Positions 1 through 64,000 of a stretch of 64,000 nt of DNA are shown here, one piece after another. This DNA comes from an uncultured Candidatus Saccharibacteria bacterium (lineage in GTDB: Bacteria > Patescibacteriota > Minisyncoccia > Phycocordibacterales > UBA12088), in NCBI GenBank assembly GCA_964567265.1, contig CAZMLK010000002.1:2996-66995 (forward strand), read 5' to 3'. Numbering within the stretch: the first letter of the stretch is position 1; every line of letters begins with the position of its first letter. Under the pieces are notes generated by a model. The model made no database searches and had not been told where the DNA came from. It saw nothing but the letters and a program-made list of their open reading frames with translations. The translations under genes and the position numbers were made by a program.

Positions 1-153
1 TGATTTTGCTTTTCCCACTCCACCTATCACTGCCTTTAAACTGCACTTATCATACAGAAGAAAGACCCTGGCAACATCGCCCCGAAATGGAACGTGCCGC
101 CTGACAGTAATGGTGGGATTTAGTTGTCAAAGACCAGTACCTTTGTTTTCAAG

Positions 154-175
154 AAAAAAACCGCTCAGTGAGCGG
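154..175 (-). terminator. putative intrinsic terminator (hairpin ccgctca-g-tgagcgg; A-run on + gives T-run on minus)
   Basis: inverted repeat 161-175 preceded by aaaaaaa 154-160. Confidence 0.35.
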
Positions 176-331
176 CATACCAGAACCCTAAAACGGCTCT
201 GTTATGCGCTCGTGGGTTTCTTAAGATTCAACATAAGTACGTAGCCCGTAGTATATAGGAAAGCAAAAAAGTGTCAAATTTCCGTCTTCCCCAGGGGGAA
301 ACAGGGGCAAAAGTGGGCCAAAAAAGCAGGA

Positions 332-361
332 GCCGCCGGCCCGATGTATCGGGCCGGCGGC
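332..361. repeat. 30-nt GC-rich palindrome gccgccggcccgat-gt-atcgggccggcggc, copy 1
   Basis: perfect 14-bp stem with 2-nt loop; identical copy at 656-685. Confidence 0.85.
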
Positions 362-655
362 TGGTTCACACTAGAGGATGCGAAAACGGATAAGGATTCT
401 TCGCCACCACGAATGCGAGTGTCTTCGACTGACACGCCGCAAGGAGGATGTGAGCACTCGCCGCTTCTCTTCGAGATCCTCCGCAGTGAGAATACCAGGA
501 ATCTTTTGCGGACTCCCGTTGGCGACGCGTTTCGCCGCGAGCGTTATCAAGACGTGGTCTCCGGGTCTCATGACCGCCCCCTTTCTACAAGACGTGTATT
601 CCTCCCCAAATCCACGAACGCTGACATGCTCACCAGTTCCCAGCGCATGTGATTC

Positions 656-685
656 GCCGCCGGCCCGATGTATCGGGCCGGCGGC
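656..685. repeat. 30-nt GC-rich palindrome, copy 2 (identical to 332-361)
   Basis: identical 30-mer in direct orientation 324 bp downstream; sits just 3' of minus ORF 698-1039, so it may also act as its terminator. Confidence 0.85.
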
Positions 686-697
686 TCCAGTATGGAG

Positions 698-1039
698 TCA
701 GGCATACCGATACCGTGGCGGCGGCGTGTGTTTGTAGACAATTTCGAGGAGCCAACAACGAAGCTCCTCCAGAGAAAGATAGATACCGAGCTCAGCCAAG
801 CAATCTCGCTGGTCGTGAAATTTTTCAGACGTAAGCGCTCGAGGATCGTTCGCGCGAAGCCACTCGGCGTACAGCGCTTCCGCTTCTTGCCGCATAGAAA
901 TCTCAATCCATGCATCGGGGATAGTTGGTCCGTAGTCGGGATCGACACGATACCCCGGCCACCCGTTTGCATACGGTCTCGCAGGAAGCATTCGTTGCGG
1001 AGGCAACACGTCTCCATCCACGATCACATCGTTTTTCAT
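698..1039 (-). CDS. hypothetical small protein (113 aa) downstream of ABC exporter
   Basis: ORF 38 nt after ABC transporter stop on same strand; protein-like composition; palindrome right after its stop. Confidence 0.35.
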   Translation of the reverse strand: MKNDVIVDGDVLPPQRMLPARPYANGWPGYRVDPDYGPTIPDAWIEISMRQEAEALYAEWLRANDPRALTSEKFHDQRDCLAELGIYLSLEELRCWLLEIVYKHTPPPRYRYA

Positions 1040-1076
1040 TTCTCACCTCTCCGTTTGCTGGCGGCAACTATACACG

Positions 1077-2870
1077 TCACTCTCCCATAAATCCACCCGC
1101 CTGGATGCCCCACAGTTTTTTGTAGAGGCCGTCCCGCTTCAAGAGTTCGCCGTGCGTTCCCTGGTCCGCGACTGTACCATTTTCGACAACGACGATGCGA
1201 TCCATGCGCATGATGGTCGAGAGGCGGTGCGCGATGACGACGACCGTCTTCCCTTTCATCAGGGTCTCGAGCGCTTCTTGGATGTAGTGTTCCGATTCGG
1301 AGTCGAGCGACGATGTCGCTTCGTCGAGAAGGAGTATCGGCGCGTCCTTGAGGATCGCGCGCGCGATCGCGACGCGCTGGCGCTCACCGCCCGAGAGCTT
1401 CACGCCGCGCTCGCCGACATATGTCTCATATCTTTCTGGAAGCGCATCGATGAACTCGTGGCAGTGCGCCTGCTTCGCCGCCTCGATGACGTCCTCGTCG
1501 GTCGCGTCCATGTTTCCATAGCGAATATTTTCCATGAGCGTCCGATGGAAGAGGATCGGCTCCTGCGGCACGAATCCGATCGCGGCGCGGAGCGATTCCT
1601 GCGTGACGTCCTTGATGTTCGTTCCATCAATCATGATCTTTCCATCGGTCACGTCATGGAGGCGCAAGAGGAGCTTGAGCACGGTCGACTTCCCCGCTCC
1701 GGAGGGACCGACGAGCGCGATCTTCTCGCCGCCCCGAATAATGAGCGAAAACGAATCGAGCACAGTGCGCGTACTATTGAACGCGAATGTGACGTCCTTG
1801 AATTCGATCTCGCGCTTCGTGACTTCAAGCGGCTCCGACTGGATGGTATTCCTGACTTCGTGAGGCGTTTCCATGATCTCCACCATCTCGGTCGCATCCG
1901 CGATCGCTTCATACAATCCGCGGATCGATCCGTTGAATCCCCAGAGCTGGTTCGATGCCGTGATGAGATAGGCTTGCACGAGTGCGAAGTCGCCGATCGT
2001 CACGAGGCCCTGCCGCCACAAATTGATGGTGACGAGCATCAGCGCAATCTCGGTCACCATCATGAAAGCACCTTGAATAAGGTTGATGGTGTAACTGATA
2101 TTCCACGAAGTACGTCGGGCGCGCTCGAGTGCACGGCTCGCCTGCTCTACCAGGTTGATTTCGCGGCGCTCGCTCGCGAAGAGCTTGATCGTATACTCGT
2201 TGGAGACAGAATCGGAGATCGCCGCGGTCTGCGCCGAATCCTTCTCGGTCGACGCGATGTTGTATTTCTGCTTCCAGTTCGCGATCAGGATATGGAAGGT
2301 GATGAGCGTGACCGAGAACGCAAGGAACCCGACGCCGAGCCACACACTCCGTGCAGCCAGAACGAACGGGATGCCGGTAAGGAGCACCAGGACTGGGAGG
2401 ATATTGTAGATGACGATATCGACGAATTGCTGGTACGCCCGCGGAAGGCGCGTGACCTTGCGGACGATCGAGCCAGTGAAGGTGCTCGTGAAGAATGAGA
2501 AGGAGTGGTAGATGAGATTTCCGAATGCAGTGTTGACGAGATAGGTCATCGAGCGCGCGTAGAACGCTCCAGCAGAAAACTCGTGGATGCGCCACAGCAG
2601 CCACAAGAAGAAGTACAGCATCGCGACCGACATGATGATGGAAATGAGCGTGGTCGCGAGCGCATCGGTGGGTACACCGTTTGCGCTCGCAAGCGTGTCG
2701 AAGAACCGCTTGTAGAAAAGCGGCGTGACGAGGTTGAGAAGATAGTTCGCGAGCGCCGTCCCGAAGATGACGAGCCCGAGCCTCCATTCGCTTCTTGCGG
2801 TGCTCCAGAACAGCCTGAGTACCGGCCTGATGGAGACATTTCTTTTCTTCAGAGGTTCTTTTGATTCCAT
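1077..2870 (-). CDS. ABC transporter, fused permease/ATP-binding protein (MsbA-like exporter)
   Basis: ABC signature LSGGERQRVAIARAIL, Walker B ILLLDEATSSLD, six N-terminal TM segments; start chosen at MESKEPLKK (ATG 2870) rather than the upstream ORF extension. Confidence 0.9.
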   Translation of the reverse strand: MESKEPLKKRNVSIRPVLRLFWSTARSEWRLGLVIFGTALANYLLNLVTPLFYKRFFDTLASANGVPTDALATTLISIIMSVAMLYFFLWLLWRIHEFSAGAFYARSMTYLVNTAFGNLIYHSFSFFTSTFTGSIVRKVTRLPRAYQQFVDIVIYNILPVLVLLTGIPFVLAARSVWLGVGFLAFSVTLITFHILIANWKQKYNIASTEKDSAQTAAISDSVSNEYTIKLFASERREINLVEQASRALERARRTSWNISYTINLIQGAFMMVTEIALMLVTINLWRQGLVTIGDFALVQAYLITASNQLWGFNGSIRGLYEAIADATEMVEIMETPHEVRNTIQSEPLEVTKREIEFKDVTFAFNSTRTVLDSFSLIIRGGEKIALVGPSGAGKSTVLKLLLRLHDVTDGKIMIDGTNIKDVTQESLRAAIGFVPQEPILFHRTLMENIRYGNMDATDEDVIEAAKQAHCHEFIDALPERYETYVGERGVKLSGGERQRVAIARAILKDAPILLLDEATSSLDSESEHYIQEALETLMKGKTVVVIAHRLSTIMRMDRIVVVENGTVADQGTHGELLKRDGLYKKLWGIQAGGFMGE

Positions 2871-3003
2871 ATACGTGAAGGTTTTTTGAGTATGGCAGAA
2901 ATGATTCTTCTGACAAGCGATGCCGTTCATGAAGCAGGTTCCGATTGCGTCAGCGGCAATGGCGCGGTAGGCTTCTAATCGAAGTCTTGTAGGAGTAGTG
3001 TCA

Positions 3004-3210
3004 TTGAAGAGAAGATCCGAGAGCGCATTCGGAAATGGGTCGTCAAGGAGAGGCGGTGATGCGCGGCCGATACTCGTGACTATCCTCGCCATCATCGTCC
3101 TCCTTATACTCGCCGGCGTCACGGCACTCGTCGTCATTGATTTCGGACTTTGGAGCCCGCCGACAGAAGAACGCTCTGTCACGCTCCCCGACTCCCAGTT
3201 CCCGAAGTGA
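3004..3210 (+). CDS. putative small single-TM membrane protein (~68 aa)
   Basis: ORF with AGGAG 8 nt upstream of TTG 3004 (GTG 2998 alternative); hydrophobic helix ILVTILAIIVLLILAGVTALVVI; stop immediately followed by hairpin 3220-3250. Confidence 0.3.
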   Translation: MKRRSESAFGNGSSRRGGDARPILVTILAIIVLLILAGVTALVVIDFGLWSPPTEERSVTLPDSQFPK

Positions 3211-3219
3211 GTCGAAATG

Positions 3220-3250
3220 AAAGCCCCCGCAACGTCGTTGCGGGGGCTTT
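3220..3250. terminator. bidirectional hairpin aaagcccccgcaacg-tc-gttgcgggggcttt
   Basis: perfect inverted repeat between convergent small + ORF and minus gene 3275-3967. Confidence 0.6.
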
Positions 3251-3274
3251 GCCATATGAGCGTGAAGTCCGGAA

Positions 3275-3967
3275 TTACCGGCGCTTCATCTCATCCCGCA
3301 TCTTTTCAAGATAATGCTTCGCGACATCCTGGCCGCCGAGCCCGAATGAGAGCCCGAGCGCGAGTGATACTGCCACGACCACTCCGGTGAACAGGGTCTG
3401 CACGAAGATCGACGCGACCGACAGCTGATTGAGCGCTGCGAGGAAGGCGAAGATCCAGATTGCCCAGCGCGTCACGTTGCCGAGGAAATGCGCGGACGGC
3501 ATGTCGGCTGCCTTCGCGGCGCCGACGACGACGGTCTGGCTCACTTCTGCGATCACTGCTGCAACAAGAAGTATGAGGACAGCAGCGATCACCTGCGGCA
3601 AGTAGAGGAGTACGACTTCCTGGAGGAAGATGTTGACCTGGTTGAGGCCGAGCACGTCGAGAGACGCGACGAGGAACGCGATGATCACGAACCACTTGAT
3701 GAGCTCGCCGAGGAAGTTCCCCGAATTGAGGCGGAAGCCTGCGCGGCTGAGGACATCCTCGAAGCCGGCGCTCCGGAGCGCGTTATCAACTTTGAGTGAA
3801 GCGACGACTTGGGAGACGATATGCGCGAGCGCGGTACCGACGAGCCAGCCCGCGAGGAATATCAAAAACGCGACGACGAGGTTGGGGATGAACTGGATCA
3901 CTCCTACCCACAGGCTTTGGAATGAGCGTATCAGCACATCAGACCAGGATTCTATCATCATATGCAT
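3275..3967 (-). CDS. membrane protein with conserved TM-helix repeats (MscS-associated TM_helix-like)
   Basis: 230 aa, repeated hydrophobic helices FLIFLAGWLVG..., pattern recalled from MscS N-terminal repeat family; no search run. Confidence 0.65.
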   Translation of the reverse strand: MHMMIESWSDVLIRSFQSLWVGVIQFIPNLVVAFLIFLAGWLVGTALAHIVSQVVASLKVDNALRSAGFEDVLSRAGFRLNSGNFLGELIKWFVIIAFLVASLDVLGLNQVNIFLQEVVLLYLPQVIAAVLILLVAAVIAEVSQTVVVGAAKAADMPSAHFLGNVTRWAIWIFAFLAALNQLSVASIFVQTLFTGVVVAVSLALGLSFGLGGQDVAKHYLEKMRDEMKRR

Positions 3968-4115
3968 TGCTTCCCCGCACGCGTATGCGAGGACACGGTT
4001 TCTAAATGAATAAGCGCTTCTGAGAACAGCTCCTTCCGGAGTCGAAAGACATCATTAATGATAGCACCGGGAACAGGCGCATTTCTCCCTCCGTGTGGAT
4101 AAAGGAGCCGGTGCC

Positions 4116-4739
4116 CTAGAGCAAGCTCAGGCGGTCCAAGACCGCACGGTGCGGATAGTCGAAGACGTTCCGGATGAGGCGGTCATGGATGGAGCGGCGG
4201 TAGGCGAAGTCTGAGATCGAGAGGAACGCGTAGCGGATGTCGCGTCCGATCTCGATCTCGATGTTCTTGATAGCGGCTTCGAGGACCGGCCGGTTGATGC
4301 GGTCCCCCACCACCAAGAGGTCGATGGTCGCGTCGGTTTCGGGATCGAGGAACGAGCCCGCGACGATGACGAGCGCGATCCGCCCGGCCTTGCCGAGCCT
4401 CCGCGCGATATCCTGGTCATTCAAGGAAACGGTCGCGAGCATGAACTGGCGGAGCTCACGGCGGAACGGGAACCGCTCATCGAGCAGGAAGCCATTCACC
4501 TTCTTCTGAAGAATGGTTGATTTCCCGCCGCGCTTCACGGTGACGCTCTTGTGGAATACTTTCCGCTTGAGGAATCGGATGGCGAGGAGGGTCCGGATCT
4601 CGGACGCGAGCGCGGAATCGGAGATTTTTGTCCTGCTCTGGATATCGTCGCGGTCGAACGGGGTCTCGGGGGCAAAGAGGAAGAGCCTGAGCATCTTGAC
4701 GCGCTGAGGACTTCCAAAAAGTTTACCGAGAGTATCCAT
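4116..4739 (-). CDS. putative winged-HTH regulator fused to a nucleotidyltransferase-like domain
   Basis: N-terminal RVKMLRLFL... wHTH-like region; C-terminal GSFLDPETDATIDLLVVGD NTase-like segment; assignment from motif memory only. Confidence 0.5.
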   Translation of the reverse strand: MDTLGKLFGSPQRVKMLRLFLFAPETPFDRDDIQSRTKISDSALASEIRTLLAIRFLKRKVFHKSVTVKRGGKSTILQKKVNGFLLDERFPFRRELRQFMLATVSLNDQDIARRLGKAGRIALVIVAGSFLDPETDATIDLLVVGDRINRPVLEAAIKNIEIEIGRDIRYAFLSISDFAYRRSIHDRLIRNVFDYPHRAVLDRLSLL

Positions 4740-4944
4740 GTGGCGACATTGTATCAGTCATTTTTCGGCCACGCTAGAAATGGGCATTAGTAGAACACAA
4801 AGCCCGGCGCCATGGGCGCCGGGCTTTGTGGGTCATGCGTCACTCCGTACACCACTCCTTTGGACGTGCGGCAGAGTACCCTTCAATTAGACTATATTTT
4901 GGCCAAAAAACAATGTGACTTTTTCCAGAAAAGTGGGAACAAGG

Positions 4945-4983
4945 CAAAAAAGAAGCGCCGGACCCAAGAATGGGTCCGGCGCT
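4945..4983 (-). terminator. intrinsic terminator downstream of glmS
   Basis: hairpin agcgccggaccca-agaa-tgggtccggcgct followed on minus strand by T-run. Confidence 0.6.
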
Positions 4984-4994
4984 GGGGGAAGGTG

Positions 4995-6836
4995 TCACTC
5001 AACAGTGACAGACTTCGCCAAGTTCCGTGGTTGGTCGACGTCGGTCCCCTTGAGGACCGCCGTGTGGTAGGCAAGGAGCTGCACCGGGATGGTGTAGAGA
5101 ATCGGTGCGACGAACGGGTCGACGGTCGGAAGAATGATGGAAGCAAAGAGCTTCCGGTCCGGACCGAGCTCAGCCGTGACCTGAGCTACGCCCTCCTGGT
5201 CGGAGATCAGAATCACCCGACCACCCCGCGAGACAACCTCCTGCAGATTCAAGGCCGTCTTTTCGAACAAATGGTCCCGGGGAGCAACGACGATGACCGG
5301 GACGTTCTCGTCAATGAGCGCGATCGGCCCGTGCTTCAGCTCGCCTGCGGCATAAGCCTCCGCATGGATGTAGCTGATTTCCTTGAGCTTCAGCGCGCCT
5401 TCGAGGGCAACGGCGAAACTCGTCCCCCGTCCAAGATAAAGAACGTCCCGTGCATCCTTCAGCCTGTCCGCGATGGTCCGTATCTTCGCGTTCAGGCCTT
5501 CGATGACTTGCAGTATACGGGCAGGAAGCTCGTCGAGTGCAAGCGTGAGTGCATGTTCGCGTTCGGAAGTCAGCCGGCCGCAGGCGCGCGCTGTACCAAT
5601 AGCAAGACAGGCGAGAGTCGCGAGCTGTGTCGTGAAGGCCTTGGTTGAGGCGACGCCGACCTCGGGACCGGCGAGGGTCCGGAGGAGTGCGTCCGCTTCG
5701 CGGGCGAGCGTACTCTCCGGTACGTTGACGACTGCGAGCGCTTTGTGACCGGCGACGCGCAAGTGGCGCATTGCCGCAAGCGTGTCCGCAGTCTCACCCG
5801 ACTGCGAGACAAAGAGTCCGATCTGTCCGGGCACGAGCGGAGCGTCGCGATAGCGAAACTCTGATGCGATATCCCAGTCGACCGGAAGCCCTGCGAGGCT
5901 TTCGAACCAATACTTCGCGATGAGTGCAGCATACGATGCCGTGCCGCAGGCGACTGCAGCGATGCGGGTGACTGTCGCCATGTCGAATGGAAGTTCCGGG
6001 AGCGTAATGCGGTGTGTCACGGGATCTGCGAAGGAACGGAGCGTATCGCCAATGACGGCGGGCTGCTCAAAAATTTCCTTCAGCATGTAATGCCGATGAT
6101 TCCCTTTTCCAAGAGCCGCACCGCTCTGCTCGGTTTGGACAATCGCGCGCGTGACTGGCCGATCGCGAGCGTCGACAATGTCGACGCCCTCTCCGCTTAG
6201 GAACGCGATGTCCCCTTCCTCGAGATACTGGATCTGTCGAGTGAGGGGGGCGAGCGCGAGCGCATCGGATCCGACGAACATCTCGCCGTCTCCATGCCCG
6301 ATCGCGAGTGGACACCCTTTCCGAGCGACCACCAGGAGATCCGGGTAGTCTTCGAACAGGATCGCGAGCGCGAATGCGCCCTCGAGCCGTCGGATAGCAG
6401 CAGTCGCTGCCTCGAGCGGGCCGACGCGACGAAGCCCGTCGCTCACAAGATGTGCGACCACTTCGGTATCGGTCTGCGTTACAAAGTCGTGACCCTTGGC
6501 AACCAGTTCAGCACGAAGTGCCTGGAAATTCTCGATGATGCCGTTGTGTACCAGGGCGACTCCCGCACTGACGTGCGGATGTGCATTGGTTTCATTCGGC
6601 TCCCCATGCGTCGCCCAGCGTGTATGGCCGATGCCCGTGTACCCACCAAGCGGCTCGGCTTCGAGAAGCTCTGCCAGATTGATCAGCTTCCCGGGCGCAC
6701 GACGACGCACGATCTTTCCATCGACCAACGTGGCGATACCGGCACTGTCATATCCGCGATACTCAAGACGCCGAAGCGCTTCGAGGAGAAGTGGGGCCGC
6801 AGGACGGCGCCCGATGACTCCGACGATTCCACACAT
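4995..6836 (-). CDS. glmS: glutamine--fructose-6-phosphate aminotransferase
   Basis: starts MCGIVGV (catalytic Cys2); two SIS domains; C-terminal ...KSVTVE; AGGAA RBS 8 nt upstream of ATG 6836. Confidence 0.93.
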   Translation of the reverse strand: MCGIVGVIGRRPAAPLLLEALRRLEYRGYDSAGIATLVDGKIVRRRAPGKLINLAELLEAEPLGGYTGIGHTRWATHGEPNETNAHPHVSAGVALVHNGIIENFQALRAELVAKGHDFVTQTDTEVVAHLVSDGLRRVGPLEAATAAIRRLEGAFALAILFEDYPDLLVVARKGCPLAIGHGDGEMFVGSDALALAPLTRQIQYLEEGDIAFLSGEGVDIVDARDRPVTRAIVQTEQSGAALGKGNHRHYMLKEIFEQPAVIGDTLRSFADPVTHRITLPELPFDMATVTRIAAVACGTASYAALIAKYWFESLAGLPVDWDIASEFRYRDAPLVPGQIGLFVSQSGETADTLAAMRHLRVAGHKALAVVNVPESTLAREADALLRTLAGPEVGVASTKAFTTQLATLACLAIGTARACGRLTSEREHALTLALDELPARILQVIEGLNAKIRTIADRLKDARDVLYLGRGTSFAVALEGALKLKEISYIHAEAYAAGELKHGPIALIDENVPVIVVAPRDHLFEKTALNLQEVVSRGGRVILISDQEGVAQVTAELGPDRKLFASIILPTVDPFVAPILYTIPVQLLAYHTAVLKGTDVDQPRNLAKSVTVE

Positions 6837-6980
6837 GAGCGGTATTCCTTTCTGCTGTGATGGCAAAGAGCGGTTCCGAGCCCCTTTACGAGAACCCGAA
6901 AGACTTGTAGAAAGATACCTTATTATTGGTTAAATGTACATGAAGTAAATTTTATGGTGAAATATGAGCCTTCGAGACCA

Positions 6981-7031
6981 GCCCCGCAAACACAAAGGCC
7001 GCCCCGAAGGGGCGGCCTTTGTGTTTGCGGG
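6981..7031 (-). terminator. intrinsic terminator after rplL (24-bp perfect palindrome)
   Basis: ccccgcaaacacaaaggccgcccc-gaa-ggggcggcctttgtgtttgcgggg directly after rplL stop. Confidence 0.7.
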
Positions 7032-7041
7032 GCTTCGTGGA

Positions 7042-7449
7042 TTATTTGAGTTCCACCTTGCCTCCTGCGTCTTCGATCTGCTTCTTGAGTGCTTCTGCAT
7101 CCTCCTTCTTGAGTCCCTCCTTGATGAGCGCTGGCGCGCCATCGACGAGGTCCTTCGCTTCCTTGAGACCGAGGGCGAGGACTTCCTTCACCACCTTGAT
7201 CACCTGGATCTTCTGCTCGCCTGCTGCTGCGAGGTGGACGGCAAAGGTAGACTGCTCTTCCTTCGCCTCGCCTGCTGCTGCGGGACCAGCGACTGCAACT
7301 GCTGCTGCAGACACGCCGAACTTCTTCTCGAATACCTTCACGAGCTCGTGGAGCTCAAGGACAGACATGGTTTCGATTTCCTCAACAAGCTTCTTGAACT
7401 TTGCTGGGACCTCAAATACCTCAGCTGCTCCTGTCGTTGCTTCATCCAT
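7042..7449 (-). CDS. rplL: 50S ribosomal protein L7/L12
   Basis: [19 protein letters not shown]..., Ala-rich hinge, C-terminal [11 protein letters not shown]...GGKVELK. Confidence 0.95.
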
Positions 7450-7470
7450 AGGAATACTGATTAGTACTGA

Positions 7471-7962
7471 TTAAGATTCTTTCTTCGCCGCGATCGCGTC
7501 GAGCGCGAACACCAATCCCTGAATCGGAGAATTGATGACGTTCACGAACTGCGCGTACAGCGTCTGGAGCGGTGGGATCATCGCGATGGTCTGCATCTCG
7601 GAAGCGTTCATGAACTTCTTCTCGAAAATGCCGCCGACGATGGACAACCGATCCTTGTTCTTCTTCACGAAGACGTTCACTTCGCGTGCGGGAGCGACCG
7701 GGTCAGTTCCATACACGAGCGCGAATTCTCCGGGAAGCTCGGGAAGCTCTCCCGCGAATCCTCCTGCTTCGAAGGCTCGGCGTGCGAGCGTCTTCTTGGC
7801 GACGAGGTAGCGGACGCCGAGGGCGCGGAGCGACTTGCGCATCGCGCTCGTCTCGGCGACCGTGAGCTTCTTGAAGCTTACGAACACGACGCTTTCCGAT
7901 CCCGCAACGGCATCAGAGACTTCGCGTACGACTTCTTCCTTCCTTGAACGGGTGATTGCCAT
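7471..7962 (-). CDS. rplJ: 50S ribosomal protein L10
   Basis: MAITRSRKEEVV... L10 family; immediately upstream of rplL; start set at ATG 7962. Confidence 0.9.
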   Translation of the reverse strand: MAITRSRKEEVVREVSDAVAGSESVVFVSFKKLTVAETSAMRKSLRALGVRYLVAKKTLARRAFEAGGFAGELPELPGEFALVYGTDPVAPAREVNVFVKKNKDRLSIVGGIFEKKFMNASEMQTIAMIPPLQTLYAQFVNVINSPIQGLVFALDAIAAKKES

Positions 7963-8261
7963 ACAGTTTCGTTCACCTTTCTTTTCTTCCAACCTACCCG
8001 AACGGGCGGCCGGGCAATAAAAAAGGCCCTTATAAGGCACCTGATACTCCGCCCGATCCCGAGGGATGTGGGCAGGATGAGATATCGACCTCCGCAGGGC
8101 TTATTCCCTCATTTCTGAGAGGTGCCTGCTTCTTCGGTGCTTGGGTAAGACTGTACCATCCCGCCCGCCGGCTGGCAATATCCCCGCGCACCCGGCATTC
8201 ATTGACACCCCTCCCCCTTTTCGATTTACTCATGAGTAGGCACTTTTTCAGGAGACTCCCT
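7963..8261 (-). promoter_or_regulatory. long rplJ leader (candidate L10 autoregulatory leader)
   Basis: ~300 nt non-coding upstream of rplJ; by analogy to L10(L12)4-binding leaders; structure not verified. Confidence 0.3.
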
Positions 8262-8561
8262 ATGTCCCTGGTACTTGCACCATCACCACCCGTGAAGACA
8301 CCGGCCCTGGAACTCCAACTGCGCGGCTACCGCCTCGCGACCGCCGAAATTACGTATCATCTTCCCGACCATCCATCCCTGCTCCAGATCCTAATCTGGC
8401 AACACTACGATTTGGCTCCCGAGTTCCCGGAGCTCCACAAGTTCCTCGATTTCTGGGTACAAAATATCGAAGGCAAGCTTCACAGTGTATTCGTCGGGCG
8501 GAGGAAACTCCTCGGGCCCGTCCAGCATACGCACGCCGCCGGAATGTGGCTGTTGCATTGA
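8262..8561 (+). CDS. Usg-like small protein (99 aa)
   Basis: GGAG 7 nt before ATG 8262; LRGYRLATAEITYHLPDHPSLLQILIWQHYDLAPEFPELHKFLDFW resembles Usg family as I recall it. Confidence 0.45.
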   Translation: MSLVLAPSPPVKTPALELQLRGYRLATAEITYHLPDHPSLLQILIWQHYDLAPEFPELHKFLDFWVQNIEGKLHSVFVGRRKLLGPVQHTHAAGMWLLH

Positions 8562-8707
8562 ACTCCACCGAATACCGAAGGGCCGCTCGCATCCGCGAGC
8601 GGCCCTTTCTCATTTCCCAGATACCAGGATTCCCACGCCGCACGCCCCATCCGCCATGCGTGGGGCGTGAGGTGTGGGCACCTCCTCTTCGAGAGATGCC
8701 CGAACGC

Positions 8708-9247
8708 CTACACTCTGAGCGCGTAAATCTCAGTCTCGATCGCGCCGCAATTCTTGAACACCGATACGACATCCACATCCTTCGGTGCATTCGCGGCAAC
8801 AAGGATGTTACCCGCCTGCACGCGGTCGACATATTCCTGCGCCTGCTCCTTGCCGACGCCCATGCTCGCGAGCGCCCCCAGGACGCCGCCCGCTGCTGCT
8901 CCTGTGAGCGCTCCGGCTGCCGTCGCGCCGACGGCCCCAGTGAGCCCGAGCGCGGTCGCCAAAGGGCCGGCCACGAAGAGCGGGCCAAGTACCGGGAAGA
9001 CTCCAGCAACTGCCGCGATTCCTGCGAGCGCGCCAAGCGCGCCGCCGATGCTGGCACCGGTCACCGCGCCCTCAGCCGGAGTACTCGTGGTCACGTCCAT
9101 CGAGTCTACTTCCTTCACTTCGCCTTCGGTATTCCGATATATGAACGAGAGATCCTCATCGGGGATATTGAGCTCGTTGTGCACATGATTGAGCGCCTTC
9201 TCGGCATCCGCCCGCGACGCGAAAATTCCAATAGTGATTTGTTTCAT
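8708..9247 (-). CDS. YflT-like general stress protein with internal glycine-zipper
   Basis: MKQITIGIFASRADAEKAL... N-terminal YflT-like module, central GxxxG/AxxxA zipper, C-terminal repeat ...YVDRVQAGNILVAANAP. Confidence 0.6.
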   Translation of the reverse strand: MKQITIGIFASRADAEKALNHVHNELNIPDEDLSFIYRNTEGEVKEVDSMDVTTSTPAEGAVTGASIGGALGALAGIAAVAGVFPVLGPLFVAGPLATALGLTGAVGATAAGALTGAAAGGVLGALASMGVGKEQAQEYVDRVQAGNILVAANAPKDVDVVSVFKNCGAIETEIYALRV

Positions 9248-9329
9248 GGCGGTTGTGTGATTGGGTAATCCAGAAATCGTCCGACATTCTCAATCCTAAA
9301 AGAACGGGCGTGAAGCAATCATTAAGCGG

Positions 9330-9785
9330 CTATCCTTTCGGCGGCGTGGTGGATGCATTCGAGTCGGTAGTGGTCGCCCACAAGAGGTTGTAGACGGACG
9401 TCGCCCCGACTTCGGTAAGGCTGACCTGTCCTGCCAGCATGCCGTCCTGCCCGTACCCTTTGGCGATGAGACCGGTCATGAGGAGCGGCGTTTCCGGGAT
9501 CGGGAAGATCCAGATTTCAACGCCGGCAGCATTGGTCGCCTGATACTTCGCCTCGCCGAGGAGCTTGAATGCATCCTCAGTCACTTCGGTTCCCGTGGGC
9601 ACGCCCCAGATCTCCACCTTGGTGAGCCCCTTCCCTTCGACGACGATGTTCGGCCGCTCCACCGATATGCTCGCGATCTCCGGCTCGACCGCGGACACCT
9701 TCGTGCCTGAGGAGAGCCAGAAGAATACGCCTCCAATGAACAAGAAGAAGACGATGAGTCCGACGATGAGTCCGCGTGTTTCCAT
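9330..9785 (-). CDS. hypothetical membrane-anchored protein
   Basis: N-terminal TM helix LIVGLIVFFLFIGGVFFWL then soluble domain; start set at METRGL. Confidence 0.5.
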   Translation of the reverse strand: METRGLIVGLIVFFLFIGGVFFWLSSGTKVSAVEPEIASISVERPNIVVEGKGLTKVEIWGVPTGTEVTEDAFKLLGEAKYQATNAAGVEIWIFPIPETPLLMTGLIAKGYGQDGMLAGQVSLTEVGATSVYNLLWATTTDSNASTTPPKG

Positions 9786-9988
9786 ATCTTTAATAGGGAT
9801 GATGGCCCTCCCGGGCATGGATTCGAGTAACAACGCCTATCAAAGCACAGGAGATATAAAGGAAAGATGAAGATGTATTTTTCTAGGGCCGAGATAGGCC
9901 GTGCAACAGGTACGGAATATTGACAATAAGAACAGGTCGTGGCAATATCTTTGGCGACATCGCCGTTCTTTAAAAGCAACCACACGAG

Positions 9989-10402
9989 GTGCCAGAAATG
10001 CCCATCATCCTCCGAATGGAAGACCTGCTGCGCGAATATGATCGTGCAAATAGACAACCGCTCAACATCGACGGCGAGGACCCACCATTCTTCTCTGCGG
10101 CAGAGGACCCGGACCCGATCACTCCTGAGCAAACCAGGCTGCTGGCGGCGCGGATCCAAGCAGCCAAGATACGGTTCCGCTCCCGCCTTCCCAAATTCAA
10201 CGACCAGGATCTCTGGCGCGATGAACCCGAGGTCGAAGACAGCCCGGACGGAGTCGGAGCCTATGTCCGCATCCTCCGCCGGAGATCCAATGCGCACCAG
10301 ACCTGGCGTCGCGAGAGCCTTGCGCTCATCGCAGCATTCACACAACGCTGGAAGTCCCTCCTCGGTCAGATGACCGAAAACGCCTCCGACGAGGAGGAGT
10401 AG
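9989..10402 (+). CDS. hypothetical protein (137 aa)
   Basis: ORF with host-like GC, followed by terminator 10456-10490. Confidence 0.5.
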   Translation: MPEMPIILRMEDLLREYDRANRQPLNIDGEDPPFFSAAEDPDPITPEQTRLLAARIQAAKIRFRSRLPKFNDQDLWRDEPEVEDSPDGVGAYVRILRRRSNAHQTWRRESLALIAAFTQRWKSLLGQMTENASDEEE

Positions 10403-10455
10403 CATCTCTTCCTCCACCTCTTTCCGGTGCTGACAGCTTCCGCCACGAACTCAAT

Positions 10456-10490
10456 CCCCCGCAAGCCAAGCTTGCGGGGGATTTTTCTTT
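10456..10490. terminator. bidirectional terminator cccccgcaag-ccaag-cttgcggggg + T-run
   Basis: perfect 10-bp stem between convergent genes; marks right edge of low-GC island. Confidence 0.65.
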
Positions 10491-10512
10491 TAATTTTCTC
10501 CTCGGAATGAGC

Positions 10513-13416
10513 TCAATCAAACAATTTATCGTGCTCTATATCGTCAGACCAGTAGTTGTACCTTTCTCCCAAGAACTTCTTCAGGCCTTCTTTGTGCGGG
10601 GTGCCGTTTTTTATATCAAGATCTAGATGCCTCAGGGTGGATGGCATTGTCATGTAGAGATGAAGCTCGATGTCTTTCTTTGAGAATTCTGAGAGAGGGA
10701 CTGGCAACGAACTCTCGTCTTCTTGGCCGTTGAGTTGTTCAGTCATCGAACGCTTCATCGCCTCCTCAGTTCGTGCACCGCTGTTTTGCATTCGATAGTT
10801 CATCGCTATCGAACCTATCGCCATCAAAATATGCCAGTCTTTCCAACCAGCAGCACGAAGTTCGGCAACCGTTTTTTTGAACTCCGCAGTTTGATTTAGC
10901 TTAGGAAGTGTAAGTCCTACCACTCTCAATGAGCGTTCGTAGCGATTCTTGATACCCTTATCACTTCTCTCTTTGCTATAAGCGGGAACCAGATCACTTC
11001 TCCATGCCAATTCAGTATGTACCCGCTTTGTTAGGTCTAGCTTGAACTCTGGCTTAGGTAGCTTGGTTGCTTCATCAAAGAGTTCTCCTGACGTCAGGTC
11101 TCGATACATTGTCTCGTAGGAGCTCACCGTAAAGGTCTTCGTTGTGAGACCATCCTGTGCCGCCGCTTTCACCTTCTCTAGAACCTTCTCGTTTGGCAGC
11201 AGAGAGATTTCAGCAAGTATCGCAACAGCTATACCAAAGATCTCCATATTGAAATCGCCAACCTCCTCCAGCCCCTTGGGAACTGCAGTTCGTAGACTCA
11301 CTTTCCACCTGTACTCCTCATTGCTGTGCTGCTGCTCTATGTGGAATTTCTCCCTGTCTTCAAGCTCTACTGTGATGTGCGCATCAACTGGTAGTAGATA
11401 AAGCTCTTCACGAGCCAAATCTGCAAGCACAATTTGCAGAACTGCAACGAAGTGTTCTACCTTTGAAGTTTCGAGGAAGCCGTTCTTCCAATTCACATGC
11501 CAATTGATTCCAAGCTGTTGCCACTCAGCAGTTCTTTCCTCTCCCGCATCAGCGAATGGATTCCCAGTAAGGTTTTCTTCAAGAATTTCAATGGTTTCAG
11601 GTAGTGGTCGCTTTTCCCAAATTTCTTCAGCCATCTGAATAACCTCGTCAGTCCAGTCAGGGATTCCCCAAGAAGCAACTCGTTCTTTTACAAAGCCAGT
11701 GAGATCTGGAGAAACCACTTTAGATAAACCAGCGATGTTGCCCGTATAGAAGAGAATCTTCTGGAACATTTTCTGAGTGGTTTTGTCCTCATCCATATCT
11801 GGCGAGAAGGTACCCATGCCACGAAGTACCATTTCTGCTCGCTCTAGGAAGCTTGCCCAATTACCCTGCTCATACTCTGCTGAGGCAACTTGTGCCAGAC
11901 CTCTTGGAAAGTAGGCTTTGGTTTCTTCATCAAGACCTCTTGCAGCCATATAGGCTACGGCCATGCCGTAATATTTCGAAGCGTATGTCAGGCCAAGCTC
12001 TGAATACCATTCAGTAAGCAAGAGCATGGCAATGAGGGATCCGTTGATAGTTTCGTTTGCGAACCAGTGCTCCTTCGCTTTATGCAGTTCTTTTATCGCC
12101 TTGATGATTTGTTTTTTCTTATAGAATTCAAGGGAGCGATCACGGCTTTTCTCCGCGGCTGCAAATCCACCCATGCGCTTACTAAGCAAGTCATCGGTAC
12201 GCTTGGTGAGCTCATCGAACTGAGGATGATCGCCAATGAAAGGCACCAGCGCAGTCAAGATGTTTGAGAATCTTTCAAGCGGAAAGGTGGGAGTGCGCTC
12301 AATAAGTTCAGTTAGCTTCAACCACCACCCAATACCTTCATCCAAAGTGTCTGCGTATGGGTTATTGATTGTGAGTTGGCCTTTTGTTTCGTAGAGAATC
12401 GCTTGGATAGCTACATTCTTTTCTGTTTTTAGCCTCTCATCTACACACGACTCTATTCGACTACGCCATTCTGTGAGCTCTTCCTGAGTGAACTCAGCAA
12501 CTCCAAACCTTGCGCCTGCTTCTGCATAATTCAGAACTACCAGCGCGTCTTCAACTTCTATCGGACTCGTGAAGTCGCCATGAGAGAAATATTTACGGAC
12601 GAAATCCTCTTTGCCGCTAAGTGTGCGAGTTCCGCGCATGCGTACTGCAATAGCCTCGTATGCTGCTTTGCGTTTCAAAGGGATATCTCCTTCGATTTCA
12701 GAATAAGCTTCGAGCTTTTCAACCCAAAAAAGGAGGTCGTGTTTGAGGAGCTCCCTAAATAGCGCGCCGCGCGCCACCCACTTCAGATCATCAAACTCAG
12801 AGAAGTTTTGGTGATCGGGGAGGTAATCTTTCCACTTGGCCTTTAGCTTCTCGTATTCTGCGTCCTCGATAGGCGGGAATATTTTGCTAGAGACATTCAG
12901 ATATTTCTCCGCTATCCAAAATAATTCCTTCTCTGCCAACTGCTCTGATAAGCCTTCACCGTCAATGATGTCTAGGGAAATTTTGTAAATATCATATGCC
13001 CACTTCTTTATCTTATTTCTTTCAGAGACTGGGAGGTCATTGGAAGTAAGGTAATACGCTCCATCTACGGGGGTACCCTGTTCAACAATCTTCTTTACAT
13101 CTGCTTTTATCTTGGAAGGAAGTCCGTCCTTCTTGGTGGTGCAACCGAAGGCGAGTGTTTTCGAAGAGACTGACCCTGCATAAAAAGAAGTATCGCTGCT
13201 GCCGCTATCCTTCAAGAAAACCTTAAAAGTCTCGAAATCTCTTCCTTGATCTCCACCTGCAGCCACTGGCCCTGTTGCGGGCAAAACATTTACCCCTATC
13301 CGCTGGCGTGAAAAGTGCCTACAAATCTCTTCGAAAGTGAAGTGACCGTTCTGGCTAGGAAGTTCAGATAGAAGGAATTTTATGTATTTCTTTACATCCT
13401 CGTAGGATTGCGCCAT
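10513..13416 (-). CDS. large (967 aa) hypothetical protein on a low-GC island; N-terminal restriction-endonuclease (Mrr)-like motif; candidate defence/nuclease protein
   Basis: long ORF with ~45% GC versus ~60% flanks; N-terminus HFTFEEICRHF...AAGGDQGRDFETFK resembles Mrr_cat FE..l/sGDgGiD core; remainder helical with no P-loop; bounded by terminators. Confidence 0.75.
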   Translation of the reverse strand: MAQSYEDVKKYIKFLLSELPSQNGHFTFEEICRHFSRQRIGVNVLPATGPVAAGGDQGRDFETFKVFLKDSGSSDTSFYAGSVSSKTLAFGCTTKKDGLPSKIKADVKKIVEQGTPVDGAYYLTSNDLPVSERNKIKKWAYDIYKISLDIIDGEGLSEQLAEKELFWIAEKYLNVSSKIFPPIEDAEYEKLKAKWKDYLPDHQNFSEFDDLKWVARGALFRELLKHDLLFWVEKLEAYSEIEGDIPLKRKAAYEAIAVRMRGTRTLSGKEDFVRKYFSHGDFTSPIEVEDALVVLNYAEAGARFGVAEFTQEELTEWRSRIESCVDERLKTEKNVAIQAILYETKGQLTINNPYADTLDEGIGWWLKLTELIERTPTFPLERFSNILTALVPFIGDHPQFDELTKRTDDLLSKRMGGFAAAEKSRDRSLEFYKKKQIIKAIKELHKAKEHWFANETINGSLIAMLLLTEWYSELGLTYASKYYGMAVAYMAARGLDEETKAYFPRGLAQVASAEYEQGNWASFLERAEMVLRGMGTFSPDMDEDKTTQKMFQKILFYTGNIAGLSKVVSPDLTGFVKERVASWGIPDWTDEVIQMAEEIWEKRPLPETIEILEENLTGNPFADAGEERTAEWQQLGINWHVNWKNGFLETSKVEHFVAVLQIVLADLAREELYLLPVDAHITVELEDREKFHIEQQHSNEEYRWKVSLRTAVPKGLEEVGDFNMEIFGIAVAILAEISLLPNEKVLEKVKAAAQDGLTTKTFTVSSYETMYRDLTSGELFDEATKLPKPEFKLDLTKRVHTELAWRSDLVPAYSKERSDKGIKNRYERSLRVVGLTLPKLNQTAEFKKTVAELRAAGWKDWHILMAIGSIAMNYRMQNSGARTEEAMKRSMTEQLNGQEDESSLPVPLSEFSKKDIELHLYMTMPSTLRHLDLDIKNGTPHKEGLKKFLGERYNYWSDDIEHDKLFD

Positions 13417-13662
13417 AAATATTTTCTTCTTCTAAGAAGGCTGCTCGGAGTCCGAATCTATCTCAAACTGGCTGAGCAAATTTGAATCGAACAGCCCTGA
13501 TGCCCTAGTATTATGGACCTCAATAATCAGTCGGCAAGATTCCCATACTCGCAAAAACGTTGCGCCTCGTTAGCCACAGAAATAGCGGCAAGGCCATTGT
13601 CATCCTTTTTTTCAGAGTTAGAATGTTCGTGCGATCATCGGGTCGCTAAAGTTGGGAAACTT

Positions 13663-13697
13663 TAAGAAAAAGACTCGCCCTGCGAGTCTTTTTCTTT
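13663..13697 (-). terminator. intrinsic terminator after DUF1360 gene (agactcgc-cct-gcgagtct with flanking A/T runs)
   Basis: hairpin flanked by aaaaa/ttttt, 20 nt downstream of minus-strand stop at 13716. Confidence 0.65.
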
Positions 13698-13715
13698 CCT
13701 ATCTTTAGGCCTTCC

Positions 13716-14210
13716 CTACTTATCCTCCACCTGCATTTTGAGGAGTTCGGCTTTCCAGCCGATGAGGTTCGCGGCGACCTGGATGAATGAGGCAACACCC
13801 GCGATCGCAAGGAAGAGAATCGGGAACCATGCGTACGGCGTCAGGAAGTAGAAGAAGGAGACGAAGAGCGCGAACCACATGCCGATGCACCACGGGCAAG
13901 AGAGGAGGTCGGCTATCGTGCGGCGCGGGCCGCCGAAAGGCTTCTGACGGAGCACGATGCGCTCGCCGTCGTCGCCCATGCGGAGAGTCTTGTCGAGGAA
14001 GAGGTCGCGGACGTGCTGCATGATCTTGTCATACACGAAGAGGCGCGTGAGGCGGAAGGTCGCGAGCGCGAGGAGCGCGAAGTCGTAGAGCGGGATGTAC
14101 CGCGGGACGATGCCGGCGACGACATGCAGGATGACGAGCGCGTTCACGAACAGCATCAGGAAGAGGAGGCCGAAGGTGAGGTTCCAGAAATCTTGGTCGT
14201 CTTGCAACAT
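13716..14210 (-). CDS. DUF1360-family membrane protein
   Basis: CPWCIGMW motif and TM helices typical of DUF1360. Confidence 0.7.
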   Translation of the reverse strand: MLQDDQDFWNLTFGLLFLMLFVNALVILHVVAGIVPRYIPLYDFALLALATFRLTRLFVYDKIMQHVRDLFLDKTLRMGDDGERIVLRQKPFGGPRRTIADLLSCPWCIGMWFALFVSFFYFLTPYAWFPILFLAIAGVASFIQVAANLIGWKAELLKMQVEDK

Positions 14211-14220
14211 GGGATGCGGG

Positions 14221-14364
14221 TTAGTTGGTATGGACGACCGCGGTGCCGTCGCTGTTCACTTCGGGATCATCACCTCCGAAGAAACCGATCACCATGAAAC
14301 TGAGCAGGATGATACCGAGGAATCCGAAGGCGAATTTGAAGAATGTCTTGTTGAAGAGCGACAT
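14221..14364 (-). CDS. putative small membrane protein (47 aa)
   Basis: hydrophobic FKFAFGFLGIILLSFMVIGFF; start set at MSLFNK to avoid overlap with upstream TPR gene. Confidence 0.35.
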   Translation of the reverse strand: MSLFNKTFFKFAFGFLGIILLSFMVIGFFGGDDPEVNSDGTAVVHTN

Positions 14365-14380
14365 GGAGGACTGGTGTCTT

Positions 14381-15106
14381 TTATTTGAGCGCCGCGAGCT
14401 CGGCACGGAGCGTGGTCTCGAGCGAGGTATTCCCTTCGGCTTTCGCTTCGGTAAGCGCCTTTTCGAAGTAGGTGCGCGCTTCCTCGGTCTTCCCCGTTTC
14501 CTTGTAGTGGACGGCGAGCGAGATCAGGAGATCAGTACTCTTCGGATTCTTCTCGAGCCCCTTGAGGAGGATGTCCGTTGCCGCATTGGTATCCTGCTTG
14601 TAGTTGTTGTGGTAGAGGTCGTAGAGGTTGCGGTAGCCGGGGATGTAGTCGGGCTTGAGCTCCACCGTCTTCAAGAGATACTTCTCCGCCCTCGGGTAGT
14701 CTTTGAGATAGTTCGCGTAGAGGTCGCCAAGGTTGTTGAACGCGATCGTATCCTCAGGCCAGTGGTCGGCGACATGGAGCCAGATGGCCTCTGCTCCGTC
14801 ATAGTCCTCGATGGCTTTGCGGTATACCGCGATCTCAAGCCAGCTGTTCTTCAACTCCGGATTGGCGCGGAGATCCTCGGTCGCCTGCTTCACCTTCGCC
14901 TCCATCTCCGCCTTGATGGTTGGATCGAAACGGTCAGGAACGATGAATGGCTTATTGAGGACTGCTACCTCGGGATTGCGATTGTGCCACGCGTAATAGG
15001 CGCCGCCGAGGAGCGCGAGTACGACGACTGCGATAACAAGGACTGGAGCCTTCTTATTTTTAGAGGATAGAGGGGTATTCCGAATTTCTGTTGTTTCATT
15101 TTCCAT
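14381..15106 (-). CDS. TPR-repeat protein with N-terminal membrane anchor
   Basis: TM helix VLVIAVVVLALLGGAYYAW followed by TPR-like Y/L-rich repeats; first ATG at 15106 (ORF opens with GTG). Confidence 0.7.
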   Translation of the reverse strand: MENETTEIRNTPLSSKNKKAPVLVIAVVVLALLGGAYYAWHNRNPEVAVLNKPFIVPDRFDPTIKAEMEAKVKQATEDLRANPELKNSWLEIAVYRKAIEDYDGAEAIWLHVADHWPEDTIAFNNLGDLYANYLKDYPRAEKYLLKTVELKPDYIPGYRNLYDLYHNNYKQDTNAATDILLKGLEKNPKSTDLLISLAVHYKETGKTEEARTYFEKALTEAKAEGNTSLETTLRAELAALK

Positions 15107-15147
15107 ACTTCTCCATTTTACCACGTTTATATTTTGGCGATATGCAT

Positions 15148-15186
15148 CAAAAAACCGCCGGCACTTTCTGTGCCGGCGGTTTTTTG
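15148..15186. terminator. bidirectional terminator aaaaaccgccggca-ctttctg-tgccggcggttttt
   Basis: 9-bp GC stem flanked by A-run and T-run. Confidence 0.6.
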
Positions 15187-15288
15187 TTTGCAGTCCGGAA
15201 ACGCCAAAGCCCCCACATGCTTGCGCATGCGGGGGCTTGGCTAATCAACTCTGACTTCCGAAGTAAGTCCTAACTTGCGTTAGAAAGC

Positions 15289-18200
15289 TTAGTTCGTCGA
15301 GGTGAGGGTTTCCGACGTCATGTTGACGCTTGGGAGGCCCTGCACCTGGTAACCGTTGGTGAAGTCGAGATCGTTGATCGTGTTCTGGGTCGTGGTTGAG
15401 ATCGGTGACCAGATAAAGTCATCGTTCGTATCACCATCAACACCAGTAGCGGTGTCCATAAGAGTTGCTGCATTCACTGGGTATGCTGCATCTCCAAGGA
15501 GCTTCACGCTGATCGACTCAGATCCAGTGCCAGTCTCGACATTCGCAACAGTTGCGCGAAGTTCGAAGTAGCGAGTGGCACCTGCAGGCACGATGTAAGT
15601 CGTGTTACCGCCTGATGCCTTCTGGAAGAGCATGTTCACGTCAATCGAGTTGGTGCCTGCGAGCGTCTGCACCGGAGCTGTCTGAACGTTGAGCTTACCA
15701 TCTGACGAGAAGGTCGTATCAGCTGTGCTGAACGAGCTGTCTGTGTAGACGTATGCTGCAAGAGCAGAAGTCGTTGCGGATACCGTAGAAGAACCAATGT
15801 TGAACGAGAACTTGTAGAGCGCAACATCGCCGTCAGTAGCAGTCACCTTGAAGCGGTAGAGAACCTTGTCTCCGCCCGATACGAGGGTGAGGTTGCTGCC
15901 TGAGAGTGCGACCTGCGCAAGTACTGGGTACGCCTTCATGATGCGGACACCGTTAGATGCCGTGTCACCTGAAGCAGGAGTTGCGGTTGAACCTGATGCA
16001 ACGCCAGTACCGTATGTACCGTTGAGGCCTGAGTTCGAGCCGTCGTAGTCGACAACAAGGAGGTCACCTGAAGAGGTCAACGGACCTGAGTTCGAGATAC
16101 CTGCAATGTCGCCCTTCACGACGAGAACGTTCGAGCCGTCCTTCGGAATGCGGAAGTTCGAGATTGCGCTTGAAGTACCATTGTCACCCGCTGGGAAGAC
16201 GACGGTACCAACCTGTACTCCTGCAGTCGTCCAAAGGGTCACCTGGCGACCAACGAGGTCAGTCGGGGTGTTTGAAGCAACTGAAGAGAGCTGGAGCGCG
16301 ATCTGCTTGAGGTCGATATCTTCATTCGAAGCAGAGAACTTAATGCGTGCGAGTTCAACACCAGTCGAGCCAGCAGATACGATCTTGTATCCAGGGCTGT
16401 TGGTATCGAGGACCGCAGTAAGCGTGCCTGAAGTACCGATGCTCATTGTCTGACCATTCGAGTCAGTGAAGGTTTCGACGATCGTAGTACCGCTGGTCAC
16501 ACCAGAGAATGATGTGAGGCTTGAGTTCTGCGCGTCATCGATACCCCAGAGGTAAGAACCAGTTGCGCCAGTCGAGACATTACACTTGAGTGCGAGTGTC
16601 TTCGAAGTGCCCTTGGTAACCATGAGGCCTGAACCATCGAATGTGAACTGCGTTGACGATGAGAATGACGACGGGTTCTTCGAGTTTGAGCCTGAAGTGA
16701 CCGAAGTCGAGCCATCGTAGAGCTGGCAGGCCGTGAGGCTTGTCGCTACTGCAGTGTTTGCACCACCGTATGCGAGCGGGATTGAAGTGACGCGGACGTC
16801 CTCTCCTGATCCTGTTGCATCAATGATGTAGTTTGCGAACAAGAAGCCCTGTGCGCCTGCGATCACAGTCTGTGCAGTCGGAACTGACGAGACTGAGACG
16901 TTCACTGAACCTGCCTTCATGGTCATCGTAGGACCAGTGAGGGTAGATGCTGGTGACGGCGTGATGGTCTTTCCAGTCGTGTCGCCCTTCACGTTGCTCC
17001 AGTCAGTCGGAGTCGTTGAGGCGCTGACCGTATCGTTGTTTGCGAAGTCGGTACCGAGCTTACCCTTGAGGGTGAGGTTGGTAACGCCTGTCGGGAACGT
17101 GATTGAGTCAGAGAAGGTGACGTATGCGTTTGAAGCTGATCCGTCAACTGGACCTGCGACGACCGAACCATTCTGGTCAACGAGGGTAAGGTTCGTGAGG
17201 TCTGCGCGGTCTGCTGCAGAACCAGTCTCTGTGAGGTAGATCTTGATCGAACCGACCGTCACTGGCTCACCGCGTGCTTCAACAGAGAAGCCTGCGATTG
17301 GCTGGTTGAGGACGTTCTCAGCAAGGTTCTGTGCGTTCACAGTCGGCCACGTGCTCACGATAAGTGAACCAGTGTTGACGGTGACTTCAGAACCGTTGTA
17401 CCAAGGATCTTCACCTGTACAGAACGAAGAGTCATTTGCATCAGATGCACAGTTGCTTGAACCTGCTGGGGGCGTAAGGCCGTATCCATAGGTCTCGCCA
17501 ACTGCGTAGATGTCAGTCTTCTTCGCGATGTCGAAGGCGACGGTGCGGCCTGAGCCACCTGCGATATCAGCCTTGACCGTGAAGTCCTTGCTGACACCCT
17601 TGTCGATCTTGACACCATTTCCTGCGAACGAAGTCGTGAAGTACTTGCCGTCTGAAGAAACTACAGTGTCGTAGTCAACTCCGTCGACAGTGGTCTTCAC
17701 GTTCTTGAGGTCGCCAGCCGCTGCTGAACCAACCTGGTTCCAGCGGATTGACTTCACCCAGACGTTCTCTGCAGAACCTGCAGTCACCTTCACAGATGAG
17801 AAGTTGTAGCCGGTGACACCGACTTCCTTCGTCTGATCAGTGCTTGGATCCTGTGCACCGCGCTGTACGGTCAACGTACCGATGACGAGGGTAGAGTTAA
17901 CGTTATGCGTTGCGCCCATGATCGGAAGAGAGCCGGTCACCGTTGCTGACGTGTTGACGCCGACAACTGAGAGCGCGAGCTGCTCGCCCTGGTATGCAGA
18001 GAGGCTCGAGATCATGTTTCCTGCGACGGTGAATGTCTTCGACGTTCCGCGTGGGATCGTCACATTCTCGCCAACATTTGCCTGATCGTTCGAGTTCAAG
18101 GTCTTCGAGATACCAACCTGCATGCCTGCCTCATCAAGAAGGACGATGCCATCGAATGCAGCATTGCTGCCGAGGCCAACGCGCTTCACGGTGACGCTGT

Positions 18201-18897
18201 TGACAACGACGTCGCCGTCGTTACCTGCGGTCACGGTGAACTTCGTGAATGGGATGCGAGCTGCACCGTTGAGGACGCTCGAGTTCATCGGCTGTGAAGC
18301 AGATGAGACCATGAGGCCTGTGCCCGTGCCGGTCACCGGAGGAGTCGTCGTTCCGCCTGTCGATCCGCCAACACAAAGTGCATTTGCCTTTGCGCGAGTC
18401 GATGAGAAGAAGTTCGTGGTTCCTGAGGTAAGACCAACCGGGGTGAGGATCTCACCCTTGTACATCTCCTGGAACTTCTTGACCGCAGCGCCAGTCTTGG
18501 CACCGTAGTATGTCGATTCCATTCCTGCTGAACCTGCGCCCGATGTTGCGATAACAGTACCGCTCATCGAGTTCAAGAACTGCTGGAGCTTCATGACATC
18601 CGTTCCAGTCGATCCGATCTTCAGGTTGGTGTTCCACTTGTATGGACACGCTGATGAAGTTGACGGAGTAGTCGGGGTCGTCGGCGCATTGCCGTGAAGC
18701 GATGCGTTGACATTGGCGATTGTTGCAGCGTCAGCGCCAAATCCCTGGATCAAGTTAATGATGTTCTGGATCTGCGCTTCTGTGAGAGCTGCTGCCTGCA
18801 CTCGCGGTGCGAGTGTAAACAAGACTCCGACGGTCATTGCGAGGGCGAGAACGCCAACCGCAATTTTCGTCGCTGTGAGGTTTTTAATATCAACCAT
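15289..18897 (-). CDS. giant secreted surface protein (1202 aa) with N-terminal signal peptide, peptidoglycan-binding-like domain and long Thr/Ser/Gly-rich beta repeats
   Basis: signal AVGVLALAMTVGVLFTLAPRVQA; KIGSTGTDVMKLQQFLN...YYGAKTGAAVKKFQEMY resembles PG_binding_1; remainder T/S/G/V-rich Ig-like repeats. Confidence 0.85.
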   Translation of the reverse strand: MVDIKNLTATKIAVGVLALAMTVGVLFTLAPRVQAAALTEAQIQNIINLIQGFGADAATIANVNASLHGNAPTTPTTPSTSSACPYKWNTNLKIGSTGTDVMKLQQFLNSMSGTVIATSGAGSAGMESTYYGAKTGAAVKKFQEMYKGEILTPVGLTSGTTNFFSSTRAKANALCVGGSTGGTTTPPVTGTGTGLMVSSASQPMNSSVLNGAARIPFTKFTVTAGNDGDVVVNSVTVKRVGLGSNAAFDGIVLLDEAGMQVGISKTLNSNDQANVGENVTIPRGTSKTFTVAGNMISSLSAYQGEQLALSVVGVNTSATVTGSLPIMGATHNVNSTLVIGTLTVQRGAQDPSTDQTKEVGVTGYNFSSVKVTAGSAENVWVKSIRWNQVGSAAAGDLKNVKTTVDGVDYDTVVSSDGKYFTTSFAGNGVKIDKGVSKDFTVKADIAGGSGRTVAFDIAKKTDIYAVGETYGYGLTPPAGSSNCASDANDSSFCTGEDPWYNGSEVTVNTGSLIVSTWPTVNAQNLAENVLNQPIAGFSVEARGEPVTVGSIKIYLTETGSAADRADLTNLTLVDQNGSVVAGPVDGSASNAYVTFSDSITFPTGVTNLTLKGKLGTDFANNDTVSASTTPTDWSNVKGDTTGKTITPSPASTLTGPTMTMKAGSVNVSVSSVPTAQTVIAGAQGFLFANYIIDATGSGEDVRVTSIPLAYGGANTAVATSLTACQLYDGSTSVTSGSNSKNPSSFSSSTQFTFDGSGLMVTKGTSKTLALKCNVSTGATGSYLWGIDDAQNSSLTSFSGVTSGTTIVETFTDSNGQTMSIGTSGTLTAVLDTNSPGYKIVSAGSTGVELARIKFSASNEDIDLKQIALQLSSVASNTPTDLVGRQVTLWTTAGVQVGTVVFPAGDNGTSSAISNFRIPKDGSNVLVVKGDIAGISNSGPLTSSGDLLVVDYDGSNSGLNGTYGTGVASGSTATPASGDTASNGVRIMKAYPVLAQVALSGSNLTLVSGGDKVLYRFKVTATDGDVALYKFSFNIGSSTVSATTSALAAYVYTDSSFSTADTTFSSDGKLNVQTAPVQTLAGTNSIDVNMLFQKASGGNTTYIVPAGATRYFELRATVANVETGTGSESISVKLLGDAAYPVNAATLMDTATGVDGDTNDDFIWSPISTTTQNTINDLDFTNGYQVQGLPSVNMTSETLTSTN

Positions 18898-19612
18898 ATT
18901 TTTTAATTACTGTAATGAATGTTTCTCGTAAAAACGTACGCGCGGTCTTAGCTTGTAATAACTCGTAAGAACGCATGCGTTCGAGAAACGGGGGGTACGG
19001 CACATCAGCGTGATTGATGTTTCGACCAATCACTTTTGCGATGTGCACGTGTGCTCATAATCTGACACGTCGCTATCGACAACGTACGTGCCCGACTATT
19101 ACCAACTTATTTTCACTCAGAGTCACCGGCCTTCCGTTTCCAGAAGACCGAAGAGTCCGAGAGTTGGTAACCAAGAATGTGGACCGAGTGTCTATCGTAT
19201 TGCAACCATACTTCGTCCCATGTTCATGAAACGAAGCCAGCGGAAAAAGTGTTCGGGAATGAATGATAATTCCGTGGGTCGTGCGGGATATGAAAATGTC
19301 AACGTGCACCTGTTCTACCTCTTGCAGTGTCTCTCGAAAATTTCTTCGCGAAGAGCCGATACAAAACCGCAGAGCGGGTTAGGCTAATTATAGTCACCCA
19401 ATCTGAGGCGGCAAAACAATTTAATGTGGATAACTGCCCGCAAATCAAGGGATTTTTCAATTCCCTTCCGGACATACCACATCGAGGTAGGTTCTCATAT
19501 GTGACCCCAAAAGTCAACGAAATATGGCGCAGTATAAGCACAATATCTCGGAGGTAAAGTCAATAGATACATCCTGCCTCCCTAGAGCGGAGACGGAATC
19601 GTAGCAACTCCA

Positions 19613-20383
19613 TTACACGGCACGCATGTATGTACTCCACCGTCGTTCCCCTTCCCTTTTAAGGACACCCCCTTCGACGAGCGAAGCGAGCTCGCGCTGG
19701 ATAGTCTTCTCACTGCAGTCCTTTACCACGTCCGATATGTCCTTGATCGTGACCCGTTGTTTCTTATCTATCAAATCCAATATCACAGTCTTCCTTTCCG
19801 AGTGTCGCACTTCAGGGACATTGGAAGAATCTGCGGTCTTTTCAAGGACAGGAGTGCTGGTTTTCATATTAAAAGACATGGGATGTCTTTTAACTGCCCT
19901 TTGCTGCGGAGCACGGTTTTGATCGAGTCCTCGCTTCCATGCCTCAGATTTCTTTTCCAAGATATCGAGATCCTCCACACTGAAGAATTCCGGATCCTCG
20001 AGGAGAGTCGCCCCGAGAAGATGCGCGCGGCGCTCGCGGAGGAAGGAAAGGAGTCCGTAACATTCGACTTCCATCACCTCGGCATTGTTCCTTGAGATCT
20101 TCCGGGCCGATGCGGCAAGCGTAAGGAGGGACGACAGGCGGATCAGGCCGAATTCGAAGCGCCCTTCTTCCCCGTCCAGAAAGTAGTGGAGTGCGTCTTC
20201 GGAGAGCCGGAGCGCTGACTCTTCGAGTCGTGCACGGAAAGGGTCAGTATGTCCGATATACGAGCAGAGCAGGATTGTCGCCTCGGCGATCTTTTCTGTC
20301 TTTTTGTAGACATACATAAAGGACAAATTTCCCTTAGCGAAGAGAAAGAAGGCTTTATCCTTATTTATTTTATCCTCTCCCAT
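19613..20383 (-). CDS. hypothetical regulator with C-terminal winged HTH (DeoR-like)
   Basis: C-terminus VTIKDISDVVKDCSEKTIQRELASLVEGGVLKR; alternative start MYVYKK at 20317. Confidence 0.6.
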   Translation of the reverse strand: MGEDKINKDKAFFLFAKGNLSFMYVYKKTEKIAEATILLCSYIGHTDPFRARLEESALRLSEDALHYFLDGEEGRFEFGLIRLSSLLTLAASARKISRNNAEVMEVECYGLLSFLRERRAHLLGATLLEDPEFFSVEDLDILEKKSEAWKRGLDQNRAPQQRAVKRHPMSFNMKTSTPVLEKTADSSNVPEVRHSERKTVILDLIDKKQRVTIKDISDVVKDCSEKTIQRELASLVEGGVLKREGERRWSTYMRAV

Positions 20384-20470
20384 GTCCTTTATAGATTCTT
20401 CCTTCTGTCCTTTATGACTTTAATAGAATGTCTTTGACGCTCTCTAGGACGTCTTTTAGCTGTCCCTTAT
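20384..20470. promoter_or_regulatory. iterated GTCYTTTAK repeats in divergent promoter region (candidate operator array)
   Basis: gtccttta 20384, gtcctttat 20407, gtctttgac 20430, gtcttttag 20451, gtcccttat 20462 (spacing 23,23,21,11); inverse copy ataaaggac 20317-20325. Confidence 0.4.
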
Positions 20471-20609
20471 TCTATAGCGGACACGAGGTGCCGTGAAGAT
20501 TGCGCTCCTATGGTTTTTGATTCCAAGTGCCGTCTCAAACCCCAGATCATCAAAAATACGGCGCCAGCTATGGGCTGCGTGGTATTATATGCAGACAAAA
20601 GTTCGATTC

Positions 20610-22826
20610 ATGGCAGCAACAAAGAAGAAGAAAAAGAAGGAGGTCGAGGTGGCACCACGTGAGTCACTTTTTTCTGATCTGACTGAGGGGACCATTCGCG
20701 GAGTCATTGGGATTTCGTTCTTCGTACTTGCTGCCGTCCTCATCCTTGCCGCGACCGGAAGCGCCGGCTATGTAGGAGGCATGGTCTTTACCGGCCTCTC
20801 CTATCTTTTCGGAGTCGGCTATTATCTGATCCCGCTTCTCCTCTTGGTACTCTCGGTCACGTTCTTCCGATCGAACTCACCGAACTTCCGGCTGTGGTCG
20901 TTGATCAGCTCGACCCTGCTTCTGGTATCCGGACTCGGCCTCATTGAAACCTTCTTTGTGAACGAAGGAGGTCTTGCGGGACACTTGATCGCTTCCCCCC
21001 TCCAGTCGGCAGTGGACGTCTACGCGACGGTCATCATCCTCTTCGCGCTCTTCGTCATATCACTTTTCATACTCCTTGATACCCAGCTCCAGATCGACCT
21101 CTCTCCGCTCTGGGAAAAGCTCCAGAAGCGTCGCGAAGCCGTGCTTGAAGACAGCAATGCGGAGGCCGAAATCCGAGAGTCTACGTATCTCGAAGAAGAG
21201 GGTGAGGAGCCGACAGAGGAAGCCCGGGAAGAGGATACGGATGAGCCGGCATCTCCAGCACTCCCTGTTGAACCCGAGCTCGACATCAAGGAGTTCAGTT
21301 CTGAAAAATCCAGCGGCCGATTCTGGCGTCCGGTCGGTACCTACAACCCCCCTCCCGTCTCGCTTCTTGAAAAAGACCGCGGGAAGCCGGGAGTCGGTGA
21401 CACCAAGGCAAACGCAAACATCATCAAGCGCACTCTCCAAAACTTCGGCATCCAGGTTGATATGGACGAGATCACCGTGGGCCCAACCGTGACCCGCTAC
21501 TCGCTGAAGCCGGCTGAAGGCGTCCGCATCTCGAAGATCGTGAGCCTCCAGAGCAACCTCGAGCTCGCGCTTGCGGCTTCCCCAATCCGTATCGAAGCGC
21601 CAATCCCGGGCCGTTCGCTGGTCGGTATCGAAGTCCCGAATAGCGCCAAAACGACGCTCGGCCTCGCTTCCCTCCTTGGCAGCGCCGACTTCCAGGACAA
21701 CAAGAAACACCTCATGATCGCACTCGGACGCGACATCACCGGCGTGCCGCACTATGCGGACGTCGCGAAGATGCCGCACGGGCTCATTGCCGGTACGACG
21801 GGTTCTGGAAAGTCGGTCACCATCCACGATGCGGTAATCTCGCTCCTCTACCGGAACGGACCTGACATGCTCCGTCTCATCATGATCGACCCGAAGCGCG
21901 TCGAGCTCACGCTCTACAACGGCATCCCGCACCTCCTCACCCCAGTCATCACTGACGCGAAGAAAGCGATCCTCGCACTCAAATGGGCAGCCCGCGAAAT
22001 GTCGCGCCGCTACGACATCCTCGAAGCCGAGTCGGTTCGCGACATCACCTCGTATCACACAACCGTCTATGGCCCCGCCGTTGAAAAAGGCGCCGGAAAG
22101 GAGGACACCGCCCTTCCGGAGCCGATGCCATATATTGTCATCATCATCGACGAGCTTGCTGATATCATGCAGACCTTCCCTCGCGAGCTCGAGGCATCAA
22201 TCGTGCGACTCGCCCAGATGAGCCGCGCCGTCGGCATCCATCTCCTCCTCTCGACCCAGCGTCCGTCCGTGAACGTCATCACCGGCCTCATCAAGGCGAA
22301 CGTCCCGACCCGTCTCGCCCTCCAGGTCGCCTCGCAGATCGACTCGCGCACCATCCTCGACGGCAGCGGCGCGGAGAAGCTGCTTGGAGCCGGTGACACC
22401 TTGTACCTCTCCGGTGACATGGCGAAGCCGGTCCGTATCCAGGCGCCCTACATCACGGAACTCGAGGTCAAGAACGTGGTCAATTACATCAAGAAGCATA
22501 ACGACAGCCTCCAGTCCGGCATCGATCTCTCCGGGAACAGCAGTGATCCGAATGCGATCTTCTCTGCGACGCTCGAGGATGATGCGAGCGACGAGGACGA
22601 TCTTTACGGGGAGGCACGGAATGCAGTCGTCCAGGCCGGCAAGGCATCCACCTCATATCTCCAGCGGAAGCTCGGGGTCGGCTATTCCCGTGCTGCGAAG
22701 CTCATGGATCTCCTTGAATCGAAAGGAGTCATCGGCCCGGCCGACGGCTCGAAGCCGCGTGAAATCCTGGGCGCAGGAGGCAGTACCCCACAGGGCGCGG
22801 GTGACAACAACGACGATCTCGTATGA
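20610..22826 (+). CDS. ftsK: DNA translocase FtsK/SpoIIIE
   Basis: N-terminal TM helices, Walker A GTTGSGKS, C-terminal gamma wHTH YLQRKLGVGYSRAAKLMDLLE; start at MAATKKKK (ATG 20589 also possible). Confidence 0.9.
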   Translation: MAATKKKKKKEVEVAPRESLFSDLTEGTIRGVIGISFFVLAAVLILAATGSAGYVGGMVFTGLSYLFGVGYYLIPLLLLVLSVTFFRSNSPNFRLWSLISSTLLLVSGLGLIETFFVNEGGLAGHLIASPLQSAVDVYATVIILFALFVISLFILLDTQLQIDLSPLWEKLQKRREAVLEDSNAEAEIRESTYLEEEGEEPTEEAREEDTDEPASPALPVEPELDIKEFSSEKSSGRFWRPVGTYNPPPVSLLEKDRGKPGVGDTKANANIIKRTLQNFGIQVDMDEITVGPTVTRYSLKPAEGVRISKIVSLQSNLELALAASPIRIEAPIPGRSLVGIEVPNSAKTTLGLASLLGSADFQDNKKHLMIALGRDITGVPHYADVAKMPHGLIAGTTGSGKSVTIHDAVISLLYRNGPDMLRLIMIDPKRVELTLYNGIPHLLTPVITDAKKAILALKWAAREMSRRYDILEAESVRDITSYHTTVYGPAVEKGAGKEDTALPEPMPYIVIIIDELADIMQTFPRELEASIVRLAQMSRAVGIHLLLSTQRPSVNVITGLIKANVPTRLALQVASQIDSRTILDGSGAEKLLGAGDTLYLSGDMAKPVRIQAPYITELEVKNVVNYIKKHNDSLQSGIDLSGNSSDPNAIFSATLEDDASDEDDLYGEARNAVVQAGKASTSYLQRKLGVGYSRAAKLMDLLESKGVIGPADGSKPREILGAGGSTPQGAGDNNDDLV

Positions 22827-23176
22827 GAAGCCCCCGATTCACAAGCATCCTTCTCGTACTCCTCTTCGTGTCTATCGGCGGCTATACCTACCTCAAGTCC
22901 CGTGCGCTTATCGAAGGACCCCAGATCGTCATCGACACGCCCATGAATGGCACTTCCCTTCCCACGACCGAGCCTATTACGATACGCGGCGTCGCCACGC
23001 ATGTGACCTCGATCAGCCTCAACGACCGCCAGATCTTCGTGGATGCGAACGGCGCATTCAGTGAGGAAATATTGCTTCCGGAGGGATATACTATAGTGAC
23101 GATGCGCGCAGAGGACCGCTTCGGACGCGTTGCGACCAAACGTCTCGACCTTTATACGCCTCATACAACCCTATGA
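22823..23176 (+). CDS. hypothetical small membrane-anchored protein, translationally coupled between ftsK and recA
   Basis: ATGA overlaps at both ends (22823-22826 and 23173-23176); N-terminal [18 protein letters not shown]. Confidence 0.6.
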
Positions 23177-24210
23177 AAAAAGAGAAACCACAGAAATCAG
23201 ACGCTGAGGAGAAATCAGACAAGAAACAAGTACAGAGCGACAGCATAGAGGCGACCCTGAAGGCGATCAAGACGAAGTTCGGCGACGAGGCGATCATGAA
23301 GCTCGGCGATTCGCCGAAGGTGACCGTTGATGCGGTCCCGACCGGCTCGATCGGGCTCGATGCCGCGCTCGGCATCGGCGGCTATCCGCGCGGACGCATC
23401 ATCGAGATCTACGGTCCGGAATCGTCTGGCAAGACTACCCTTTCCCTCCACGCCATCGCCGAAGCGCAGAAGCTCGGCGGCATTTGCGCGTTCATCGACG
23501 CGGAGCATGCGCTTGATCCTGAGTATGCAAAGCGCCTCGGCGTAAAGATCGAGGAACTCCTCGTCTCGCAGCCCGATACCGGCGAGCAGGCGCTTGAGAT
23601 CTGCGAATCCCTCGTCCGGTCCGGCAAGATCGACATCGTCGTCATCGACTCGGTCGCCGCACTCACCCCGAAGGATGAGATCGAGGGCGACATGGGCTCT
23701 TCGCAGATGGGCAAGCAGGCGCGCCTCATGAGCCAGGCTCTCCGGAAGCTGACCGCCATCACCGCGAAGTCGAAGACCATCATCATCTTCATCAACCAGA
23801 TCCGCATGCAGATCGGCGTCATGTTCGGCAATCCGGAGACGACGACCGGCGGCAAGGCGCTCAAGTTCTACACATCGGTCCGCCTCGACATCCGCCGTAT
23901 CGCGCAGATCAAGAAGGGCGAGGAGATCGTCGGCGGCCGCTGCCGCGTGAAGGTCGTGAAGAACAAGGTCGCTGCCCCGTTCAAGCAGACCGAGTTCGAT
24001 CTCATGTACAACGAGGGCATCTCGAAGGAAGGCGAGATCATCGCGCTTGGCGAGAAATTCGAGCTCATCGAGAAGTCGGGAGCGTCATACAAATACAAGG
24101 AGCAGCCGCTTGGCCGCGGCTATGATGCGACCAGAACCTATCTCCGCGAGAACAAGAAGGTCGCAGACGAGATATTGAAGGAGATCCGGAAGAAGCTGGC
24201 AGAGGTGTAA
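23173..24210 (+). CDS. recA: recombinase RecA
   Basis: [20 protein letters not shown] Walker A, IDAEHALD, full RecA core. Confidence 0.95.
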
Positions 24211-24228
24211 TCCCCTCCCTAAGAACAC

Positions 24229-24262
24229 AAATCCCTGGCAAGCTTCGCTTGCCGGGGATTTG
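24229..24262 (+). terminator. terminator after recA
   Basis: hairpin aatccctggcaag-cttcg-cttgccggggatt (one mismatch) then T-rich tract. Confidence 0.5.
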
Positions 24263-24275
24263 CTCTTTCCAAGAA

Positions 24276-24599
24276 CTACGATGCCCGCGACGTGCGCGGT
24301 ACCGCCAACGAGCGGAGCATGTCGGCAAAAAGCCACACAAGGACGCACGCTCCCCCGACGACCAGGGCCTGCACGGCCGCCTGCGTGTTCAGGAACGCGT
24401 AGGTGCTGAAGGTGTAGAGCGCGCCCAAATCATGTGGCGCGTTCTCAACGACATTGCCAAGTGAGGTAAATACGGAAAGCCCGGTGAACACCGCGAACAG
24501 CGCATACACCTTCATCATCAAGGGGTGGAGCGCGCGGCGCATGACGTACGCGAAGTACACGCGGCGCATGATCTTACTTGAAAGCTGGTTTGATTGCAT
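24276..24599 (-). CDS. small membrane protein, candidate anti-sigma factor
   Basis: immediately downstream of ECF sigma gene; two predicted TM segments. Confidence 0.5.
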   Translation of the reverse strand: MQSNQLSSKIMRRVYFAYVMRRALHPLMMKVYALFAVFTGLSVFTSLGNVVENAPHDLGALYTFSTYAFLNTQAAVQALVVGGACVLVWLFADMLRSLAVPRTSRAS

Positions 24600-24614
24600 A
24601 TGATTGAAATATTC

Positions 24615-25187
24615 CTAGAAGCCTATCGATTCGGCGATTGTCCTGAATTCCTTCTTCGCCCGGTGGACCCTCGTCTTGAACGCACCCACTGATATGCCCT
24701 CCATCTCTGCAGCCTGCTCCTGCGGCCGACGCTCCAGGATATGGAGGCGCAGCGCCCTGCTCATCGCATTCGGCATCCGCGCGAGGACCGAGATCACGAA
24801 GTCGCGGAGCTCCTGCTCTTCGCGCTCGCTCCGGAGATCCGGAAGCATCTCGTAGAACTCGGGATCGAGGTCGGCGACGCGGCTGTTCCTCTTCTTGAGG
24901 ACCTGATAGCGCGTAAGCGCAGTATTGACGACGATCCGATAGGCCCATGACTTGAAGGACGCGCCCTCGACCGGATGGAATTTGCCGGCATTGAGGTAGA
25001 TCTTGGTGAATGCCTCCTGCACGACATCTTCCGCATCCTCCCTATTCCTCACGATTCCTTCCGCCTTGCGGAGGAAGGCCTCCTGGTAACGCTCAAGGAG
25101 CACGTTGAACATCCCGGGATACCGACTGGAGAGCGAGAGGATTTCCTCGTCGCTTTTCTCTTCGAGCTTGGTATGTTCTTCCAACAT
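24615..25187 (-). CDS. ECF-subfamily RNA polymerase sigma-70 factor
   Basis: region 2 (AEDVVQEAFTKIY...SWAYRIVVN) and region 4 HTH (AAEMEGISVGAFKTRVHRAKKEF). Confidence 0.85.
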   Translation of the reverse strand: MLEEHTKLEEKSDEEILSLSSRYPGMFNVLLERYQEAFLRKAEGIVRNREDAEDVVQEAFTKIYLNAGKFHPVEGASFKSWAYRIVVNTALTRYQVLKKRNSRVADLDPEFYEMLPDLRSEREEQELRDFVISVLARMPNAMSRALRLHILERRPQEQAAEMEGISVGAFKTRVHRAKKEFRTIAESIGF

Positions 25188-25274
25188 GCGACTCGAGGTG
25201 ATGCGGGCGGCAGGGCGCGTACCCGAAACCGCCCGTCCTCGTTCGTTTATAATACCGACCGGTTCATCTAATGC

Positions 25275-25300
25275 AACGACCAGATCGCGCGCAAGGTTTC
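25275..25300 (-). promoter_or_regulatory. possible ECF-type autoregulatory promoter (GAAAC-N17-CGTT)
   Basis: minus-strand tgaaacc...ggtcgttg upstream of sigma gene; consensus by recall. Confidence 0.25.
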
Positions 25301-25380
25301 AAGCCGCCCCGAGGTCCCCCGGTTGCTGAAACACGGTTTCTCCCCTACAATGCCCGAATTGAGCCCTAAAATGTAATCTC

Positions 25381-25956
25381 ATGGCAGTACTCGACTACAA
25401 CGAAATCATCCCGAAGAAATTCATCATCATGGACGGCGACCCGTACGAGGTCCTTTCATCGCACGTGTTCCGGAAGCAACAGCGAAAGCCGGTCAACCAG
25501 ACCAAGCTCCGCAATCTTATTTCCGGCAAGGTGACCGAGAAATCCTTCCATCAGTCAGAAAACGTGCAGGAGGCAGATATCAGCAAGAAGAAGGTAGTGT
25601 TCCTCTACAAGGCGAAGGGCGAGGCCTGGTTCCACAATGAGGGCGAGCCCGGGGCACGCTTCGCGGTCGCGGAATCGATCATCGGCGACGTCGCCCGATT
25701 CCTCAAGGACAAGACCGTCGTCGATGCGCTCGTCTTCGACGAGCAGATCATCGGCATCACCCTCCCTATCAAGCTCGACCTCCTCGTGAAGGAAGCCGCC
25801 CCGGCAGTGAAGGGCAACACCGCACAAGGCGCGTCGAAGCAGGTGGTCCTCGAGACCGGTGCGACCATCATGACCCCCCTCTTCATCAACGAAGGCGACC
25901 TGATCAAGATCAACACCGAGACTGGCGACTACGTCGAGCGCGTGGAGAAGAAGTAG
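25381..25956 (+). CDS. efp: elongation factor P
   Basis: three-domain EF-P pattern; preceded by TTGCTG-17-TACAAT-like promoter. Confidence 0.9.
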   Translation: MAVLDYNEIIPKKFIIMDGDPYEVLSSHVFRKQQRKPVNQTKLRNLISGKVTEKSFHQSENVQEADISKKKVVFLYKAKGEAWFHNEGEPGARFAVAESIIGDVARFLKDKTVVDALVFDEQIIGITLPIKLDLLVKEAAPAVKGNTAQGASKQVVLETGATIMTPLFINEGDLIKINTETGDYVERVEKK

Positions 25957-25957
25957 G

Positions 25958-26010
25958 ACAAACAGAAACCCCGCCGGCGCCTCAAAGGCGCCGGCGGGGT
26001 TTCTGTTTGT
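25958..26010 (+). terminator. efp terminator (24-bp perfect palindrome)
   Basis: acaaacagaaaccccgccggcgcc-tcaaa-ggcgccggcggggtttctgtttgt. Confidence 0.7.
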
Positions 26011-26131
26011 CCATCCGTATGTTTCCAAAAAAAAGAGCGCCCGTGTGAGATTTTCCCGCGGGAAAAACCTGACGTTGCGCTCCAAGTGGACATCTGTCTT
26101 CGTTCGGGACTTAGCCCTCCCGACCTAGGAT

Positions 26132-26356
26132 TCAGATATCAAGGTACTCTATAAGTTCACCCGTACGGGTGTCGAGCGTCCAACAGCCAGCTCCTACACC
26201 AGGGCAAGCGACGGTGGAGGGGAGAGACGGGGTCTCTCCCGGATGTGATTCGGAGCTCGCGGTATTGGGTAAGCTGCCTCCTTCCTGTCTTCCGGTACAT
26301 CCGGTACAGACCATAAAGAGTGCAACGCCTACCATGAGGAGCCGTAGTATCGGCAT
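26132..26356 (-). CDS. putative small secreted/lipoprotein-like protein (75 aa)
   Basis: signal-like MPILRLLMVGVALFMVCTGC; competing + ORF 26169-26423 considered less likely. Confidence 0.3.
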   Translation of the reverse strand: MPILRLLMVGVALFMVCTGCTGRQEGGSLPNTASSESHPGETPSLPSTVACPGVGAGCWTLDTRTGELIEYLDI

Positions 26357-26440
26357 CCTTTCGCTCCTTCTTGCTGACAACTGCTGCCACCGCCACAGTG
26401 ACAGCAAAGACCACCTTACCTGAATCCAGGAAATAAAGCA

Positions 26441-26477
26441 ACAGGACTTCTTGAATATGTCAAGAAGTCCTGTTTTT
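26441..26477. terminator. bidirectional terminator acaggacttcttga-atat-gtcaagaagtcctgt + T-run
   Basis: perfect 14-bp stem; downstream of rpsF-ssb-rpsR operon on minus strand. Confidence 0.65.
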
Positions 26478-26496
26478 GCCTGAAAAATGGCTCAGA

Positions 26497-26676
26497 TTAG
26501 CGCTCGATATATGGAAGGAGAGCCATGAAGCGGGCGCGCTTCACTGCCTCTGCGAGCATGCGCTGGTGGCGCGCCGAAAGGCCGGTGCGCTTCTCGCTGA
26601 GAATCCGGGCATGCGGGTTCAAAAACCGCTTGAGAAGCTCGGTGTCCTTATAGTCGATGTGTTTCTGTACGTTCAT
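26497..26676 (-). CDS. rpsR: 30S ribosomal protein S18 (59 aa; below the ORF-track length cutoff)
   Basis: hand translation [59 protein letters not shown]; 8 nt after ssb stop. Confidence 0.85.
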
Positions 26677-26684
26677 ATGAGTCT

Positions 26685-27167
26685 TTAGAATGGGATATCG
26701 TCAGGATTGATTTCTTCTTCAGGATAATCGATCGCGCCGCCCTGGTCCTTTGCGCCGCCCTTGCTTCCAGTGCCCGAGCTCATTGACTCGCTGCCTCCGT
26801 CATCCATAGGTGCACCGCCCATACCTCCTCCGCCGGTTCCACTTCCCTTCGGACCGAACTGGATGCGATCTGCGACGATCTCGGTGCGGTACTTCTTCTG
26901 GCCATCTGCTTCCCAGCTCCGCGTCTGGAGGCGTCCTTCAACGAAGAGCGCGCTTCCCTTCTTCAGGTACTGCGCCGCAATCTCTGCCTGGCGGCTGAAG
27001 ACGACGACATTGTGGAACTCAGTAGACTCCTGCTTCGCGCCGTTCTGGTCCTTCCAGACCCGGTTCGTCGCGATGCTCATCGAAGCGACCTTCGAGCCGG
27101 ACGGAAGCGCCCGGAGCTCAGGATCGCGCGTCAGATTTCCGTAAATAAGAACTTTGTTGAGGTACAT
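26685..27167 (-). CDS. ssb: single-stranded DNA-binding protein
   Basis: OB-fold N-terminus, Gly-rich linker, C-terminal DDIPF tail. Confidence 0.92.
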
Positions 27168-27181
27168 GCGTTACGTGGGGC

Positions 27182-27679
27182 TTAGGCCAGGATTCCTTCG
27201 AGCGTCTTGTCGAGCTCTTCCTCAGAGACGACCGCTTTCGGCAGTTCCTCGGCATCCGCCGCAGGAGCTGCTTCCCCGAAGCGCGCGATGAACGGCTTCT
27301 TCGGGACCGCTGCGTCAGGAACGGTCTTGATGATAATGAAGCGGAGAATGTCTGGGTTGACGTCTGTGGCATCCTTGATCGCAGCGATGTGGGATGGCTC
27401 GAGCTCGAACTTCATCCAGCCGAAATATGCGCGGTCGAACTTGCCCGCCTTCACGGCGATGGTGTATGCGAGCGGCATGAGGCTTGGAAATCCCTCAGAA
27501 ACGACGGTGCCGCCCTGCTCTTCGACGAGGGCCTTCAGGTCGCCGAAACGTCCCGCGACTTCCTCTTCGACGATGGTCGGGAGGAGGTGGAAACCGAGCT
27601 CATACAGCGTAAAACCCTCCCGGATCGGAGTGTTTTCGACGGTTTCCTCTGCGAGGGTTGTCAGTTCTTCTTCAGCCAT
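27182..27679 (-). CDS. rpsF: 30S ribosomal protein S6
   Basis: YELGFHLLP... matches S6 YEIVFMVHPD pattern; start at MAEEEL (ATG 27679). Confidence 0.8.
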   Translation of the reverse strand: MAEEELTTLAEETVENTPIREGFTLYELGFHLLPTIVEEEVAGRFGDLKALVEEQGGTVVSEGFPSLMPLAYTIAVKAGKFDRAYFGWMKFELEPSHIAAIKDATDVNPDILRFIIIKTVPDAAVPKKPFIARFGEAAPAADAEELPKAVVSEEELDKTLEGILA

Positions 27680-27707
27680 TTGTGTCGGAAATGTACCACA
27701 GGGGGCC

Positions 27708-28550
27708 CTATCCTGCAACTCCGGCCGCCACTCCCCCTTGAATGCGGGGGAAGGTCCGGAGGGCATTTTGGAGAAGCGTGAGCCGGACAGCCTCCTCGTC
27801 TTCCCCGCGGATCGATGCCAGGGCCGCCGCCACGAGAGAAACATGCGCCGGAAACGCGCGGGAGCCACGGAAGGGCTCGGGTGCAGCAAACGGGCTATCA
27901 GTCTCGGCGTGGATCATCGAAAGCGGCGCGAAGCGGATAACCTCATCGTAGTCACGCGAAAAGGTGATGACTCCTGTGAAGGAGAGCGTGAAGTTGAGAT
28001 CGAGGAATGATTTCGCGATGCCGGCATCTCCGACGAAGAAGTGGACATTGCCCGAAAGATCGGGGCCTGCATGCAAACGGAGAAGCTTCAGCACGTCTTG
28101 GTAGGCGTCCATAGTCCCCTTCCCGTCCTGCTTCGAGGGCCTGCCGTGGATCATGAGTGGAAGCTGATGCTCCTTCGCGAAGAGGATCTGCTTCTCGAAT
28201 TCCGCCTTCTGCCGTGACTTCTCTGCTTCGATATCTGGAACATTCGAGAGACGGTAATAGTCGAGGCCGCATTCGCCGACGGCAACCACCTTCGGATTCG
28301 CGACGAGCGCGGCATAGCGCGCCGCGTCGAATGACTCCGCGCGATTGTCCGCCGGGTGGAGTCCGATGGTCGCGAAAAGATTGGGGTGTCCGTCCGCGAG
28401 CGCGACTGCGCTCGCGGACGATTCGTAGTCGATGCCGACCGTCGTCGTCGCGACGCCTTCTTCCTGCATGTCGTTGATGACGATCTCGCGATCCTCGTCG
28501 AATTGCGGGAGATTGAGGTGCGAATGGATGTCGATGTAGCGAAAACTCAT
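27708..28550 (-). CDS. tatD: TatD-family metal-dependent hydrolase (DNase)
   Basis: IDIHSHL, GECGLDY, PLMIHGR, FTGVITF motifs; start at MSFRYI. Confidence 0.85.
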   Translation of the reverse strand: MSFRYIDIHSHLNLPQFDEDREIVINDMQEEGVATTTVGIDYESSASAVALADGHPNLFATIGLHPADNRAESFDAARYAALVANPKVVAVGECGLDYYRLSNVPDIEAEKSRQKAEFEKQILFAKEHQLPLMIHGRPSKQDGKGTMDAYQDVLKLLRLHAGPDLSGNVHFFVGDAGIAKSFLDLNFTLSFTGVITFSRDYDEVIRFAPLSMIHAETDSPFAAPEPFRGSRAFPAHVSLVAAALASIRGEDEEAVRLTLLQNALRTFPRIQGGVAAGVAG

Positions 28551-28631
28551 AGACTCTAAGAGTAATGGGCGCATGGCTTTTCGTAAAGCCATGCGCCCAT
28601 TACATCTCTAAAAAATTCAAACCCTCTGCAC

Positions 28632-30062
28632 TTAGTCCTTCCGCGCGAAGAGATTCTCTGGCTTCTTGTTTTCTTTCACGGCCGCGTTAATCTTTTCCGC
28701 CGTTTCAGGCATGATCGGGGTCAGCATGTAGGCGATCGTGGAGAGCTCGACCACAAGCTCCGTGATGATCCGCTTCCCTGAATCCCTGTCCGTCTTAATG
28801 AGCTGGAACGGCTTGGTTTCCGCGATCTTCTGGTCGAGCGCCTGGATACGATCCCAGACAACGTCAGCCGCTTTCTGCACATTGAATGCTTCAAGCGCGT
28901 CCGCAAATTCTTTCGGGATAGCTTCGGCTACTGATACGGGTGCATCCAAATGCTCCTCCGCCATTTTCATGATACGGGACGTGAGATTGCCGAGGCCGTT
29001 CGCAAGGCTCGCATTATAGGCTTCCTTGAACGTTTCCCGTGTAATATCACCGTCATCGAATGGCGAAATATGGCGCGCGAGATAGTACCGCACCGCATCC
29101 GTTCCGTATTCAGAAATGAGTTCTTCAGGATCGATGACATTCCCGAGCGTCTTCGACATCTTCTTTCCTCCTGAAGTGATGAAGCCGTGGACAAGCAAGC
29201 TTTTTGGGAGCGGGAGGCCGGCAGAGAGGAGCATTGCCGGCCAGATCGCGGCATGGAACCGGAGGATGTCCTTGCCGATCACGTGCACGCCTGGCCAGAA
29301 TTCCTGATAGAGCGCGTCATCGGCGCGGCCGTAGCCGAGCGCCGTCACGTAGTTCGCGAGCGCATCACACCAGACGTACATGACCTGCGTGTCATCCCCC
29401 GGCACCGGGACGCCGAGCCCCTGCGGCCACTCTTTCCGGCGCGGCCGCGAGAAGCTGACATCCTCAAGGCCGGTCGAGATGAACGAGAGGATCTCATTCT
29501 TCCTCGATTCCGGGACGATCTGGATCTCATCGCTCTCGATCTTCTGTTTCAAGGCATCCGTGTACTTTGAAAGTCGGAAGAAATAGTTTTCCTCGCTCAG
29601 CTGTTCTGGAACCGTGCCGTGGTCGGGGCACTTTCCATCTACCAGATCCTTTTCGGTGATGAATGCTTCGTGGCCGACGCAGTAGAGTCCTTCATATTTT
29701 TTCTTGTAGAGGTCGCCGGCGGCTTCGAGCTTGGTCCAGAGAAGCTGCGCACCCGGCCAATGCTTTTCCTGGTCGGTGGTCCGGATGAATTGGTCGTATG
29801 AGATGTCGAGGGAGCCATAAAGGCTCGCGAAATTGGCGACGATCTCATCGAGAAAGACGAGCGGCTCTTTTCCCACCTTCTCCGCCGAATCAACCATCTT
29901 CTGAGTGTTCTCGTCGGAACCGGTGAGGAAATACGTCGAATCCCCTATCAGGCGATGATAGCGTGCGAGGATATCGGTGACCGTCGTCGTATACGCGTGG
30001 CCCAGGTGGAGCTTCGCGTTCGGATAGAAAATAGGCGTCGTGACGTAGAAAGTTTTTTTCAT
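28632..30062 (-). CDS. metG: methionyl-tRNA synthetase (short form, no C-terminal tRNA-binding domain)
   Basis: HIGH-type HLGH motif, KMSKT; 476 aa. Confidence 0.9.
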   Translation of the reverse strand: MKKTFYVTTPIFYPNAKLHLGHAYTTTVTDILARYHRLIGDSTYFLTGSDENTQKMVDSAEKVGKEPLVFLDEIVANFASLYGSLDISYDQFIRTTDQEKHWPGAQLLWTKLEAAGDLYKKKYEGLYCVGHEAFITEKDLVDGKCPDHGTVPEQLSEENYFFRLSKYTDALKQKIESDEIQIVPESRKNEILSFISTGLEDVSFSRPRRKEWPQGLGVPVPGDDTQVMYVWCDALANYVTALGYGRADDALYQEFWPGVHVIGKDILRFHAAIWPAMLLSAGLPLPKSLLVHGFITSGGKKMSKTLGNVIDPEELISEYGTDAVRYYLARHISPFDDGDITRETFKEAYNASLANGLGNLTSRIMKMAEEHLDAPVSVAEAIPKEFADALEAFNVQKAADVVWDRIQALDQKIAETKPFQLIKTDRDSGKRIITELVVELSTIAYMLTPIMPETAEKINAAVKENKKPENLFARKD

Positions 30063-30084
30063 GCTGGGAGAATGGTCCAGCGAT

Positions 30085-31167
30085 TTAAGCATCCTTTAGG
30101 GCTTTGCTCAAGGCGGCTCGGCTTTTCTTCACATCAGTGACGAGTTCCTGGACGACCGCCGCGACCGGGACCGCGAGGATGACGCCCATGAATCCGAAGA
30201 GTTCTGCCCCGATGACCAGGGAGAGGATCACGAGTATCGGCGGCACGCCGATGACCTTGCTGACCACGATCGGTGAGAGGAGGTGGCTTTCGAACTGCTG
30301 GATGACGATGTAGAAGATCACGACGACGATGCCGAGGGACAGGCCACCATCGACGAATGCGAGCCCGACCCCTGGAAGCGCTGCGAGGATCGGACCGAAG
30401 ACTGGGATCACCTCGAACATCGCGGCGATAACGCCAAGGAGGAGCGCGTACGGGACGCCGATGATGGTGAGCCCGAGATACACAAAGACGCCGAGGAGGA
30501 TCGCGAGCATCAGCTGGCCCTGCATCCAGAGCCCGATCTTCCGCTCGGAACGGTACCAGAGGTCGATGACATGCTCCTCGTATTTTCGGGGCGCCACGAG
30601 CCGGAGGAATTCCTCGATCCCCTTCTCCTGGACGGCGAAGTAGAACGAGAAGACGATCACGAGGACGAAGCTGAGGAGGCCGCCGAAGATCGCGGAAACC
30701 GTACGGAGGAATCCTTCAGGCGCGGTCGAGAACGAGCTCCGGAAGCTTGCGATCGCGTCGCGTGCAGACTGCGTTCCCGATTCGCCCCCGCCCTCGAAGA
30801 GCGGGATATTGATGAGCGGGTTCTGGTTGGTCTCGATGCTGTCGAGGAGGCTCGGGATACGCCCCAAGAACGCAGACATGTCGTCGAGGATGGGCGGCAC
30901 AAAGATGAACAGCGTCCCGAAGAACATGCCGAAGATCACGAGGTACACTGAGAGGACCGAGAGGACGCGCGGCACGCCTTTCGCGCGGAGCCAGAGGACG
31001 CCCGGCTCGAGCGAGGATGCGATCACGATCGAGGTCAGGAGGATGAGGACCAGCTGCTGGAGCGCGAAGAGCGCCGCGACGCCGAGCACGAGGAGAATCA
31101 CGCGGATAATCGTGCCGGTCGAGATGGTCACCGTGATGTTCTGTTCCCCTTTCGGTGCTACTGCCAT
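30085..31167 (-). CDS. AI-2E family transporter (PerM/YhhT-like, UPF0118)
   Basis: eight TM helices and family pattern; upstream ORF extension overlaps the glyQS terminator, so start set at MAVAPK. Confidence 0.75.
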   Translation of the reverse strand: MAVAPKGEQNITVTISTGTIIRVILLVLGVAALFALQQLVLILLTSIVIASSLEPGVLWLRAKGVPRVLSVLSVYLVIFGMFFGTLFIFVPPILDDMSAFLGRIPSLLDSIETNQNPLINIPLFEGGGESGTQSARDAIASFRSSFSTAPEGFLRTVSAIFGGLLSFVLVIVFSFYFAVQEKGIEEFLRLVAPRKYEEHVIDLWYRSERKIGLWMQGQLMLAILLGVFVYLGLTIIGVPYALLLGVIAAMFEVIPVFGPILAALPGVGLAFVDGGLSLGIVVVIFYIVIQQFESHLLSPIVVSKVIGVPPILVILSLVIGAELFGFMGVILAVPVAAVVQELVTDVKKSRAALSKALKDA

Positions 31168-31222
31168 TGCCTGTATCGTATCATTGAATAAACTATACAA
31201 GAAAAAAGATAGGGATTGGATG

Positions 31223-31263
31223 AAGACAGACCCTGGAAGCATTCGCTTCCAGGGTCTGTCTTC
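31223..31263 (-). terminator. terminator after glycyl-tRNA synthetase gene
   Basis: gaagacagaccctggaagc-attc-gcttccagggtctgtcttc. Confidence 0.65.
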
Positions 31264-31281
31264 ATATTTTGAAATTGAGAC

Positions 31282-32661
31282 TCATGAGCGGATGCGCGAC
31301 GCGAGCTCGGAAATGGAGATGCGTTCCTGCGCGCCCGTATCGCGGTCGCGGATGGTGACCGTGTCTTTTTGCGAAACGTCTTCCTCGCCGAGCGTGCCGA
31401 AGTCGACGGTGATGCAATATGGCGTGCCGATCTCGTCCTGGCGGCGGTAGCGTTTGCCGATGTTGCCGTTGTCGTCCCACATGACCTGCGGGGTTTCCTT
31501 CTTCAGCATCTGGTACACCTCGCGAGCCTTCGCAACCAATTCCGGCTTGTTCTTGAGAAGCGGGAAGACTGCAGCTTTCACGGGCGCGATGATTTTCGGG
31601 AATTTGAGATAGGTGCGCTTCTCCCCATTCATCTCGTCCTCGGTGTACGCGGACACGAGGACCGCGAGGATGGTGCGGTCGACGCCTAATGACGGCTCGA
31701 TAACATGCGCCAAGGTCGGCTCCTCTCCATCGGTATCGGAATATTTGAGGTTGGCCTTGCTTCCCTCTTCGTGGGCCTTGAGGTCATAGTCGGTGCGGTA
31801 CGCGAGCCCATAGAGCTCCTTCCGTCCGAATGGATAATCGAATTCAAAGTCGATGGTGCGCTTCGAATAGTGGGCCAAATCCTCTCCTTCAACTTCAAGT
31901 TCGTGGACATTTTCCTTTGGAAGTCCGATCTCAGCCGTCCAGTCCCACATGATCTGGCGCCATTCCTCGAATGCACGCTCCCAATCAGCAGGCTTCACGA
32001 AATACTCGACTTCCATTTGCTCGAGCTCCCGGAGCCGGAATATGAAATTGCGCGGCGCGATCTCGTTCCGGAATGCCTTGCCGATCTGGCCGATGCCGAA
32101 CGGGAACTTCGGATGGAAGGAATCGACGACATTCTTGAAGTTCACGAAGATGCCCTGCGCGGTCTCGCCGCGGAGATACGCGAGCGCGTTCGAATCGTTG
32201 ACCGCGCCCATGCCGACCGGAAACAGCATATTGAAAGTCTTCACGTCGCCGAGCGGATTACCATCCGGGCTCTTCACCCCCTTCTCCTTGATCGCGGCAT
32301 CCATCGCTTCGATGGTCATGCCCTTCGTGTCGACGCCCGCATCCTCGAGGAGATGATCCGCACGGTACGGCTTCTTGGTTTTCAAATCTTCGACGAGCGG
32401 ATCGGCGAAGGTGGAGGTGTGGCCGGATGCTTCCCATACTTTTGCAGGCATGAGGATCGCCGCGTCGAGGCCGTACATGTCATCGCGCTCCTGCACGAAG
32501 CGGCGCCACCACAGATCCTTGAGGTTGTTCTTGAGCTCGACGCCAAGCGGTCCATAGTCCCAGGTACCTGCGAGACCTCCGTAGATCTCGGATCCCTGGT
32601 AGACGAAGCCTCGCCGCTTGGCGAGGGAGATGATGTCTTCGAGTTTCTTTTCTGGTTGCAT
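31282..32661 (-). CDS. glyQS: glycyl-tRNA synthetase, alpha2 (archaeal/eukaryal-like) type
   Basis: LAKRRGFVYQGSEIYGGLAGTWDYGPLGVELKNNLKDLWW is GlyRS alpha2 signature; class II motifs; start at MQPEKK. Confidence 0.9.
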   Translation of the reverse strand: MQPEKKLEDIISLAKRRGFVYQGSEIYGGLAGTWDYGPLGVELKNNLKDLWWRRFVQERDDMYGLDAAILMPAKVWEASGHTSTFADPLVEDLKTKKPYRADHLLEDAGVDTKGMTIEAMDAAIKEKGVKSPDGNPLGDVKTFNMLFPVGMGAVNDSNALAYLRGETAQGIFVNFKNVVDSFHPKFPFGIGQIGKAFRNEIAPRNFIFRLRELEQMEVEYFVKPADWERAFEEWRQIMWDWTAEIGLPKENVHELEVEGEDLAHYSKRTIDFEFDYPFGRKELYGLAYRTDYDLKAHEEGSKANLKYSDTDGEEPTLAHVIEPSLGVDRTILAVLVSAYTEDEMNGEKRTYLKFPKIIAPVKAAVFPLLKNKPELVAKAREVYQMLKKETPQVMWDDNGNIGKRYRRQDEIGTPYCITVDFGTLGEEDVSQKDTVTIRDRDTGAQERISISELASRIRS

Positions 32662-32665
32662 GGGA

Positions 32666-34600
32666 TTACGGGACGACGAACTGATGGTATGGGATCGCTG
32701 ACATGCCGGGATCGGTCGTGAGGACGGTCGAGAGGAGCCGGGTCGTGAACGAGAGCGGCTTCGTGGTGTAGCGGTCAACGCCGGTGAATGTCGCTGCCGT
32801 GAGGATGGTCGGCGACTGCTTCACCTGGCTCAAGGAAGGCACCAGCGCCACCTGGAACGCGACTTCCTTCGGCTGCTTCTGGTAGCCTGCCTTCGCGGAG
32901 ATATTCCCCACATCCCACGTGATGAGACGGGAGACGGGATTGTATTCAACGTTCTCGCTGTCAGGACTCTTCGCCCCCACCCAGCGCATATACGTCGGGA
33001 GTGTAGCAGACACTTTTCCGTTTGTCACATCGTTCGCGCCGTTGGTGAGCGTCCAGATGACGGTGTAGGTCGTCTCCTGTTCCGCGCGCGGCGGCATGGG
33101 GCCCGTATTGGTGAACGGGCCGACCGAATAGACCGCGCGCGACACGAACTTGAGATCAGTCTGGACCTTCACATTCGCAACAACCGTCGATTCAATCACT
33201 TCCGGCACGCCGGTCTCGCCGAGACGGCGACCGCTGATGGTGATATCGAATCCGAGGCTCGGCTTGTCGATGAATGTATCCCCGATGCGGTCGAGCGGGA
33301 TGAGACGGAAGTTCGCGTTGATCGCCTCGCCTGGACGGAGGAGCGCGAGATCCGGGATATCCTCCCGCGTCCAGCGCACGGTATCGGTGAGCGAATCATA
33401 GAATCCGCGCGATGAGCTCACGCTCAGCTCGTTGAATGCGTTGCCATGGATCTTCACGTGGACTTCCGCATCCGTGATCTGGGACGGGAGATTGTTGATC
33501 CACGCAAGGTTGGCGGTGAACGCCTCGCCTGCGGGCGCGACGAATTCAGTGCCCTCGACACCGTTGACCGTGAGCTTCATCGTCACGAACGGCTTCGCGA
33601 TCTTGAGCGGCAGGACGATGGTGCCGAAGGTGGTGGCGAGCTCGCGGTCATCCTTCGGGCTCTCGACGCCGCCGATGAATCGGAAGACGCGTTCTTCGGT
33701 ATTCTGGCCGTAGACGCGCCCATGGAGCGTGATGCGCCGCTTCTCGCCCGGTTTCATGAGCCCGAGATGCCAGACATCGTTCCCGGAATCCGGCTTCGGT
33801 TCGGCACCCACGAAATTGAATCCGAATGGATACTCAGCCTTGATCATGGCGTCCTCGATCGCTGTCGGTGAGTTTGAGATCACGTCGAGCGTGAAGGTCG
33901 TCTCCTGACCATCAATGACTTCATCGAGGCCGCCGACCACGATCGAGAGCGGTGACGAGCTGATCAGCACTTCATAGGTTTCTTCCTTATAGAAAATAGC
34001 GTTCGAGCCGTCGATGCGGTATTCGAGTGTCATCTTGATCTTCTGCCCCTCGTTCTCCTTACCGAAGAGGACGGCGCGTACGGTCCGATTCACCCGCTCG
34101 CCTGGATTGATCGTACCGATGGTATCGCGCGTGCGCTGGAGGTCGAGGGTGAGGTTGTTCGCGGAGCGCGCGCCCGCGGGATACTCGACGATGAAATCGG
34201 CGAGCTTGATGGGCACGCTGTTCCGGTTCGCGATCGCGACCTGGAGCACCAGCTCCTGCCCGCCCGGCGTCGAGACCGGCCCGCTCACCTGGATATCGAT
34301 GTTGCTGTTCGAGATGAGATTGCCACCGCCGAAATAGAAGAACGCGGCGACGATGAGGCAGATCACGAAGAACACCACCGAGGAAAGCAAGACCAGGCCG
34401 CCGAAGGAGCGCTTCTGGAGTCCAGGGAAGAGCGCGGCAGGCGGAACGATTTCCTCGTCAGCCCCTTCCCATTCATGCTGCACATCCTCGCTTCCCGATC
34501 CCCAGCCGCGCATGGTCCGACGCCCGCGATGCTTTTGCAGGCCTTCGCGTGAATACAGCGCCGTCTTCAGGCGATCAATTGAACCCTTGGGTTCGTCCAT
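32666..34600 (-). CDS. large hypothetical membrane-anchored protein (644 aa) with repeated beta-rich domains
   Basis: N-terminal TM LVLLSSVVFFVICLIVAAFFYF then long extracytoplasmic region. Confidence 0.7.
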   Translation of the reverse strand: MDEPKGSIDRLKTALYSREGLQKHRGRRTMRGWGSGSEDVQHEWEGADEEIVPPAALFPGLQKRSFGGLVLLSSVVFFVICLIVAAFFYFGGGNLISNSNIDIQVSGPVSTPGGQELVLQVAIANRNSVPIKLADFIVEYPAGARSANNLTLDLQRTRDTIGTINPGERVNRTVRAVLFGKENEGQKIKMTLEYRIDGSNAIFYKEETYEVLISSSPLSIVVGGLDEVIDGQETTFTLDVISNSPTAIEDAMIKAEYPFGFNFVGAEPKPDSGNDVWHLGLMKPGEKRRITLHGRVYGQNTEERVFRFIGGVESPKDDRELATTFGTIVLPLKIAKPFVTMKLTVNGVEGTEFVAPAGEAFTANLAWINNLPSQITDAEVHVKIHGNAFNELSVSSSRGFYDSLTDTVRWTREDIPDLALLRPGEAINANFRLIPLDRIGDTFIDKPSLGFDITISGRRLGETGVPEVIESTVVANVKVQTDLKFVSRAVYSVGPFTNTGPMPPRAEQETTYTVIWTLTNGANDVTNGKVSATLPTYMRWVGAKSPDSENVEYNPVSRLITWDVGNISAKAGYQKQPKEVAFQVALVPSLSQVKQSPTILTAATFTGVDRYTTKPLSFTTRLLSTVLTTDPGMSAIPYHQFVVP

Positions 34601-34618
34601 AGGTACTTAGTATACACG

Positions 34619-35206
34619 CTACACGCGACTCGCCGCGAGCGCCTGATTCACGAACTCGAGCATTTCCTTCTGATCGGCCCGCATTTCCTCGAGAATCGCG
34701 CGGCCATATCCGCTGTCTGCGATGTACCGCGCGGTCTTCCCCTCCCCCGAGACATAGCCGAGCGCGTAGAGAAGGCGGAGCGCGGCCAGGACCTCGACTT
34801 CGACAAGAAAGGCGTCGGCTTCATTCGCAAGAAGCGTATCAAGGAGCTCGCGGAGCGACGCATAGGCATATGGATGCCGCTCCTCTCCATGGAGCCGGCG
34901 GATGAGCGCGGTGATGCGGAGAAGGAGTGCGCGCTTCGCACGCTCTTCCCTGAGGAGCGAGCTGTATGAGAGTCGCGGCACGGCGCCGGTAAGCCGCCAT
35001 GTATCCTTGCCGCGCACAAGCGCGACATCGGAGAGCATGTGGTTCTGGAGCGCGTAGCGGAGCTTGGAGCGTTCGACGCGGACGCTCCTGGCGACCGCGC
35101 GGACGACGCCGAGGTCGCTGGTGAAGAGCGTGATGAAACGGTTCGCTTCGCCGACGCCGACGCCTCCGAGCACGAACGCCTCCGTTTCATAGATACGGTG
35201 CGCCAT
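34619..35206 (-). CDS. recO: DNA repair protein RecO (short form)
   Basis: N-terminal OB-fold pattern ETEAFVL..GEA..ITLFT and C-terminal helical part; 195 aa, no Zn finger. Confidence 0.6.
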   Translation of the reverse strand: MAHRIYETEAFVLGGVGVGEANRFITLFTSDLGVVRAVARSVRVERSKLRYALQNHMLSDVALVRGKDTWRLTGAVPRLSYSSLLREERAKRALLLRITALIRRLHGEERHPYAYASLRELLDTLLANEADAFLVEVEVLAALRLLYALGYVSGEGKTARYIADSGYGRAILEEMRADQKEMLEFVNQALAASRV

Positions 35207-35212
35207 GACGGA

Positions 35213-38200
35213 TTACGGTATGAGCGCGTAGCGGATGGTGTGGCCGAAGAGATCGATCTGCGGGAGCTCTTCTTCGAGCGGGACTGTCGTGATTTCAGAA
35301 ACGCCCGCGACGCGTTCGAGCTCGCTCTGATGCTTCTTCAGGAATGCGTAGCCGGCGTCGGTGGTATCGACAAGGAGTCGCGCAGAATCACCCGGCGCCA
35401 TGCCGGAAAGCTTGCGCGTCTGCTGGAGGAGCCGGAGGAGATCACGCACGGCACCCTCCTCAAGGAGCTCGTTCGAGATCGTGGTATCGAGGAGGACGTC
35501 CTCCGCCTGGTCGCGGTTGATCTTCACCTCCTTCACGTTGAGCTCGTCCTTGATGAGATCGAGATACTCACTCTTTTCGATGAGGATCTCGCTCCGGATG
35601 GTGAGTTTGGGGAGCGGCTGGCGGATCTTGATGCCGCTCGCGGCGCGCGCTTCGAGCGCCTTCGACACGACCTCGCGGACCGCGCCCATCAGCATCAATG
35701 ATTCCTGGTCCGCGAGGCGGACCTCCGGCCACGATTCGAGGTGGACGCTCTCAAGCTTCCCTCCCGTACCCTGATAGATATTTTCGGCAATGAACGGCAT
35801 CAACGGCGCGATGTATTTTGAAAATTCGCGGAGCACGAGCGCGGTCGTCATGAGTGCATTGTCGCGGTCCCGCATGTCATCACCTTTGAAGCGGTCGCGT
35901 GATCGGCGCACGTACCACGTCGAGAAATCCTCGATGAAGGCGCGGATGGAACGGACCGCGCGGACCGTATCATAGAGATCGAGATAGTGTGTCACCTCCT
36001 GGCCCATCGAGGCGAGGCGCGCGAGGAGCCAGCGGTCGAGCACATGCGTGCTCGGCGCACCTCGGTCCGCGACGACTTCCTCCCCTTTCTGGAGCTCGTA
36101 GAATTTATACGCATTCCAAAGCATGCCGATGAGGCGGTTGTGCATCTCGCGAACCTCGTCATCATTAAAGCGGATATCCTCCGACTGCATGACGACGCTG
36201 CCCATGAGATAGGCTCTGAGCGCGTCGGCGCCGAAACGATCGAGGTTCGCCATCGGGTCAGTGTAGTTCCCCTTCGACTTCGACATCTTGGCCCCATCAG
36301 CTGCAAGGATGGTGCCGGTCGAGACGACCGAGCGGAAGCTCTGCTTGTCGAAGAGCTGGATGCCCATCACATGCATGTAGTAGAACCAGGTACGGGTCTG
36401 CGCGATGTATTCGGAGATGAAATCGCCGGGGAATCGCTTCTCGAAGCGGTCCTCATTCTCGAACGGATAGTGCTCGCTCGCGAACGGCATCGAACCGGAC
36501 TCGAGCCAGCAGTCCACGACTTCCGGGATGCGGACGAGCTGACTGCCGTCGTCATCAAGAAGCGGCACCGCGTCGATATACGGGCGATGGAGATCCGGCT
36601 CGAAGTTCGCCCGGTGCGGGTACGGGAAGAACGGGATCTCATGGCATTCCGCGTGCGCGACATTATCGCTGGTGCCTTCGTAGAGATTGAGGATCCCCTC
36701 GCTATCGAGGAATCGCGTGTAGCCGTCGATCATGAGGAGTGGCGAGCCATGCGAGATGATGAGGATATTCTTCCCCGCGTGCGTCCCTTCGAGATCAAAC
36801 AAACAGGCAAGCGAGCGAGCGCCGACCTCTGCGAGCGATTCGCCTCCCTCGGGCGCATGATACATGCGCTCGCGAAGCGAGCGCGCCCGGTATTCACTGA
36901 TCGGCTTCCCTTCGAAGACGCCGGCGCTGATCTCCCGAAGCCGGTCATCGACGATGACGGCAGCATCAGGAAGGCCGAGCACGGCGCGCACGATCTCGGC
37001 CGTCTGCCGCGTACGCATGAAGGGCGAAGTGATGATGAGATCGATCTTCTCGGGAAGAAGGGCTTCGGCTGATTTCTGCACCATCGCCTTCCCCGCCACC
37101 GTCAGCTCGTGCGGATTGTCTACGTTCGTGGACATGATCCCCGCGACATTGCTCTCCGCTTCTCCGTGGCGCATGCGGAAATAGCGGTTGCCGGATTTCT
37201 TGGCACGCGCGCGGAGTTCTTCGACCGAACCGATGACCACGACCTTCCCGGTCGCAGGATTCTTCCAGATCGGGAGTGGGCTCGCCCAGTAGCGATTGCG
37301 GGAAATGGTCCAGTCAGGTGCATTCTCCACGATGTTGCCGAACCGTCCATGCTTCAAGTGATCGGGCACCCAGTTGATGTTCTGATTGAGCTCAAGCATG
37401 CGATGCTTGATTTCCTGCACATTGATGAACCACGAGGAGATCGCGTTGTAGATGAGCGGCGTGCCGCAGCGGTAGCAATGCGGGTAGGAGTGCGTCCGTG
37501 GCGCTTTCGCAAAGAGGAGCGCACGCTCCGTGAGTTCAGCCTTGATGAAGGTCTCCGCGTCCTCGCCTTTCTGTACCGGGCAGACGCCGCGCGCGTGCCA
37601 CTTGAAATACTTGCCGATGACGAACGCCGGCGCATCTTCATTGAAGGTGCCGTTCGGGGTGAGGAGCTGCACTGCCGGGAGGTCTATCTTCTGTCCGAGC
37701 GCGTAGTCATCCTCGCCGTACATGACGGCGGTATGGACAATGCCCGTGCCTTCGGTGGTCGTCACGAAATCCGCAGCGGCGACATAGTGCGATTTCTTGC
37801 CGCTTCCCTCGATCTTCGGGATCACGTACAAGGGCTCGTACTCCATATTCAGGAGGTTCCGTCCGCTGTACTCTTTATTCTTCGTGTATGCCGATTCCCA
37901 ATCAGCGCCAAGCACCGCAGCCGCGAGCGCCGACGCGAGGATGTACACCTCCTTCGTCTCTTTCGATTCGAATTCTCCGTAGTCGATCGCAGACCCGACT
38001 GCAAGGGCGACATTGCCGGGAAGGGTCCACGGCGTCGTCGTCCACGCAAGGAGGAACGCGTTCTCGGGAAGATCATGGCTGTCTGGATTCTTGATCCGGA
38101 ACTTCACCGTCACCGCCTCTTCGGTCACGTCTTCGTAGGTATTGTCCATGGCGATCTCGGCCTTCGCGAGCGGCGTCTCGTCGTGGACGCAGTACATGAG

Positions 38201-38764
38201 AACCTTTCGTCCTTCGTAGAGGCGGCCCTTGTCGCTGATCTTCTTGAGGCCCCACCACACGCTCTCGATATACGAGTTGTCCATCGTCTTGTAGGAATGG
38301 TCGAAATCGACGAAACGACCGACGCGGTCGATGTACTGCTTCCAGTCGGCAACGAATTCGAGCACGACGGAACGCGCCGCCTCGTTGAACGCCTCGACGC
38401 CCATGGCTTCGATTGCCTTCTTGGTCTTGAGCCCGAGCTTCTTCTCGATGATGCTCTCTATCGGGAGGCCGTGGCAGTCCCAGCCCCAGCGCCGGTCCAC
38501 ATGGAAGCCGTGCATGGTCTTGTAGCGCGGGATCACATCCTTGATGATTGAGGGGAGGAGGCTTCCATAGTGCGGAAGTCCGGTCGCGAACGGCGGCCCG
38601 TCATAGAAAACGAATTCACCTTTCGGGGATTCCTTCGCGAGCGTCTTCGCGAAGATGTCCTTCTCTTTCCAGTAGGACAAGACCGCTTCCTCTCGCAGGG
38701 CGGTCTCGCTTTTTACCGGTCCAGCGTCGGGAACGGCACTCTGTGGGGTGTTTTCTTCTGCCAT
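35213..38764 (-). CDS. ileS: isoleucyl-tRNA synthetase, type 2, with an inserted histidine-phosphatase (PGAM-like) domain
   Basis: PHYG (HIGH), CP1 editing WTTTPWTLPGN, KMSKSKGN; residues ~526-720 carry RHGEAESN...SPFMRTRQTAE...ISHGSPL; start at MAEENT (ATG 38764). Confidence 0.9.
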   Translation of the reverse strand: MAEENTPQSAVPDAGPVKSETALREEAVLSYWKEKDIFAKTLAKESPKGEFVFYDGPPFATGLPHYGSLLPSIIKDVIPRYKTMHGFHVDRRWGWDCHGLPIESIIEKKLGLKTKKAIEAMGVEAFNEAARSVVLEFVADWKQYIDRVGRFVDFDHSYKTMDNSYIESVWWGLKKISDKGRLYEGRKVLMYCVHDETPLAKAEIAMDNTYEDVTEEAVTVKFRIKNPDSHDLPENAFLLAWTTTPWTLPGNVALAVGSAIDYGEFESKETKEVYILASALAAAVLGADWESAYTKNKEYSGRNLLNMEYEPLYVIPKIEGSGKKSHYVAAADFVTTTEGTGIVHTAVMYGEDDYALGQKIDLPAVQLLTPNGTFNEDAPAFVIGKYFKWHARGVCPVQKGEDAETFIKAELTERALLFAKAPRTHSYPHCYRCGTPLIYNAISSWFINVQEIKHRMLELNQNINWVPDHLKHGRFGNIVENAPDWTISRNRYWASPLPIWKNPATGKVVVIGSVEELRARAKKSGNRYFRMRHGEAESNVAGIMSTNVDNPHELTVAGKAMVQKSAEALLPEKIDLIITSPFMRTRQTAEIVRAVLGLPDAAVIVDDRLREISAGVFEGKPISEYRARSLRERMYHAPEGGESLAEVGARSLACLFDLEGTHAGKNILIISHGSPLLMIDGYTRFLDSEGILNLYEGTSDNVAHAECHEIPFFPYPHRANFEPDLHRPYIDAVPLLDDDGSQLVRIPEVVDCWLESGSMPFASEHYPFENEDRFEKRFPGDFISEYIAQTRTWFYYMHVMGIQLFDKQSFRSVVSTGTILAADGAKMSKSKGNYTDPMANLDRFGADALRAYLMGSVVMQSEDIRFNDDEVREMHNRLIGMLWNAYKFYELQKGEEVVADRGAPSTHVLDRWLLARLASMGQEVTHYLDLYDTVRAVRSIRAFIEDFSTWYVRRSRDRFKGDDMRDRDNALMTTALVLREFSKYIAPLMPFIAENIYQGTGGKLESVHLESWPEVRLADQESLMLMGAVREVVSKALEARAASGIKIRQPLPKLTIRSEILIEKSEYLDLIKDELNVKEVKINRDQAEDVLLDTTISNELLEEGAVRDLLRLLQQTRKLSGMAPGDSARLLVDTTDAGYAFLKKHQSELERVAGVSEITTVPLEEELPQIDLFGHTIRYALIP

Positions 38765-38858
38765 AGGGAAAATCGCTTCAAATATAGCATAAAATGAGCG
38801 CTCTAAAAGCGGAATGGCGGCCCTCACCAAGGTGAGGGCCGCCATGAAAGGCGCGACG

Positions 38859-39116
38859 TCAGGCGGCCAGCAATAGGTCGCCAAATGATGCATGATGCTC
38901 GAATGGATCATCGAGCTCAAGCTCGATACATTTCTCTGGAGGAAAGTCGAGCAGAAAACCAAAAATCCCTAGGGGTTCCATGGTGTAGTATTCGGGGATT
39001 TCGACCGGCAGGCCATTGCACAATACGGCTCTCGGGAATCCGAGATTGCCCATAATTTTGAAAAGAGCCGGGCCACGCTCGTCGGGTTCGCGCGGAAGCT
39101 CGTATTTTACAAGCAC
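38859..39116 (-). CDS. possible small hypothetical protein (85 aa) between argS and ileS
   Basis: ORF in ~470-nt gap; moderate coding look; no homolog recognised. Confidence 0.3.
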   Translation of the reverse strand: MLVKYELPREPDERGPALFKIMGNLGFPRAVLCNGLPVEIPEYYTMEPLGIFGFLLDFPPEKCIELELDDPFEHHASFGDLLLAA

Positions 39117-39230
39117 TGGGGTTTCCTTCTGGTTTGATGAGATTCCTCATCGAGCATACGCCCGATGTTTGGCGAATACAAGAGAAGTTCACCACTTCCT
39201 CATCTGCCTGACGATATACTTACCGCTTTC

Positions 39231-40919
39231 TTACATCTTTTCTGGAGTCCGGATACCGAGCAGGTGGAGGCCATTCTGCACGGTGGACTGGAATGCCTTG
39301 GTGAGGGCGACCTTGTACGGCGAGGCAGCATCATTCTGGTCGACGATCTTCTCATTCGCATACCAGGAGCTGAATGCTCCTGAGAGCTCGGTGAGATAGG
39401 TGGTGATGTAGTGCGGCTCGTACTCGACGGACGCACGCTCGACGATCTCAGGGAACCGGTAGAGAAGGCGCTCGAGCTCGGTGACGGACTCCGGCCGAGG
39501 CTGCGCCTCGGCCGGATCAAACGCAGCAATCCCTTCCTTCGCGGCTTTCTCGAGGACTGACAGCGCCCGCGTATGCGCGTACTGGAGATATGGCCCCGAA
39601 TCGCCCTCGAATGAAAGCGATTTCTCAGGATCGAAGATGATGTCCCGCCCCGTCGACTGTTTCAAAATGACATACTTGATCGCCGCGACCGCGACCATCT
39701 CGGCAACCGCCTCCTTGTCTGTAAGCTCGCGACCCTCCATCTTTTCCCGCGCTGCCGCCTTCATGTCCTCGATCAGCGATTCTCCGGTGATGACGTTCCC
39801 CTTCCGCGACGACATTTTCCCGGTCGTGAGCGTCAAAAATCCGTACGCAAGGTGCTTCACCTTTCCTTCGAGTTCCGGGAATATAAGCGCGAGCGCTTTG
39901 ATGAGCACCTTGAAGTAGTCGCGCTGTTCGACCGCGGTCGTCGTGACTGACAAGTCGAAAGCATACGCATCCTTCTTGAGAGACATGAGTCCGACATCCT
40001 TAGCCTCGTAGGTCGGAAGTCCCATCGAATTGATGAACACGCGCGTATGGAGCCCGTGGTTCTCGCCACGGAATATGACGGCGCCGTCGCTCTTTTCGAA
40101 AATACCGTCATCAATATGCGATTCGACGATCGCCTTCCCGACCGGCGCCGCCTCGCTCTCGAAAAATTCCAAATCGAATTCGGTGCCGAGCGTCTTACAG
40201 ATGTCTTCGAGGTGTCGCTTCGACGTCCCAATGCCAGCCGCGCGAAGCGCATTCAGCTCGGCGTCCGATCCTGCATACAGCGCCTTGTTGATCTCCTCGA
40301 TTTCCTTCTTAGCATCAGCACCCTCTTCATAGCCTGCGTTGCCGACACGATACGCTTCCCCAAGCGCAGCAATTTCTTTCGGGTCGCCTCCTGTTTTCTT
40401 GAGGCCCCACACCCCCTTCGCGACCGTAAGCCCTATGTCAGATGGATAGTTCACGCGCCTCACCTCCGCACCGTTCGCCTCGAACAGCCGTGCAATCGAT
40501 TCCCCCATGATGTTCGACATGAGATTCCCGATGTGGAGCGGCTTGAAGAGGTTGGGGCTCGTGTACTCGACCATCACCTTTTTTCCTGCAAGCGATTGGT
40601 TGCTTCCCCACCGATTCCCTTCCGCGAGTACGTGCACTGTGGCTTCCGTAAAGAAATCGCGGGCGAGGTGGAAGTTGATGAAGCCGGGTCCCGCGACCTC
40701 TACCTTTTCGATCATGCCTGCGGTTGGTATTGCGGCTGCGATTTCTTCGGCGAGCACCTTCGGATTCTTCCCCGCCTGCTTCGCGAGCGCGAGGGCAACA
40801 TTGGTCGAATAGTCTCCATGCGAGAGATCGCCCGGATGCTCGAGGGTTATCGAAGCAGCAGAAAGGCCGAGGACTGAAAGCGCCCTCTCGATCTCCTTCC
40901 GGATGTGATCTGCAGTCAT
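39231..40919 (-). CDS. argS: arginyl-tRNA synthetase
   Basis: N-terminal Arg_tRNA_synt_N fold, HIGH-like HIGN region, class I core; start at MTADHIRK (ATG 40919). Confidence 0.88.
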   Translation of the reverse strand: MTADHIRKEIERALSVLGLSAASITLEHPGDLSHGDYSTNVALALAKQAGKNPKVLAEEIAAAIPTAGMIEKVEVAGPGFINFHLARDFFTEATVHVLAEGNRWGSNQSLAGKKVMVEYTSPNLFKPLHIGNLMSNIMGESIARLFEANGAEVRRVNYPSDIGLTVAKGVWGLKKTGGDPKEIAALGEAYRVGNAGYEEGADAKKEIEEINKALYAGSDAELNALRAAGIGTSKRHLEDICKTLGTEFDLEFFESEAAPVGKAIVESHIDDGIFEKSDGAVIFRGENHGLHTRVFINSMGLPTYEAKDVGLMSLKKDAYAFDLSVTTTAVEQRDYFKVLIKALALIFPELEGKVKHLAYGFLTLTTGKMSSRKGNVITGESLIEDMKAAAREKMEGRELTDKEAVAEMVAVAAIKYVILKQSTGRDIIFDPEKSLSFEGDSGPYLQYAHTRALSVLEKAAKEGIAAFDPAEAQPRPESVTELERLLYRFPEIVERASVEYEPHYITTYLTELSGAFSSWYANEKIVDQNDAASPYKVALTKAFQSTVQNGLHLLGIRTPEKM

Positions 40920-40963
40920 GGAGCCAGTATACAAAAATGCCTCAAATGCGCTACGAAGCGCTT

Positions 40964-42058
40964 TTATTTCGTCTCGAGCTTGAGCGCGGGAGGGACCTCT
41001 GCCGCGACGACGTGGAAGCCGATGCGGCCAATGACCTGGCCTCGCGCGGTCTCCACCGACACGCGCCATTTGCCGGGCGTTACATTCGCCGATTCGGTGT
41101 AGCCACGATAACCCTTCCCCTGCCCACCCGAAATCGGATAGTCGATCCGTGAGAGCGTAACCCAGGAATCCTTGGCGTCATCGTAGCGCTCGAAATGATG
41201 GTAGACGGATGTATTGAGGTCCGTCGGCGCGAACACGGAAGCGAAGATCATCACGGGCTCGCCGGCGACTTGATGGTACACGGGATCGCTCTTCCGCCAG
41301 AAGATGTAGCGGGGCGCCGGCTCATACTGGATTTCGTAGTCGCCGATCGTCGTCCGTTCGACACGATGGACCACCTCGAGCGTCTTCATCGAGAGTGGCA
41401 CCGGCGGGATGAGGTTGGTGAAATAGAGCAGGTTCATCATGACGTAGATCGCGCCGACTGCCCCTGCGATCACGCGGATGCTCTCACGAAGCCGCGCTTC
41501 CGAGAAGGTGTTGATGAGGAAGAGCAGGCCCGTGATGCCGGCAAGACTCATGATGCCCGCGAGCACGAAGAGATAGGGCGACATGAATCCGAAGAGGATT
41601 GGAAGCTGGAATATGAGGAAGGAAAAAAGCACGAGGAAGAACATCGCGACCTGGAGCGCGAAACGCTGGTAGCGTTCCCTGAGGAATTCATTCCCGGTGA
41701 GAAGCGCGGCGAGGATGAGAATGAACGGCCATGATGCCGACAGCGCGGCGGAGCGGAAATAGAAGACAAAGTAGCCAGAAAAGAGCGCCCCCAGAGAAAA
41801 CTGCGCGACGTTCGGAAGCCAGGACGCGTACGACGTGACATGCCGATGCCGAACCCTCCCCGATTCGATGAGCTGCATGAGGACGATGGAGGCCGCGACG
41901 ATTGCGAGATGAGTGAGGAGGACCAGCTGGTCGAACCAGAAATCGATGCGTGTCAGCGTCAGGTTGTCCCACACGAACCCGAGCACAAAGAACACGGTCG
42001 CGGCGTGCTCCGCATGATGCCTGAAGAAGGTGAGTTGTTTCTGAAGCCAGGCTTTCAT
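40964..42058 (-). CDS. polytopic membrane protein with C-terminal DUF2914-like domain
   Basis: 8+ TM helices then soluble domain; start at MKAWLQKQ. Confidence 0.65.
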   Translation of the reverse strand: MKAWLQKQLTFFRHHAEHAATVFFVLGFVWDNLTLTRIDFWFDQLVLLTHLAIVAASIVLMQLIESGRVRHRHVTSYASWLPNVAQFSLGALFSGYFVFYFRSAALSASWPFILILAALLTGNEFLRERYQRFALQVAMFFLVLFSFLIFQLPILFGFMSPYLFVLAGIMSLAGITGLLFLINTFSEARLRESIRVIAGAVGAIYVMMNLLYFTNLIPPVPLSMKTLEVVHRVERTTIGDYEIQYEPAPRYIFWRKSDPVYHQVAGEPVMIFASVFAPTDLNTSVYHHFERYDDAKDSWVTLSRIDYPISGGQGKGYRGYTESANVTPGKWRVSVETARGQVIGRIGFHVVAAEVPPALKLETK

Positions 42059-42177
42059 TGAGAGTACTCGGATGGTGCCCGCGAAGCCGCAGGCTTCGCG
42101 GGCACCCGCATGCCTCCATCTTGCCAGATGTTTGGCAATGTGGATACTGTCGAAAGCAACCATCGGAGATATCCTCG

Positions 42178-42648
42178 ATGCCAAACGGGAAGACATCGTC
42201 AACCGCCCTATTCGTGCAGCTCATCGAATGCACCAGCACGCTGATCCGTATCCTCAACGAGGAAACGGCAGAGGTGAAAAGAGGAGACCTGCCGCATGCC
42301 TCCTTGCGTATCGGGAGCAAGAGTCGCGAGCTTAATCGCCTCGCGGTACTCATGCATAAGATGCTCCGGCTCGATCCAGAGGGCGTTGCGAAGGTGCATC
42401 TCATTCATCGAAATACCGCCGAACAGCACCTACGCGAATTCTGGACTGCGCGGCTCGAGAACCTGACCGCCCTCACCGCGGCGCTGCTTCCGTTCGATCC
42501 GGGCGCGCGGCCGAGTGACACACAAAACTTCATCACGCTCTCGCGCAGCCTCGTTGACTTTGAGCAGCCGGAGGGTGAGGCCAAGATCATCTCGTTCCAG
42601 GAAATGTTCACGCTCCTTCGAAACGACGAGCCGCCTAGCGAAAGCTAG
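42178..42648 (+). CDS. hypothetical protein (156 aa)
   Basis: ORF with GGAGAT RBS 9 nt upstream of ATG 42178; between two minus-strand genes. Confidence 0.45.
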   Translation: MPNGKTSSTALFVQLIECTSTLIRILNEETAEVKRGDLPHASLRIGSKSRELNRLAVLMHKMLRLDPEGVAKVHLIHRNTAEQHLREFWTARLENLTALTAALLPFDPGARPSDTQNFITLSRSLVDFEQPEGEAKIISFQEMFTLLRNDEPPSES

Positions 42649-42665
42649 GCGGCGTTTTCTTTTAC

Positions 42666-43934
42666 TTATACGAATGCGTCAGGAATCGGGAATTTCTGGC
42701 AGAGGCTTCTGATTTCTTCATGCACTTCCTTCTTGATCGCCGCATCATCCTTGTTGCGGAGCGTGTGGAGGAGGAGCTCGGCGACACGCGCGGATTCGGC
42801 CTCAGTGAATCCGCGCGTCGTGATCGCTGGCGTGCCGAAACGAATACCGGATGGATCCATCGGCCCCCGGGGATCATCCGCGATCGCATTCTTGTTGAGT
42901 GTCATGCCAACCTCATCGAGCACCGTCTGCGCTTCCTTCCCAGTGACGCCCAGGGATCCGAACACGTCCGCGAGGATGAGATGGTTCGATGTTCCTCCGG
43001 CGAGCATGCGGACATTTTCCTTGCGGAAAACTGCCTCCATTGCCTTCGCGTTCTTCAAAATCTGAGCTGCATATTTCTGGAAGACCGGTGTCGCTGCTTC
43101 CGCGAAGCAGATCGCCTTCCCCGCGATGACATTCATGTGCGGCCCGCCCTGGAGTCCTGGGAACACAGTCTTATCGATCTTCTTCGCGATCTCCTCGCTC
43201 TCGCGCGTGAGGATCATGCCGCCGCGCGGGCCGCGAAGCGTCTTATGGGTCGTCGTCGTGATGACGTCGAAGCCGTCATCGAATGGATTCCGTGCAGCCT
43301 TTCCGACGATGAGGCCTGCGATATGCGCCATGTCCGCAACTGTAATCGCGCCCACTTCCTTTGCGATTGCTACGAACTTCGCGTAGTCGAGCTCGCGCGG
43401 ATATGCGGAGAACCCGGCAAGGATGATCTTCGGCTTTTCCTTGAGGGCGACTGTGCGGAGCGCGTCATAGTCGATCTCGCCCGTCTCGACGTCCTTCATC
43501 TTGTAGGTGACGAAGCGGAAGATCTTCGCCGGGAAGGTCATCGGATGTCCGTGCGTAAGATGTCCCCCGTGCGAGAGGTCCATGCCAAGGACGGTGTCAC
43601 CTGGTTCGAGGAGCGCAGCATACACCGCGAGATTCGCCGGGGCGCCCGAGAGAGGCTGTACATTCACGTATTTCGCGCCGAAGAGCGCCTTCGCGCGCTC
43701 GATCGCCAAATTCTCAACCGCATCGGTGAATTCCTGCCCGCCATAGTAGCGCTTCCCCGGAAGTCCTTCCGAGTACTTGTTTGTCATCGCAGAGCCGAGC
43801 GCTTCGCGAACCGCTTTCGATACGTAATTTTCAGACGGGATGAGCTCGATGCCGTCGCGCTGCCGATGTTCCTCGCCCATGAGTGCGGCGTAGACGTCCT
43901 TATCCTGATTCTTAGTGAAAGAATATTGATCCAT
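42666..43934 (-). CDS. glyA: serine hydroxymethyltransferase
   Basis: LIPSENYVS, PLP site TTTTHKTLRGPRGG. Confidence 0.95.
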   Translation of the reverse strand: MDQYSFTKNQDKDVYAALMGEEHRQRDGIELIPSENYVSKAVREALGSAMTNKYSEGLPGKRYYGGQEFTDAVENLAIERAKALFGAKYVNVQPLSGAPANLAVYAALLEPGDTVLGMDLSHGGHLTHGHPMTFPAKIFRFVTYKMKDVETGEIDYDALRTVALKEKPKIILAGFSAYPRELDYAKFVAIAKEVGAITVADMAHIAGLIVGKAARNPFDDGFDVITTTTHKTLRGPRGGMILTRESEEIAKKIDKTVFPGLQGGPHMNVIAGKAICFAEAATPVFQKYAAQILKNAKAMEAVFRKENVRMLAGGTSNHLILADVFGSLGVTGKEAQTVLDEVGMTLNKNAIADDPRGPMDPSGIRFGTPAITTRGFTEAESARVAELLLHTLRNKDDAAIKKEVHEEIRSLCQKFPIPDAFV

Positions 43935-43999
43935 GCTGGTGGAGTGAGTTTAGTAAAACCAGGTTGTTGGATCATCAGACCATAGTGTTTTTTGGAAAA

Positions 44000-44956
44000 T
44001 TATCCGTGGATTGCCTTATTATACCCTCCTGCGACGGTGAGCTCCGCCTTGATCGGCGGATGCGCCTCATAGCCTTCCAAGGTCACATCTGCCGGCGTGA
44101 AGGAATCCAGCGTCACGCCGTCCTTGATCGTGACTTTTGAAAATGGCTTTGGCTCCCGTGTCAGCTGCTCCTTCGCTGCTTCCATATGGTTCTCGTAGAT
44201 GTGGACATCACCGAACGTATGGATGAATTCGCCCGGCTCATTCCCCGTGATCTTCGCGAGGAGCATGGTGAGGAGCGCGTAGCTTCCGATATTGAACGGC
44301 ACACCGAGGAAGATGTCGGCCGAGCGCTGGTAGAGCTGCAAGGAGAGCTTCCCCTCTTTCACGTTGATCTGGTACATGTTGTGGCAGATCGGAAAGCGCG
44401 CACCCTCCCCCGGCTTTGCCATCGCATACAAATATTCAGGATTCCATGAGGACACGAGCGTATTATGCGCATCCGGATCCTTGGTGATCTCGTCGATGAT
44501 CCACCCGACCTGGTCGACGGCACGGCCATCCTTTGCAGGCCACCGCCGCCACAACTCGCCATAGATATGCGGCAATTCGCCGTTCGCTTTCGCGAACGCA
44601 CCGTCAGCATGAATCGCTTCGACGAACGCCTCCTTGGTCATGTCAGGCGCTTCCCCTTTCGCGACCTTTTCCTTATAGATCTTGTACGGATAGTCATCCC
44701 AGATGTGGACGTTGTTGTCGACGAGGTACTTGATATTCGACTGGCCCGAGAAGAACCAGTAGAGCTCATGGAGCACGCCCTGCCAGTACACTTTTTTTGT
44801 CGTGAGGAGCGGGAATCCTTTTGAGAGATCGAAACGCATGCCGCCGCCGAAGAGGCTGTACGTCGCGACGCCGGTTCCCTTATCCACCTGCTTCACGCCG
44901 CGCTCGAGGAGCGCGCGGAGGAGGTCGAGGTATTGCTGTTCGGGATGCGGCTGCAT
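44000..44956 (-). CDS. thyA: thymidylate synthase (ThyA type, with insertions)
   Basis: FPLLTTKKV, nucleophile region PICHNMYQ, C-terminal DVHIYENH. Confidence 0.85.
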   Translation of the reverse strand: MQPHPEQQYLDLLRALLERGVKQVDKGTGVATYSLFGGGMRFDLSKGFPLLTTKKVYWQGVLHELYWFFSGQSNIKYLVDNNVHIWDDYPYKIYKEKVAKGEAPDMTKEAFVEAIHADGAFAKANGELPHIYGELWRRWPAKDGRAVDQVGWIIDEITKDPDAHNTLVSSWNPEYLYAMAKPGEGARFPICHNMYQINVKEGKLSLQLYQRSADIFLGVPFNIGSYALLTMLLAKITGNEPGEFIHTFGDVHIYENHMEAAKEQLTREPKPFSKVTIKDGVTLDSFTPADVTLEGYEAHPPIKAELTVAGGYNKAIHG

Positions 44957-44963
44957 GCGGATT

Positions 44964-45527
44964 TTATTTTTTCTTCGAGGTTGGGCGGGACTTCGCGGAT
45001 GCGAAGTTCTTGAAATTATCCTTCGAGTAGCGGCCCACCTTCTTGTAGTTCTGACGCGGGGGCGAGGATAGCTCGGAGAAGGTCAGCTGCGCGATCGCCA
45101 TGTTCGGCCGGAGGATGATCGGCACGTTGTTGAGGTTGCAGAGCTCGAGGGCGACATTGAGGAAGTGGCCTGGGTTGATGAGTGCTGCGGAGTTGTGTAC
45201 CAAAAGGCCGATCCGCGCGAGCGAGCTCTTGCCATTGACCTCGATCAGGTGCGTGTCAGAACCGAAGTAGTCCTTCGAGTAGCCGAGGATCGAGACGCCC
45301 GGGTGGAGCACGAAGATCTCATCATCCTTAATCTTCACTTCCTTCGCCTTCGGGAAGATCTTCTTCACTGGGTCGATGAAGGTCGAGGAATGCGCATCGT
45401 TCACGAAGAAGGTGTTGCCGAGGAGGATATCGTAGCTCGCCGGCTGGAGGCGCTTCTCGTCGAAGGGAGTGAGCGTGATCTCACCAGCGAGGACTGCTTT
45501 CTTGATATCGGTGTCTGAGAGGAACAT
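44964..45527 (-). CDS. dcd: dCTP deaminase
   Basis: LQPASYDILLG and beta-barrel dUTPase-like core. Confidence 0.85.
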   Translation of the reverse strand: MFLSDTDIKKAVLAGEITLTPFDEKRLQPASYDILLGNTFFVNDAHSSTFIDPVKKIFPKAKEVKIKDDEIFVLHPGVSILGYSKDYFGSDTHLIEVNGKSSLARIGLLVHNSAALINPGHFLNVALELCNLNNVPIILRPNMAIAQLTFSELSSPPRQNYKKVGRYSKDNFKNFASAKSRPTSKKK

Positions 45528-45536
45528 GTGGAAATA

Positions 45537-46214
45537 TTATTCGATAACGAAAATCTTGTCGGTACCGTAGTACTCCGGCCAATGCTGATTGTAATGCGCG
45601 AACATGCGCTCGAGCCTTGATTGCGGCAGCTCGGCGACGCCGACCGCCTGCATGAGGCTCCGGATCTCGCCGCGGATCTTATCACCCTCGCTCATGTCGT
45701 CCGCCATCCGCTCGAATTCGGCGAGGTAGCCGTACCCAGCGTTCTTGTCGAGGCAGACCTTCGTCCCCTGGCAGAGATACTCCTCGCGTTCGCGCGACCA
45801 CTTCGCCTGATAGGAAAAGCCTGCGGCGAGAATCGCCTGATCGAGCTCGTCGAGCGTGTGGCCCGGGACTTCTTCCTCGAACTCAAGGCGTGAGACGCCG
45901 TTCGCGCTCGTGTGCGCATCCACGGACGCTTTCACGACGAGGAGGATCTTGCCGTCGATCTCGCGGGTGCGGATCGAAAAATTGCTCCCGGTTTCAAGGA
46001 TTGTGTGGAGCGCCTGCTGCTGTTCGACATCCGAGAAGAGCGGCGAGAGCTTTTGTTCCAGCTCTTTCACCTTATCACCTGCAAAATAATGATTTAGTTG
46101 TTTATTCTTGCATATAAGTGTCGTATTCGCATCAACACGTTTCAAAGAAATGCGAAGATTTTCTGCATTCTCAGCACTTCCTAACAGGGACTTGATTTCA
46201 ATCTCATACTGCAT
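45537..46214 (-). CDS. CYTH-domain protein (CyaB/thiamine-triphosphatase-like)
   Basis: starts MQYEIEIKSLL (EIEIK CYTH opening); acidic patches; first ~45 codons lie in the low-GC block. Confidence 0.6.
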   Translation of the reverse strand: MQYEIEIKSLLGSAENAENLRISLKRVDANTTLICKNKQLNHYFAGDKVKELEQKLSPLFSDVEQQQALHTILETGSNFSIRTREIDGKILLVVKASVDAHTSANGVSRLEFEEEVPGHTLDELDQAILAAGFSYQAKWSREREEYLCQGTKVCLDKNAGYGYLAEFERMADDMSEGDKIRGEIRSLMQAVGVAELPQSRLERMFAHYNQHWPEYYGTDKIFVIE

Positions 46215-46343
46215 AAAAACTGCCTTAAGTTATCCCTACTGCATATAACAATGATTCATTGTACTATTAGTTTATTAAAGTAGATTCATTGACGAAATGC
46301 GCTATTGATTGTTTTCTACTCAATTACCCTTCCCTATACTGAA

Positions 46344-46907
46344 ATGACTGAGAAAAAGGCGAGAATAAGCGCAATTGCTGCCATAGGAAAAGACACCCGG
46401 GCTATTTGTGAAGATGGCCACTTGATGTGGCATATTCCCGAAGACATGAAACGTTTACGTAGCCTTACACTTGGGCACGTACTTGTTATGGGGCGAAAGA
46501 CTTACGACTCTATTGGTCACCCACTTAAAGGACGGGTAAATATCATTGTTACAAGAAACAATGATTATTTGCCCAAAATTCCTGCCGATTTTATAAATGA
46601 AACAGTGGTAGTTTGTCATTCAATCGAGGGCGCCTTAGAGAAAGCTGAAGAATTGGAGCAACCAAAAGAAGCAGGCAAAGAGCGTGAAATTTTTATATTT
46701 GGTGGTGGCGAAATTTATGCAGCAGCATTGGCTCAGACAGAGAGGTTATATTTAACGTTGGTAGAAGATGCCAAAAAAGGAACCGCCTGTTTCCCTGACT
46801 ACGGCGCAGAGTTTACAAAAGTCATTGAAGAAAGCGAAAGGCAATTTTGGGAAAGCGGAAATGGACCGATTCCCTATCACTGGATTGATCTAGAGCGGGA
46901 GAAATAG
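46344..46907 (+). CDS. folA: dihydrofolate reductase on a low-GC (~42%) segment
   Basis: ISAIAAIGKD..., VLVMGRKTYDSIG, IFIFGGGEIY DHFR motifs; start at MTEKKA. Confidence 0.85.
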   Translation: MTEKKARISAIAAIGKDTRAICEDGHLMWHIPEDMKRLRSLTLGHVLVMGRKTYDSIGHPLKGRVNIIVTRNNDYLPKIPADFINETVVVCHSIEGALEKAEELEQPKEAGKEREIFIFGGGEIYAAALAQTERLYLTLVEDAKKGTACFPDYGAEFTKVIEESERQFWESGNGPIPYHWIDLEREK

Positions 46908-46925
46908 ACACCTTTTGAAAAGTAT

Positions 46926-46962
46926 GAGCGCACCGGAACAGAATGTTCCGGCGCGCTTTATT
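46926..46962 (+). terminator. terminator after folA
   Basis: gcgcaccggaaca-gaa-tgttccggcgcgc (one mismatch) + ttta. Confidence 0.6.
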
Positions 46963-47371
46963 ATGAATCCGTAAATGGCCTGCGTTCACCGTCTGCATGA
47001 TTGCGTCTGATGAATACCTCGACATACGCGGCCCCGAGCTCGTTTGAGGGATCGCACGTTTCAATGTACGGTCCAAGCATCGACACGGTGGCACGTATTT
47101 TGGGACAGCGGCTAAGCACGAGCGCGGGACGTCTCCGTTCCTTGAGCGTATCAAGAACGGCCGGCAAGTGCTCGCCAAGCGCCTGCGCATCAACGACGGC
47201 GAAGGTGTACTGCGCTCCGTGGCAGAAAAAACGTACCCGCTCTTCGAGCGAAAGCGTACGAGGCGCTCCTTCTCCGAGGACGCTCGGTTGTACACCATTC
47301 CGAGAAAGCAATGCAGCCATATCAAAGATACGCTCATCTTCTGCTCCGCAGAGTATAGTAGCGACAGTCAT
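46961..47371 (-). CDS. hypothetical protein (136 aa)
   Basis: ORF with host-like composition; competing + ORF 47001-47387 judged less likely. Confidence 0.4.
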   Translation of the reverse strand: MTVATILCGAEDERIFDMAALLSRNGVQPSVLGEGAPRTLSLEERVRFFCHGAQYTFAVVDAQALGEHLPAVLDTLKERRRPALVLSRCPKIRATVSMLGPYIETCDPSNELGAAYVEVFIRRNHADGERRPFTDS

Positions 47372-47472
47372 CGAGTACCCCTCCTGATTTGAACAGCCTA
47401 GTATCTATAGTATAGAAACGCCTATGGAAATTTTATGAAGCGCTTTTAAAAAGAAAGCGGCCCGGAGGCCGC

Positions 47473-48072
47473 TCACTGAATCTGATGGTATGTCCATGGC
47501 TCGTTCGCAAAAATCTGGCGAACGAGTGGAAGGAGCTTCTCCTTCTTGATTTCGACATTGCCTGCCATGGAGCGTTCTGCCTGCTCGAACGACGCAGCCC
47601 ATCGGGCGCCGAGAATCTTGAGTTGCCGGGTCTTCTTATCAGCTTCGAGGCAGATTCGCCGCTGGAGGATTCCCGGAGTCACATAAATGCGGATCGGAAA
47701 ATACCGCTTCCCCGTCCACGGCTTCTCCATGACCTTGGGGATGTCGAAGTGAGGGGCGATGGCTTCGACGCGAGCGGTTGCGGGCCGAATGATGAGACCC
47801 ACTTCCTCGCGGAGCTCCTTGGCTGCCGCGGTCGTGATGTTGTCGCTATCGCGCCGCTCCTCGATGCCGCCTTGCACCGGCTTCTCCTGCTCGGGATGCG
47901 CTGCGGGATTGATGAGCATGAAATAGGTGGTCGATTCGATACGCGTGTACAGCATGACAATGACGGTCGGCCGGAGATGCGCCTTGCGGGACTCCTTGAT
48001 CGCATTCTTAAGCTTCCGCTGCTCCTTTGCCGTAAGGAACTTGAGCGGAAAGGTGACGTGCTTTCGTGCCAC
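47473..48072 (-). CDS. NUDIX hydrolase
   Basis: Nudix box GGIEERRDSDNITTAAAKELREEVGL. Confidence 0.8.
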   Translation of the reverse strand: MARKHVTFPLKFLTAKEQRKLKNAIKESRKAHLRPTVIVMLYTRIESTTYFMLINPAAHPEQEKPVQGGIEERRDSDNITTAAAKELREEVGLIIRPATARVEAIAPHFDIPKVMEKPWTGKRYFPIRIYVTPGILQRRICLEADKKTRQLKILGARWAASFEQAERSMAGNVEIKKEKLLPLVRQIFANEPWTYHQIQ

Positions 48073-48138
48073 TACAGCTCCTTCTCTGATTGGGGTCTGG
48101 CGTGAGTGTAGTGGGTATGCCCGATTTGCGCAAGGAAT

Positions 48139-48174
48139 GCAAACGGCCGCGAGCTTTCGCTCGCGGCCGTTTGC
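48139..48174. other. 16-bp perfect hairpin gcaaacggccgcgagc-tttc-gctcgcggccgtttgc
   Basis: strong stem-loop between NUDIX start and rplK end; T-rich on + side. Confidence 0.5.
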
Positions 48175-48227
48175 ATTTGTGATTTGAAATTATTTCACTT
48201 CAATTCCTTACAGGAACTGTCCACTTT

Positions 48228-48268
48228 GGGGATATTTTCCACGCACTGAAGTGCTTGAAAATATCCCC
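48228..48268 (-). terminator. hairpin just downstream of rplK (12-bp stem ggggatattttc/gaaaatatcccc with structured loop)
   Basis: perfect inverted repeat 20 nt after rplK stop; no clear U-tract. Confidence 0.45.
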
Positions 48269-48288
48269 AAAGTCTATCGAGGTCAAAT

Positions 48289-48711
48289 TTATTTGACTTC
48301 GATACCCATTGACCGTGCCGTGCCCGCGATGATCTTCATCGCCGCATCGACATCGTTCGCATTGAGATCGGCCATCTTCTTCTCAGCGACTTCGCGGAGC
48401 TGGTCCTTCGTGATCGAACCCGCCTTTGAGGCGACATTCTTGCTCGAGCCCTTGTCCTTGCCTGCGGCCTTGAGGATGAGGCGGGATGCCGGAGACACCT
48501 TGAGGATGAAATCGTAGGTGCGGTCTTCGTAGACTGTGATCTCGACCGGCGTGATATCGCCCATGTTCGCGCGCGTCGCATCGTTGAACTGCGTCACGAA
48601 CTGGCCGATGTTAATACCTGCCTGGCCGAGCGCCGGTCCGACTGGAGGTGCCGGGGTAGCCTTCCCTGCCGGGATCTGAAGCTTGAGTTTCTTGATTATT
48701 TTCTTTGCCAT
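48289..48711 (-). CDS. rplK: 50S ribosomal protein L11
   Basis: [35 protein letters not shown]... Confidence 0.95.
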
Positions 48712-48751
48712 ATGTTTGTTCGTCTGTATTCCTTAGCCGCGTAACCGTACC

Positions 48752-49297
48752 TCAAATTCGCCGTACTTGCAAGAAATCGAGCTCGACCGGCGTCTCTCGG
48801 CCGAACATCGGCACCAAGACCTTGACCTTTCCGCGCTCCTCGTCGACTTCGCCGATCTTGCCTTCGAGCTCCTTGAACGGGCCGTCGATGACAATCACCG
48901 GGTCATCGACCGAAAGCTCGATCTGATGCTTCACGGTATCCGACGACATGCGCTTCATGAGGATGTCGACTTCCTTCTGCTCCAAGGGAACCGGATGGAC
49001 GCCGCTTCCGACGAAGCCGGTGACGCGAGGAGTGTTGCGGACCACGTACCAGGAATCATCAGTGACGATCATGTTCACGAGGATGTAGCCGGGATAGACC
49101 TTCTCCTCTTCCTCGACGCGCTTGCCGCCCTTGATCTTGATCTTCTTCTCGGTCGGGACGACGACCTGGAAGATCTTGTCGTTCATGCCGAGGGAGTCGA
49201 TGCGCTGCTTGAGATTGCGCTCCACTGCCTTCTCATAGCCGGCATAGGTATGGATCGCATACCAGAGTGCCTCGCCTGTTGTTTCTTGTTTTGCCAT
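48752..49297 (-). CDS. nusG: transcription termination/antitermination factor NusG
   Basis: NGN domain WYAIHTYAGYEKAV, KOW FKELEGKIGEVDEERGKVKV. Confidence 0.92.
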   Translation of the reverse strand: MAKQETTGEALWYAIHTYAGYEKAVERNLKQRIDSLGMNDKIFQVVVPTEKKIKIKGGKRVEEEEKVYPGYILVNMIVTDDSWYVVRNTPRVTGFVGSGVHPVPLEQKEVDILMKRMSSDTVKHQIELSVDDPVIVIDGPFKELEGKIGEVDEERGKVKVLVPMFGRETPVELDFLQVRRI

Positions 49298-49333
49298 AGT
49301 GCTTTCGTTTCCTTAAAGAACTGATTGGTAACG

Positions 49334-49519
49334 CTAGTTGAGGACGAACGTATCGAGGATGCGCGCGAAGATAAAGTCGAAAAAGCCGAGCGCGAGCGCG
49401 GTTGCGAGCGAAATCACGACCACGAGGACGGTGTACGTGACCGCCTGCTTCTGTGTAGGAAAACGAACGTGCTGGAGCTCAGCGCGGGTGTCCCGGAGGT
49501 AATTGATGAGTCTTGTCAT
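49334..49519 (-). CDS. secE: preprotein translocase subunit SecE
   Basis: 61 aa, ELQHVRFPTQKQ...single TM; upstream of nusG. Confidence 0.85.
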   Translation of the reverse strand: MTRLINYLRDTRAELQHVRFPTQKQAVTYTVLVVVISLATALALGFFDFIFARILDTFVLN

Positions 49520-49584
49520 GATGGTGGTTACGATCGGTAATTCAGGGCGGTGGATGCACTCGCTATTCTACCGTTCCGCGTTAT

Positions 49585-49604
49585 AAAAAACCGCCCCGCG
49601 GGGC
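49585..49604 (-). terminator. short GC hairpin gccccgcggggc with T-run (minus) upstream of secE
   Basis: self-complementary 12-mer preceded by aaaaaa on +. Confidence 0.35.
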
Positions 49605-50037
49605 TGTATAAGGGCAGAATACCTGAGGTTTCTGCATGCGTCAAGTAGGGGAATCCGACAGTGGGGCTTCCTGCCACACTGTCGGACTCGTCCCATTTCA
49701 GGGAAATCGCAGGCTTGCGCGGTATCGGCCTCGATGATTTCCGGTTACCGTCGGTGGTTTCCCCAAAAATCCACTCCTAACAATGGCGTTCCAGAGAGCC
49801 ACCTTATCGTTCGAATCGTCCACGAGGTGAATCTGGTTTCGTTCGATGAATCTTTTGAGCTCTTCTTCAGTTGAGTCGCCGAAACCTTTCATCCAGAGCT
49901 CGCGCGAAGCTTCGGGAAGAGACACGGTGTTCGAGCGAGAACTTCTGAGCCACGGTGCGCCGTTCACATGATCCTCGAATGCCACAATGTGCTCCTTTCA
50001 GGAGATGGGTGCCCGGGCCATTGAAGCATGACCGCCT

Positions 50038-50088
50038 GGAAAATGAAACCCGCGCGGCCCTCATAAGGCCGCGCGGGTTTCATTTTCC
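50038..50088 (-). terminator. terminator after SIMPL gene (22-bp perfect palindrome)
   Basis: ggaaaatgaaacccgcgcggcc-ctcataa-ggccgcgcgggtttcattttcc. Confidence 0.7.
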
Positions 50089-50101
50089 ACAGTCCGAAAA
50101 C

Positions 50102-50908
50102 CTAGCGGATTTCGTAGGTGATCGATACGCTCGAGGTGAGCTTGTTCTCGCCAGCCGGTACCGATGGGGCAACTTCCGCACCACCCTTCCCTCCTGCCAT
50201 CATCGTGTCAGCTCGGTAGAACATCGGTGGCTGCGTGCCTCCCGATTCCGAGAAGTTCACGACACGTACGAGTTTCACGCCGAGATCCTTTGCAAGCTCT
50301 TCTGCTTTCGCACGTGCGTCATCAATCGCATCCTTCCGCGCCTGCTTCAAGAGCGCATCCTCGTCATCGATGGTGAAATCGAGACCGGATACTTCGGTCG
50401 CTCCGGCAGTTCCTGCGCCAGCGAGGAGCGTGCCTGCTTTCGAGGTGTCGCGCACCTTCACCGAGATGGTCTGGCTCGCGTTGAAGCCTTTGAGGACACG
50501 CTGGCCGGAATCGCAGTTGAACTGCGTACAGAGCTGGCCTTCGTATTCATAGCGAGGGAACACGTTATATCCGACGGTCTTGATGTCCTTCTCGTCGACC
50601 CCGTTTTCCTTGAGGTACGCGATGATCGCGTTGATCTTCTTCGCACTCGCCTCCTGCGCATCCTTCGCCGCCGGCTTCTCTTCAGTCACGGTGAAGGTGA
50701 AGGTCGCGATGTCAGGAACCGCGAAGACTTCGCCGCTTCCCTGCACGGTCACGACATTGGTGACCGGAACGCCGCCGCCGATATAATGAAATTCCTTGAT
50801 CGAATTCACAATGAGGATCGCGACATAGGCTGCAAGGGCAAAGACGAGGACGACCAATGCCTTCCCAAACTTGCTTTCATGCATAAACGTATACAACTCG
50901 CCATTCAT
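50102..50908 (-). CDS. SIMPL/DUF541 (BP26-like periplasmic immunogenic) protein
   Basis: TM anchor plus KINAIIAYLKENGVDEKDIKT...IDDARAKAEELAKDLGVKL pattern; start at MNGELY (ATG 50908). Confidence 0.75.
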   Translation of the reverse strand: MNGELYTFMHESKFGKALVVLVFALAAYVAILIVNSIKEFHYIGGGVPVTNVVTVQGSGEVFAVPDIATFTFTVTEEKPAAKDAQEASAKKINAIIAYLKENGVDEKDIKTVGYNVFPRYEYEGQLCTQFNCDSGQRVLKGFNASQTISVKVRDTSKAGTLLAGAGTAGATEVSGLDFTIDDEDALLKQARKDAIDDARAKAEELAKDLGVKLVRVVNFSESGGTQPPMFYRADTMMAGGKGGAEVAPSVPAGENKLTSSVSITYEIR

Positions 50909-51035
50909 AGGAGCAATTATTATTACTAAATCTGAATGCTGTAAGTATACCGCCCATGGAGCTCGCGACCGCAAAGCCCTTGGGGGTACTGCATTACCAT
51001 CAATGACGGCTGCCCTGTCGGCACCTTACAGCAAC

Positions 51036-51455
51036 CTAGAGAATCACCCGTTCGATTACAAAGGCGGCAAGCGCCGTGATGGATGAAAGCGAGGTGCCCC
51101 AGAGCATGTCTACCGCGACGAAGCGGAACGGCCAATCTCGAAGCGTTGCGTAGTTGGTGAGATCGTAGGTCGCGTACGTAAAGAATCCGTACATACCGCC
51201 AAGGAGCGCGGCGCTGAACGGCGAGCCGATCAGCTTCGCCGGAAGAAGCGCAAAAAACAGGAGGCCGAGGATGTATACGACATAGAAGGTAATCCCTGCG
51301 CCCCAGTTCGTCCGATCGGACAGCAGGTGCCCGAGCGCGTCACGATAGAAGCGCCGCGCGATGACGCCGATCCACAGCAAATCCATGGCGCTGAATACGA
51401 GCAGCGCGGACGCGAAGAGCGTGAAGAACGGAATGCCAGCCGAAAGAAATCCCAT
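51036..51455 (-). CDS. small integral membrane protein (DUF2177-like)
   Basis: 139 aa, four TM helices. Confidence 0.6.
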   Translation of the reverse strand: MGFLSAGIPFFTLFASALLVFSAMDLLWIGVIARRFYRDALGHLLSDRTNWGAGITFYVVYILGLLFFALLPAKLIGSPFSAALLGGMYGFFTYATYDLTNYATLRDWPFRFVAVDMLWGTSLSSITALAAFVIERVIL

Positions 51456-51457
51456 AT

Positions 51458-51901
51458 CTATTTCTGCTTCAAGATATCGCGGATCTCCTCGAGCAGCGCT
51501 GCTTCCTTCGTCTTTGCCGGCTCTTCCTTCGTCGCTTCTTCCTGCTTCCGCTTCATCTTGTTGATGACCTTCACCATCGCGAAGATCGAGAGCGCGATAA
51601 TGGTGAAATCGAAGAGCGTCTGGAGGAATGCGCCGTAGGTGATGAGTATCGGCTTCGAGAGCTCGAGGCCGGTGCCGGCATCGATCTGCACGCCTCGGAT
51701 GGTGACCGCGAGATCCTTGAAATTCACGCCGCCAATGATGACGCTGATGATCGGCATGATGATATCGGATACCAAGGAAGACACGATCTTGCCGAACGCG
51801 CCGCCGATGATGACGCCGACCGCGAGGTCGACGACATTGCCTTTGACCGCGAACTCGCGGAATTCTTTGAAGAAATCTTTCACTGGTTTTTGTGCTGCCA
51901 T
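51458..51901 (-). CDS. mscL: large-conductance mechanosensitive channel
   Basis: [40 protein letters not shown]. Confidence 0.92.
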
Positions 51902-51974
51902 ATGCAGGATCGAACTAAGCCGCGGAATCCGAAGAGGTCGACCCCGCTAATCGGCTCAATCATAGCATGAGGCG

Positions 51975-52514
51975 TTACTCCCCCAGGAAGGGCGGATATT
52001 CACTGAAGATGCCGAAGGATTTCGGACTGAGGACCAGCATCCAGTTCTGCTCGTCAGTGATCTCGCTCGACCACCGTGAGATGAAGTCCTTCCGCGGCAT
52101 CTTCACGATGCCGAGCCAGGGATCATTGAGGAGGACATGCCAGCGAGTGAGCCCGATCACCACGACATAGTGGTACTTGTCCCATTTGCCCCACTTCCCC
52201 TCGGGCCATTCGGGCATGAGGAGATGGACGACCGCAGGGTATCCCTTCTTGAGGAAGGAACGGAGCTCGTCGAGGGTCGCATTCTTGTTCTCGTAGCAGA
52301 AGAATCCGCTCGCGCGCGCCGCATTCAGCATGTTGCGGTGCCAGGTGCCGACGACCTCGTTGGTATCAGCGATCCGCGCGATCTCCTCGGCTGGCTTCCG
52401 GACGCCGAAGAACTCCATGACCATCTGGAGTGAGGTCGGGCCGCAGTAATACTCCGCCTGCTGCTTGAAGTAGGGTACGGAGAGCGTCCTTGCTTGTATC
52501 TGTTTCGTAGTCAT
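51975..52514 (-). CDS. standalone papain-like cysteine peptidase, C39-like domain
   Basis: QQAEYYCGPTSLQMVMEFFG catalytic Cys motif and downstream His/Asp region. Confidence 0.6.
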   Translation of the reverse strand: MTTKQIQARTLSVPYFKQQAEYYCGPTSLQMVMEFFGVRKPAEEIARIADTNEVVGTWHRNMLNAARASGFFCYENKNATLDELRSFLKKGYPAVVHLLMPEWPEGKWGKWDKYHYVVVIGLTRWHVLLNDPWLGIVKMPRKDFISRWSSEITDEQNWMLVLSPKSFGIFSEYPPFLGE

Positions 52515-52635
52515 AGACGAAAAAAGTCCCCGAACGGGTTCGGGATAACGGCACGTCGTCCTCGGTTTTCTGAATGGTCAAAAGAGTCATACTGGTAGCC
52601 ACATAATGGCACGATAGTGAGCTTTGGTCAATCTA

Positions 52636-52664
52636 TTGACATTATTAATTTGTAATCGTATATT
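52636..52664 (+). promoter_or_regulatory. consensus sigma70 promoter TTGACA-17-TATATT
   Basis: TTGACA 52636-52641, 17-nt AT-rich spacer, TATATT 52659-52664. Confidence 0.6.
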
Positions 52665-52709
52665 CCTGTGAGCCGCTTTTGGCAGCAACATCCTACGGAG
52701 CGTTTTGCC

Positions 52710-52964
52710 ATGCATGCTGACAGAACTCTGAGGTACCGCATTCGTAGACCGATGACCAATGCGGAGATAGCTCGGGCGCTTGGATGCGAGAATGATGCCG
52801 GCGGTCGGATCGAGCACGCCGCTGTCTTCTATCGACACGCTGGTGCCGGCAGAATCGAGCGGGTTGGCGTGAAGATCGACAATGATGTCTTCACTGTGGA
52901 CGCAGGAATGACCAGCCATCATCTGGCAGCCGCTAAATTTGCTGATGTGTTGACCAACAGCTGA
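52710..52964 (+). CDS. orphan small protein (84 aa), possible HTH
   Basis: GGAG 9 nt upstream of ATG 52710; stop followed by terminator; MTNAEIARALG resembles an HTH first helix; only + gene among minus genes. Confidence 0.45.
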   Translation: MHADRTLRYRIRRPMTNAEIARALGCENDAGGRIEHAAVFYRHAGAGRIERVGVKIDNDVFTVDAGMTSHHLAAAKFADVLTNS

Positions 52965-52986
52965 ACCAAGTTCGCCACAAGACCAA

Positions 52987-53024
52987 GGCACCGACCAATT
53001 CTTGGTCGGTGCCCTTTTACTTTT
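52987..53024. terminator. bidirectional terminator ggcaccgaccaa-ttc-ttggtcggtgcc + T-run
   Basis: 12-bp perfect stem between convergent small ORF (+) and typA (-). Confidence 0.65.
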
Positions 53025-53040
53025 GATATTTGATTCGAGA

Positions 53041-54837
53041 CTATGATCGCTTCGCCTTCGAGCGGCCGGCTTCGGTGAGCTCCTGCTTCCTAAGGCGCAC
53101 GTTCTTCGGCGTGACTTCGAGGTACTCATCCCCTTCCATGATTTCGAGCGCGCGCTCGATGGTGAGCGTGAATGCTGGCACGAGGTCGATGGCTTCATCA
53201 TTTCCAGAAGAGCGGACGTTGGTGAGGTTCTTGCCCTTGGTCGGATTTACCACCATCTCCTCACCCTTCGACGAGTTGCCGATCACCATGCCTTCGTACA
53301 CCTCAGTTTGCGGAATGATGTAGAGCACGCCGCGATCCTGAAGATTCCAGAGTGAGAATGCGACTGCGGTACCGGTTGCCATCGAGGTCATTGATCCAAC
53401 CGCACGCTTCTCGATCGTACCCATGTACGGACGGAAGCCGACGACACGGGACGCGAAGATGCCCTGCCCCTTGGTGTCGATGATGAACTGGTTGCGGAAA
53501 CCGAGGATGCCGCGGGTCGGCCCTTCGAAGTTCATGCGGACGGTGTTCTCGTGGATCTTCATGTTGGTCATGATGGCTCCGCGCTTGCCGAGCTTCTCGA
53601 TGACGACGCCCTGCGATTCTGACGGCACGTCGATGGTGATTTCCTCGAACGGCTCAGACTTCACGCCGTCGATTTCCTTCACGATGACCTGCGGCTCCGA
53701 GACCTGGAGCTCATATCCTTCGCGACGCATGTTCTCGAGAAGAATGGAGATGTGGAGCTCGCCGCGGCCATAGACCTTGAACGAGTCGTTCGCAGAAAAG
53801 TCGATCTTGAGGCCGACGTTCACTTCGAGCTCGCGCTCGAGGCGGTCGCGAATCTGGCGGATGGTGACGAACTTGCCGTCCTTGCCTGCGAACGGCGAGT
53901 TGTTGACGAGGAAGTTGAGGACGATGGTCGGCTCGTCGACGGAAATCGCCGGAAGCGCCTCAGTGTCGGCGGATGCGCCGATCGTGTCGCCGATGAAGAT
54001 CTCCGGGAGACCGGCGATCATGACGATGTCGCCTGCGACCGCGCTCTGCGTTTCTTCGCGGACGAGACCCTTGAAGGTGAAGAGCTTGGTGATCTTGCCC
54101 GAGAACTGCTTCAGCTCGTTGTTCTCATGGACGCCCTTCACGTAGACGGTGTCGCCCATCTTGATGGTGCCTTCGTACACGCGGGCGATCGCCATGCGGC
54201 CGAGGAAGTTGTCATATGCGAGGTTGAACGGCTGCGCGCGGAGCGGCAGGTCCGCCTTGTCTGCGGTCGTCGGCTCGATCTTCTCGAGGATGGTGTCGAG
54301 AAGCGGCTCGAGATTCGTCGACGTGTCTTCGAGCTTCTTCTTGGCGATACCCTCGCGGCCGATCGCGTAGACGACCGGGAATTCGATCTGCGCCTCGTTG
54401 GCACCGAGATCGAGGAAGAGCTCGAGGACTTCTTCCTCAACACGTGCAGGGTCAGCAGCCGGCTTGTCGATCTTGTTGATGACGACGATCGGACGGAGGC
54501 CGAGCTCGAGAGACTTCTTAAGCACGAAGCGTGTCTGCGGCATCGGGCCTTCCTGGGCGTCGACGACGAGGATGACGTCATCGATGGAGCGGAGGACGCG
54601 CTCGACTTCGGAACCGAAGTCGGCATGGCCTGGGGTGTCGACGATGTTGATCTTGGTGCCCTTGTACATCACCGAGGCATTCTTGGCATAGATGGTGATG
54701 CCACGCTCCTTTTCGAGCGCGTTTGAGTCCATGGAGACACCCGCAGCGGCAGCGCCGGTCTCACGGAGAATAGCGTCGGTCAGGGTGGTTTTCCCATGGT
54801 CGACGTGTGCGATGATGGCGATGTTGCGGATTTCCAT
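53041..54837 (-). CDS. typA: translational GTPase TypA/BipA
   Basis: NIAIIAHVDHGKTTL, DTPGH, NKID G-domain; EF-G-like domains; 598 aa. Confidence 0.93.
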   Translation of the reverse strand: MEIRNIAIIAHVDHGKTTLTDAILRETGAAAAGVSMDSNALEKERGITIYAKNASVMYKGTKINIVDTPGHADFGSEVERVLRSIDDVILVVDAQEGPMPQTRFVLKKSLELGLRPIVVINKIDKPAADPARVEEEVLELFLDLGANEAQIEFPVVYAIGREGIAKKKLEDTSTNLEPLLDTILEKIEPTTADKADLPLRAQPFNLAYDNFLGRMAIARVYEGTIKMGDTVYVKGVHENNELKQFSGKITKLFTFKGLVREETQSAVAGDIVMIAGLPEIFIGDTIGASADTEALPAISVDEPTIVLNFLVNNSPFAGKDGKFVTIRQIRDRLERELEVNVGLKIDFSANDSFKVYGRGELHISILLENMRREGYELQVSEPQVIVKEIDGVKSEPFEEITIDVPSESQGVVIEKLGKRGAIMTNMKIHENTVRMNFEGPTRGILGFRNQFIIDTKGQGIFASRVVGFRPYMGTIEKRAVGSMTSMATGTAVAFSLWNLQDRGVLYIIPQTEVYEGMVIGNSSKGEEMVVNPTKGKNLTNVRSSGNDEAIDLVPAFTLTIERALEIMEGDEYLEVTPKNVRLRKQELTEAGRSKAKRS

Positions 54838-54939
54838 GGAATTCGGTGGCTAAAATGAAAAAGAAAAACTCGCGCACGAGTTGTAGGTACACCATACAAC
54901 ATTTAGCTAAATCTGGCTAGAGAACCCTGTTTCCGTTCA

Positions 54940-55509
54940 TTAGAGGAGGTGCCCCAGGTAGCCGATCATAATGATGCCGAGGAAGTTGAAGGTGAATGAG
55001 AGGAGGATGAATTGGGAGGTCTTGATCTCCGAGAAGCCGAGGAGGGCGAGTCCGAGCTCGTCCGGAAGCGGCGAGGCGATCACGAGCGCGCCCAGGAACG
55101 GGAGGAACCATTCGAAGAGCCGCGTATGGAAGATTGCGAACAGCCGCTTGAACCTTCCCTTCCCTACGAGATAGGTGACATCGGCGGAGATGTCATCGTG
55201 GACGAACTTGAAGAGGAAGAAATCACCGAGCACCGCGCCGCAGGCGCCGAAGAATGCGACCAGGAGAATCGGGCTCCCTTGCGTGATCTCGAAGAGGGCC
55301 GCGATCGCGGGCGCGGTCGTGAAGATCGAAGTGAAGAAGATGCCCGAGACGAAGCTGGCGAGGATTGGGAGATTGGCCGATCCTCCAAGGAGTACATGGA
55401 TCGCGCCGCTCCTGATGATCCAGGACCCTACCCCGATCCCGAGCATGAGGATACAGACATCACGGAGGAAGCGTTTCTTGGCCTGCTGCTTTCGAGGAGA
55501 ACCGGTCAT
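54940..55509 (-). CDS. hypothetical polytopic membrane protein
   Basis: multiple TM helices; ORF opens with GTG at 55542, first ATG at 55509; no SD. Confidence 0.6.
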   Translation of the reverse strand: MTGSPRKQQAKKRFLRDVCILMLGIGVGSWIIRSGAIHVLLGGSANLPILASFVSGIFFTSIFTTAPAIAALFEITQGSPILLVAFFGACGAVLGDFFLFKFVHDDISADVTYLVGKGRFKRLFAIFHTRLFEWFLPFLGALVIASPLPDELGLALLGFSEIKTSQFILLSFTFNFLGIIMIGYLGHLL

Positions 55510-55646
55510 ATGTGTCAATCGGTAGTATACCAGCGTGTGCACATCGCCGAGGAACCCCTAAGGGGCGGCATGCTATCGTATCCTCTATGGGCAGCCCCTC
55601 GAAGCTCCCTTTCTTTACAAAAAATTCTCGCGGATAATCGCTCAGC

Positions 55647-56246
55647 ATGCATACGTATTTCCTTGAAGGACTCGGCACGTTCGCCCTCTCTGCCGTGGTC
55701 GCGCTCTCGATCGGCGGCACCTTCGCGGTCCCGGTACCCGTCGTCGCCGCGCTCACGCTCGGGCTCTTCGTCTATACCATCGGGCACGCGACCGGCGCGC
55801 ATCTCAACCCTGCGGTCACCATCGGGCTGTGGTCGCTCGGGAAGATCGAAGCGCAGGTCGCGACCGGCTACGTGATCGCGCAGTTCCTCGGCGCGGCGGC
55901 GGCCTTCTTCCTCGCGAACATGTTCGTGCCGGGCCTTGCAGGCTTCGAAATGCCGGCCGGACGGCTTTCGATCGCGTTCGCTGAGGCGATCGGCATGTTC
56001 TTCTTCGCGTTCGGCATCGCATCAGTGGTGTACGGGAAGGTCCCGTCGGAAATGAGCGGCTTCGTCGTCGGCGGATCCCTCCTCCTCGGCATCACGCTCG
56101 CGTTCGGAGCGGGCTCGTCAGGCATCCTCAATCCCGCGGTCGCGCTCGCGCTCAACTCGTTTAACATCATGTATCTCCTCGGGCCCATCGTCGGCTCGAT
56201 CATGGGCATGTGGACGTACAAGCTTTTCCTCACGCACACGCGCTAA
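55647..56246 (+). CDS. MIP-family channel (short aquaporin-like)
   Basis: two NPA boxes HLNPAVT and ILNPAVA; six TM; 199 aa. Confidence 0.85.
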   Translation: MHTYFLEGLGTFALSAVVALSIGGTFAVPVPVVAALTLGLFVYTIGHATGAHLNPAVTIGLWSLGKIEAQVATGYVIAQFLGAAAAFFLANMFVPGLAGFEMPAGRLSIAFAEAIGMFFFAFGIASVVYGKVPSEMSGFVVGGSLLLGITLAFGAGSSGILNPAVALALNSFNIMYLLGPIVGSIMGMWTYKLFLTHTR

Positions 56247-56253
56247 GGCAGGT

Positions 56254-56703
56254 ATGGATAAGAAAACACTCATCGTCATGGGGGCGTTCGTACTCCTCCT
56301 CGGAATCAACTGGTGGCTCTGGGACCGTACGTATAGCCCGCACAGAAATCCAACAGCGCTCCGGGCGATGGAAATCTACTCGGGGAAACTCCCCTGCGCT
56401 GATTGCGACGCGATCCAGGCGGACCTCCAGCTATCACATGTGCAAGGCGAAGCCAGCGGCCATTTCATCCTGCAGACGATCTATCTTGGGCAGAGCGGGG
56501 ATACGTACGAGACGACTGGCGAGTGGGCGACTGAAAAGAGTGCCGACACTGAGATCGTCATCCTGAACCCGGGTCATTCAACCGACGCCATGCTTTTCAG
56601 AAGGAACGCGGAGGGCGGTCTCGTGATGGTCGGGAAGGACAAGCAGCCGATTCCCGGATCCGACAATTACACGCTCACGAAGATGGCTGAGGGGAAGCAG
56701 TAG
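56254..56703 (+). CDS. NlpE N-terminal-domain-like protein
   Basis: TM anchor then GKLPCADCDAIQADLQL motif as recalled for NlpE_N. Confidence 0.6.
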   Translation: MDKKTLIVMGAFVLLLGINWWLWDRTYSPHRNPTALRAMEIYSGKLPCADCDAIQADLQLSHVQGEASGHFILQTIYLGQSGDTYETTGEWATEKSADTEIVILNPGHSTDAMLFRRNAEGGLVMVGKDKQPIPGSDNYTLTKMAEGKQ

Positions 56704-56718
56704 CACAGACATAAAAAA

Positions 56719-56757
56719 ACAGACCGGCCGGGCGAGAGCCCGGCCGGTCTGTTTTTC
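56719..56757. terminator. bidirectional terminator acagaccggccggg-cgagag-cccggccggtctgt with A/T runs
   Basis: 14-bp perfect stem between convergent genes. Confidence 0.7.
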
Positions 56758-56777
56758 ACAGATGAATCGTTCCATTG

Positions 56778-57131
56778 TCATTCCTTGACCCATTCACCAG
56801 TTTCTTTATCAAATTTTGCGTACGGAAATCCTCCGTCAGGGATATCGTCAGAATCGAATGACACAACATCGATACGATGTTCGTTCGCCTCCCGACCCTT
56901 GCCATGCTTTCCCTCCCTCAAGTAGCTCGCAATTTGGTAGCCAAGCCCGACGGGAATGCGGACCTCAAGACAAACCAGCCCGAGTGCGTCATAATCCTCG
57001 GTCTCGATGCCATGGTCGGCACCCTCAAGGATTCCGAAACGGGTAATGATTTCCATGACTCCTTCCTTGTCTGGAATCTTTTCCTGACCCTTTTCAGGCA
57101 GTTGCGGCTGATATTTTTCTAGTTCACCCAT
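56778..57131 (-). CDS. hypothetical protein (117 aa)
   Basis: acidic soluble ORF in a tight run of three minus-strand genes. Confidence 0.5.
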   Translation of the reverse strand: MGELEKYQPQLPEKGQEKIPDKEGVMEIITRFGILEGADHGIETEDYDALGLVCLEVRIPVGLGYQIASYLREGKHGKGREANEHRIDVVSFDSDDIPDGGFPYAKFDKETGEWVKE

Positions 57132-57143
57132 GAAGGAATGTTA

Positions 57144-57353
57144 TTAGTAACCCTGGAGCATCGTGGTCGACGACATCGTCGAGATGAAGGTCGGGATCGC
57201 GAAGAGAAGTCCGATTGCGGGGAGGACGACCAGCGCGACGGAAATAATCAGCGTCCACATGAAATACTTCCGGGTCTTTTCGGTCGAGGCGTAGATCTTG
57301 TCTACTTTTTCCTCAATCGCGACCAGCTTTTGATTCAATTCCTGTTCGTTCAT
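57144..57353 (-). CDS. hypothetical small membrane protein (69 aa)
   Basis: coiled N-terminus then TM helix MWTLIISVALVVLPAIGLLFAI. Confidence 0.5.
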   Translation of the reverse strand: MNEQELNQKLVAIEEKVDKIYASTEKTRKYFMWTLIISVALVVLPAIGLLFAIPTFISTMSSTTMLQGY

Positions 57354-57366
57354 GCGTCCAGTATAG

Positions 57367-57759
57367 CTAATTCAAAAAGAGAATGCCTGTTTGGAGGGCT
57401 GTGGCGAAGGTTCCCCAGAGGAGGTACGGGAGGAGGAGTAGGAAAATGATCTTCGAATGCTTCCAAATCTTCCACTCGACGTACGCAAGCGTTCCGAGGA
57501 CAACATAGATATCCAAGGTCGCACCGATGAGTGGGCTCACATACAACTGGATCGGAGTGTAGAGCGCGTTTGCGATCAGGTTTAGAAGGAAGACGTAGAG
57601 TATTGTTTTCGGGACACTTCCCTTCTTCACGAGATACAGCAGGTATCCGAGCGCGACCGCTATCATTGGATAGATGATTCCCCACGCGAGACCGAACACC
57701 CACGGCTCCGGAGCGAAGAATGGCTTGTCGATATTTTGGTAGAAGGTTTCGTAGGTCAT
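57367..57759 (-). CDS. tspO: TspO/MBR family (tryptophan-rich sensory) membrane protein
   Basis: FFAPEPWVFGLAWGIIYPMIAVALGYLLY and W/Y-rich TM helices; start at MTYETF. Confidence 0.65.
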   Translation of the reverse strand: MTYETFYQNIDKPFFAPEPWVFGLAWGIIYPMIAVALGYLLYLVKKGSVPKTILYVFLLNLIANALYTPIQLYVSPLIGATLDIYVVLGTLAYVEWKIWKHSKIIFLLLLPYLLWGTFATALQTGILFLN

Positions 57760-57936
57760 GAGGGAAGTATAGCAGGAGGTTGGTTGTGGGAATCGGTCAC
57801 AAGTCACTAACCATTTTGTCGCAAGTATCGAAGCTTACAGCTTCAGTACACCTTGCGGACATTTTGCTTCGCAAGCTCGCAAAATGATCTCGTAAGGTCT
57901 TCGATTCCCTGACGGATTGTCCCCCGGACAATCCTT

Positions 57937-57990
57937 AGTCGCCCAGAAATACAAAAACCCCTCTCGGGGTTTTTGTATTTCTGGGCGACT
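57937..57990 (-). repeat. 25-bp perfect palindrome overlapping the tRNA-His 3' end (terminator-like)
   Basis: 57937-57961 agtcgcccagaaatacaaaaacccc / loop tctc / 57966-57990; right arm includes tRNA acceptor 3' strand. Confidence 0.8.
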
Positions 57991-58056
57991 ACAGGGAATC
58001 GAACCCTGATTGAGAGCTCCACAAGCTCCAGTGTTAACCGTTACACCATAGTCGCC
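57984..58056 (-). tRNA. tRNA-His (anticodon GTG) with encoded G-1; CCA not encoded
   Basis: hand-folded cloverleaf GGCGACTA...CTGGAGC-TTGTGGA-GCTCT...CAGGGTTCGATTCCCTG-TAGTCGCC; 8-bp acceptor with G-1:C73. Confidence 0.85.
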
Positions 58057-58094
58057 ATGTATCCGTCCGTGCGCCAGTTATAGCAGAATCGCTC

Positions 58095-58129
58095 AAAAAA
58101 AAGAAGCTGGCGGAATAATTGCCAGCTTC
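58095..58129 (-). terminator. terminator after spoVR-like gene
   Basis: gaagctggc-ggaataatt-gccagcttc with T-run on minus. Confidence 0.65.
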
Positions 58130-58157
58130 GGAAAGGTCAGGAACAACAGTGGATAGA

Positions 58158-59603
<1,446 letters not shown>

Positions 59604-59646
59604 GATAAGTCTGACGGAATGCTACAGGAAATGCAGGAAAAAGAAA

Positions 59647-59680
59647 GGCGCGGCAATTTACTGAAGGAAATTGCCGCGCC
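59647..59680 (-). other. 13-bp perfect hairpin between DUF444 gene and spoVR (terminator/attenuator-like)
   Basis: ggcgcggcaattt-actgaagg-aaattgccgcgcc followed on minus by T-rich tract. Confidence 0.5.
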
Positions 59681-59704
59681 GAAACGGCACCTAAGTACGT
59701 AGCG

Positions 59705-60940
59705 CTAGCCGTCTGCGGTCGCCGCATCTCGCGAGAGAAGGGCCTTGAAGGACGGCCAGATATCCTCGCGCCGCTCGATGAGGACGGACTCGAAATTGGG
59801 TACGTCCGCCTCAAGAACCTTGAAGCGATCGAGCTGGGAACTCTCGTAATAGTGGGAGCCCATCGGCTTGATCTCGCCGTAGCCGAACAGGTTGCAGACC
59901 GCACAGAGCTCGCGGATAGCCTTCAGTGCTTCATCATTGTCGGACTCGAAGTTGTCGCCGTCCGAGCAATGGAATCCGTAGATATTCCAATGGCTCGGAT
60001 GGTATCGTGCCTGGATAATATCGAGCGCCTTGCGGTACCCCGATGAGATCAGAGTGCCGCCCGACTCGCCTTTGTGGAAGAACTCTTCCTCGGTAACCTC
60101 CTTTGCCTGCGTGTGGTGCGCGATGAAGACGATCTCAATCTTCTTGTACTTGGTCCTCAGGAATTGATAGAACAGGAAGAAGAAGCTGCGGGCGAGATAT
60201 TTCTTCAGGCGATCCATCGAGCCTGAAGTGTCCATGATGCACATGACGACTGCGTTCGACTGCTCCTCCGGCTCGGTATTCATTCGACGGAAGCGCTTGT
60301 CGCGTTCACTGAACGGTACCGGCGATTCGCCTTCGCAGCCGCCGTCTCTCCAGGCACGCAGCTCTTCAACCCTCCCAAGTGCGATCGCGCGACGCTTGCG
60401 ATTCCTCACGGTTTCACGTTGGAGCATCCGAGGCGGAATGCCCTTATGCACCACGCCTTTCGAGCGTGCGATCGCGTCCGACTCAAGGACTTTGAGGAGC
60501 TTCCGCTCCAAATTCGGGAGCTCGAGATCCTCAAACATGATCTCGATAAGTTCATCGAGCGTGATATCGGTCTCATAATAATCAAGACCGGGATCGCTAC
60601 CCGCAGGACCTTGCCCTCGATCACCTTTCCCTCGAGCCGAGCCGACTACTTGGCCGGGCTCCGTGTCGCCATCGCCACTTCCGACACCGCCGGTATTCTC
60701 GCCATAGACGAAGCGATATTCCTTCACGCCGCGGATCGGAACCTTGATGATTCGGTCACCGCTCTTGCCGATGATACTCTCCTCGGAGATGATGTCCGCG
60801 ATATTCTCGCGGATCGAACGGCGAAGTTTCTCGCGGTGCCGCTTCCGATCGCCCGCGCTTCGGTCACTTCGATTTGCATCACTTTCAGAATATCCCCGAA
60901 ATACGGCGCCTTCGAGGAGTGCGGTACGCAGGTCAGACAT
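59705..60940 (-). CDS. yeaH: YeaH/YhbH family protein (DUF444, vWA-like)
   Basis: MDTSGSM MIDAS-like motif, HHTQAKEV, HCSDGDN; between prkA and spoVR as in E. coli/Bacillus. Confidence 0.85.
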   Translation of the reverse strand: MSDLRTALLEGAVFRGYSESDANRSDRSAGDRKRHREKLRRSIRENIADIISEESIIGKSGDRIIKVPIRGVKEYRFVYGENTGGVGSGDGDTEPGQVVGSARGKGDRGQGPAGSDPGLDYYETDITLDELIEIMFEDLELPNLERKLLKVLESDAIARSKGVVHKGIPPRMLQRETVRNRKRRAIALGRVEELRAWRDGGCEGESPVPFSERDKRFRRMNTEPEEQSNAVVMCIMDTSGSMDRLKKYLARSFFFLFYQFLRTKYKKIEIVFIAHHTQAKEVTEEEFFHKGESGGTLISSGYRKALDIIQARYHPSHWNIYGFHCSDGDNFESDNDEALKAIRELCAVCNLFGYGEIKPMGSHYYESSQLDRFKVLEADVPNFESVLIERREDIWPSFKALLSRDAATADG

Positions 60941-61030
60941 GGGTACTCTCCTTCAGGGTTCGTGCAGACTCGCACGTGTACGATATATGGTCTGAACATC
61001 ACAGTATAGAAAATGCGGAAAAGCACAAGC

Positions 61031-61060
61031 AAAAAGAAAAGCCGGGTCCGAAGACCCGGC
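61031..61060 (-). terminator. terminator-like hairpin after prkA
   Basis: gccgggtc-cgaa-gacccggc preceded on + by aaaaagaaaa. Confidence 0.55.
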
Positions 61061-61193
61061 CGATTCCCCGCCGAAGCAGGAAAATCTGAGGTTAGAATCC
61101 GCGCGCGATGCGACGGAACCAGAGTGTCTGGCGGCATTTTGCGTTCAGGACGCGTCTAGAGTACTGCCTGAATTTTTGAAAGGACATAGGCGG

Positions 61194-63149
61194 TCAGTCC
61201 TTCCAGAGATGGTTCGCCGCATATTTGAGGATGCTGTCGAGACTGGCCTTAGGATAACCGTGCCGGACGAGCTCCTCGACCATCGTGTCGTACTTCCTAC
61301 CCTGCTCCTCGTCGCGGGTAGTCGCCTTCGTGATGATGCGGCTGATGTCACGAACCGAGTGCATCAGTTTCTTCTCGATCGCTTCCTTGAGAGGCTCATA
61401 GGAAGTGTACTCGATCTTCTCGCCGCGACGTGTGGCTGCCCAGAGATAGGCGATCACTTCCTGGCGGAAGCCCTCGGCTGCCGGGCCGAGAATGGCGATC
61501 TGCTCCTCGATCGACTTGAGCATTGCTTCATCAGGAGCGAGCTTATCGTTCGAATTCGGAACGCTCACCTTCGTTTTCGTGACGAAAGCCTCGGCATGAT
61601 CAAGGTAGTTGTGGAACAACGTCTCAGCCTGTCCCTTGAAGCTGAAGACAAAGGCCTTCGTGATGTCCTTTTCCAAGAGTTCCAGGTAGATCTTGTGGAG
61701 CGTGTCCTGGAGGAACTCGAGATACTGCTTCTTATTGTCGTCAGCGATATCCGCCTCCCTGACCATCGTGATCAAGACTTCGCGGACTGAAAGCGGGGTA
61801 ATTAGACCGTCATTCCGAGTCAGTGCGGTATCAAGCGCCTTGATGATGAACCTGGTCGAGATGCCGAACAGGCCTTCGCGCTTTGCGTCCTCGGAAAGCT
61901 CGTGGCGCGTGAGCTTCTTTGGACGCCCCTTCTCCAAGACCTCCTCACCGTTATAGATCTTCATCTTGGTAACGAGGTCGCACTTATTTGTTGGCTCGAA
62001 CCGCGTCAGGATCGCGAACATGGACGCGAGCTCGAGAGTGTGCGGCGCGATCGACGCATTGAACAGCGAGGTTCCGAGGCGTTTCCTGTAGATCTTCACT
62101 TCCTCCGAAACGCGGAGGTTGTACGGAACCTTCACAACGACGATGCGGTCCAAAATCGCCTCGTTGGTGTGGTCGGCCTTGAACTTCTGCCATTCGGCTT
62201 CGTTCGAGTGCGCGACGATGCAGGTATCGACGTAGATGGTACCGTGCCGGCCAGGTGCCGGGACGAACTTCTCCTGCGTCGCCGTGATCATGGTGTGGAG
62301 GTATTCGGTCTCGTTCTTGAAGACCTCAATGAACTCCACCATGCCACGGTTGCCGACATTGAACGCGCCATTGAGTTCGAGTACGCGAGGGTCGCCTTCG
62401 CTGTACTTGTCGAGCTTCGAGATATCTTCCGAGCCGATCAGGACCGAGGTGTCCTGATTATTCGGATCGACGGGCGGGACGACGCCGATGCCCCGACGAG
62501 ACCGCTTCGAGAGATTGACGGTCTTGACCTTCATGTCCTCATACTTGCCTTCGTGCTCATTGATGAGACGCCAGCGGCAGACCGGGCAAAGATCACCTTC
62601 GATCTTCACGTCAAGCATATCTTCGAATGGCTTCCGAAGATGCCGAGGAATCAGATGCAGCGGCTGCTCGTAGATCGGGCAGCCCTCGATGACATGGATG
62701 GGATCCATCTCCTCGAGACCCCGCTTCAAGCGCTCGACGAGCGAGCTCTTGCCGGAACCGACCGGACCCATGAGGTACAGGACCTGCCGGGCTTCCTCAC
62801 CGCCCATTGCGGCTGAGTGGAAGTAGCGGACGATCTTCTCAAGGGTCCGCTCCATGCCGAAGAATTCATCGGCGAAGAAATTGTAGACCTTCACGGTCTC
62901 GTCGCCGAACACGCGCTTCGCACGGGGATCGGCCTCAAGATCGAGATCGGTGACGCCGGGCTGAACCAGCATCGCGTGCATCCGCGGATGCGCAAGCTGC
63001 GCAATCAGCGGATTCAACTTTACCAGGGAGAGGAACTCGAGAAATGTCCCCGTCCACTCGAGCTTCTGGCGCTCCGCACGATCATTGAGAATGAGACTCG
63101 CAAAGTCATTGTCGGATGTAGCGACGGCGACTGTGCCGGATTCGTCCAT
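61194..63149 (-). CDS. prkA: PrkA/YeaG-family serine protein kinase (AAA+ N-domain)
   Basis: Walker A LMGPVGSGKSSL, CPVCRWRL..., PrkA C-terminal domain; 651 aa. Confidence 0.9.
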   Translation of the reverse strand: MDESGTVAVATSDNDFASLILNDRAERQKLEWTGTFLEFLSLVKLNPLIAQLAHPRMHAMLVQPGVTDLDLEADPRAKRVFGDETVKVYNFFADEFFGMERTLEKIVRYFHSAAMGGEEARQVLYLMGPVGSGKSSLVERLKRGLEEMDPIHVIEGCPIYEQPLHLIPRHLRKPFEDMLDVKIEGDLCPVCRWRLINEHEGKYEDMKVKTVNLSKRSRRGIGVVPPVDPNNQDTSVLIGSEDISKLDKYSEGDPRVLELNGAFNVGNRGMVEFIEVFKNETEYLHTMITATQEKFVPAPGRHGTIYVDTCIVAHSNEAEWQKFKADHTNEAILDRIVVVKVPYNLRVSEEVKIYRKRLGTSLFNASIAPHTLELASMFAILTRFEPTNKCDLVTKMKIYNGEEVLEKGRPKKLTRHELSEDAKREGLFGISTRFIIKALDTALTRNDGLITPLSVREVLITMVREADIADDNKKQYLEFLQDTLHKIYLELLEKDITKAFVFSFKGQAETLFHNYLDHAEAFVTKTKVSVPNSNDKLAPDEAMLKSIEEQIAILGPAAEGFRQEVIAYLWAATRRGEKIEYTSYEPLKEAIEKKLMHSVRDISRIITKATTRDEEQGRKYDTMVEELVRHGYPKASLDSILKYAANHLWKD

Positions 63150-63334
63150 CGTAGGTCACTCCATCAGGTTTTCAGACTGTCGAACAACAGAAAAGCCCGG
63201 AACGGGCCTTAAAGTCTGGCTTGAGAGTACCATCTGAGTGCAGGGTGTCAATGAATCGGCCCCGCCAATTGACAGATTCCTGCTTTTAACAAAAGATACG
63301 CTGAGAGGCACGTCCACGCATGGAGGGTATCCCA

Positions 63335-63688
63335 ATGCAGACCCCGATTCTCCCGACGTCGACCGACTTCCATAGCCGCCTAAGAAACATCGTACTCTCC
63401 CCTGTCTTCTTTTTGCAGAAAATCCACTATTCGCTCGGGATGTATCGGTTCATCACCAATGACCGGTACATGGACTGTCGCCCCGGGGATGCCATGGTTT
63501 CGATTTACGGGACACTCGCAACGGTTGCAGTGTCGTTCCTATTCCTTCCACTCGCTGGTTGGCTTGGCTGGCACGGACGCTTCTCGTTCTATTGGAGTGG
63601 AGCAATTCTTGCACTTCTCCTTCTCTCACCGCCTCTGATCACCTATCTAACCAGTGAATGGTGGTTGTATAGGATGCGCAAAAAATAA
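63335..63688 (+). CDS. hypothetical membrane protein (117 aa)
   Basis: GGAGGG RBS 7 nt upstream of ATG 63335; three TM helices; own terminator. Confidence 0.6.
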   Translation: MQTPILPTSTDFHSRLRNIVLSPVFFLQKIHYSLGMYRFITNDRYMDCRPGDAMVSIYGTLATVAVSFLFLPLAGWLGWHGRFSFYWSGAILALLLLSPPLITYLTSEWWLYRMRKK

Positions 63689-63702
63689 ATAAGGATTCAG
63701 CG

Positions 63703-63727
63703 AGAGGGCTTCGGCCCTCCTTTTTTC
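63703..63727 (+). terminator. terminator gagggc-ttcg-gccctc + T7
   Basis: GC hairpin followed by tttttttt. Confidence 0.65.
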
Positions 63728-63740
63728 TTATCGCAAGATT

Positions 63741-63873
63741 GGACTGGACTTGGTCACATGTGCTAAGTATTTTTGTTCACTTGAAAGCTCCAAAAATACT
63801 AAGCACTGCGACCCCAGTCGAAACTAAGCTCCCCCGGAGCTTAGTTTCGACTTTTCAAGTCCAGTCCTGCGCG
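63741..63873. repeat. nested inverted-repeat structure built around tRNA-Leu 3'-end-derived arms
   Basis: outer arms ggactggacttg 63741-63752 / caagtccagtcc 63856-63867; inner hairpins 63760-63806 (15 bp) and 63817-63851 (16 bp); 63854-63873 is an inverted 19/20 copy of the tRNA-Leu 3' end. Confidence 0.8.
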
Positions 63874-63881
63874 AAAGATAG

Positions 63882-63916
63882 AAAAAGGCCCGGCTTTCAA
63901 AGCCGGGCCTTTTTCT
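63882..63916. terminator. bidirectional terminator aaaaaggcccggcttt-c-aaagccgggccttttt
   Basis: perfect palindrome with A/T runs just downstream of tRNA-Leu. Confidence 0.7.
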
Positions 63917-63921
63917 ACTTT

Positions 63922-64000
63922 TGGTGCGCAGGACTGGACTTGAACCAGCAAGCCCTTGCGGGCGCTACCACCTCAAGGTAGTGCGTCTACCAATTTCGCC
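63922..64000 (-). tRNA. tRNA-Leu (anticodon GAG), CCA encoded; 5' ~8 nt cut off by window end
   Basis: revcomp ...GGCGAAATTGGTAGACGC-A-CTACC-TTGAGGT-GGTAG-long variable arm-CTGGTTCAAGTCCAG-TCCTGCGC-ACCA. Confidence 0.8.

Follow-up and report, generated by a model that had tools for sequence, protein, structure and literature searches.

A low-GC single-gene island of a candidate-phyla-radiation-type bacterium encodes a predicted nuclease-headed, TPR-type protein with a putative defence role

The window analysed here, a stretch of 64,000 nucleotides, contains a low-GC inserted block of 3.2 kb (10491..13663) that carries a single gene. This gene is a 967-aa ORF with an ATG start on the minus strand (10513..13416), predicted to encode a protein with a nuclease head and a TPR-like body, and its coordinates and length are exactly those given by the first-pass annotation. 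The GC content of the block is 0.460, the remainder of the window having 0.565, so that the low-GC island initially reported is real, but the contrast of 45% versus 60% given for it was slightly too large. A deviating composition is also seen for the ORF itself: its GC is 0.461, whereas the 50 other ORFs in the window average 0.571 (z = -3.3), and its GC3 is 0.474 against 0.697. Only one of the 51 ORFs has a lower GC. The edges of the block are sharp: measured over 150-bp segments, GC drops from ~0.62 to ~0.45 at 10400-10500 and recovers at 13650-13850.

The genes flanking the island are chromosomal (rplJ/rplL, glmS and DUF1360). The DUF1360 neighbour was correctly recognised in the first-pass annotation; no Pfam match was obtained for the neighbour at 8708-9247 that had been called YflT-like. 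A perfect hairpin with 15-nt arms and flanking A and T runs is located at 13664..13696, 20 bp past the stop of the DUF1360 gene and on the same strand. It would be a bidirectional terminator that ends this upstream gene and insulates the island gene. Another perfect hairpin, GC-rich and with 14-nt arms, lies at 10453..10483 between the convergent ORF 9989-10402(+) and the island ORF; its T-run is on the plus strand, downstream of the convergent ORF. These two structures had been described as terminators bounding the island. Both are indeed real and perfect, but they are better seen as belonging to the neighbouring genes, whose transcription they would end. The 5' intergenic region of the island gene (13417..13663, minus strand) has a GC of 0.44 and contains the promoter-like sequence TTGCCG-16-CATAAT at 13510-13537. 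The TTGCCG...CATAAT/TAATAC elements proposed as promoter are thus present on the minus strand, but at a frequency no higher than chance, with 4 such sites found versus 3.8 expected from shuffled sequence.

The spacer between DUF1360 and rplJ has a median length of 526 bp in 52 syntenic relatives versus 5.7 kb in the window, and it measures 201-1394 bp in 51 of these 52 loci. The island gene is absent from the spacer in all 52, which answers the question whether relatives have an empty locus, and it was found in none of the 80 related loci. A close copy with 88% nucleotide identity (L001) is located inside an unrelated mobile element, carrying serine-recombinase/methyltransferase/GIY-YIG genes, of a genome with 39% GC. 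Similarity covers only the ORF and stops at its borders; the low-GC 5' region 13417-13663 is not common to this copy. The dN/dS value between the island ORF and the close copy is 0.075 (their identity being given as 88% at the nucleotide level and also as 91%). The GC of the homologs stays at ~37-52% in hosts of 39-67% GC. Together, the deviant GC and GC3, the empty site in the 52 syntenic relatives and the 88%-identical copy in another genome and context bear out the lateral acquisition proposed earlier, and support the conclusion that the block entered the DUF1360-rplJ spacer of a candidate-phyla-radiation-type bacterium by horizontal transfer, as a single-gene cassette. One could also consider an ordinary housekeeping or stress gene of the lineage whose low GC is incidental. 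The chromosomal flanks would fit this, as would the lack of integration signatures in the window, where flanking direct repeats, a nearby tRNA and an integrase were looked for and none was found. Such a gene is nevertheless highly improbable here: it is contradicted by the absence from 80 of 80 related loci, by the sporadic occurrence in only ~0.12% of species with no conserved synteny, and by the near-identical copy in an unrelated genome.

The N-terminal domain of the protein (residues 1-175; 12892..13416, minus strand) is modelled as an alpha-beta-beta-beta-alpha-beta restriction-endonuclease fold of the PD-(D/E)xK superfamily. The nearest structures are Mrr-type, the best structural neighbours being AspBHI, MspJI and AF1548/Mrr, and the model thus shows a predicted Mrr-type nuclease fold for this head. 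The presumed active-site loop and strand (residues 43-62; 13231..13290, minus strand) read N-v-L-P-A-T-G-P-V-x-x-G-G-D-Q-G-R-D-F-E; they include D56, D60 and E62 and are nearly invariant (invariant columns in alignments A1, A2 and A4). Residues E29, D56, D60, E62, K102 and D106 of the head are invariant or nearly so, and D56, D60, E62, K102 and D106 are invariant over >1000 clusters in a head family that comprises >1,300 clusters at 50% identity. D56, D60 and E62 are retained even in a distant Agrobacterium protein whose similarity is confined to the head and first repeats. D60 precedes beta-2 (residues 61-63), and beta-3 (88-93) reads A-F-A-C-T, without the canonical (D/E/Q)xK lysine. The invariant K102 and D106 sit on the helix after beta-3. 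Because the canonical beta-3 lysine is absent, the catalytic competence of the head is unproven. Profile searches gave no Mrr match: the full protein has no Pfam hit at E<=1, none of 22 N-domains matches Mrr_cat (PF04471) at E<=10, and hhalign gave a probability of 1.3% over 16 columns for alignment A4 against 111 Mrr domains, which is a weak test with such a low-diversity template profile, and 0.2% against a 3-sequence Mrr template, likewise of low diversity. The Mrr-like head proposed from a motif resemblance therefore stands as a fold predicted by structure; the resemblance itself has no statistical support, the (D/E)xK lysine is missing and the suggested profile check of the N-terminus gave no match to Mrr_cat. 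Matches to LipL41, RBP2 and NDUFC2 in the single-sequence and profile searches (Pfam, NCBIfam, PADLOC and PDB sequences) were considered as noise, and nothing meaningful was obtained from them.

The AF2 model of the full protein has a pLDDT of 86.9 and a pTM of 0.77; this full-length prediction gives a poor model of the most conserved loop. Behind the head, residues 185-615 (11572..12864, minus strand) are predicted to form an all-helical TPR-like solenoid, a presumed sensor or scaffold. Then come a conserved alpha/beta domain (residues 620-740; 11197..11559, minus strand), with beta-beta-alpha-beta-beta-beta-alpha as modelled secondary structure and invariant D623, R628, W639, E654 and Q661, and a C-terminal helical domain (residues 741-967; 10516..11196, minus strand) ending in the conserved motif RYNYWxDDIEHxxPF. 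In the model, the body of ~780 aa thus combines a TPR-like solenoid with a small alpha/beta domain and a helical tail, and an NTPase is absent. A motif scan confirmed the absence of a P-loop stated in the first-pass annotation, as no G/AxxxxGK[ST] (Walker A) motif is present in the protein, and the model places no alpha/beta NTPase fold between the head and the repeats, residues 185-615 being all helical. Neither Pfam nor the fold comparison revealed an SRA, a winged-helix or any other DNA-binding domain. The topology of residues 647-737 would fit a second nuclease core, but a conserved acidic or lysine motif is lacking there. The body is unusually conserved, with many invariant residues in addition to the invariant C-terminal DDIEH.

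More than 368 full-length homologs were collected, and the best 150 matches of the representative-library search are all members of the same family. A sister family of at least 147 clusters combines this body with a Cap4 nuclease head instead (24% identity of the body with the Cap4_nuclease-headed proteins, E 1e-60), and it shares the C-terminal domain. The alignments thus show that one body is used also with a Cap4 dsDNA-nuclease head. This head swap bears on whether the Mrr-type head could be a catalytically dead nuclease fold serving for DNA binding or oligomerisation, the protein being a non-nucleolytic scaffold or regulator, or acting via an unrecognised activity of the body. The missing beta-3 (D/E/Q)xK, the failure of hhalign to find Mrr similarity and the many invariant body residues, with the DDIEH motif, are in line with this proposal. 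We nevertheless regard it as improbable, since the invariance of the five acidic and lysine residues over >1000 clusters is hard to explain without chemistry and a bona fide Cap4 nuclease takes the place of the head in the sister family.

Relatives occur in 231 of ~185,000 species (~0.12%), belonging to many bacterial phyla and four archaeal lineages. Thirteen plasmids carry a relative, five of them conjugative. A viral origin was tested and rejected: no relative is present in IMG/VR or in 50,697 phage genomes. Literature searches returned nothing on DUF4297 or Cap4 heads joined to a TPR body, nor on Mrr-like heads without ATPase.

The genetic context of the relatives is not conserved. There is no conserved partner gene and no conserved synteny: no family of neighbouring genes is seen in more than 9 of the 84 loci, in agreement with the single-gene unit proposed initially. 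L018 and L079 have giant upstream ORFs, which are not related. Type I R-M operons, the vicinity of TA modules and integrative elements are frequent locations of the relatives. Defence or mobile-element genes are present in 9 of the 11 Pfam-annotated neighbourhoods, and HsdM is encoded within 10 kb in 6 of the 84 loci (raw counts in both cases), which supports the co-localisation with such genes that the first-pass annotation suggested checking. The other 2 of the 11 annotated neighbourhoods, including the window, are purely housekeeping. In one locus the gene is part of an hsdM-hsdS-[gene]-PIN...hsdR arrangement with TA modules, and another relative adjoins Mrr_cat and a 1454-aa STAND protein. 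The surroundings of further relatives contain McrBC-like genes and ArdC, Schlafen/AlbA_2 and integrases, a relaxase and an integrase, or IS66, integrases and Mrr_cat, and the sister family is adjoined by HipA and AbiE. Immediate neighbours of relatives include LmuB, PIN and YobI, and also many ordinary genes. Recurrent co-localisation, sporadic distribution and mobility, as used to recognise defence islands, are all observed for this family. Defence genes are typical cargo of mobile elements, and because of this the mobile-element context fails to separate a role in host defence from a service to the carrier elements, such as plasmid/ICE exclusion, addiction or inter-element competition, instead of defence against phages. 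The integrases, serine recombinases, relaxases and IS elements that often adjoin the gene, and the plasmids, could speak for such a service. Nevertheless, in the window and in one other locus (L007) the gene is isolated between housekeeping genes and no element surrounds it, and we consider an element-serving role to be quite unlikely.

A type IV-like (modification-dependent) or otherwise DNA-sensing restriction enzyme must also be weighed, in which the Mrr-type head would cut DNA directly and the body would recognise a DNA feature (modified base, end or structure), not a protein. The best structural neighbours of the head are modification-dependent or Mrr-type restriction nucleases, the gene is in or beside type I R-M operons in 6 loci, and a universal trigger such as DNA would explain why the body is so highly conserved in both Bacteria and Archaea. 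Against this, no DNA-binding domain was detected by Pfam or fold, the head is interchangeable with Cap4 as in effector-sensor proteins, and the body is TPR-like. TPR solenoids typically bind proteins. DNA sensing therefore seems unlikely, although somewhat less so than a dead head or an element-serving role.

With a probability of roughly 0.6, we favour the reading that the island encodes a stand-alone, NTPase-less defence protein combining effector and sensor, acquired laterally; its defence role and trigger are inferred from the analysis. By analogy with Avs4, Avs7 and the NTPase-less Dsr1/Dsr2, the body would most likely hold the nuclease in an auto-inhibited state. Binding of an invader-derived ligand by the body may then release or assemble the nuclease, and cleavage of DNA would stop the invader or kill the infected cell. 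For a fast-evolving sensor the body is unusually conserved, an observation that goes against this reading. More tentatively, this family and its Cap4-headed sister could form an unrecognised class of NTPase-independent pattern-recognition nucleases in Bacteria, CPR and Archaea (including Asgard and methanogens). Their conserved ~780-aa body would sense a universal feature of invaders or have a second activity, and the head would possess a non-canonical PD-(D/E)xK site made of the G-G-D-Q-G-R-D-F-E loop and a lysine from the next helix.

If the defence role is confirmed, a widespread unannotated family, present in both prokaryotic domains, will be added to the known defence repertoire. The hosts include CPR bacteria and archaea, about whose immune repertoires little is known. 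Since the body is so strongly conserved, it lends itself well to a search for a viral trigger that is itself broadly conserved, and the atypical active site would widen the known variation of the PD-(D/E)xK superfamily. The proposed architecture also poses the question how activation could work without nucleotide-driven oligomerisation.

The protein could not be assigned to a named system, as anticipated: PADLOC gave no match to any of these, PDB sequence searches gave none to named single-protein nucleases (Lamassu LmuA, Upx and others), and no sequence-level homology to known defence proteins was detected. Kinship to Upx, Dsr or the Avs7 sensor was rejected, with no HMM, sequence or fold support. 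Mrr, MspJI and AspBHI (Mrr_cat, PF04471) differ from the island protein in that neither HMM nor profile-profile matches relate them to it; it lacks both a QxK/ExK in beta-3 and a reader domain for modified DNA, and a ~780-aa TPR-type body replaces the DNA-binding domain. Upx is a single-protein dual PD-(D/E)xK defence nuclease (PMC13099982, PMC13601566). Like Upx, which is activated by a phage protein, the island protein would be a nuclease-based system made of one protein, whose middle region is regulatory. In Upx, however, the canonical nuclease is C-terminal and a second one N-terminal, and the island protein has no sequence match to PDB chains and no fold match to Upx among the matches listed. 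Avs4 (PDB 8dgf) is an antiviral STAND protein with an Mrr-type nuclease head, and Avs7 has a Cap4 head. The Avs arrangement of an N-terminal effector and a C-terminal TPR-like sensor is also predicted for the island protein, which in contrast has no STAND NTPase, no Walker A motif and no PADLOC Avs match; solved Avs sensors gave no specific structural match to its body. Proteins made of an effector and a TPR sensor without NTPase have been documented (bioRxiv 10.64898/2026.01.04.697583), and the accessible part of the supplements of that study contains no accession of the nuclease-headed TPR family. Dsr1/Dsr2 differ from the island protein by their head, which is SIR2 instead of a nuclease; the PADLOC Dsr models do not match, no Dsr2 structure is among the fold matches, and the island protein additionally possesses an alpha/beta domain and a C-terminal motif that is conserved. 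Like it, they are single polypeptides of ~1000 aa in which an enzymatic head is joined to a large body of alpha-helical repeats and an NTPase is lacking. If our reading is true, the island protein would represent, besides Dsr1/Dsr2, a second independent case in which TPR-type sensing is linked to an effector with no STAND ATPase involved.

The island gene corresponds to ORF 10513-13416 on the minus strand, which starts with ATG and encodes a protein of 967 aa, as proposed in the first-pass annotation. Its GC content deviates clearly (0.461 versus a mean of 0.571, sd 0.033, for the 50 other ORFs of the window; z = -3.3), ranking second lowest among the 51 ORFs, and so does its GC3 (0.474 versus 0.697). 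In 150-bp windows, GC drops from ~0.62 to ~0.45 between positions 10400 and 10500 and recovers between 13650 and 13850. The low-GC island and its sharp edges are thus real, but the contrast between block 10491-13663 and the remainder of the window is 0.460 versus 0.565, not ~45% versus ~60% as first estimated. Both structures described as bounding terminators are perfect inverted-repeat hairpins. The one at 13664-13696 follows the DUF1360 stop codon by 20 bp, is on the strand of that gene and is flanked on each side by A and T runs; it is therefore best read as the DUF1360 terminator, insulating the island gene as well. In the other, at 10453-10483, the T-run is on the plus strand, behind the convergent ORF 9989-10402. 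The hexamers taken for the gene's own promoter are present at 13510-13537 (minus strand), but shuffled sequence contains such sites just as often (3.8 expected versus 4 observed). Among the neighbours, DUF1360 was confirmed but the label "YflT-like" for 8708-9247 was not, because this ORF has no Pfam match. The ORF with the lowest GC of the window (0.42) lies in a second islet, at 46305-46907 (plus strand), next to a CYTH-domain gene (45537-46214, minus strand). The product of this lowest-GC ORF is a dihydrofolate reductase (PF00186, E 1e-37), and lateral acquisition is probable here too. GC is also lowered (0.475-0.495) at 18500-20500, where ORF 19613-20383 gives a weak HTH_DeoR match.

At this locus, the island gene is of foreign origin. 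An identical protein is recorded only in another assembly of this locus. For an empty-site comparison, a metagenome scan with the adjacent DUF1360 protein recovered 80 related loci, with identities not exceeding 57%; all of them lack a gene related to the island ORF. The order DUF1360-rplJ-rplL is kept in 52 of them, in many cases together with p1202 and TPR genes upstream, and the gap between DUF1360 and rplJ in these 52 has a median of 526 bp (at most 1394 bp in 51) versus 5676 bp in the window. The nearest homolog (P0001, 91% identical in amino acids) is found in a genome of 39% GC, among serine recombinase, terminase-like, N6/N4 methyltransferase, T4 endonuclease-IV-like and GIY-YIG genes. 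The two genes are 88% identical at the nucleotide level (dN/dS 0.075), and BLASTN similarity of the two genomes is confined to the ORF with ~15 bp on its 5' and 7 bp on its 3' side. In seven loci, GC of the family gene is 0.37-0.52 versus 0.39-0.67 for the host locus. Deviant composition, gene-free relatives and a near-identical copy in an unrelated context bear out the suggested lateral acquisition. No integrase, nearby tRNA or flanking direct repeat was found in the window. The DUF1360-rplJ spacer (8040-13716 in the window) varies from 201 to 4767 bp in related loci, one of which (L153) holds 4.8 kb of unrelated cargo, and the small window ORFs p137, p167 and p179 are missing from all relatives; this spacer may therefore be an insertion hotspot.

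Neither the single sequence nor family profiles matched Pfam, PADLOC, NCBIfam or PDB sequences, in agreement with the earlier remark that the protein is not assignable to a named system. The family is also absent from the searched literature; the architecture itself, a single-protein effector with a repeat sensor, is of a known kind. More than 368 full-length homologs (960-1020 aa) exist, every one labelled "hypothetical", and a profile of the head only (residues 1-175) retrieves 1312 clusters at 50% identity, 516 with E < 1e-30. The AlphaFold2 full-length model (pLDDT 86.9, pTM 0.77) is confident except for residues 42-85, and its head is an alpha/beta domain. The nearest structural neighbours of this domain (score in brackets) are AspBHI (4oc8, 10.3), the nuclease effector head of Avs4 (8dgf, 10.0), MspJI (4f0p, 9.8), AF1548 (1y88, 9.2), LlaBIII (4xqk, 9.1) and FokI (2fok, 8.7), followed by BspD6I, EcoT38I, PaqCI, Can2, NucC, Card1 and HamA. 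These matches support the proposed Mrr-like head at the fold level, but sequence statistics do not: in an hhalign comparison, a profile built from 111 Mrr domains matched over 16 columns only, at the last strand and helix (probability 1.3%). Residues 43-62 are nearly invariant (N-[IV]-[LI]-P-A-T-G-P-V-x-x-G-G-D-Q-G-R-D-F-E), and E29, C92, K102 and D106 are fully or nearly so. D56 and E62 are invariant and D60 is at the start of strand beta-2, whereas strand beta-3 (A-F-A-C-T) lacks the (D/E/Q)xK lysine and the invariant K102 and D106 are on the next helix. Judged from the alignment, the catalytic signature appears atypical compared with the canonical motif, and conservation suggests that the head is catalytically competent; that it is a dead nuclease fold seems improbable to us. 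Residues 43-62 (13231-13290), the most conserved stretch, are the least confident of the full-length model (pLDDT 30-40) and partly ordered only in a domain-only model; they may form a mobile active-site loop.

The remainder of the protein had been described as helical and devoid of a P-loop. This holds for residues 185-615, which are purely helical, and 741-955, and no Walker A motif is present in the 967 aa, but residues 620-740 (11197-11559) form a beta-beta-alpha-beta-beta-beta-alpha segment. This conserved domain includes an alpha-beta-beta-beta-alpha topology and has no nuclease motif. The model contains no alpha/beta NTPase fold between head and repeats; the body is TPR-like, without NTPase, and has no specific structural precedent. 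Its many invariant residues are scattered, and a motif at the extreme C-terminus, RYNYWxDDIEHxxPF (residues 952-967, 10516-10560), is conserved, partly so in the sister family. The latter emerged from tblastn against plasmids, where 13 records matched the island protein and three Bacteroidota plasmids matched residues ~183-966 alone. The Hymenobacter DG01 protein (1249 aa) aligns with query residues 230-966 at 24% identity across the body (E 1e-60); at its head, a dsDNA endonuclease domain of the Cap4 family (PF14130, above gathering score with E 4.9e-8) takes the place of the Mrr-type domain. Such Cap4-headed proteins (about 1080-1250 aa) form at least 147 clusters, mostly from Bacteroidota, many annotated as DUF4297 or Cap4-like. 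Conversely, the Agrobacterium pAt2 protein (1067 aa) has only the head and first repeats in common with the island protein, with the motif G-G-D-A-K-A-D-T-E and with K102 and D106 kept. This third architecture (L093, 5986-9189) continues with a different C-terminal half of ~580 aa, and its gene adjoins SMEK-domain and radical SAM genes. One body combined with either of two nuclease heads, and one head combined with either of two bodies, match the pattern of effector-sensor immune proteins, and the Mrr-type and Cap4 heads are those found on Avs4 and Avs7 (bioRxiv 10.64898/2026.01.04.697583). A DNA-sensing, type IV-like restriction enzyme is the main alternative. Strong conservation of the body and the identity of the best structural matches to the head favour it, whereas the swappable heads and the lack of any DNA-reader domain in the protein speak against it; we hold it unlikely.

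In a survey of one genome per species, relatives are encoded in 231 of about 185,000 species. Bacterial hosts include CPR, Acidobacteriota, Chloroflexota, Proteobacteria, Bacteroidota, Actinomycetota, Verrucomicrobiota and Planctomycetota, and archaeal hosts are Methanosarcina and Methanosarcinales, Methanobacteriaceae, Bathyarchaeia and Hodarchaeota. Copies from Methanosarcinales are 40% identical to the CPR query versus 28-35% for most bacterial ones, a proximity that points to inter-domain transfer. No relatives were found in IMG/VR or in 50,697 phage genomes. Clustering of neighbouring ORFs from 84 loci revealed no conserved partner, consistent with a single-gene system as originally claimed; the commonest families were recombinases (9 and 7), HsdM (6), HsdR (4) and HsdS (3). 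The 127 directly adjacent ORFs gave matches to 121 different Pfam families, each seen at most three times, including PIN, Methylase_S, N6_Mtase, Phage_integrase, SLFN_AlbA_2, LmuB/DUF3732 and YobI ATPase besides ordinary metabolic genes. As the proposed link to defence genes implied, defence or mobile-element genes are present in 9 of 11 Pfam-annotated neighbourhoods (raw count), L001 and L003 included: hsdM-hsdS-[gene]-PIN ... hsdR with PhdYeFM/PIN modules (L005); Mrr_cat and a 1454-aa STAND-like protein (L006); integrase and a TraG-like gene (L009); ArdC, C5-methylase, McrBC-like AAA_5 and PDDEXK_7 (L174); integrases and Schlafen/AlbA_2 (L175); relaxase, E1/E2-like genes, integrase and Fic (L176); and group II intron, IS66, integrases and Mrr_cat (L177). 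L007 and the window contain housekeeping genes only. Sister-family members adjoin HipA and AbiEi/AbiEii. A selfish function serving mobile elements could be considered here, with little probability in our view. In three independent lineages (L005/L025, 1-4015; L072, 19560-22766; L075/L077/L082, 5937-9902), the family gene has an error-prone polymerase cassette of the imuB/dnaE2 type no more than 10 kb away, and in Caulobacteraceae this cassette is directly upstream of it. Giant ORFs of 1400-1520 aa with P-loop-like motifs also adjoin the gene (L018, 5396-9949; L079, 5589-9791; L006, 5385-9749); two that were compared are unrelated to each other, and these ORFs probably represent distinct STAND-like defence genes.

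The island gene is a mobile, selectively maintained single gene with a nuclease-fold head, head swapping and frequent defence or mobile-element neighbourhoods. We consider the family a well-founded defence candidate, with a function proposed by analogy. The body would keep the nuclease head inactive until it binds an invader-derived ligand, which would let the nuclease domains assemble and cut DNA. A TPR sensor without NTPase is used by Dsr1 and a HEPN protein (bioRxiv 10.64898/2026.01.04.697583), although neither HMM nor fold comparison links the body of the island family to that sensor. The proposed mechanism would resemble that of Avs4 and Avs7, except that no nucleotide would drive oligomerisation, a feature that the island protein would share with Dsr1/Dsr2.

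What the first reader, a model, noticed from the sequence alone, without database searches (positions are those of the whole stretch)
36605..37189. Complete histidine-phosphatase (PGAM-like) domain inserted in-frame inside isoleucyl-tRNA synthetase
In the type-2 IleRS (35213-38764), about 195 residues (roughly 526-720) sit between the conserved ...VVVIGSVEELRA and DLHRPYID... blocks, where canonical enzymes have only a short (zinc) linker. This segment carries all hallmark motifs of the histidine phosphatase superfamily: RHGEAESN (catalytic His), SPFMRTRQTAE, E..G.FEG and ISHGSPL. The reading frame is continuous, and KMSKS and the anticodon-binding domain follow normally. It lacks intein-like termini and HEN blocks, so it is a domain insertion and not an intein. 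I do not know of an aaRS carrying a phosphomutase or phosphatase module. It could act on a nucleotide or alarmone substrate, or add an extra hydrolytic or regulatory function coupled to Ile-tRNA synthesis.
Basis: partly seen in the sequence, partly recalled or inferred. Interest (0 to 1): 0.75.

Follow-up and report, generated by a model that had tools for sequence, protein, structure and literature searches.

The report
Phosphatase domain built into isoleucyl-tRNA synthetase
This Parcubacteria (candidate phyla radiation) genome, like several hundred related ones, encodes an isoleucyl-tRNA synthetase with a complete and apparently active histidine-phosphatase enzyme spliced into a surface loop of its catalytic domain; I found no paper describing this, and its substrate is unknown.

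The parts
35213..38764 (-). Complete ileS coding sequence (1183 aa plus stop): type-2 isoleucyl-tRNA synthetase with an embedded phosphatase
   Evidence: One ORF. TIGR00392 ileS 804 bits against a cutoff of 621. Pfam tRNA-synt_1, His_Phos_1, Anticodon_1 and DUF5915. The full-length AF2 model best matches IleRS2 8C8V, E=1e-72.
37196..38764 (-). IleRS residues 1-523: first Rossmann half, CP1 editing domain, start of the second Rossmann half, up to the GSVEELRARAKK helix
   Evidence: Aligns to 1ILE residues 14-482. TTTPWTLPGN and GTGIVH..GEDD editing motifs are invariant in the family.
38561..38572 (-). HIGH signature, here H-Y-G-S (residues 65-68)
   Evidence: HxGS in 106 of 121 sequences; other insert-bearing IleRS keep HxGH.
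36596..37195 (-). Whole insert (residues 524-723) at site A, the tip of the former zinc-knuckle hairpin
   Evidence: Absent from 1ILE (482 to 489) and from the insert-less L082 and L086 IleRS. Length is 196-210 aa in all 121 family members.
36632..37195 (-). Histidine phosphatase domain proper (residues 524-711), from the SGN-Y lead-in to the last beta strand
36596..36631 (-). Conserved return linker (residues 712-723; family consensus F-V-P-L-P-H-N-x-x-Y-E-L) leading back into DLHRPYID
   Evidence: F712, P714, P716, N718, E722 and L723 are 80-99% conserved. This segment has the highest mean conservation within the insert (0.66). It is absent from the free-standing homologues.
37163..37171 (-). 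R532-H533-G534: phosphate-binding Arg and the nucleophilic His
   Evidence: Aligned to the RHG of PhoE 1H2E. Conserved in 121/121, 121/121 and 120/121 sequences.
37013..37015 (-). R584, the second phosphate-clamp arginine (S-P-x-x-R motif)
   Evidence: 121/121; aligned to PhoE.
36932..36934 (-). E611, the predicted general acid (E-I-x-x-G-x-F-E-G-K, as in PhoE)
   Evidence: 120/121; aligned to 'EIHLGDWEGK' of PhoE.
36749..36751 (-). H672, the second active-site histidine (S-H-G)
   Evidence: 121/121; aligned to PhoE 'THG'.
35216..36595 (-). IleRS residues 724-1183: DLHRPYID, DCWLESG, KMSKS, stem-contact fold, anticodon-binding domain and C-terminal DUF5915
   Evidence: Aligns to 1ILE 489-821 and 8C8U 482-857; Pfam.
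36275..36289 (-). KMSKS loop (residues 826-830)
   Evidence: K, S, K and S are invariant in 121/121.
39231..41069 (-). argS (arginyl-tRNA synthetase), the upstream neighbour; in relatives the free-standing phosphatase gene sits between argS and ileS
   Evidence: Pfam; synteny in L001, L082 and L086.
34619..35206 (-). recO-like gene, the conserved downstream neighbour
   Evidence: Pfam RecO_N; the same order occurs in L001, L082 and L086.

Best explanation
The window encodes an ordinary, functional type-2 isoleucyl-tRNA synthetase. A complete PhoE-like histidine phosphatase (branch 1 of the superfamily) has been inserted into the tip of the hairpin that is a zinc knuckle in other IleRS. This architecture is inherited across Parcubacteria. 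Shown: the synthetase keeps its aminoacylation, editing and anticodon-binding motifs. The insert is predicted to fold confidently as a separate alpha/beta domain. Its whole catalytic apparatus is under strong purifying selection while its surface drifts: His533 as nucleophile, Arg532, Arg584 and His672 as the phosphate clamp, Asn539, and Glu611 as general acid. Also shown: the pairing with the synthetase is not accidental. The same phosphatase subfamily occurs as a separate gene ending 1 nt before insert-less ileS. Other IleRS lineages carry copies at three other sites (A2, B, C), with at least three sites occupied in one chain. ValRS of other CPR lineages recruited a different His_Phos lineage into the homologous loop. 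Inferred: the domain is an active phosphomonoesterase that needs to be co-expressed and co-located with a class Ia synthetase but does not need one exact geometry. It most probably hydrolyses a small, probably nucleotide-type, phosphate ester that is produced, bound or required at the synthetase, rather than serving central metabolism. The substrate itself is not identified.
Against: No biochemical data exist and the substrate is unknown. No tool gave 3-D coordinates, so I could not measure where the phosphatase pocket points relative to the aminoacylation site, the KMSKS loop or the tRNA. pTM of the full-length model is only 0.66. The variety of insertion sites fits mere co-expression as well as it fits a mechanistic link. 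About a third of single-copy ValRS inserts lack the Glu donor and some also lack the second His, so catalysis is not always required, at least in the ValRS lineages. None of three insert-less valS genes has a phosphatase neighbour. One free-standing relative (P0283) lies in an unrelated context. Jaffe et al. 2020 (PMC7304191) report PGM undetected in some Parcubacteria clades, which keeps a metabolic role open.
Confidence: 0.5

Rival explanations
1. Hitch-hiking housekeeping enzyme. The domain is the cell's phosphoglycerate mutase, phosphoserine phosphatase or another general metabolic phosphatase. It was first placed in the argS-ileS operon and later embedded in permissive loops of ileS by local rearrangement. 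It has no mechanistic connection to aminoacylation; the fusion only secures its expression in a minimal genome.
For: PGM is reported absent from several shallow Parcubacteria clades (Jaffe 2020, PMC7304191). The short archaeal dPGM model is the best or second-best weak NCBIfam hit for the insert and its free-standing relatives. The many insertion sites argue against a need for precise geometry. An adjacent free-standing copy offers a simple DNA source for insertion. No other His_Phos gene lies in the 64-kb window.
Against: All dPGM, PspA and CobC equivalog scores are far below cutoff, for example 72 against 225 bits. The acid-loop motif E-I-x-x-G-x-F-E-G-K matches PhoE, and by my recollection of dPGM signatures the E-R-H-Y-G and H-G-N motifs are missing. 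Up to four copies per chain is odd for a housekeeping enzyme. An independent recruitment occurred into ValRS in Gracilibacteria-type lineages, and one complete Gracilibacteria genome is reported to lack glycolysis entirely. Among the best 150 profile hits, every multidomain host whose architecture I examined (by Pfam/NCBIfam for a subset, otherwise by class Ia motif order) was IleRS or ValRS; none showed an unrelated large essential protein.
Confidence: 0.22
2. Regulatory module. The domain binds, and perhaps slowly turns over, a phosphorylated metabolite or signalling nucleotide. Alternatively it acts as a protein phosphatase on the synthetase or a partner, in the way PGAM5, Sts-1 and SixA use this fold, for example reversing phosphorylation near the KMSKS loop. 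Either way it tunes IleRS activity to nutritional state.
Against: In the window's IleRS lineage every catalytic residue, including the acid, is invariant, which points to real turnover. The nearest structural and sequence relatives are small-molecule phosphatases, not SixA or PGAM5. No kinase or signalling partner was seen in the conserved neighbourhood.
Confidence: 0.12
3. Third active site for tRNA end-healing. The phosphatase removes a 2'- or 3'-terminal phosphate (or opens and removes a 2',3'-cyclic phosphate) from damaged tRNA held by the synthetase, restoring a chargeable CCA end.
Against: The domain is acidic overall. Site C, after residue 893 in the anticodon-binding domain, is unlikely to reach the acceptor end. 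I know of no histidine-phosphatase-fold RNA 3'-phosphatase. Repair limited to tRNA-Ile or tRNA-Val lacks an obvious rationale. The free-standing form works without being tethered.
Confidence: 0.1
4. Artefact or selfish element: an assembly chimera, a frameshifted gene pair, or an intein-like insertion.
For: None found. One relative (the L001 locus containing P0002) has its ileS broken into four ORFs, which shows that fragmentation does occur in some assemblies.
Against: The ORF is continuous and GC content is continuous. The identical protein appears in independent NCBI and Logan assemblies. At least 579 species carry it at the same site. There are no Hint, intein or endonuclease Pfam hits. 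The junctions lack intein splice residues, and both junction linkers are conserved as protein.
Confidence: 0.01

Closest known systems
Type-2 (eukaryote-like) bacterial isoleucyl-tRNA synthetase, e.g. Thermus thermophilus IleRS (PDB 1ILE), Priestia megaterium IleRS2 (8C8U/8C8V), MupA/MupB
   Same: Full collinear homology outside the insert (E=3e-189 to 1ILE). It passes the ileS equivalog cutoff. KMSKS, the CP1 editing motifs, the anticodon-binding domain and the DUF5915 C-terminal domain are all present. The full-length model matches 8C8V with E=1e-72.
   Different: About 200 extra residues lie between 1ILE positions 482 and 489. The four cysteines of the surrounding zinc knuckle are lost. The HIGH motif reads HYGS. 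NCBI sources name many of the relatives only 'class I tRNA ligase family protein'.
PhoE / PspA / GpgP-type broad-specificity histidine phosphatases (Pfam PF00300, branch 1): B. stearothermophilus PhoE 1H2E, H. thermophilus PspA 4IJ5, M. tuberculosis GpgP 6S2Q
   Different: Only 25-27% identity. It is embedded inside another enzyme or encoded 1 nt upstream of it. It has a family-specific S-G-N-x-Y lead-in and a return linker. It is below every NCBIfam equivalog cutoff, so no known specificity can be transferred.
Other histidine-phosphatase fusions to nucleic-acid enzymes: bifunctional RNase H/acid phosphatase (NCBIfam NF005567; by my recollection exemplified by M. tuberculosis Rv2228c), MutT1 Nudix-His_Phos (Rv2985, PDB 9CXX), TFIIIC tau55 histidine phosphatase domain (2YN0)
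   Different: Those are end-to-end fusions, not insertions into a loop of the partner's catalytic domain. The partners differ. The scores are far below family cutoffs (73 against 326).
Idiosyncratic modules of class Ia synthetases: the LeuRS leucine-specific domain, CP2/CP3 connective peptides, NCBIfam 'ileS_w_GNAT' (NF040702), eukaryotic appended domains (GST, WHEP, EMAPII, UNE-I)
   Same: A lineage-specific accessory module on an otherwise canonical synthetase. The insertion point lies in the second half of the Rossmann fold upstream of KMSKS. I recall this as the region that hosts the leucine-specific domain in LeuRS. PMC11685878 names CP2 and CP3 among the IleRS connective peptides.
   Different: Here the module is a complete, separately known enzyme with a conserved active site. 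It recurs at four or more sites and in several copies. No curated model or paper for it was found.
Cis/trans pairs of synthetase accessory enzymes (AlaX, YbaK/ProX, INS domain of ProRS)
   Same: The same module exists either as a domain of the synthetase or as a free-standing protein in different lineages, as seen here for inserted against ileS-adjacent phosphatases.
   Different: Those modules are aminoacyl-tRNA deacylases with a known editing role. This one has phosphomonoesterase chemistry with no known place in aminoacylation.

Membership tests
Isoleucyl-tRNA synthetase (class Ia; NCBIfam TIGR00392 equivalog) | Whole-protein score above the curated equivalog cutoff | tested here: met
   804 bits against a cutoff of 621.4, although the match is split in two by the insert; valS, leuS and metG models all fall below their cutoffs.
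Isoleucyl-tRNA synthetase (class Ia; NCBIfam TIGR00392 equivalog) | KMSKS catalytic loop | tested here: met
   KMSKS at residues 826-830; K, S, K and S are invariant in 121/121.
Isoleucyl-tRNA synthetase (class Ia; NCBIfam TIGR00392 equivalog) | HIGH (HxGH) signature | tested here: inconclusive
   The window has H-Y-G-S. The first His and the Gly are invariant, but the fourth His is Ser in 106 of 121 relatives. Other insert-bearing IleRS keep HxGH. The effect on catalysis is unknown.
Isoleucyl-tRNA synthetase (class Ia; NCBIfam TIGR00392 equivalog) | CP1 editing domain with a Thr-rich motif and GTG-x-VH...D | tested here: met
   TTTPWTLPGN (242-251) and GTGIVHTAVMYGEDD (339-353) are essentially invariant. 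The region aligns to the isolated editing-domain structures 1WK8 and 1UE0.
Isoleucyl-tRNA synthetase (class Ia; NCBIfam TIGR00392 equivalog) | Class Ia anticodon-binding domain and type-2 C-terminal domain | tested here: met
   PF08264 at 910-1052 (E=1e-27) and PF19302. Best structural matches are type-2 IleRS.
Isoleucyl-tRNA synthetase (class Ia; NCBIfam TIGR00392 equivalog) | Aminoacylation of tRNA-Ile | not testable with these tools
   Needs an enzyme assay. No second ileS was seen in the window.
Histidine phosphatase superfamily, branch 1 (Pfam PF00300) | Score above the Pfam gathering cutoff | tested here: met
   105.7-110.4 bits against 21.7; E=3e-30 and 1e-31.
Histidine phosphatase superfamily, branch 1 (Pfam PF00300) | RHG motif with the nucleophilic His, plus the conserved Asn | tested here: met
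   R532-H533-G534 and N539 align to the PhoE RHGETKWN motif. Conserved in 121, 121, 120 and 117 of 121 sequences.
Histidine phosphatase superfamily, branch 1 (Pfam PF00300) | Second Arg, second His and the acidic proton donor | tested here: met
   R584, H672 and E611 align to their PhoE counterparts. Conserved in 121, 121 and 120 of 121 sequences.
Histidine phosphatase superfamily, branch 1 (Pfam PF00300) | Alpha/beta fold of the superfamily | tested here: met
Histidine phosphatase superfamily, branch 1 (Pfam PF00300) | Phosphomonoesterase activity through a phospho-histidine intermediate | not testable with these tools
   Needs an assay of recombinant protein and an H533A control.
Cofactor-dependent phosphoglycerate mutase (dPGM) | Score above a dPGM equivalog cutoff | tested here: not met
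   dPGM_arch 72.5 against 225; GpmB 53 against 261; PRK01295 30 against 316; PRK14120 19 against 366.
Cofactor-dependent phosphoglycerate mutase (dPGM) | dPGM-specific substrate-binding residues (E-R-H-Y-G after the acid; H-G-N-S after the second His), as I recall them from the literature | tested here: not met
   The sequence shows E-I-S-A-G (611-615) and S-H-G-S-P (671-675). Family columns 612 and 614 are hydrophobic, and column 674 is variable.
Known specific phosphatases (PspA, CobC alpha-ribazole phosphatase, SixA, RNase H/acid phosphatase) | Score above the respective NCBIfam equivalog cutoff | tested here: not met
   PspA 50.6 against 350; CobC 61.5 against 162.9; SixA 37.6 against 74.5; NF005567 73.4 against 326.
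Intein | Hint/intein domain, N-terminal Cys/Ser/Thr splice residue, and C-terminal His-Asn followed by Cys/Ser/Thr | tested here: not met
   No intein, Hint or homing-endonuclease Pfam hit at E<=0.01. The C-terminal junction is ...PHRANFEPD|LHRPYID in the window and PHN-x-x-YELD in the family, with no nucleophile after it. The whole segment is explained by PF00300.

The most novel reading that the evidence does not exclude
The phosphatase is a true third active site of the synthetase, acting on a substrate that the synthetase itself presents. The substrate could be a 2'/3'-phosphorylated or cyclic-phosphate tRNA end (built-in tRNA repair) or a phosphorylated residue of the synthetase's own catalytic loop (built-in resistance to an inactivating kinase). 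If so, CPR bacteria would have added, at least twice independently, a new quality-control or repair layer to class Ia aminoacyl-tRNA synthetases.
Probability: 0.12. Interest if true: 0.9.

Novelty: new variant of a known kind. Interest (0 to 1): 0.7.

Why it matters
Aminoacyl-tRNA synthetases are among the most conserved enzymes known. In bacteria their accessory modules are almost all editing or RNA-binding domains. Here a complete enzyme with unrelated chemistry sits inside the catalytic domain of IleRS in at least 579 species-representative Parcubacteria-type genomes. It has been re-inserted at several sites and in multiple copies, and ValRS of other candidate-phyla-radiation lineages acquired a phosphatase of the same fold, apparently independently. 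That recurrence implies a strong, lineage-specific selective reason linking phosphate-ester hydrolysis to Ile/Val-tRNA synthesis, and no such link is known. Finding the substrate could reveal a new step in tRNA or nucleotide housekeeping, a regulatory input to translation in minimal-genome symbionts, or the location of a 'missing' metabolic enzyme in CPR reconstructions. There are practical consequences too. Sources name many of these proteins only 'class I tRNA ligase family protein'. HMM-based metabolic surveys could also mis-score the embedded domain as a phosphoglycerate-mutase-family gene.

Tried and rejected
1. Insert-only word-indexed homology search. It found only two fused fragments and suggested extreme rarity. 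The full-length search and the genome scan overturned this; the index had simply missed the diverged inserts.

2. P0002 as a free-standing ancestor. Rejected: it is one of four ORF pieces of a fragmented ileS in the same synteny.

3. Tandem copies separated by spacers. Rejected: the 'spacers' are synthetase core, so the copies sit at distinct insertion sites.

4. All hosts are IleRS. Rejected: P0308 and P0160 are ValRS.

5. The HIGH-to-HxGS change co-evolved with the insert. Rejected: 38 insert-bearing IleRS keep HxGH.

6. ValRS and IleRS inserts share one specific origin. Not supported: ValRS inserts score like generic His_Phos proteins on the IleRS-insert profile.

7. An operon partner for valS. 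Not found in three insert-less valS loci.

8. A basic, RNA-binding character. Not found: mean net charge is -6.6.

9. An NJ tree to decide whether free-standing or inserted is ancestral. It is star-like and unresolved.

10. AFDB search for UniProt annotation. The library was unavailable.

11. A second His_Phos gene in the window. None.

12. Nine literature searches. None returned a paper whose title or abstract described this architecture, and several term combinations returned nothing. The library holds open-access papers only, so a report in a subscription journal cannot be excluded.

13. Chimera or intein. Rejected.
Full report
OBSERVATION. The finding is real. The gene lies on the minus strand: one ORF runs from the ATG at 38764 to the stop at 35213-35215 and encodes 1183 aa. 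Pfam places tRNA-synt_1 on both sides of a His_Phos_1 (PF00300) match at residues 531-678 (E=3e-30; E=1e-31 for the excised segment). KMSKS, Anticodon_1 and DUF5915 follow. NCBIfam calls the whole protein IleRS at equivalog level (TIGR00392, 804 bits against a cutoff of 621). The best solved relatives are type-2 IleRS: T. thermophilus 1ILE and P. megaterium IleRS2 8C8U/8C8V.

INSERTION POINT. In the alignment to 1ILE, query residue 523 pairs with residue 482 and query 724 with residue 489. About 200 residues therefore stand where the canonical enzyme has about six. In 1ILE and in two insert-less CPR IleRS (loci L082 and L086) this position is the tip of a CxxC...CxC zinc knuckle. The window protein and nearly all of its close relatives have lost those cysteines. 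More distant insert-bearing relatives (P0001, P0003) keep them. I set the insert at residues 524-723, window 36596-37195. It consists of a domain proper (524-711) and a highly conserved 12-residue return linker (family consensus F-V-P-L-P-H-N-x-x-Y-E-L).

NOT AN ARTEFACT OR INTEIN. GC content is continuous across the insert. The identical protein (P0040) is recorded from NCBI and from an independent Logan assembly. No Hint, intein or endonuclease family matches, and the junctions lack splice residues. The flanking genes (DUF2914, argS, ileS, recO, DUF11-type) occur in the same order in relatives.

IT IS CLADE-WIDE AND UNDER SELECTION. A word-indexed search with the insert alone found almost nothing. 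With the full-length protein, all 120 listed hits carry PF00300 together with the IleRS domains: P0040, which is identical to the window protein, and 119 others at 52-67% identity, 1120-1232 aa in all. Where a source names a taxon, it is Patescibacteria, Parcubacteria, Paceibacterota, Kaiserbacteria or Minisyncoccia. Named groups include Adler-, Wolfe-, Kaiser-, Campbell-, Zambryski- and Nomurabacteria and RAAC4_OD1_1. Many of these records are titled 'Saccharibacteria'; I did not verify that label. An exhaustive profile search of 1.84 billion cluster representatives gave 427 hits at E<=1e-30. In a 121-sequence alignment R532, H533, R584, R650 and H672 are invariant, G534, E611 and E642 are 120/121, and N539 is 117/121. 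Yet the insert averages only 41% pairwise identity, against 64.5% for the synthetase body. Its divergence tracks that of the body (r=0.52), and its length stays at 196-210 aa. This is the signature of a vertically inherited, catalytically constrained domain.

THE ASSOCIATION WITH THE SYNTHETASE IS NOT ACCIDENTAL. Three independent lines support this.

(1) Operon form. Free-standing proteins of 189-196 aa (P0305, P0278, P0289) have the same signature and the same S-G-N-x-Y-type lead-in. P0305 and P0278 lie between argS and an insert-less ileS with a single nucleotide between stop and start (TAA-T-ATG). P0289 lies directly after argS, next to a truncated ORF. They score 181-204 bits on a core profile of the inserts, as high as real inserts left out of the profile (median 173). 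One further free-standing relative (P0283) sits in an unrelated context.

(2) Many sites, many copies. Proteins that at first looked like tandem arrays turned out to carry copies at different places in IleRS:
- Site A: the window's site.
- Site A2: just after the second CxxC of an intact knuckle (P0225, P0248).
- Site B: after DCWFESGSMPYA (P0227, P0300, P0225).
- Site C: after KMSKS, in the loop that follows residue 893 of the window protein, between the first two helices of the anticodon-binding domain (P0227, P0300, P0272).
Copies within one chain are only 19-37% identical, and almost all keep the full catalytic signature.

(3) A second host. P0308 is a valyl-tRNA synthetase (valS equivalog, 849 bits against 704) with two phosphatase domains, and P0160 is a ValRS fragment with four. 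Of 120 ValRS relatives, 73 carry one to four copies. Most copies lie in the loop between DWxISRQ...PVW and DVLDTWF, which is homologous to IleRS site A. Source names are Peregrinibacteria and Gracilibacteria, whereas ValRS from Nomura- and Magasanikbacteria lacks the domain. These ValRS inserts score no better on the IleRS-insert profile than generic free-living His_Phos proteins (median 81 against 77 bits). The simplest reading is independent recruitment. Three insert-less valS loci showed no phosphatase neighbour.

MECHANISM. Shown: the synthetase half retains everything needed for aminoacylation and editing, apart from an unusual H-Y-G-S in place of HIGH. The insert is a structurally complete histidine phosphatase with a conserved active site, and its partnership with class Ia synthetases recurs in evolution. 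Inferred (confidence about 0.5): it is an active phosphomonoesterase that uses His533 as nucleophile and Glu611 as acid, and it must be made with, and kept near, the synthetase. Because several sites and copy numbers all work, and the free-standing form works too, exact geometry seems less important than proximity or stoichiometry. The domain is acidic (mean net charge -6.6) and its cap segment is poorly conserved (0.47). I therefore favour a small, probably nucleotide-type, phosphate ester over the tRNA backbone as substrate.

LIMITS. I could not identify the substrate. No tool returned coordinates, so the position of the pocket relative to the aminoacylation site, the KMSKS loop and the tRNA is unknown.

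RIVALS.
(a) A hitch-hiking housekeeping enzyme (0.22). Jaffe et al. 2020 (PMC7304191) note that PGM is undetected in some shallow Parcubacteria clades, and dPGM_arch is among the best weak hits. However, the acid loop is PhoE-like, the dPGM-specific residues (as I recall them) are absent, all cutoffs are missed, copies are multiple, and Gracilibacteria-type ValRS carries the domain although a complete Gracilibacteria genome is reported to lack glycolysis.
(b) A regulatory or ligand-sensing module, or a protein phosphatase (0.12). This is supported by ValRS inserts that have lost the Glu donor, and sometimes the second His, while keeping the phosphate-binding residues (19 of 58 single copies). 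The invariant catalytic set in the window's lineage argues against it.
(c) A tRNA end-healing third active site (0.10). This is attractive but unsupported by charge, by site C, or by precedent.
(d) An artefact or intein (0.01).

COMPARISON AND NOVELTY. Both halves belong to well-known families, and membership of each was tested and met. The combination is what is new. I found no NCBIfam model for it, although NCBIfam does curate 'ileS_w_GNAT'. None of nine full-text searches returned a paper whose title or abstract described it. The library holds open-access papers only, so a subscription-journal report cannot be excluded. The proteins themselves have been in public databases for years, for example in RAAC4_OD1_1. 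The nearest analogies are other His_Phos fusions to nucleic-acid enzymes (RNase H/acid phosphatase, MutT1, TFIIIC tau55), lineage-specific class Ia insertions such as the LeuRS leucine-specific domain, and cis/trans editing modules such as AlaX and YbaK. I rate it a new variant of a known kind, with interest 0.7. It is surprising to a synthetase specialist and it recurs often enough to imply function, but the mechanism is still open.

Noticed in passing
window 38561-38572 (minus strand; IleRS residues 65-68): The class I HIGH signature reads H-Y-G-S. The fourth His is Ser in 106 of 121 close relatives, while other insert-bearing IleRS and the insert-less partners keep HxGH. Non-canonical HIGH motifs affect mupirocin resistance in IleRS2, judging from the titles of PDB entries 8C8W and 8C9F. 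The consequence here is unknown.
   Followed up: partly
window about 37240-37270 and 36530-36560 (minus strand; IleRS residues about 499-508 and 736-745): The two cysteine pairs of the zinc knuckle that flank the insertion site in 1ILE, in L082/L086 and in P0001, P0003, P0227, P0300 and P0225 are all absent from the window protein and nearly all of its 120 relatives. The zinc site seems to have decayed after the phosphatase was inserted.
   Followed up: partly
window 38180-38182 (minus strand; IleRS residue 195): In the CP1-hairpin zinc site (family C192-P-H-C195 ... C430-x-x-C433) the window has Asp at position 195, a variant seen in only 8 of 121 relatives.
   Followed up: no
window 38765-38962: The ORF stays open for 66 codons upstream of ATG 38764 (back to the TTG at 38962), and the public gene call (P0040) is 1232 aa. 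The family alignment supports the 1183-aa start used here.
   Followed up: partly
P0234 (representative protein, 1066 aa): An IleRS with a His_Phos insert also has a Pfam Y1_Tnp (IS200-like transposase) hit at residues 340-461, inside the editing-domain region, and a GNAT acetyltransferase at its C-terminus. It may be a chimeric gene call or another unusual insertion. NCBIfam separately curates an 'ileS_w_GNAT' family.
   Followed up: no
L001:1937-7869: In one relative, ileS is broken into four ORFs (P0002 is the phosphatase piece), and a TnpB-like gene (HTH_OrfB_IS605) and a Cas1 gene lie between argS and ileS. This could be a pseudogene or long-read frameshift errors.
   Followed up: partly
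P0332, P0413, P0382, P0380 (CPR ValRS relatives): Some ValRS relatives list further unexpected Pfam domains: PF04480 (P0332, P0413), PF00216, which I recall as the HU-type DNA-binding family (P0382), and PF16326 (P0380). CPR class Ia synthetases seem unusually tolerant of foreign domains.
   Followed up: no
P0308 residues 639-860: About 220 residues of unassigned, low-similarity sequence lie between the first phosphatase domain of this ValRS and its DWCISRQ motif.
   Followed up: no
L006-L081 (genome-contig hits): Many insert-bearing loci come from MAGs titled 'uncultured Candidatus Saccharibacteria bacterium' (binchicken co-assemblies). Their inserts are as similar to the window's as those of named Paceibacterota, so the label may be a generic placeholder.
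   Followed up: no
L082:2700-2712 and L086:5563-5575: The junction between the free-standing phosphatase gene and ileS has the identical sequence AAATTAATATGG (stop TAA, one T, then ATG) in two loci whose IleRS proteins are only 38% identical. This suggests conserved translational coupling.
   Followed up: partly
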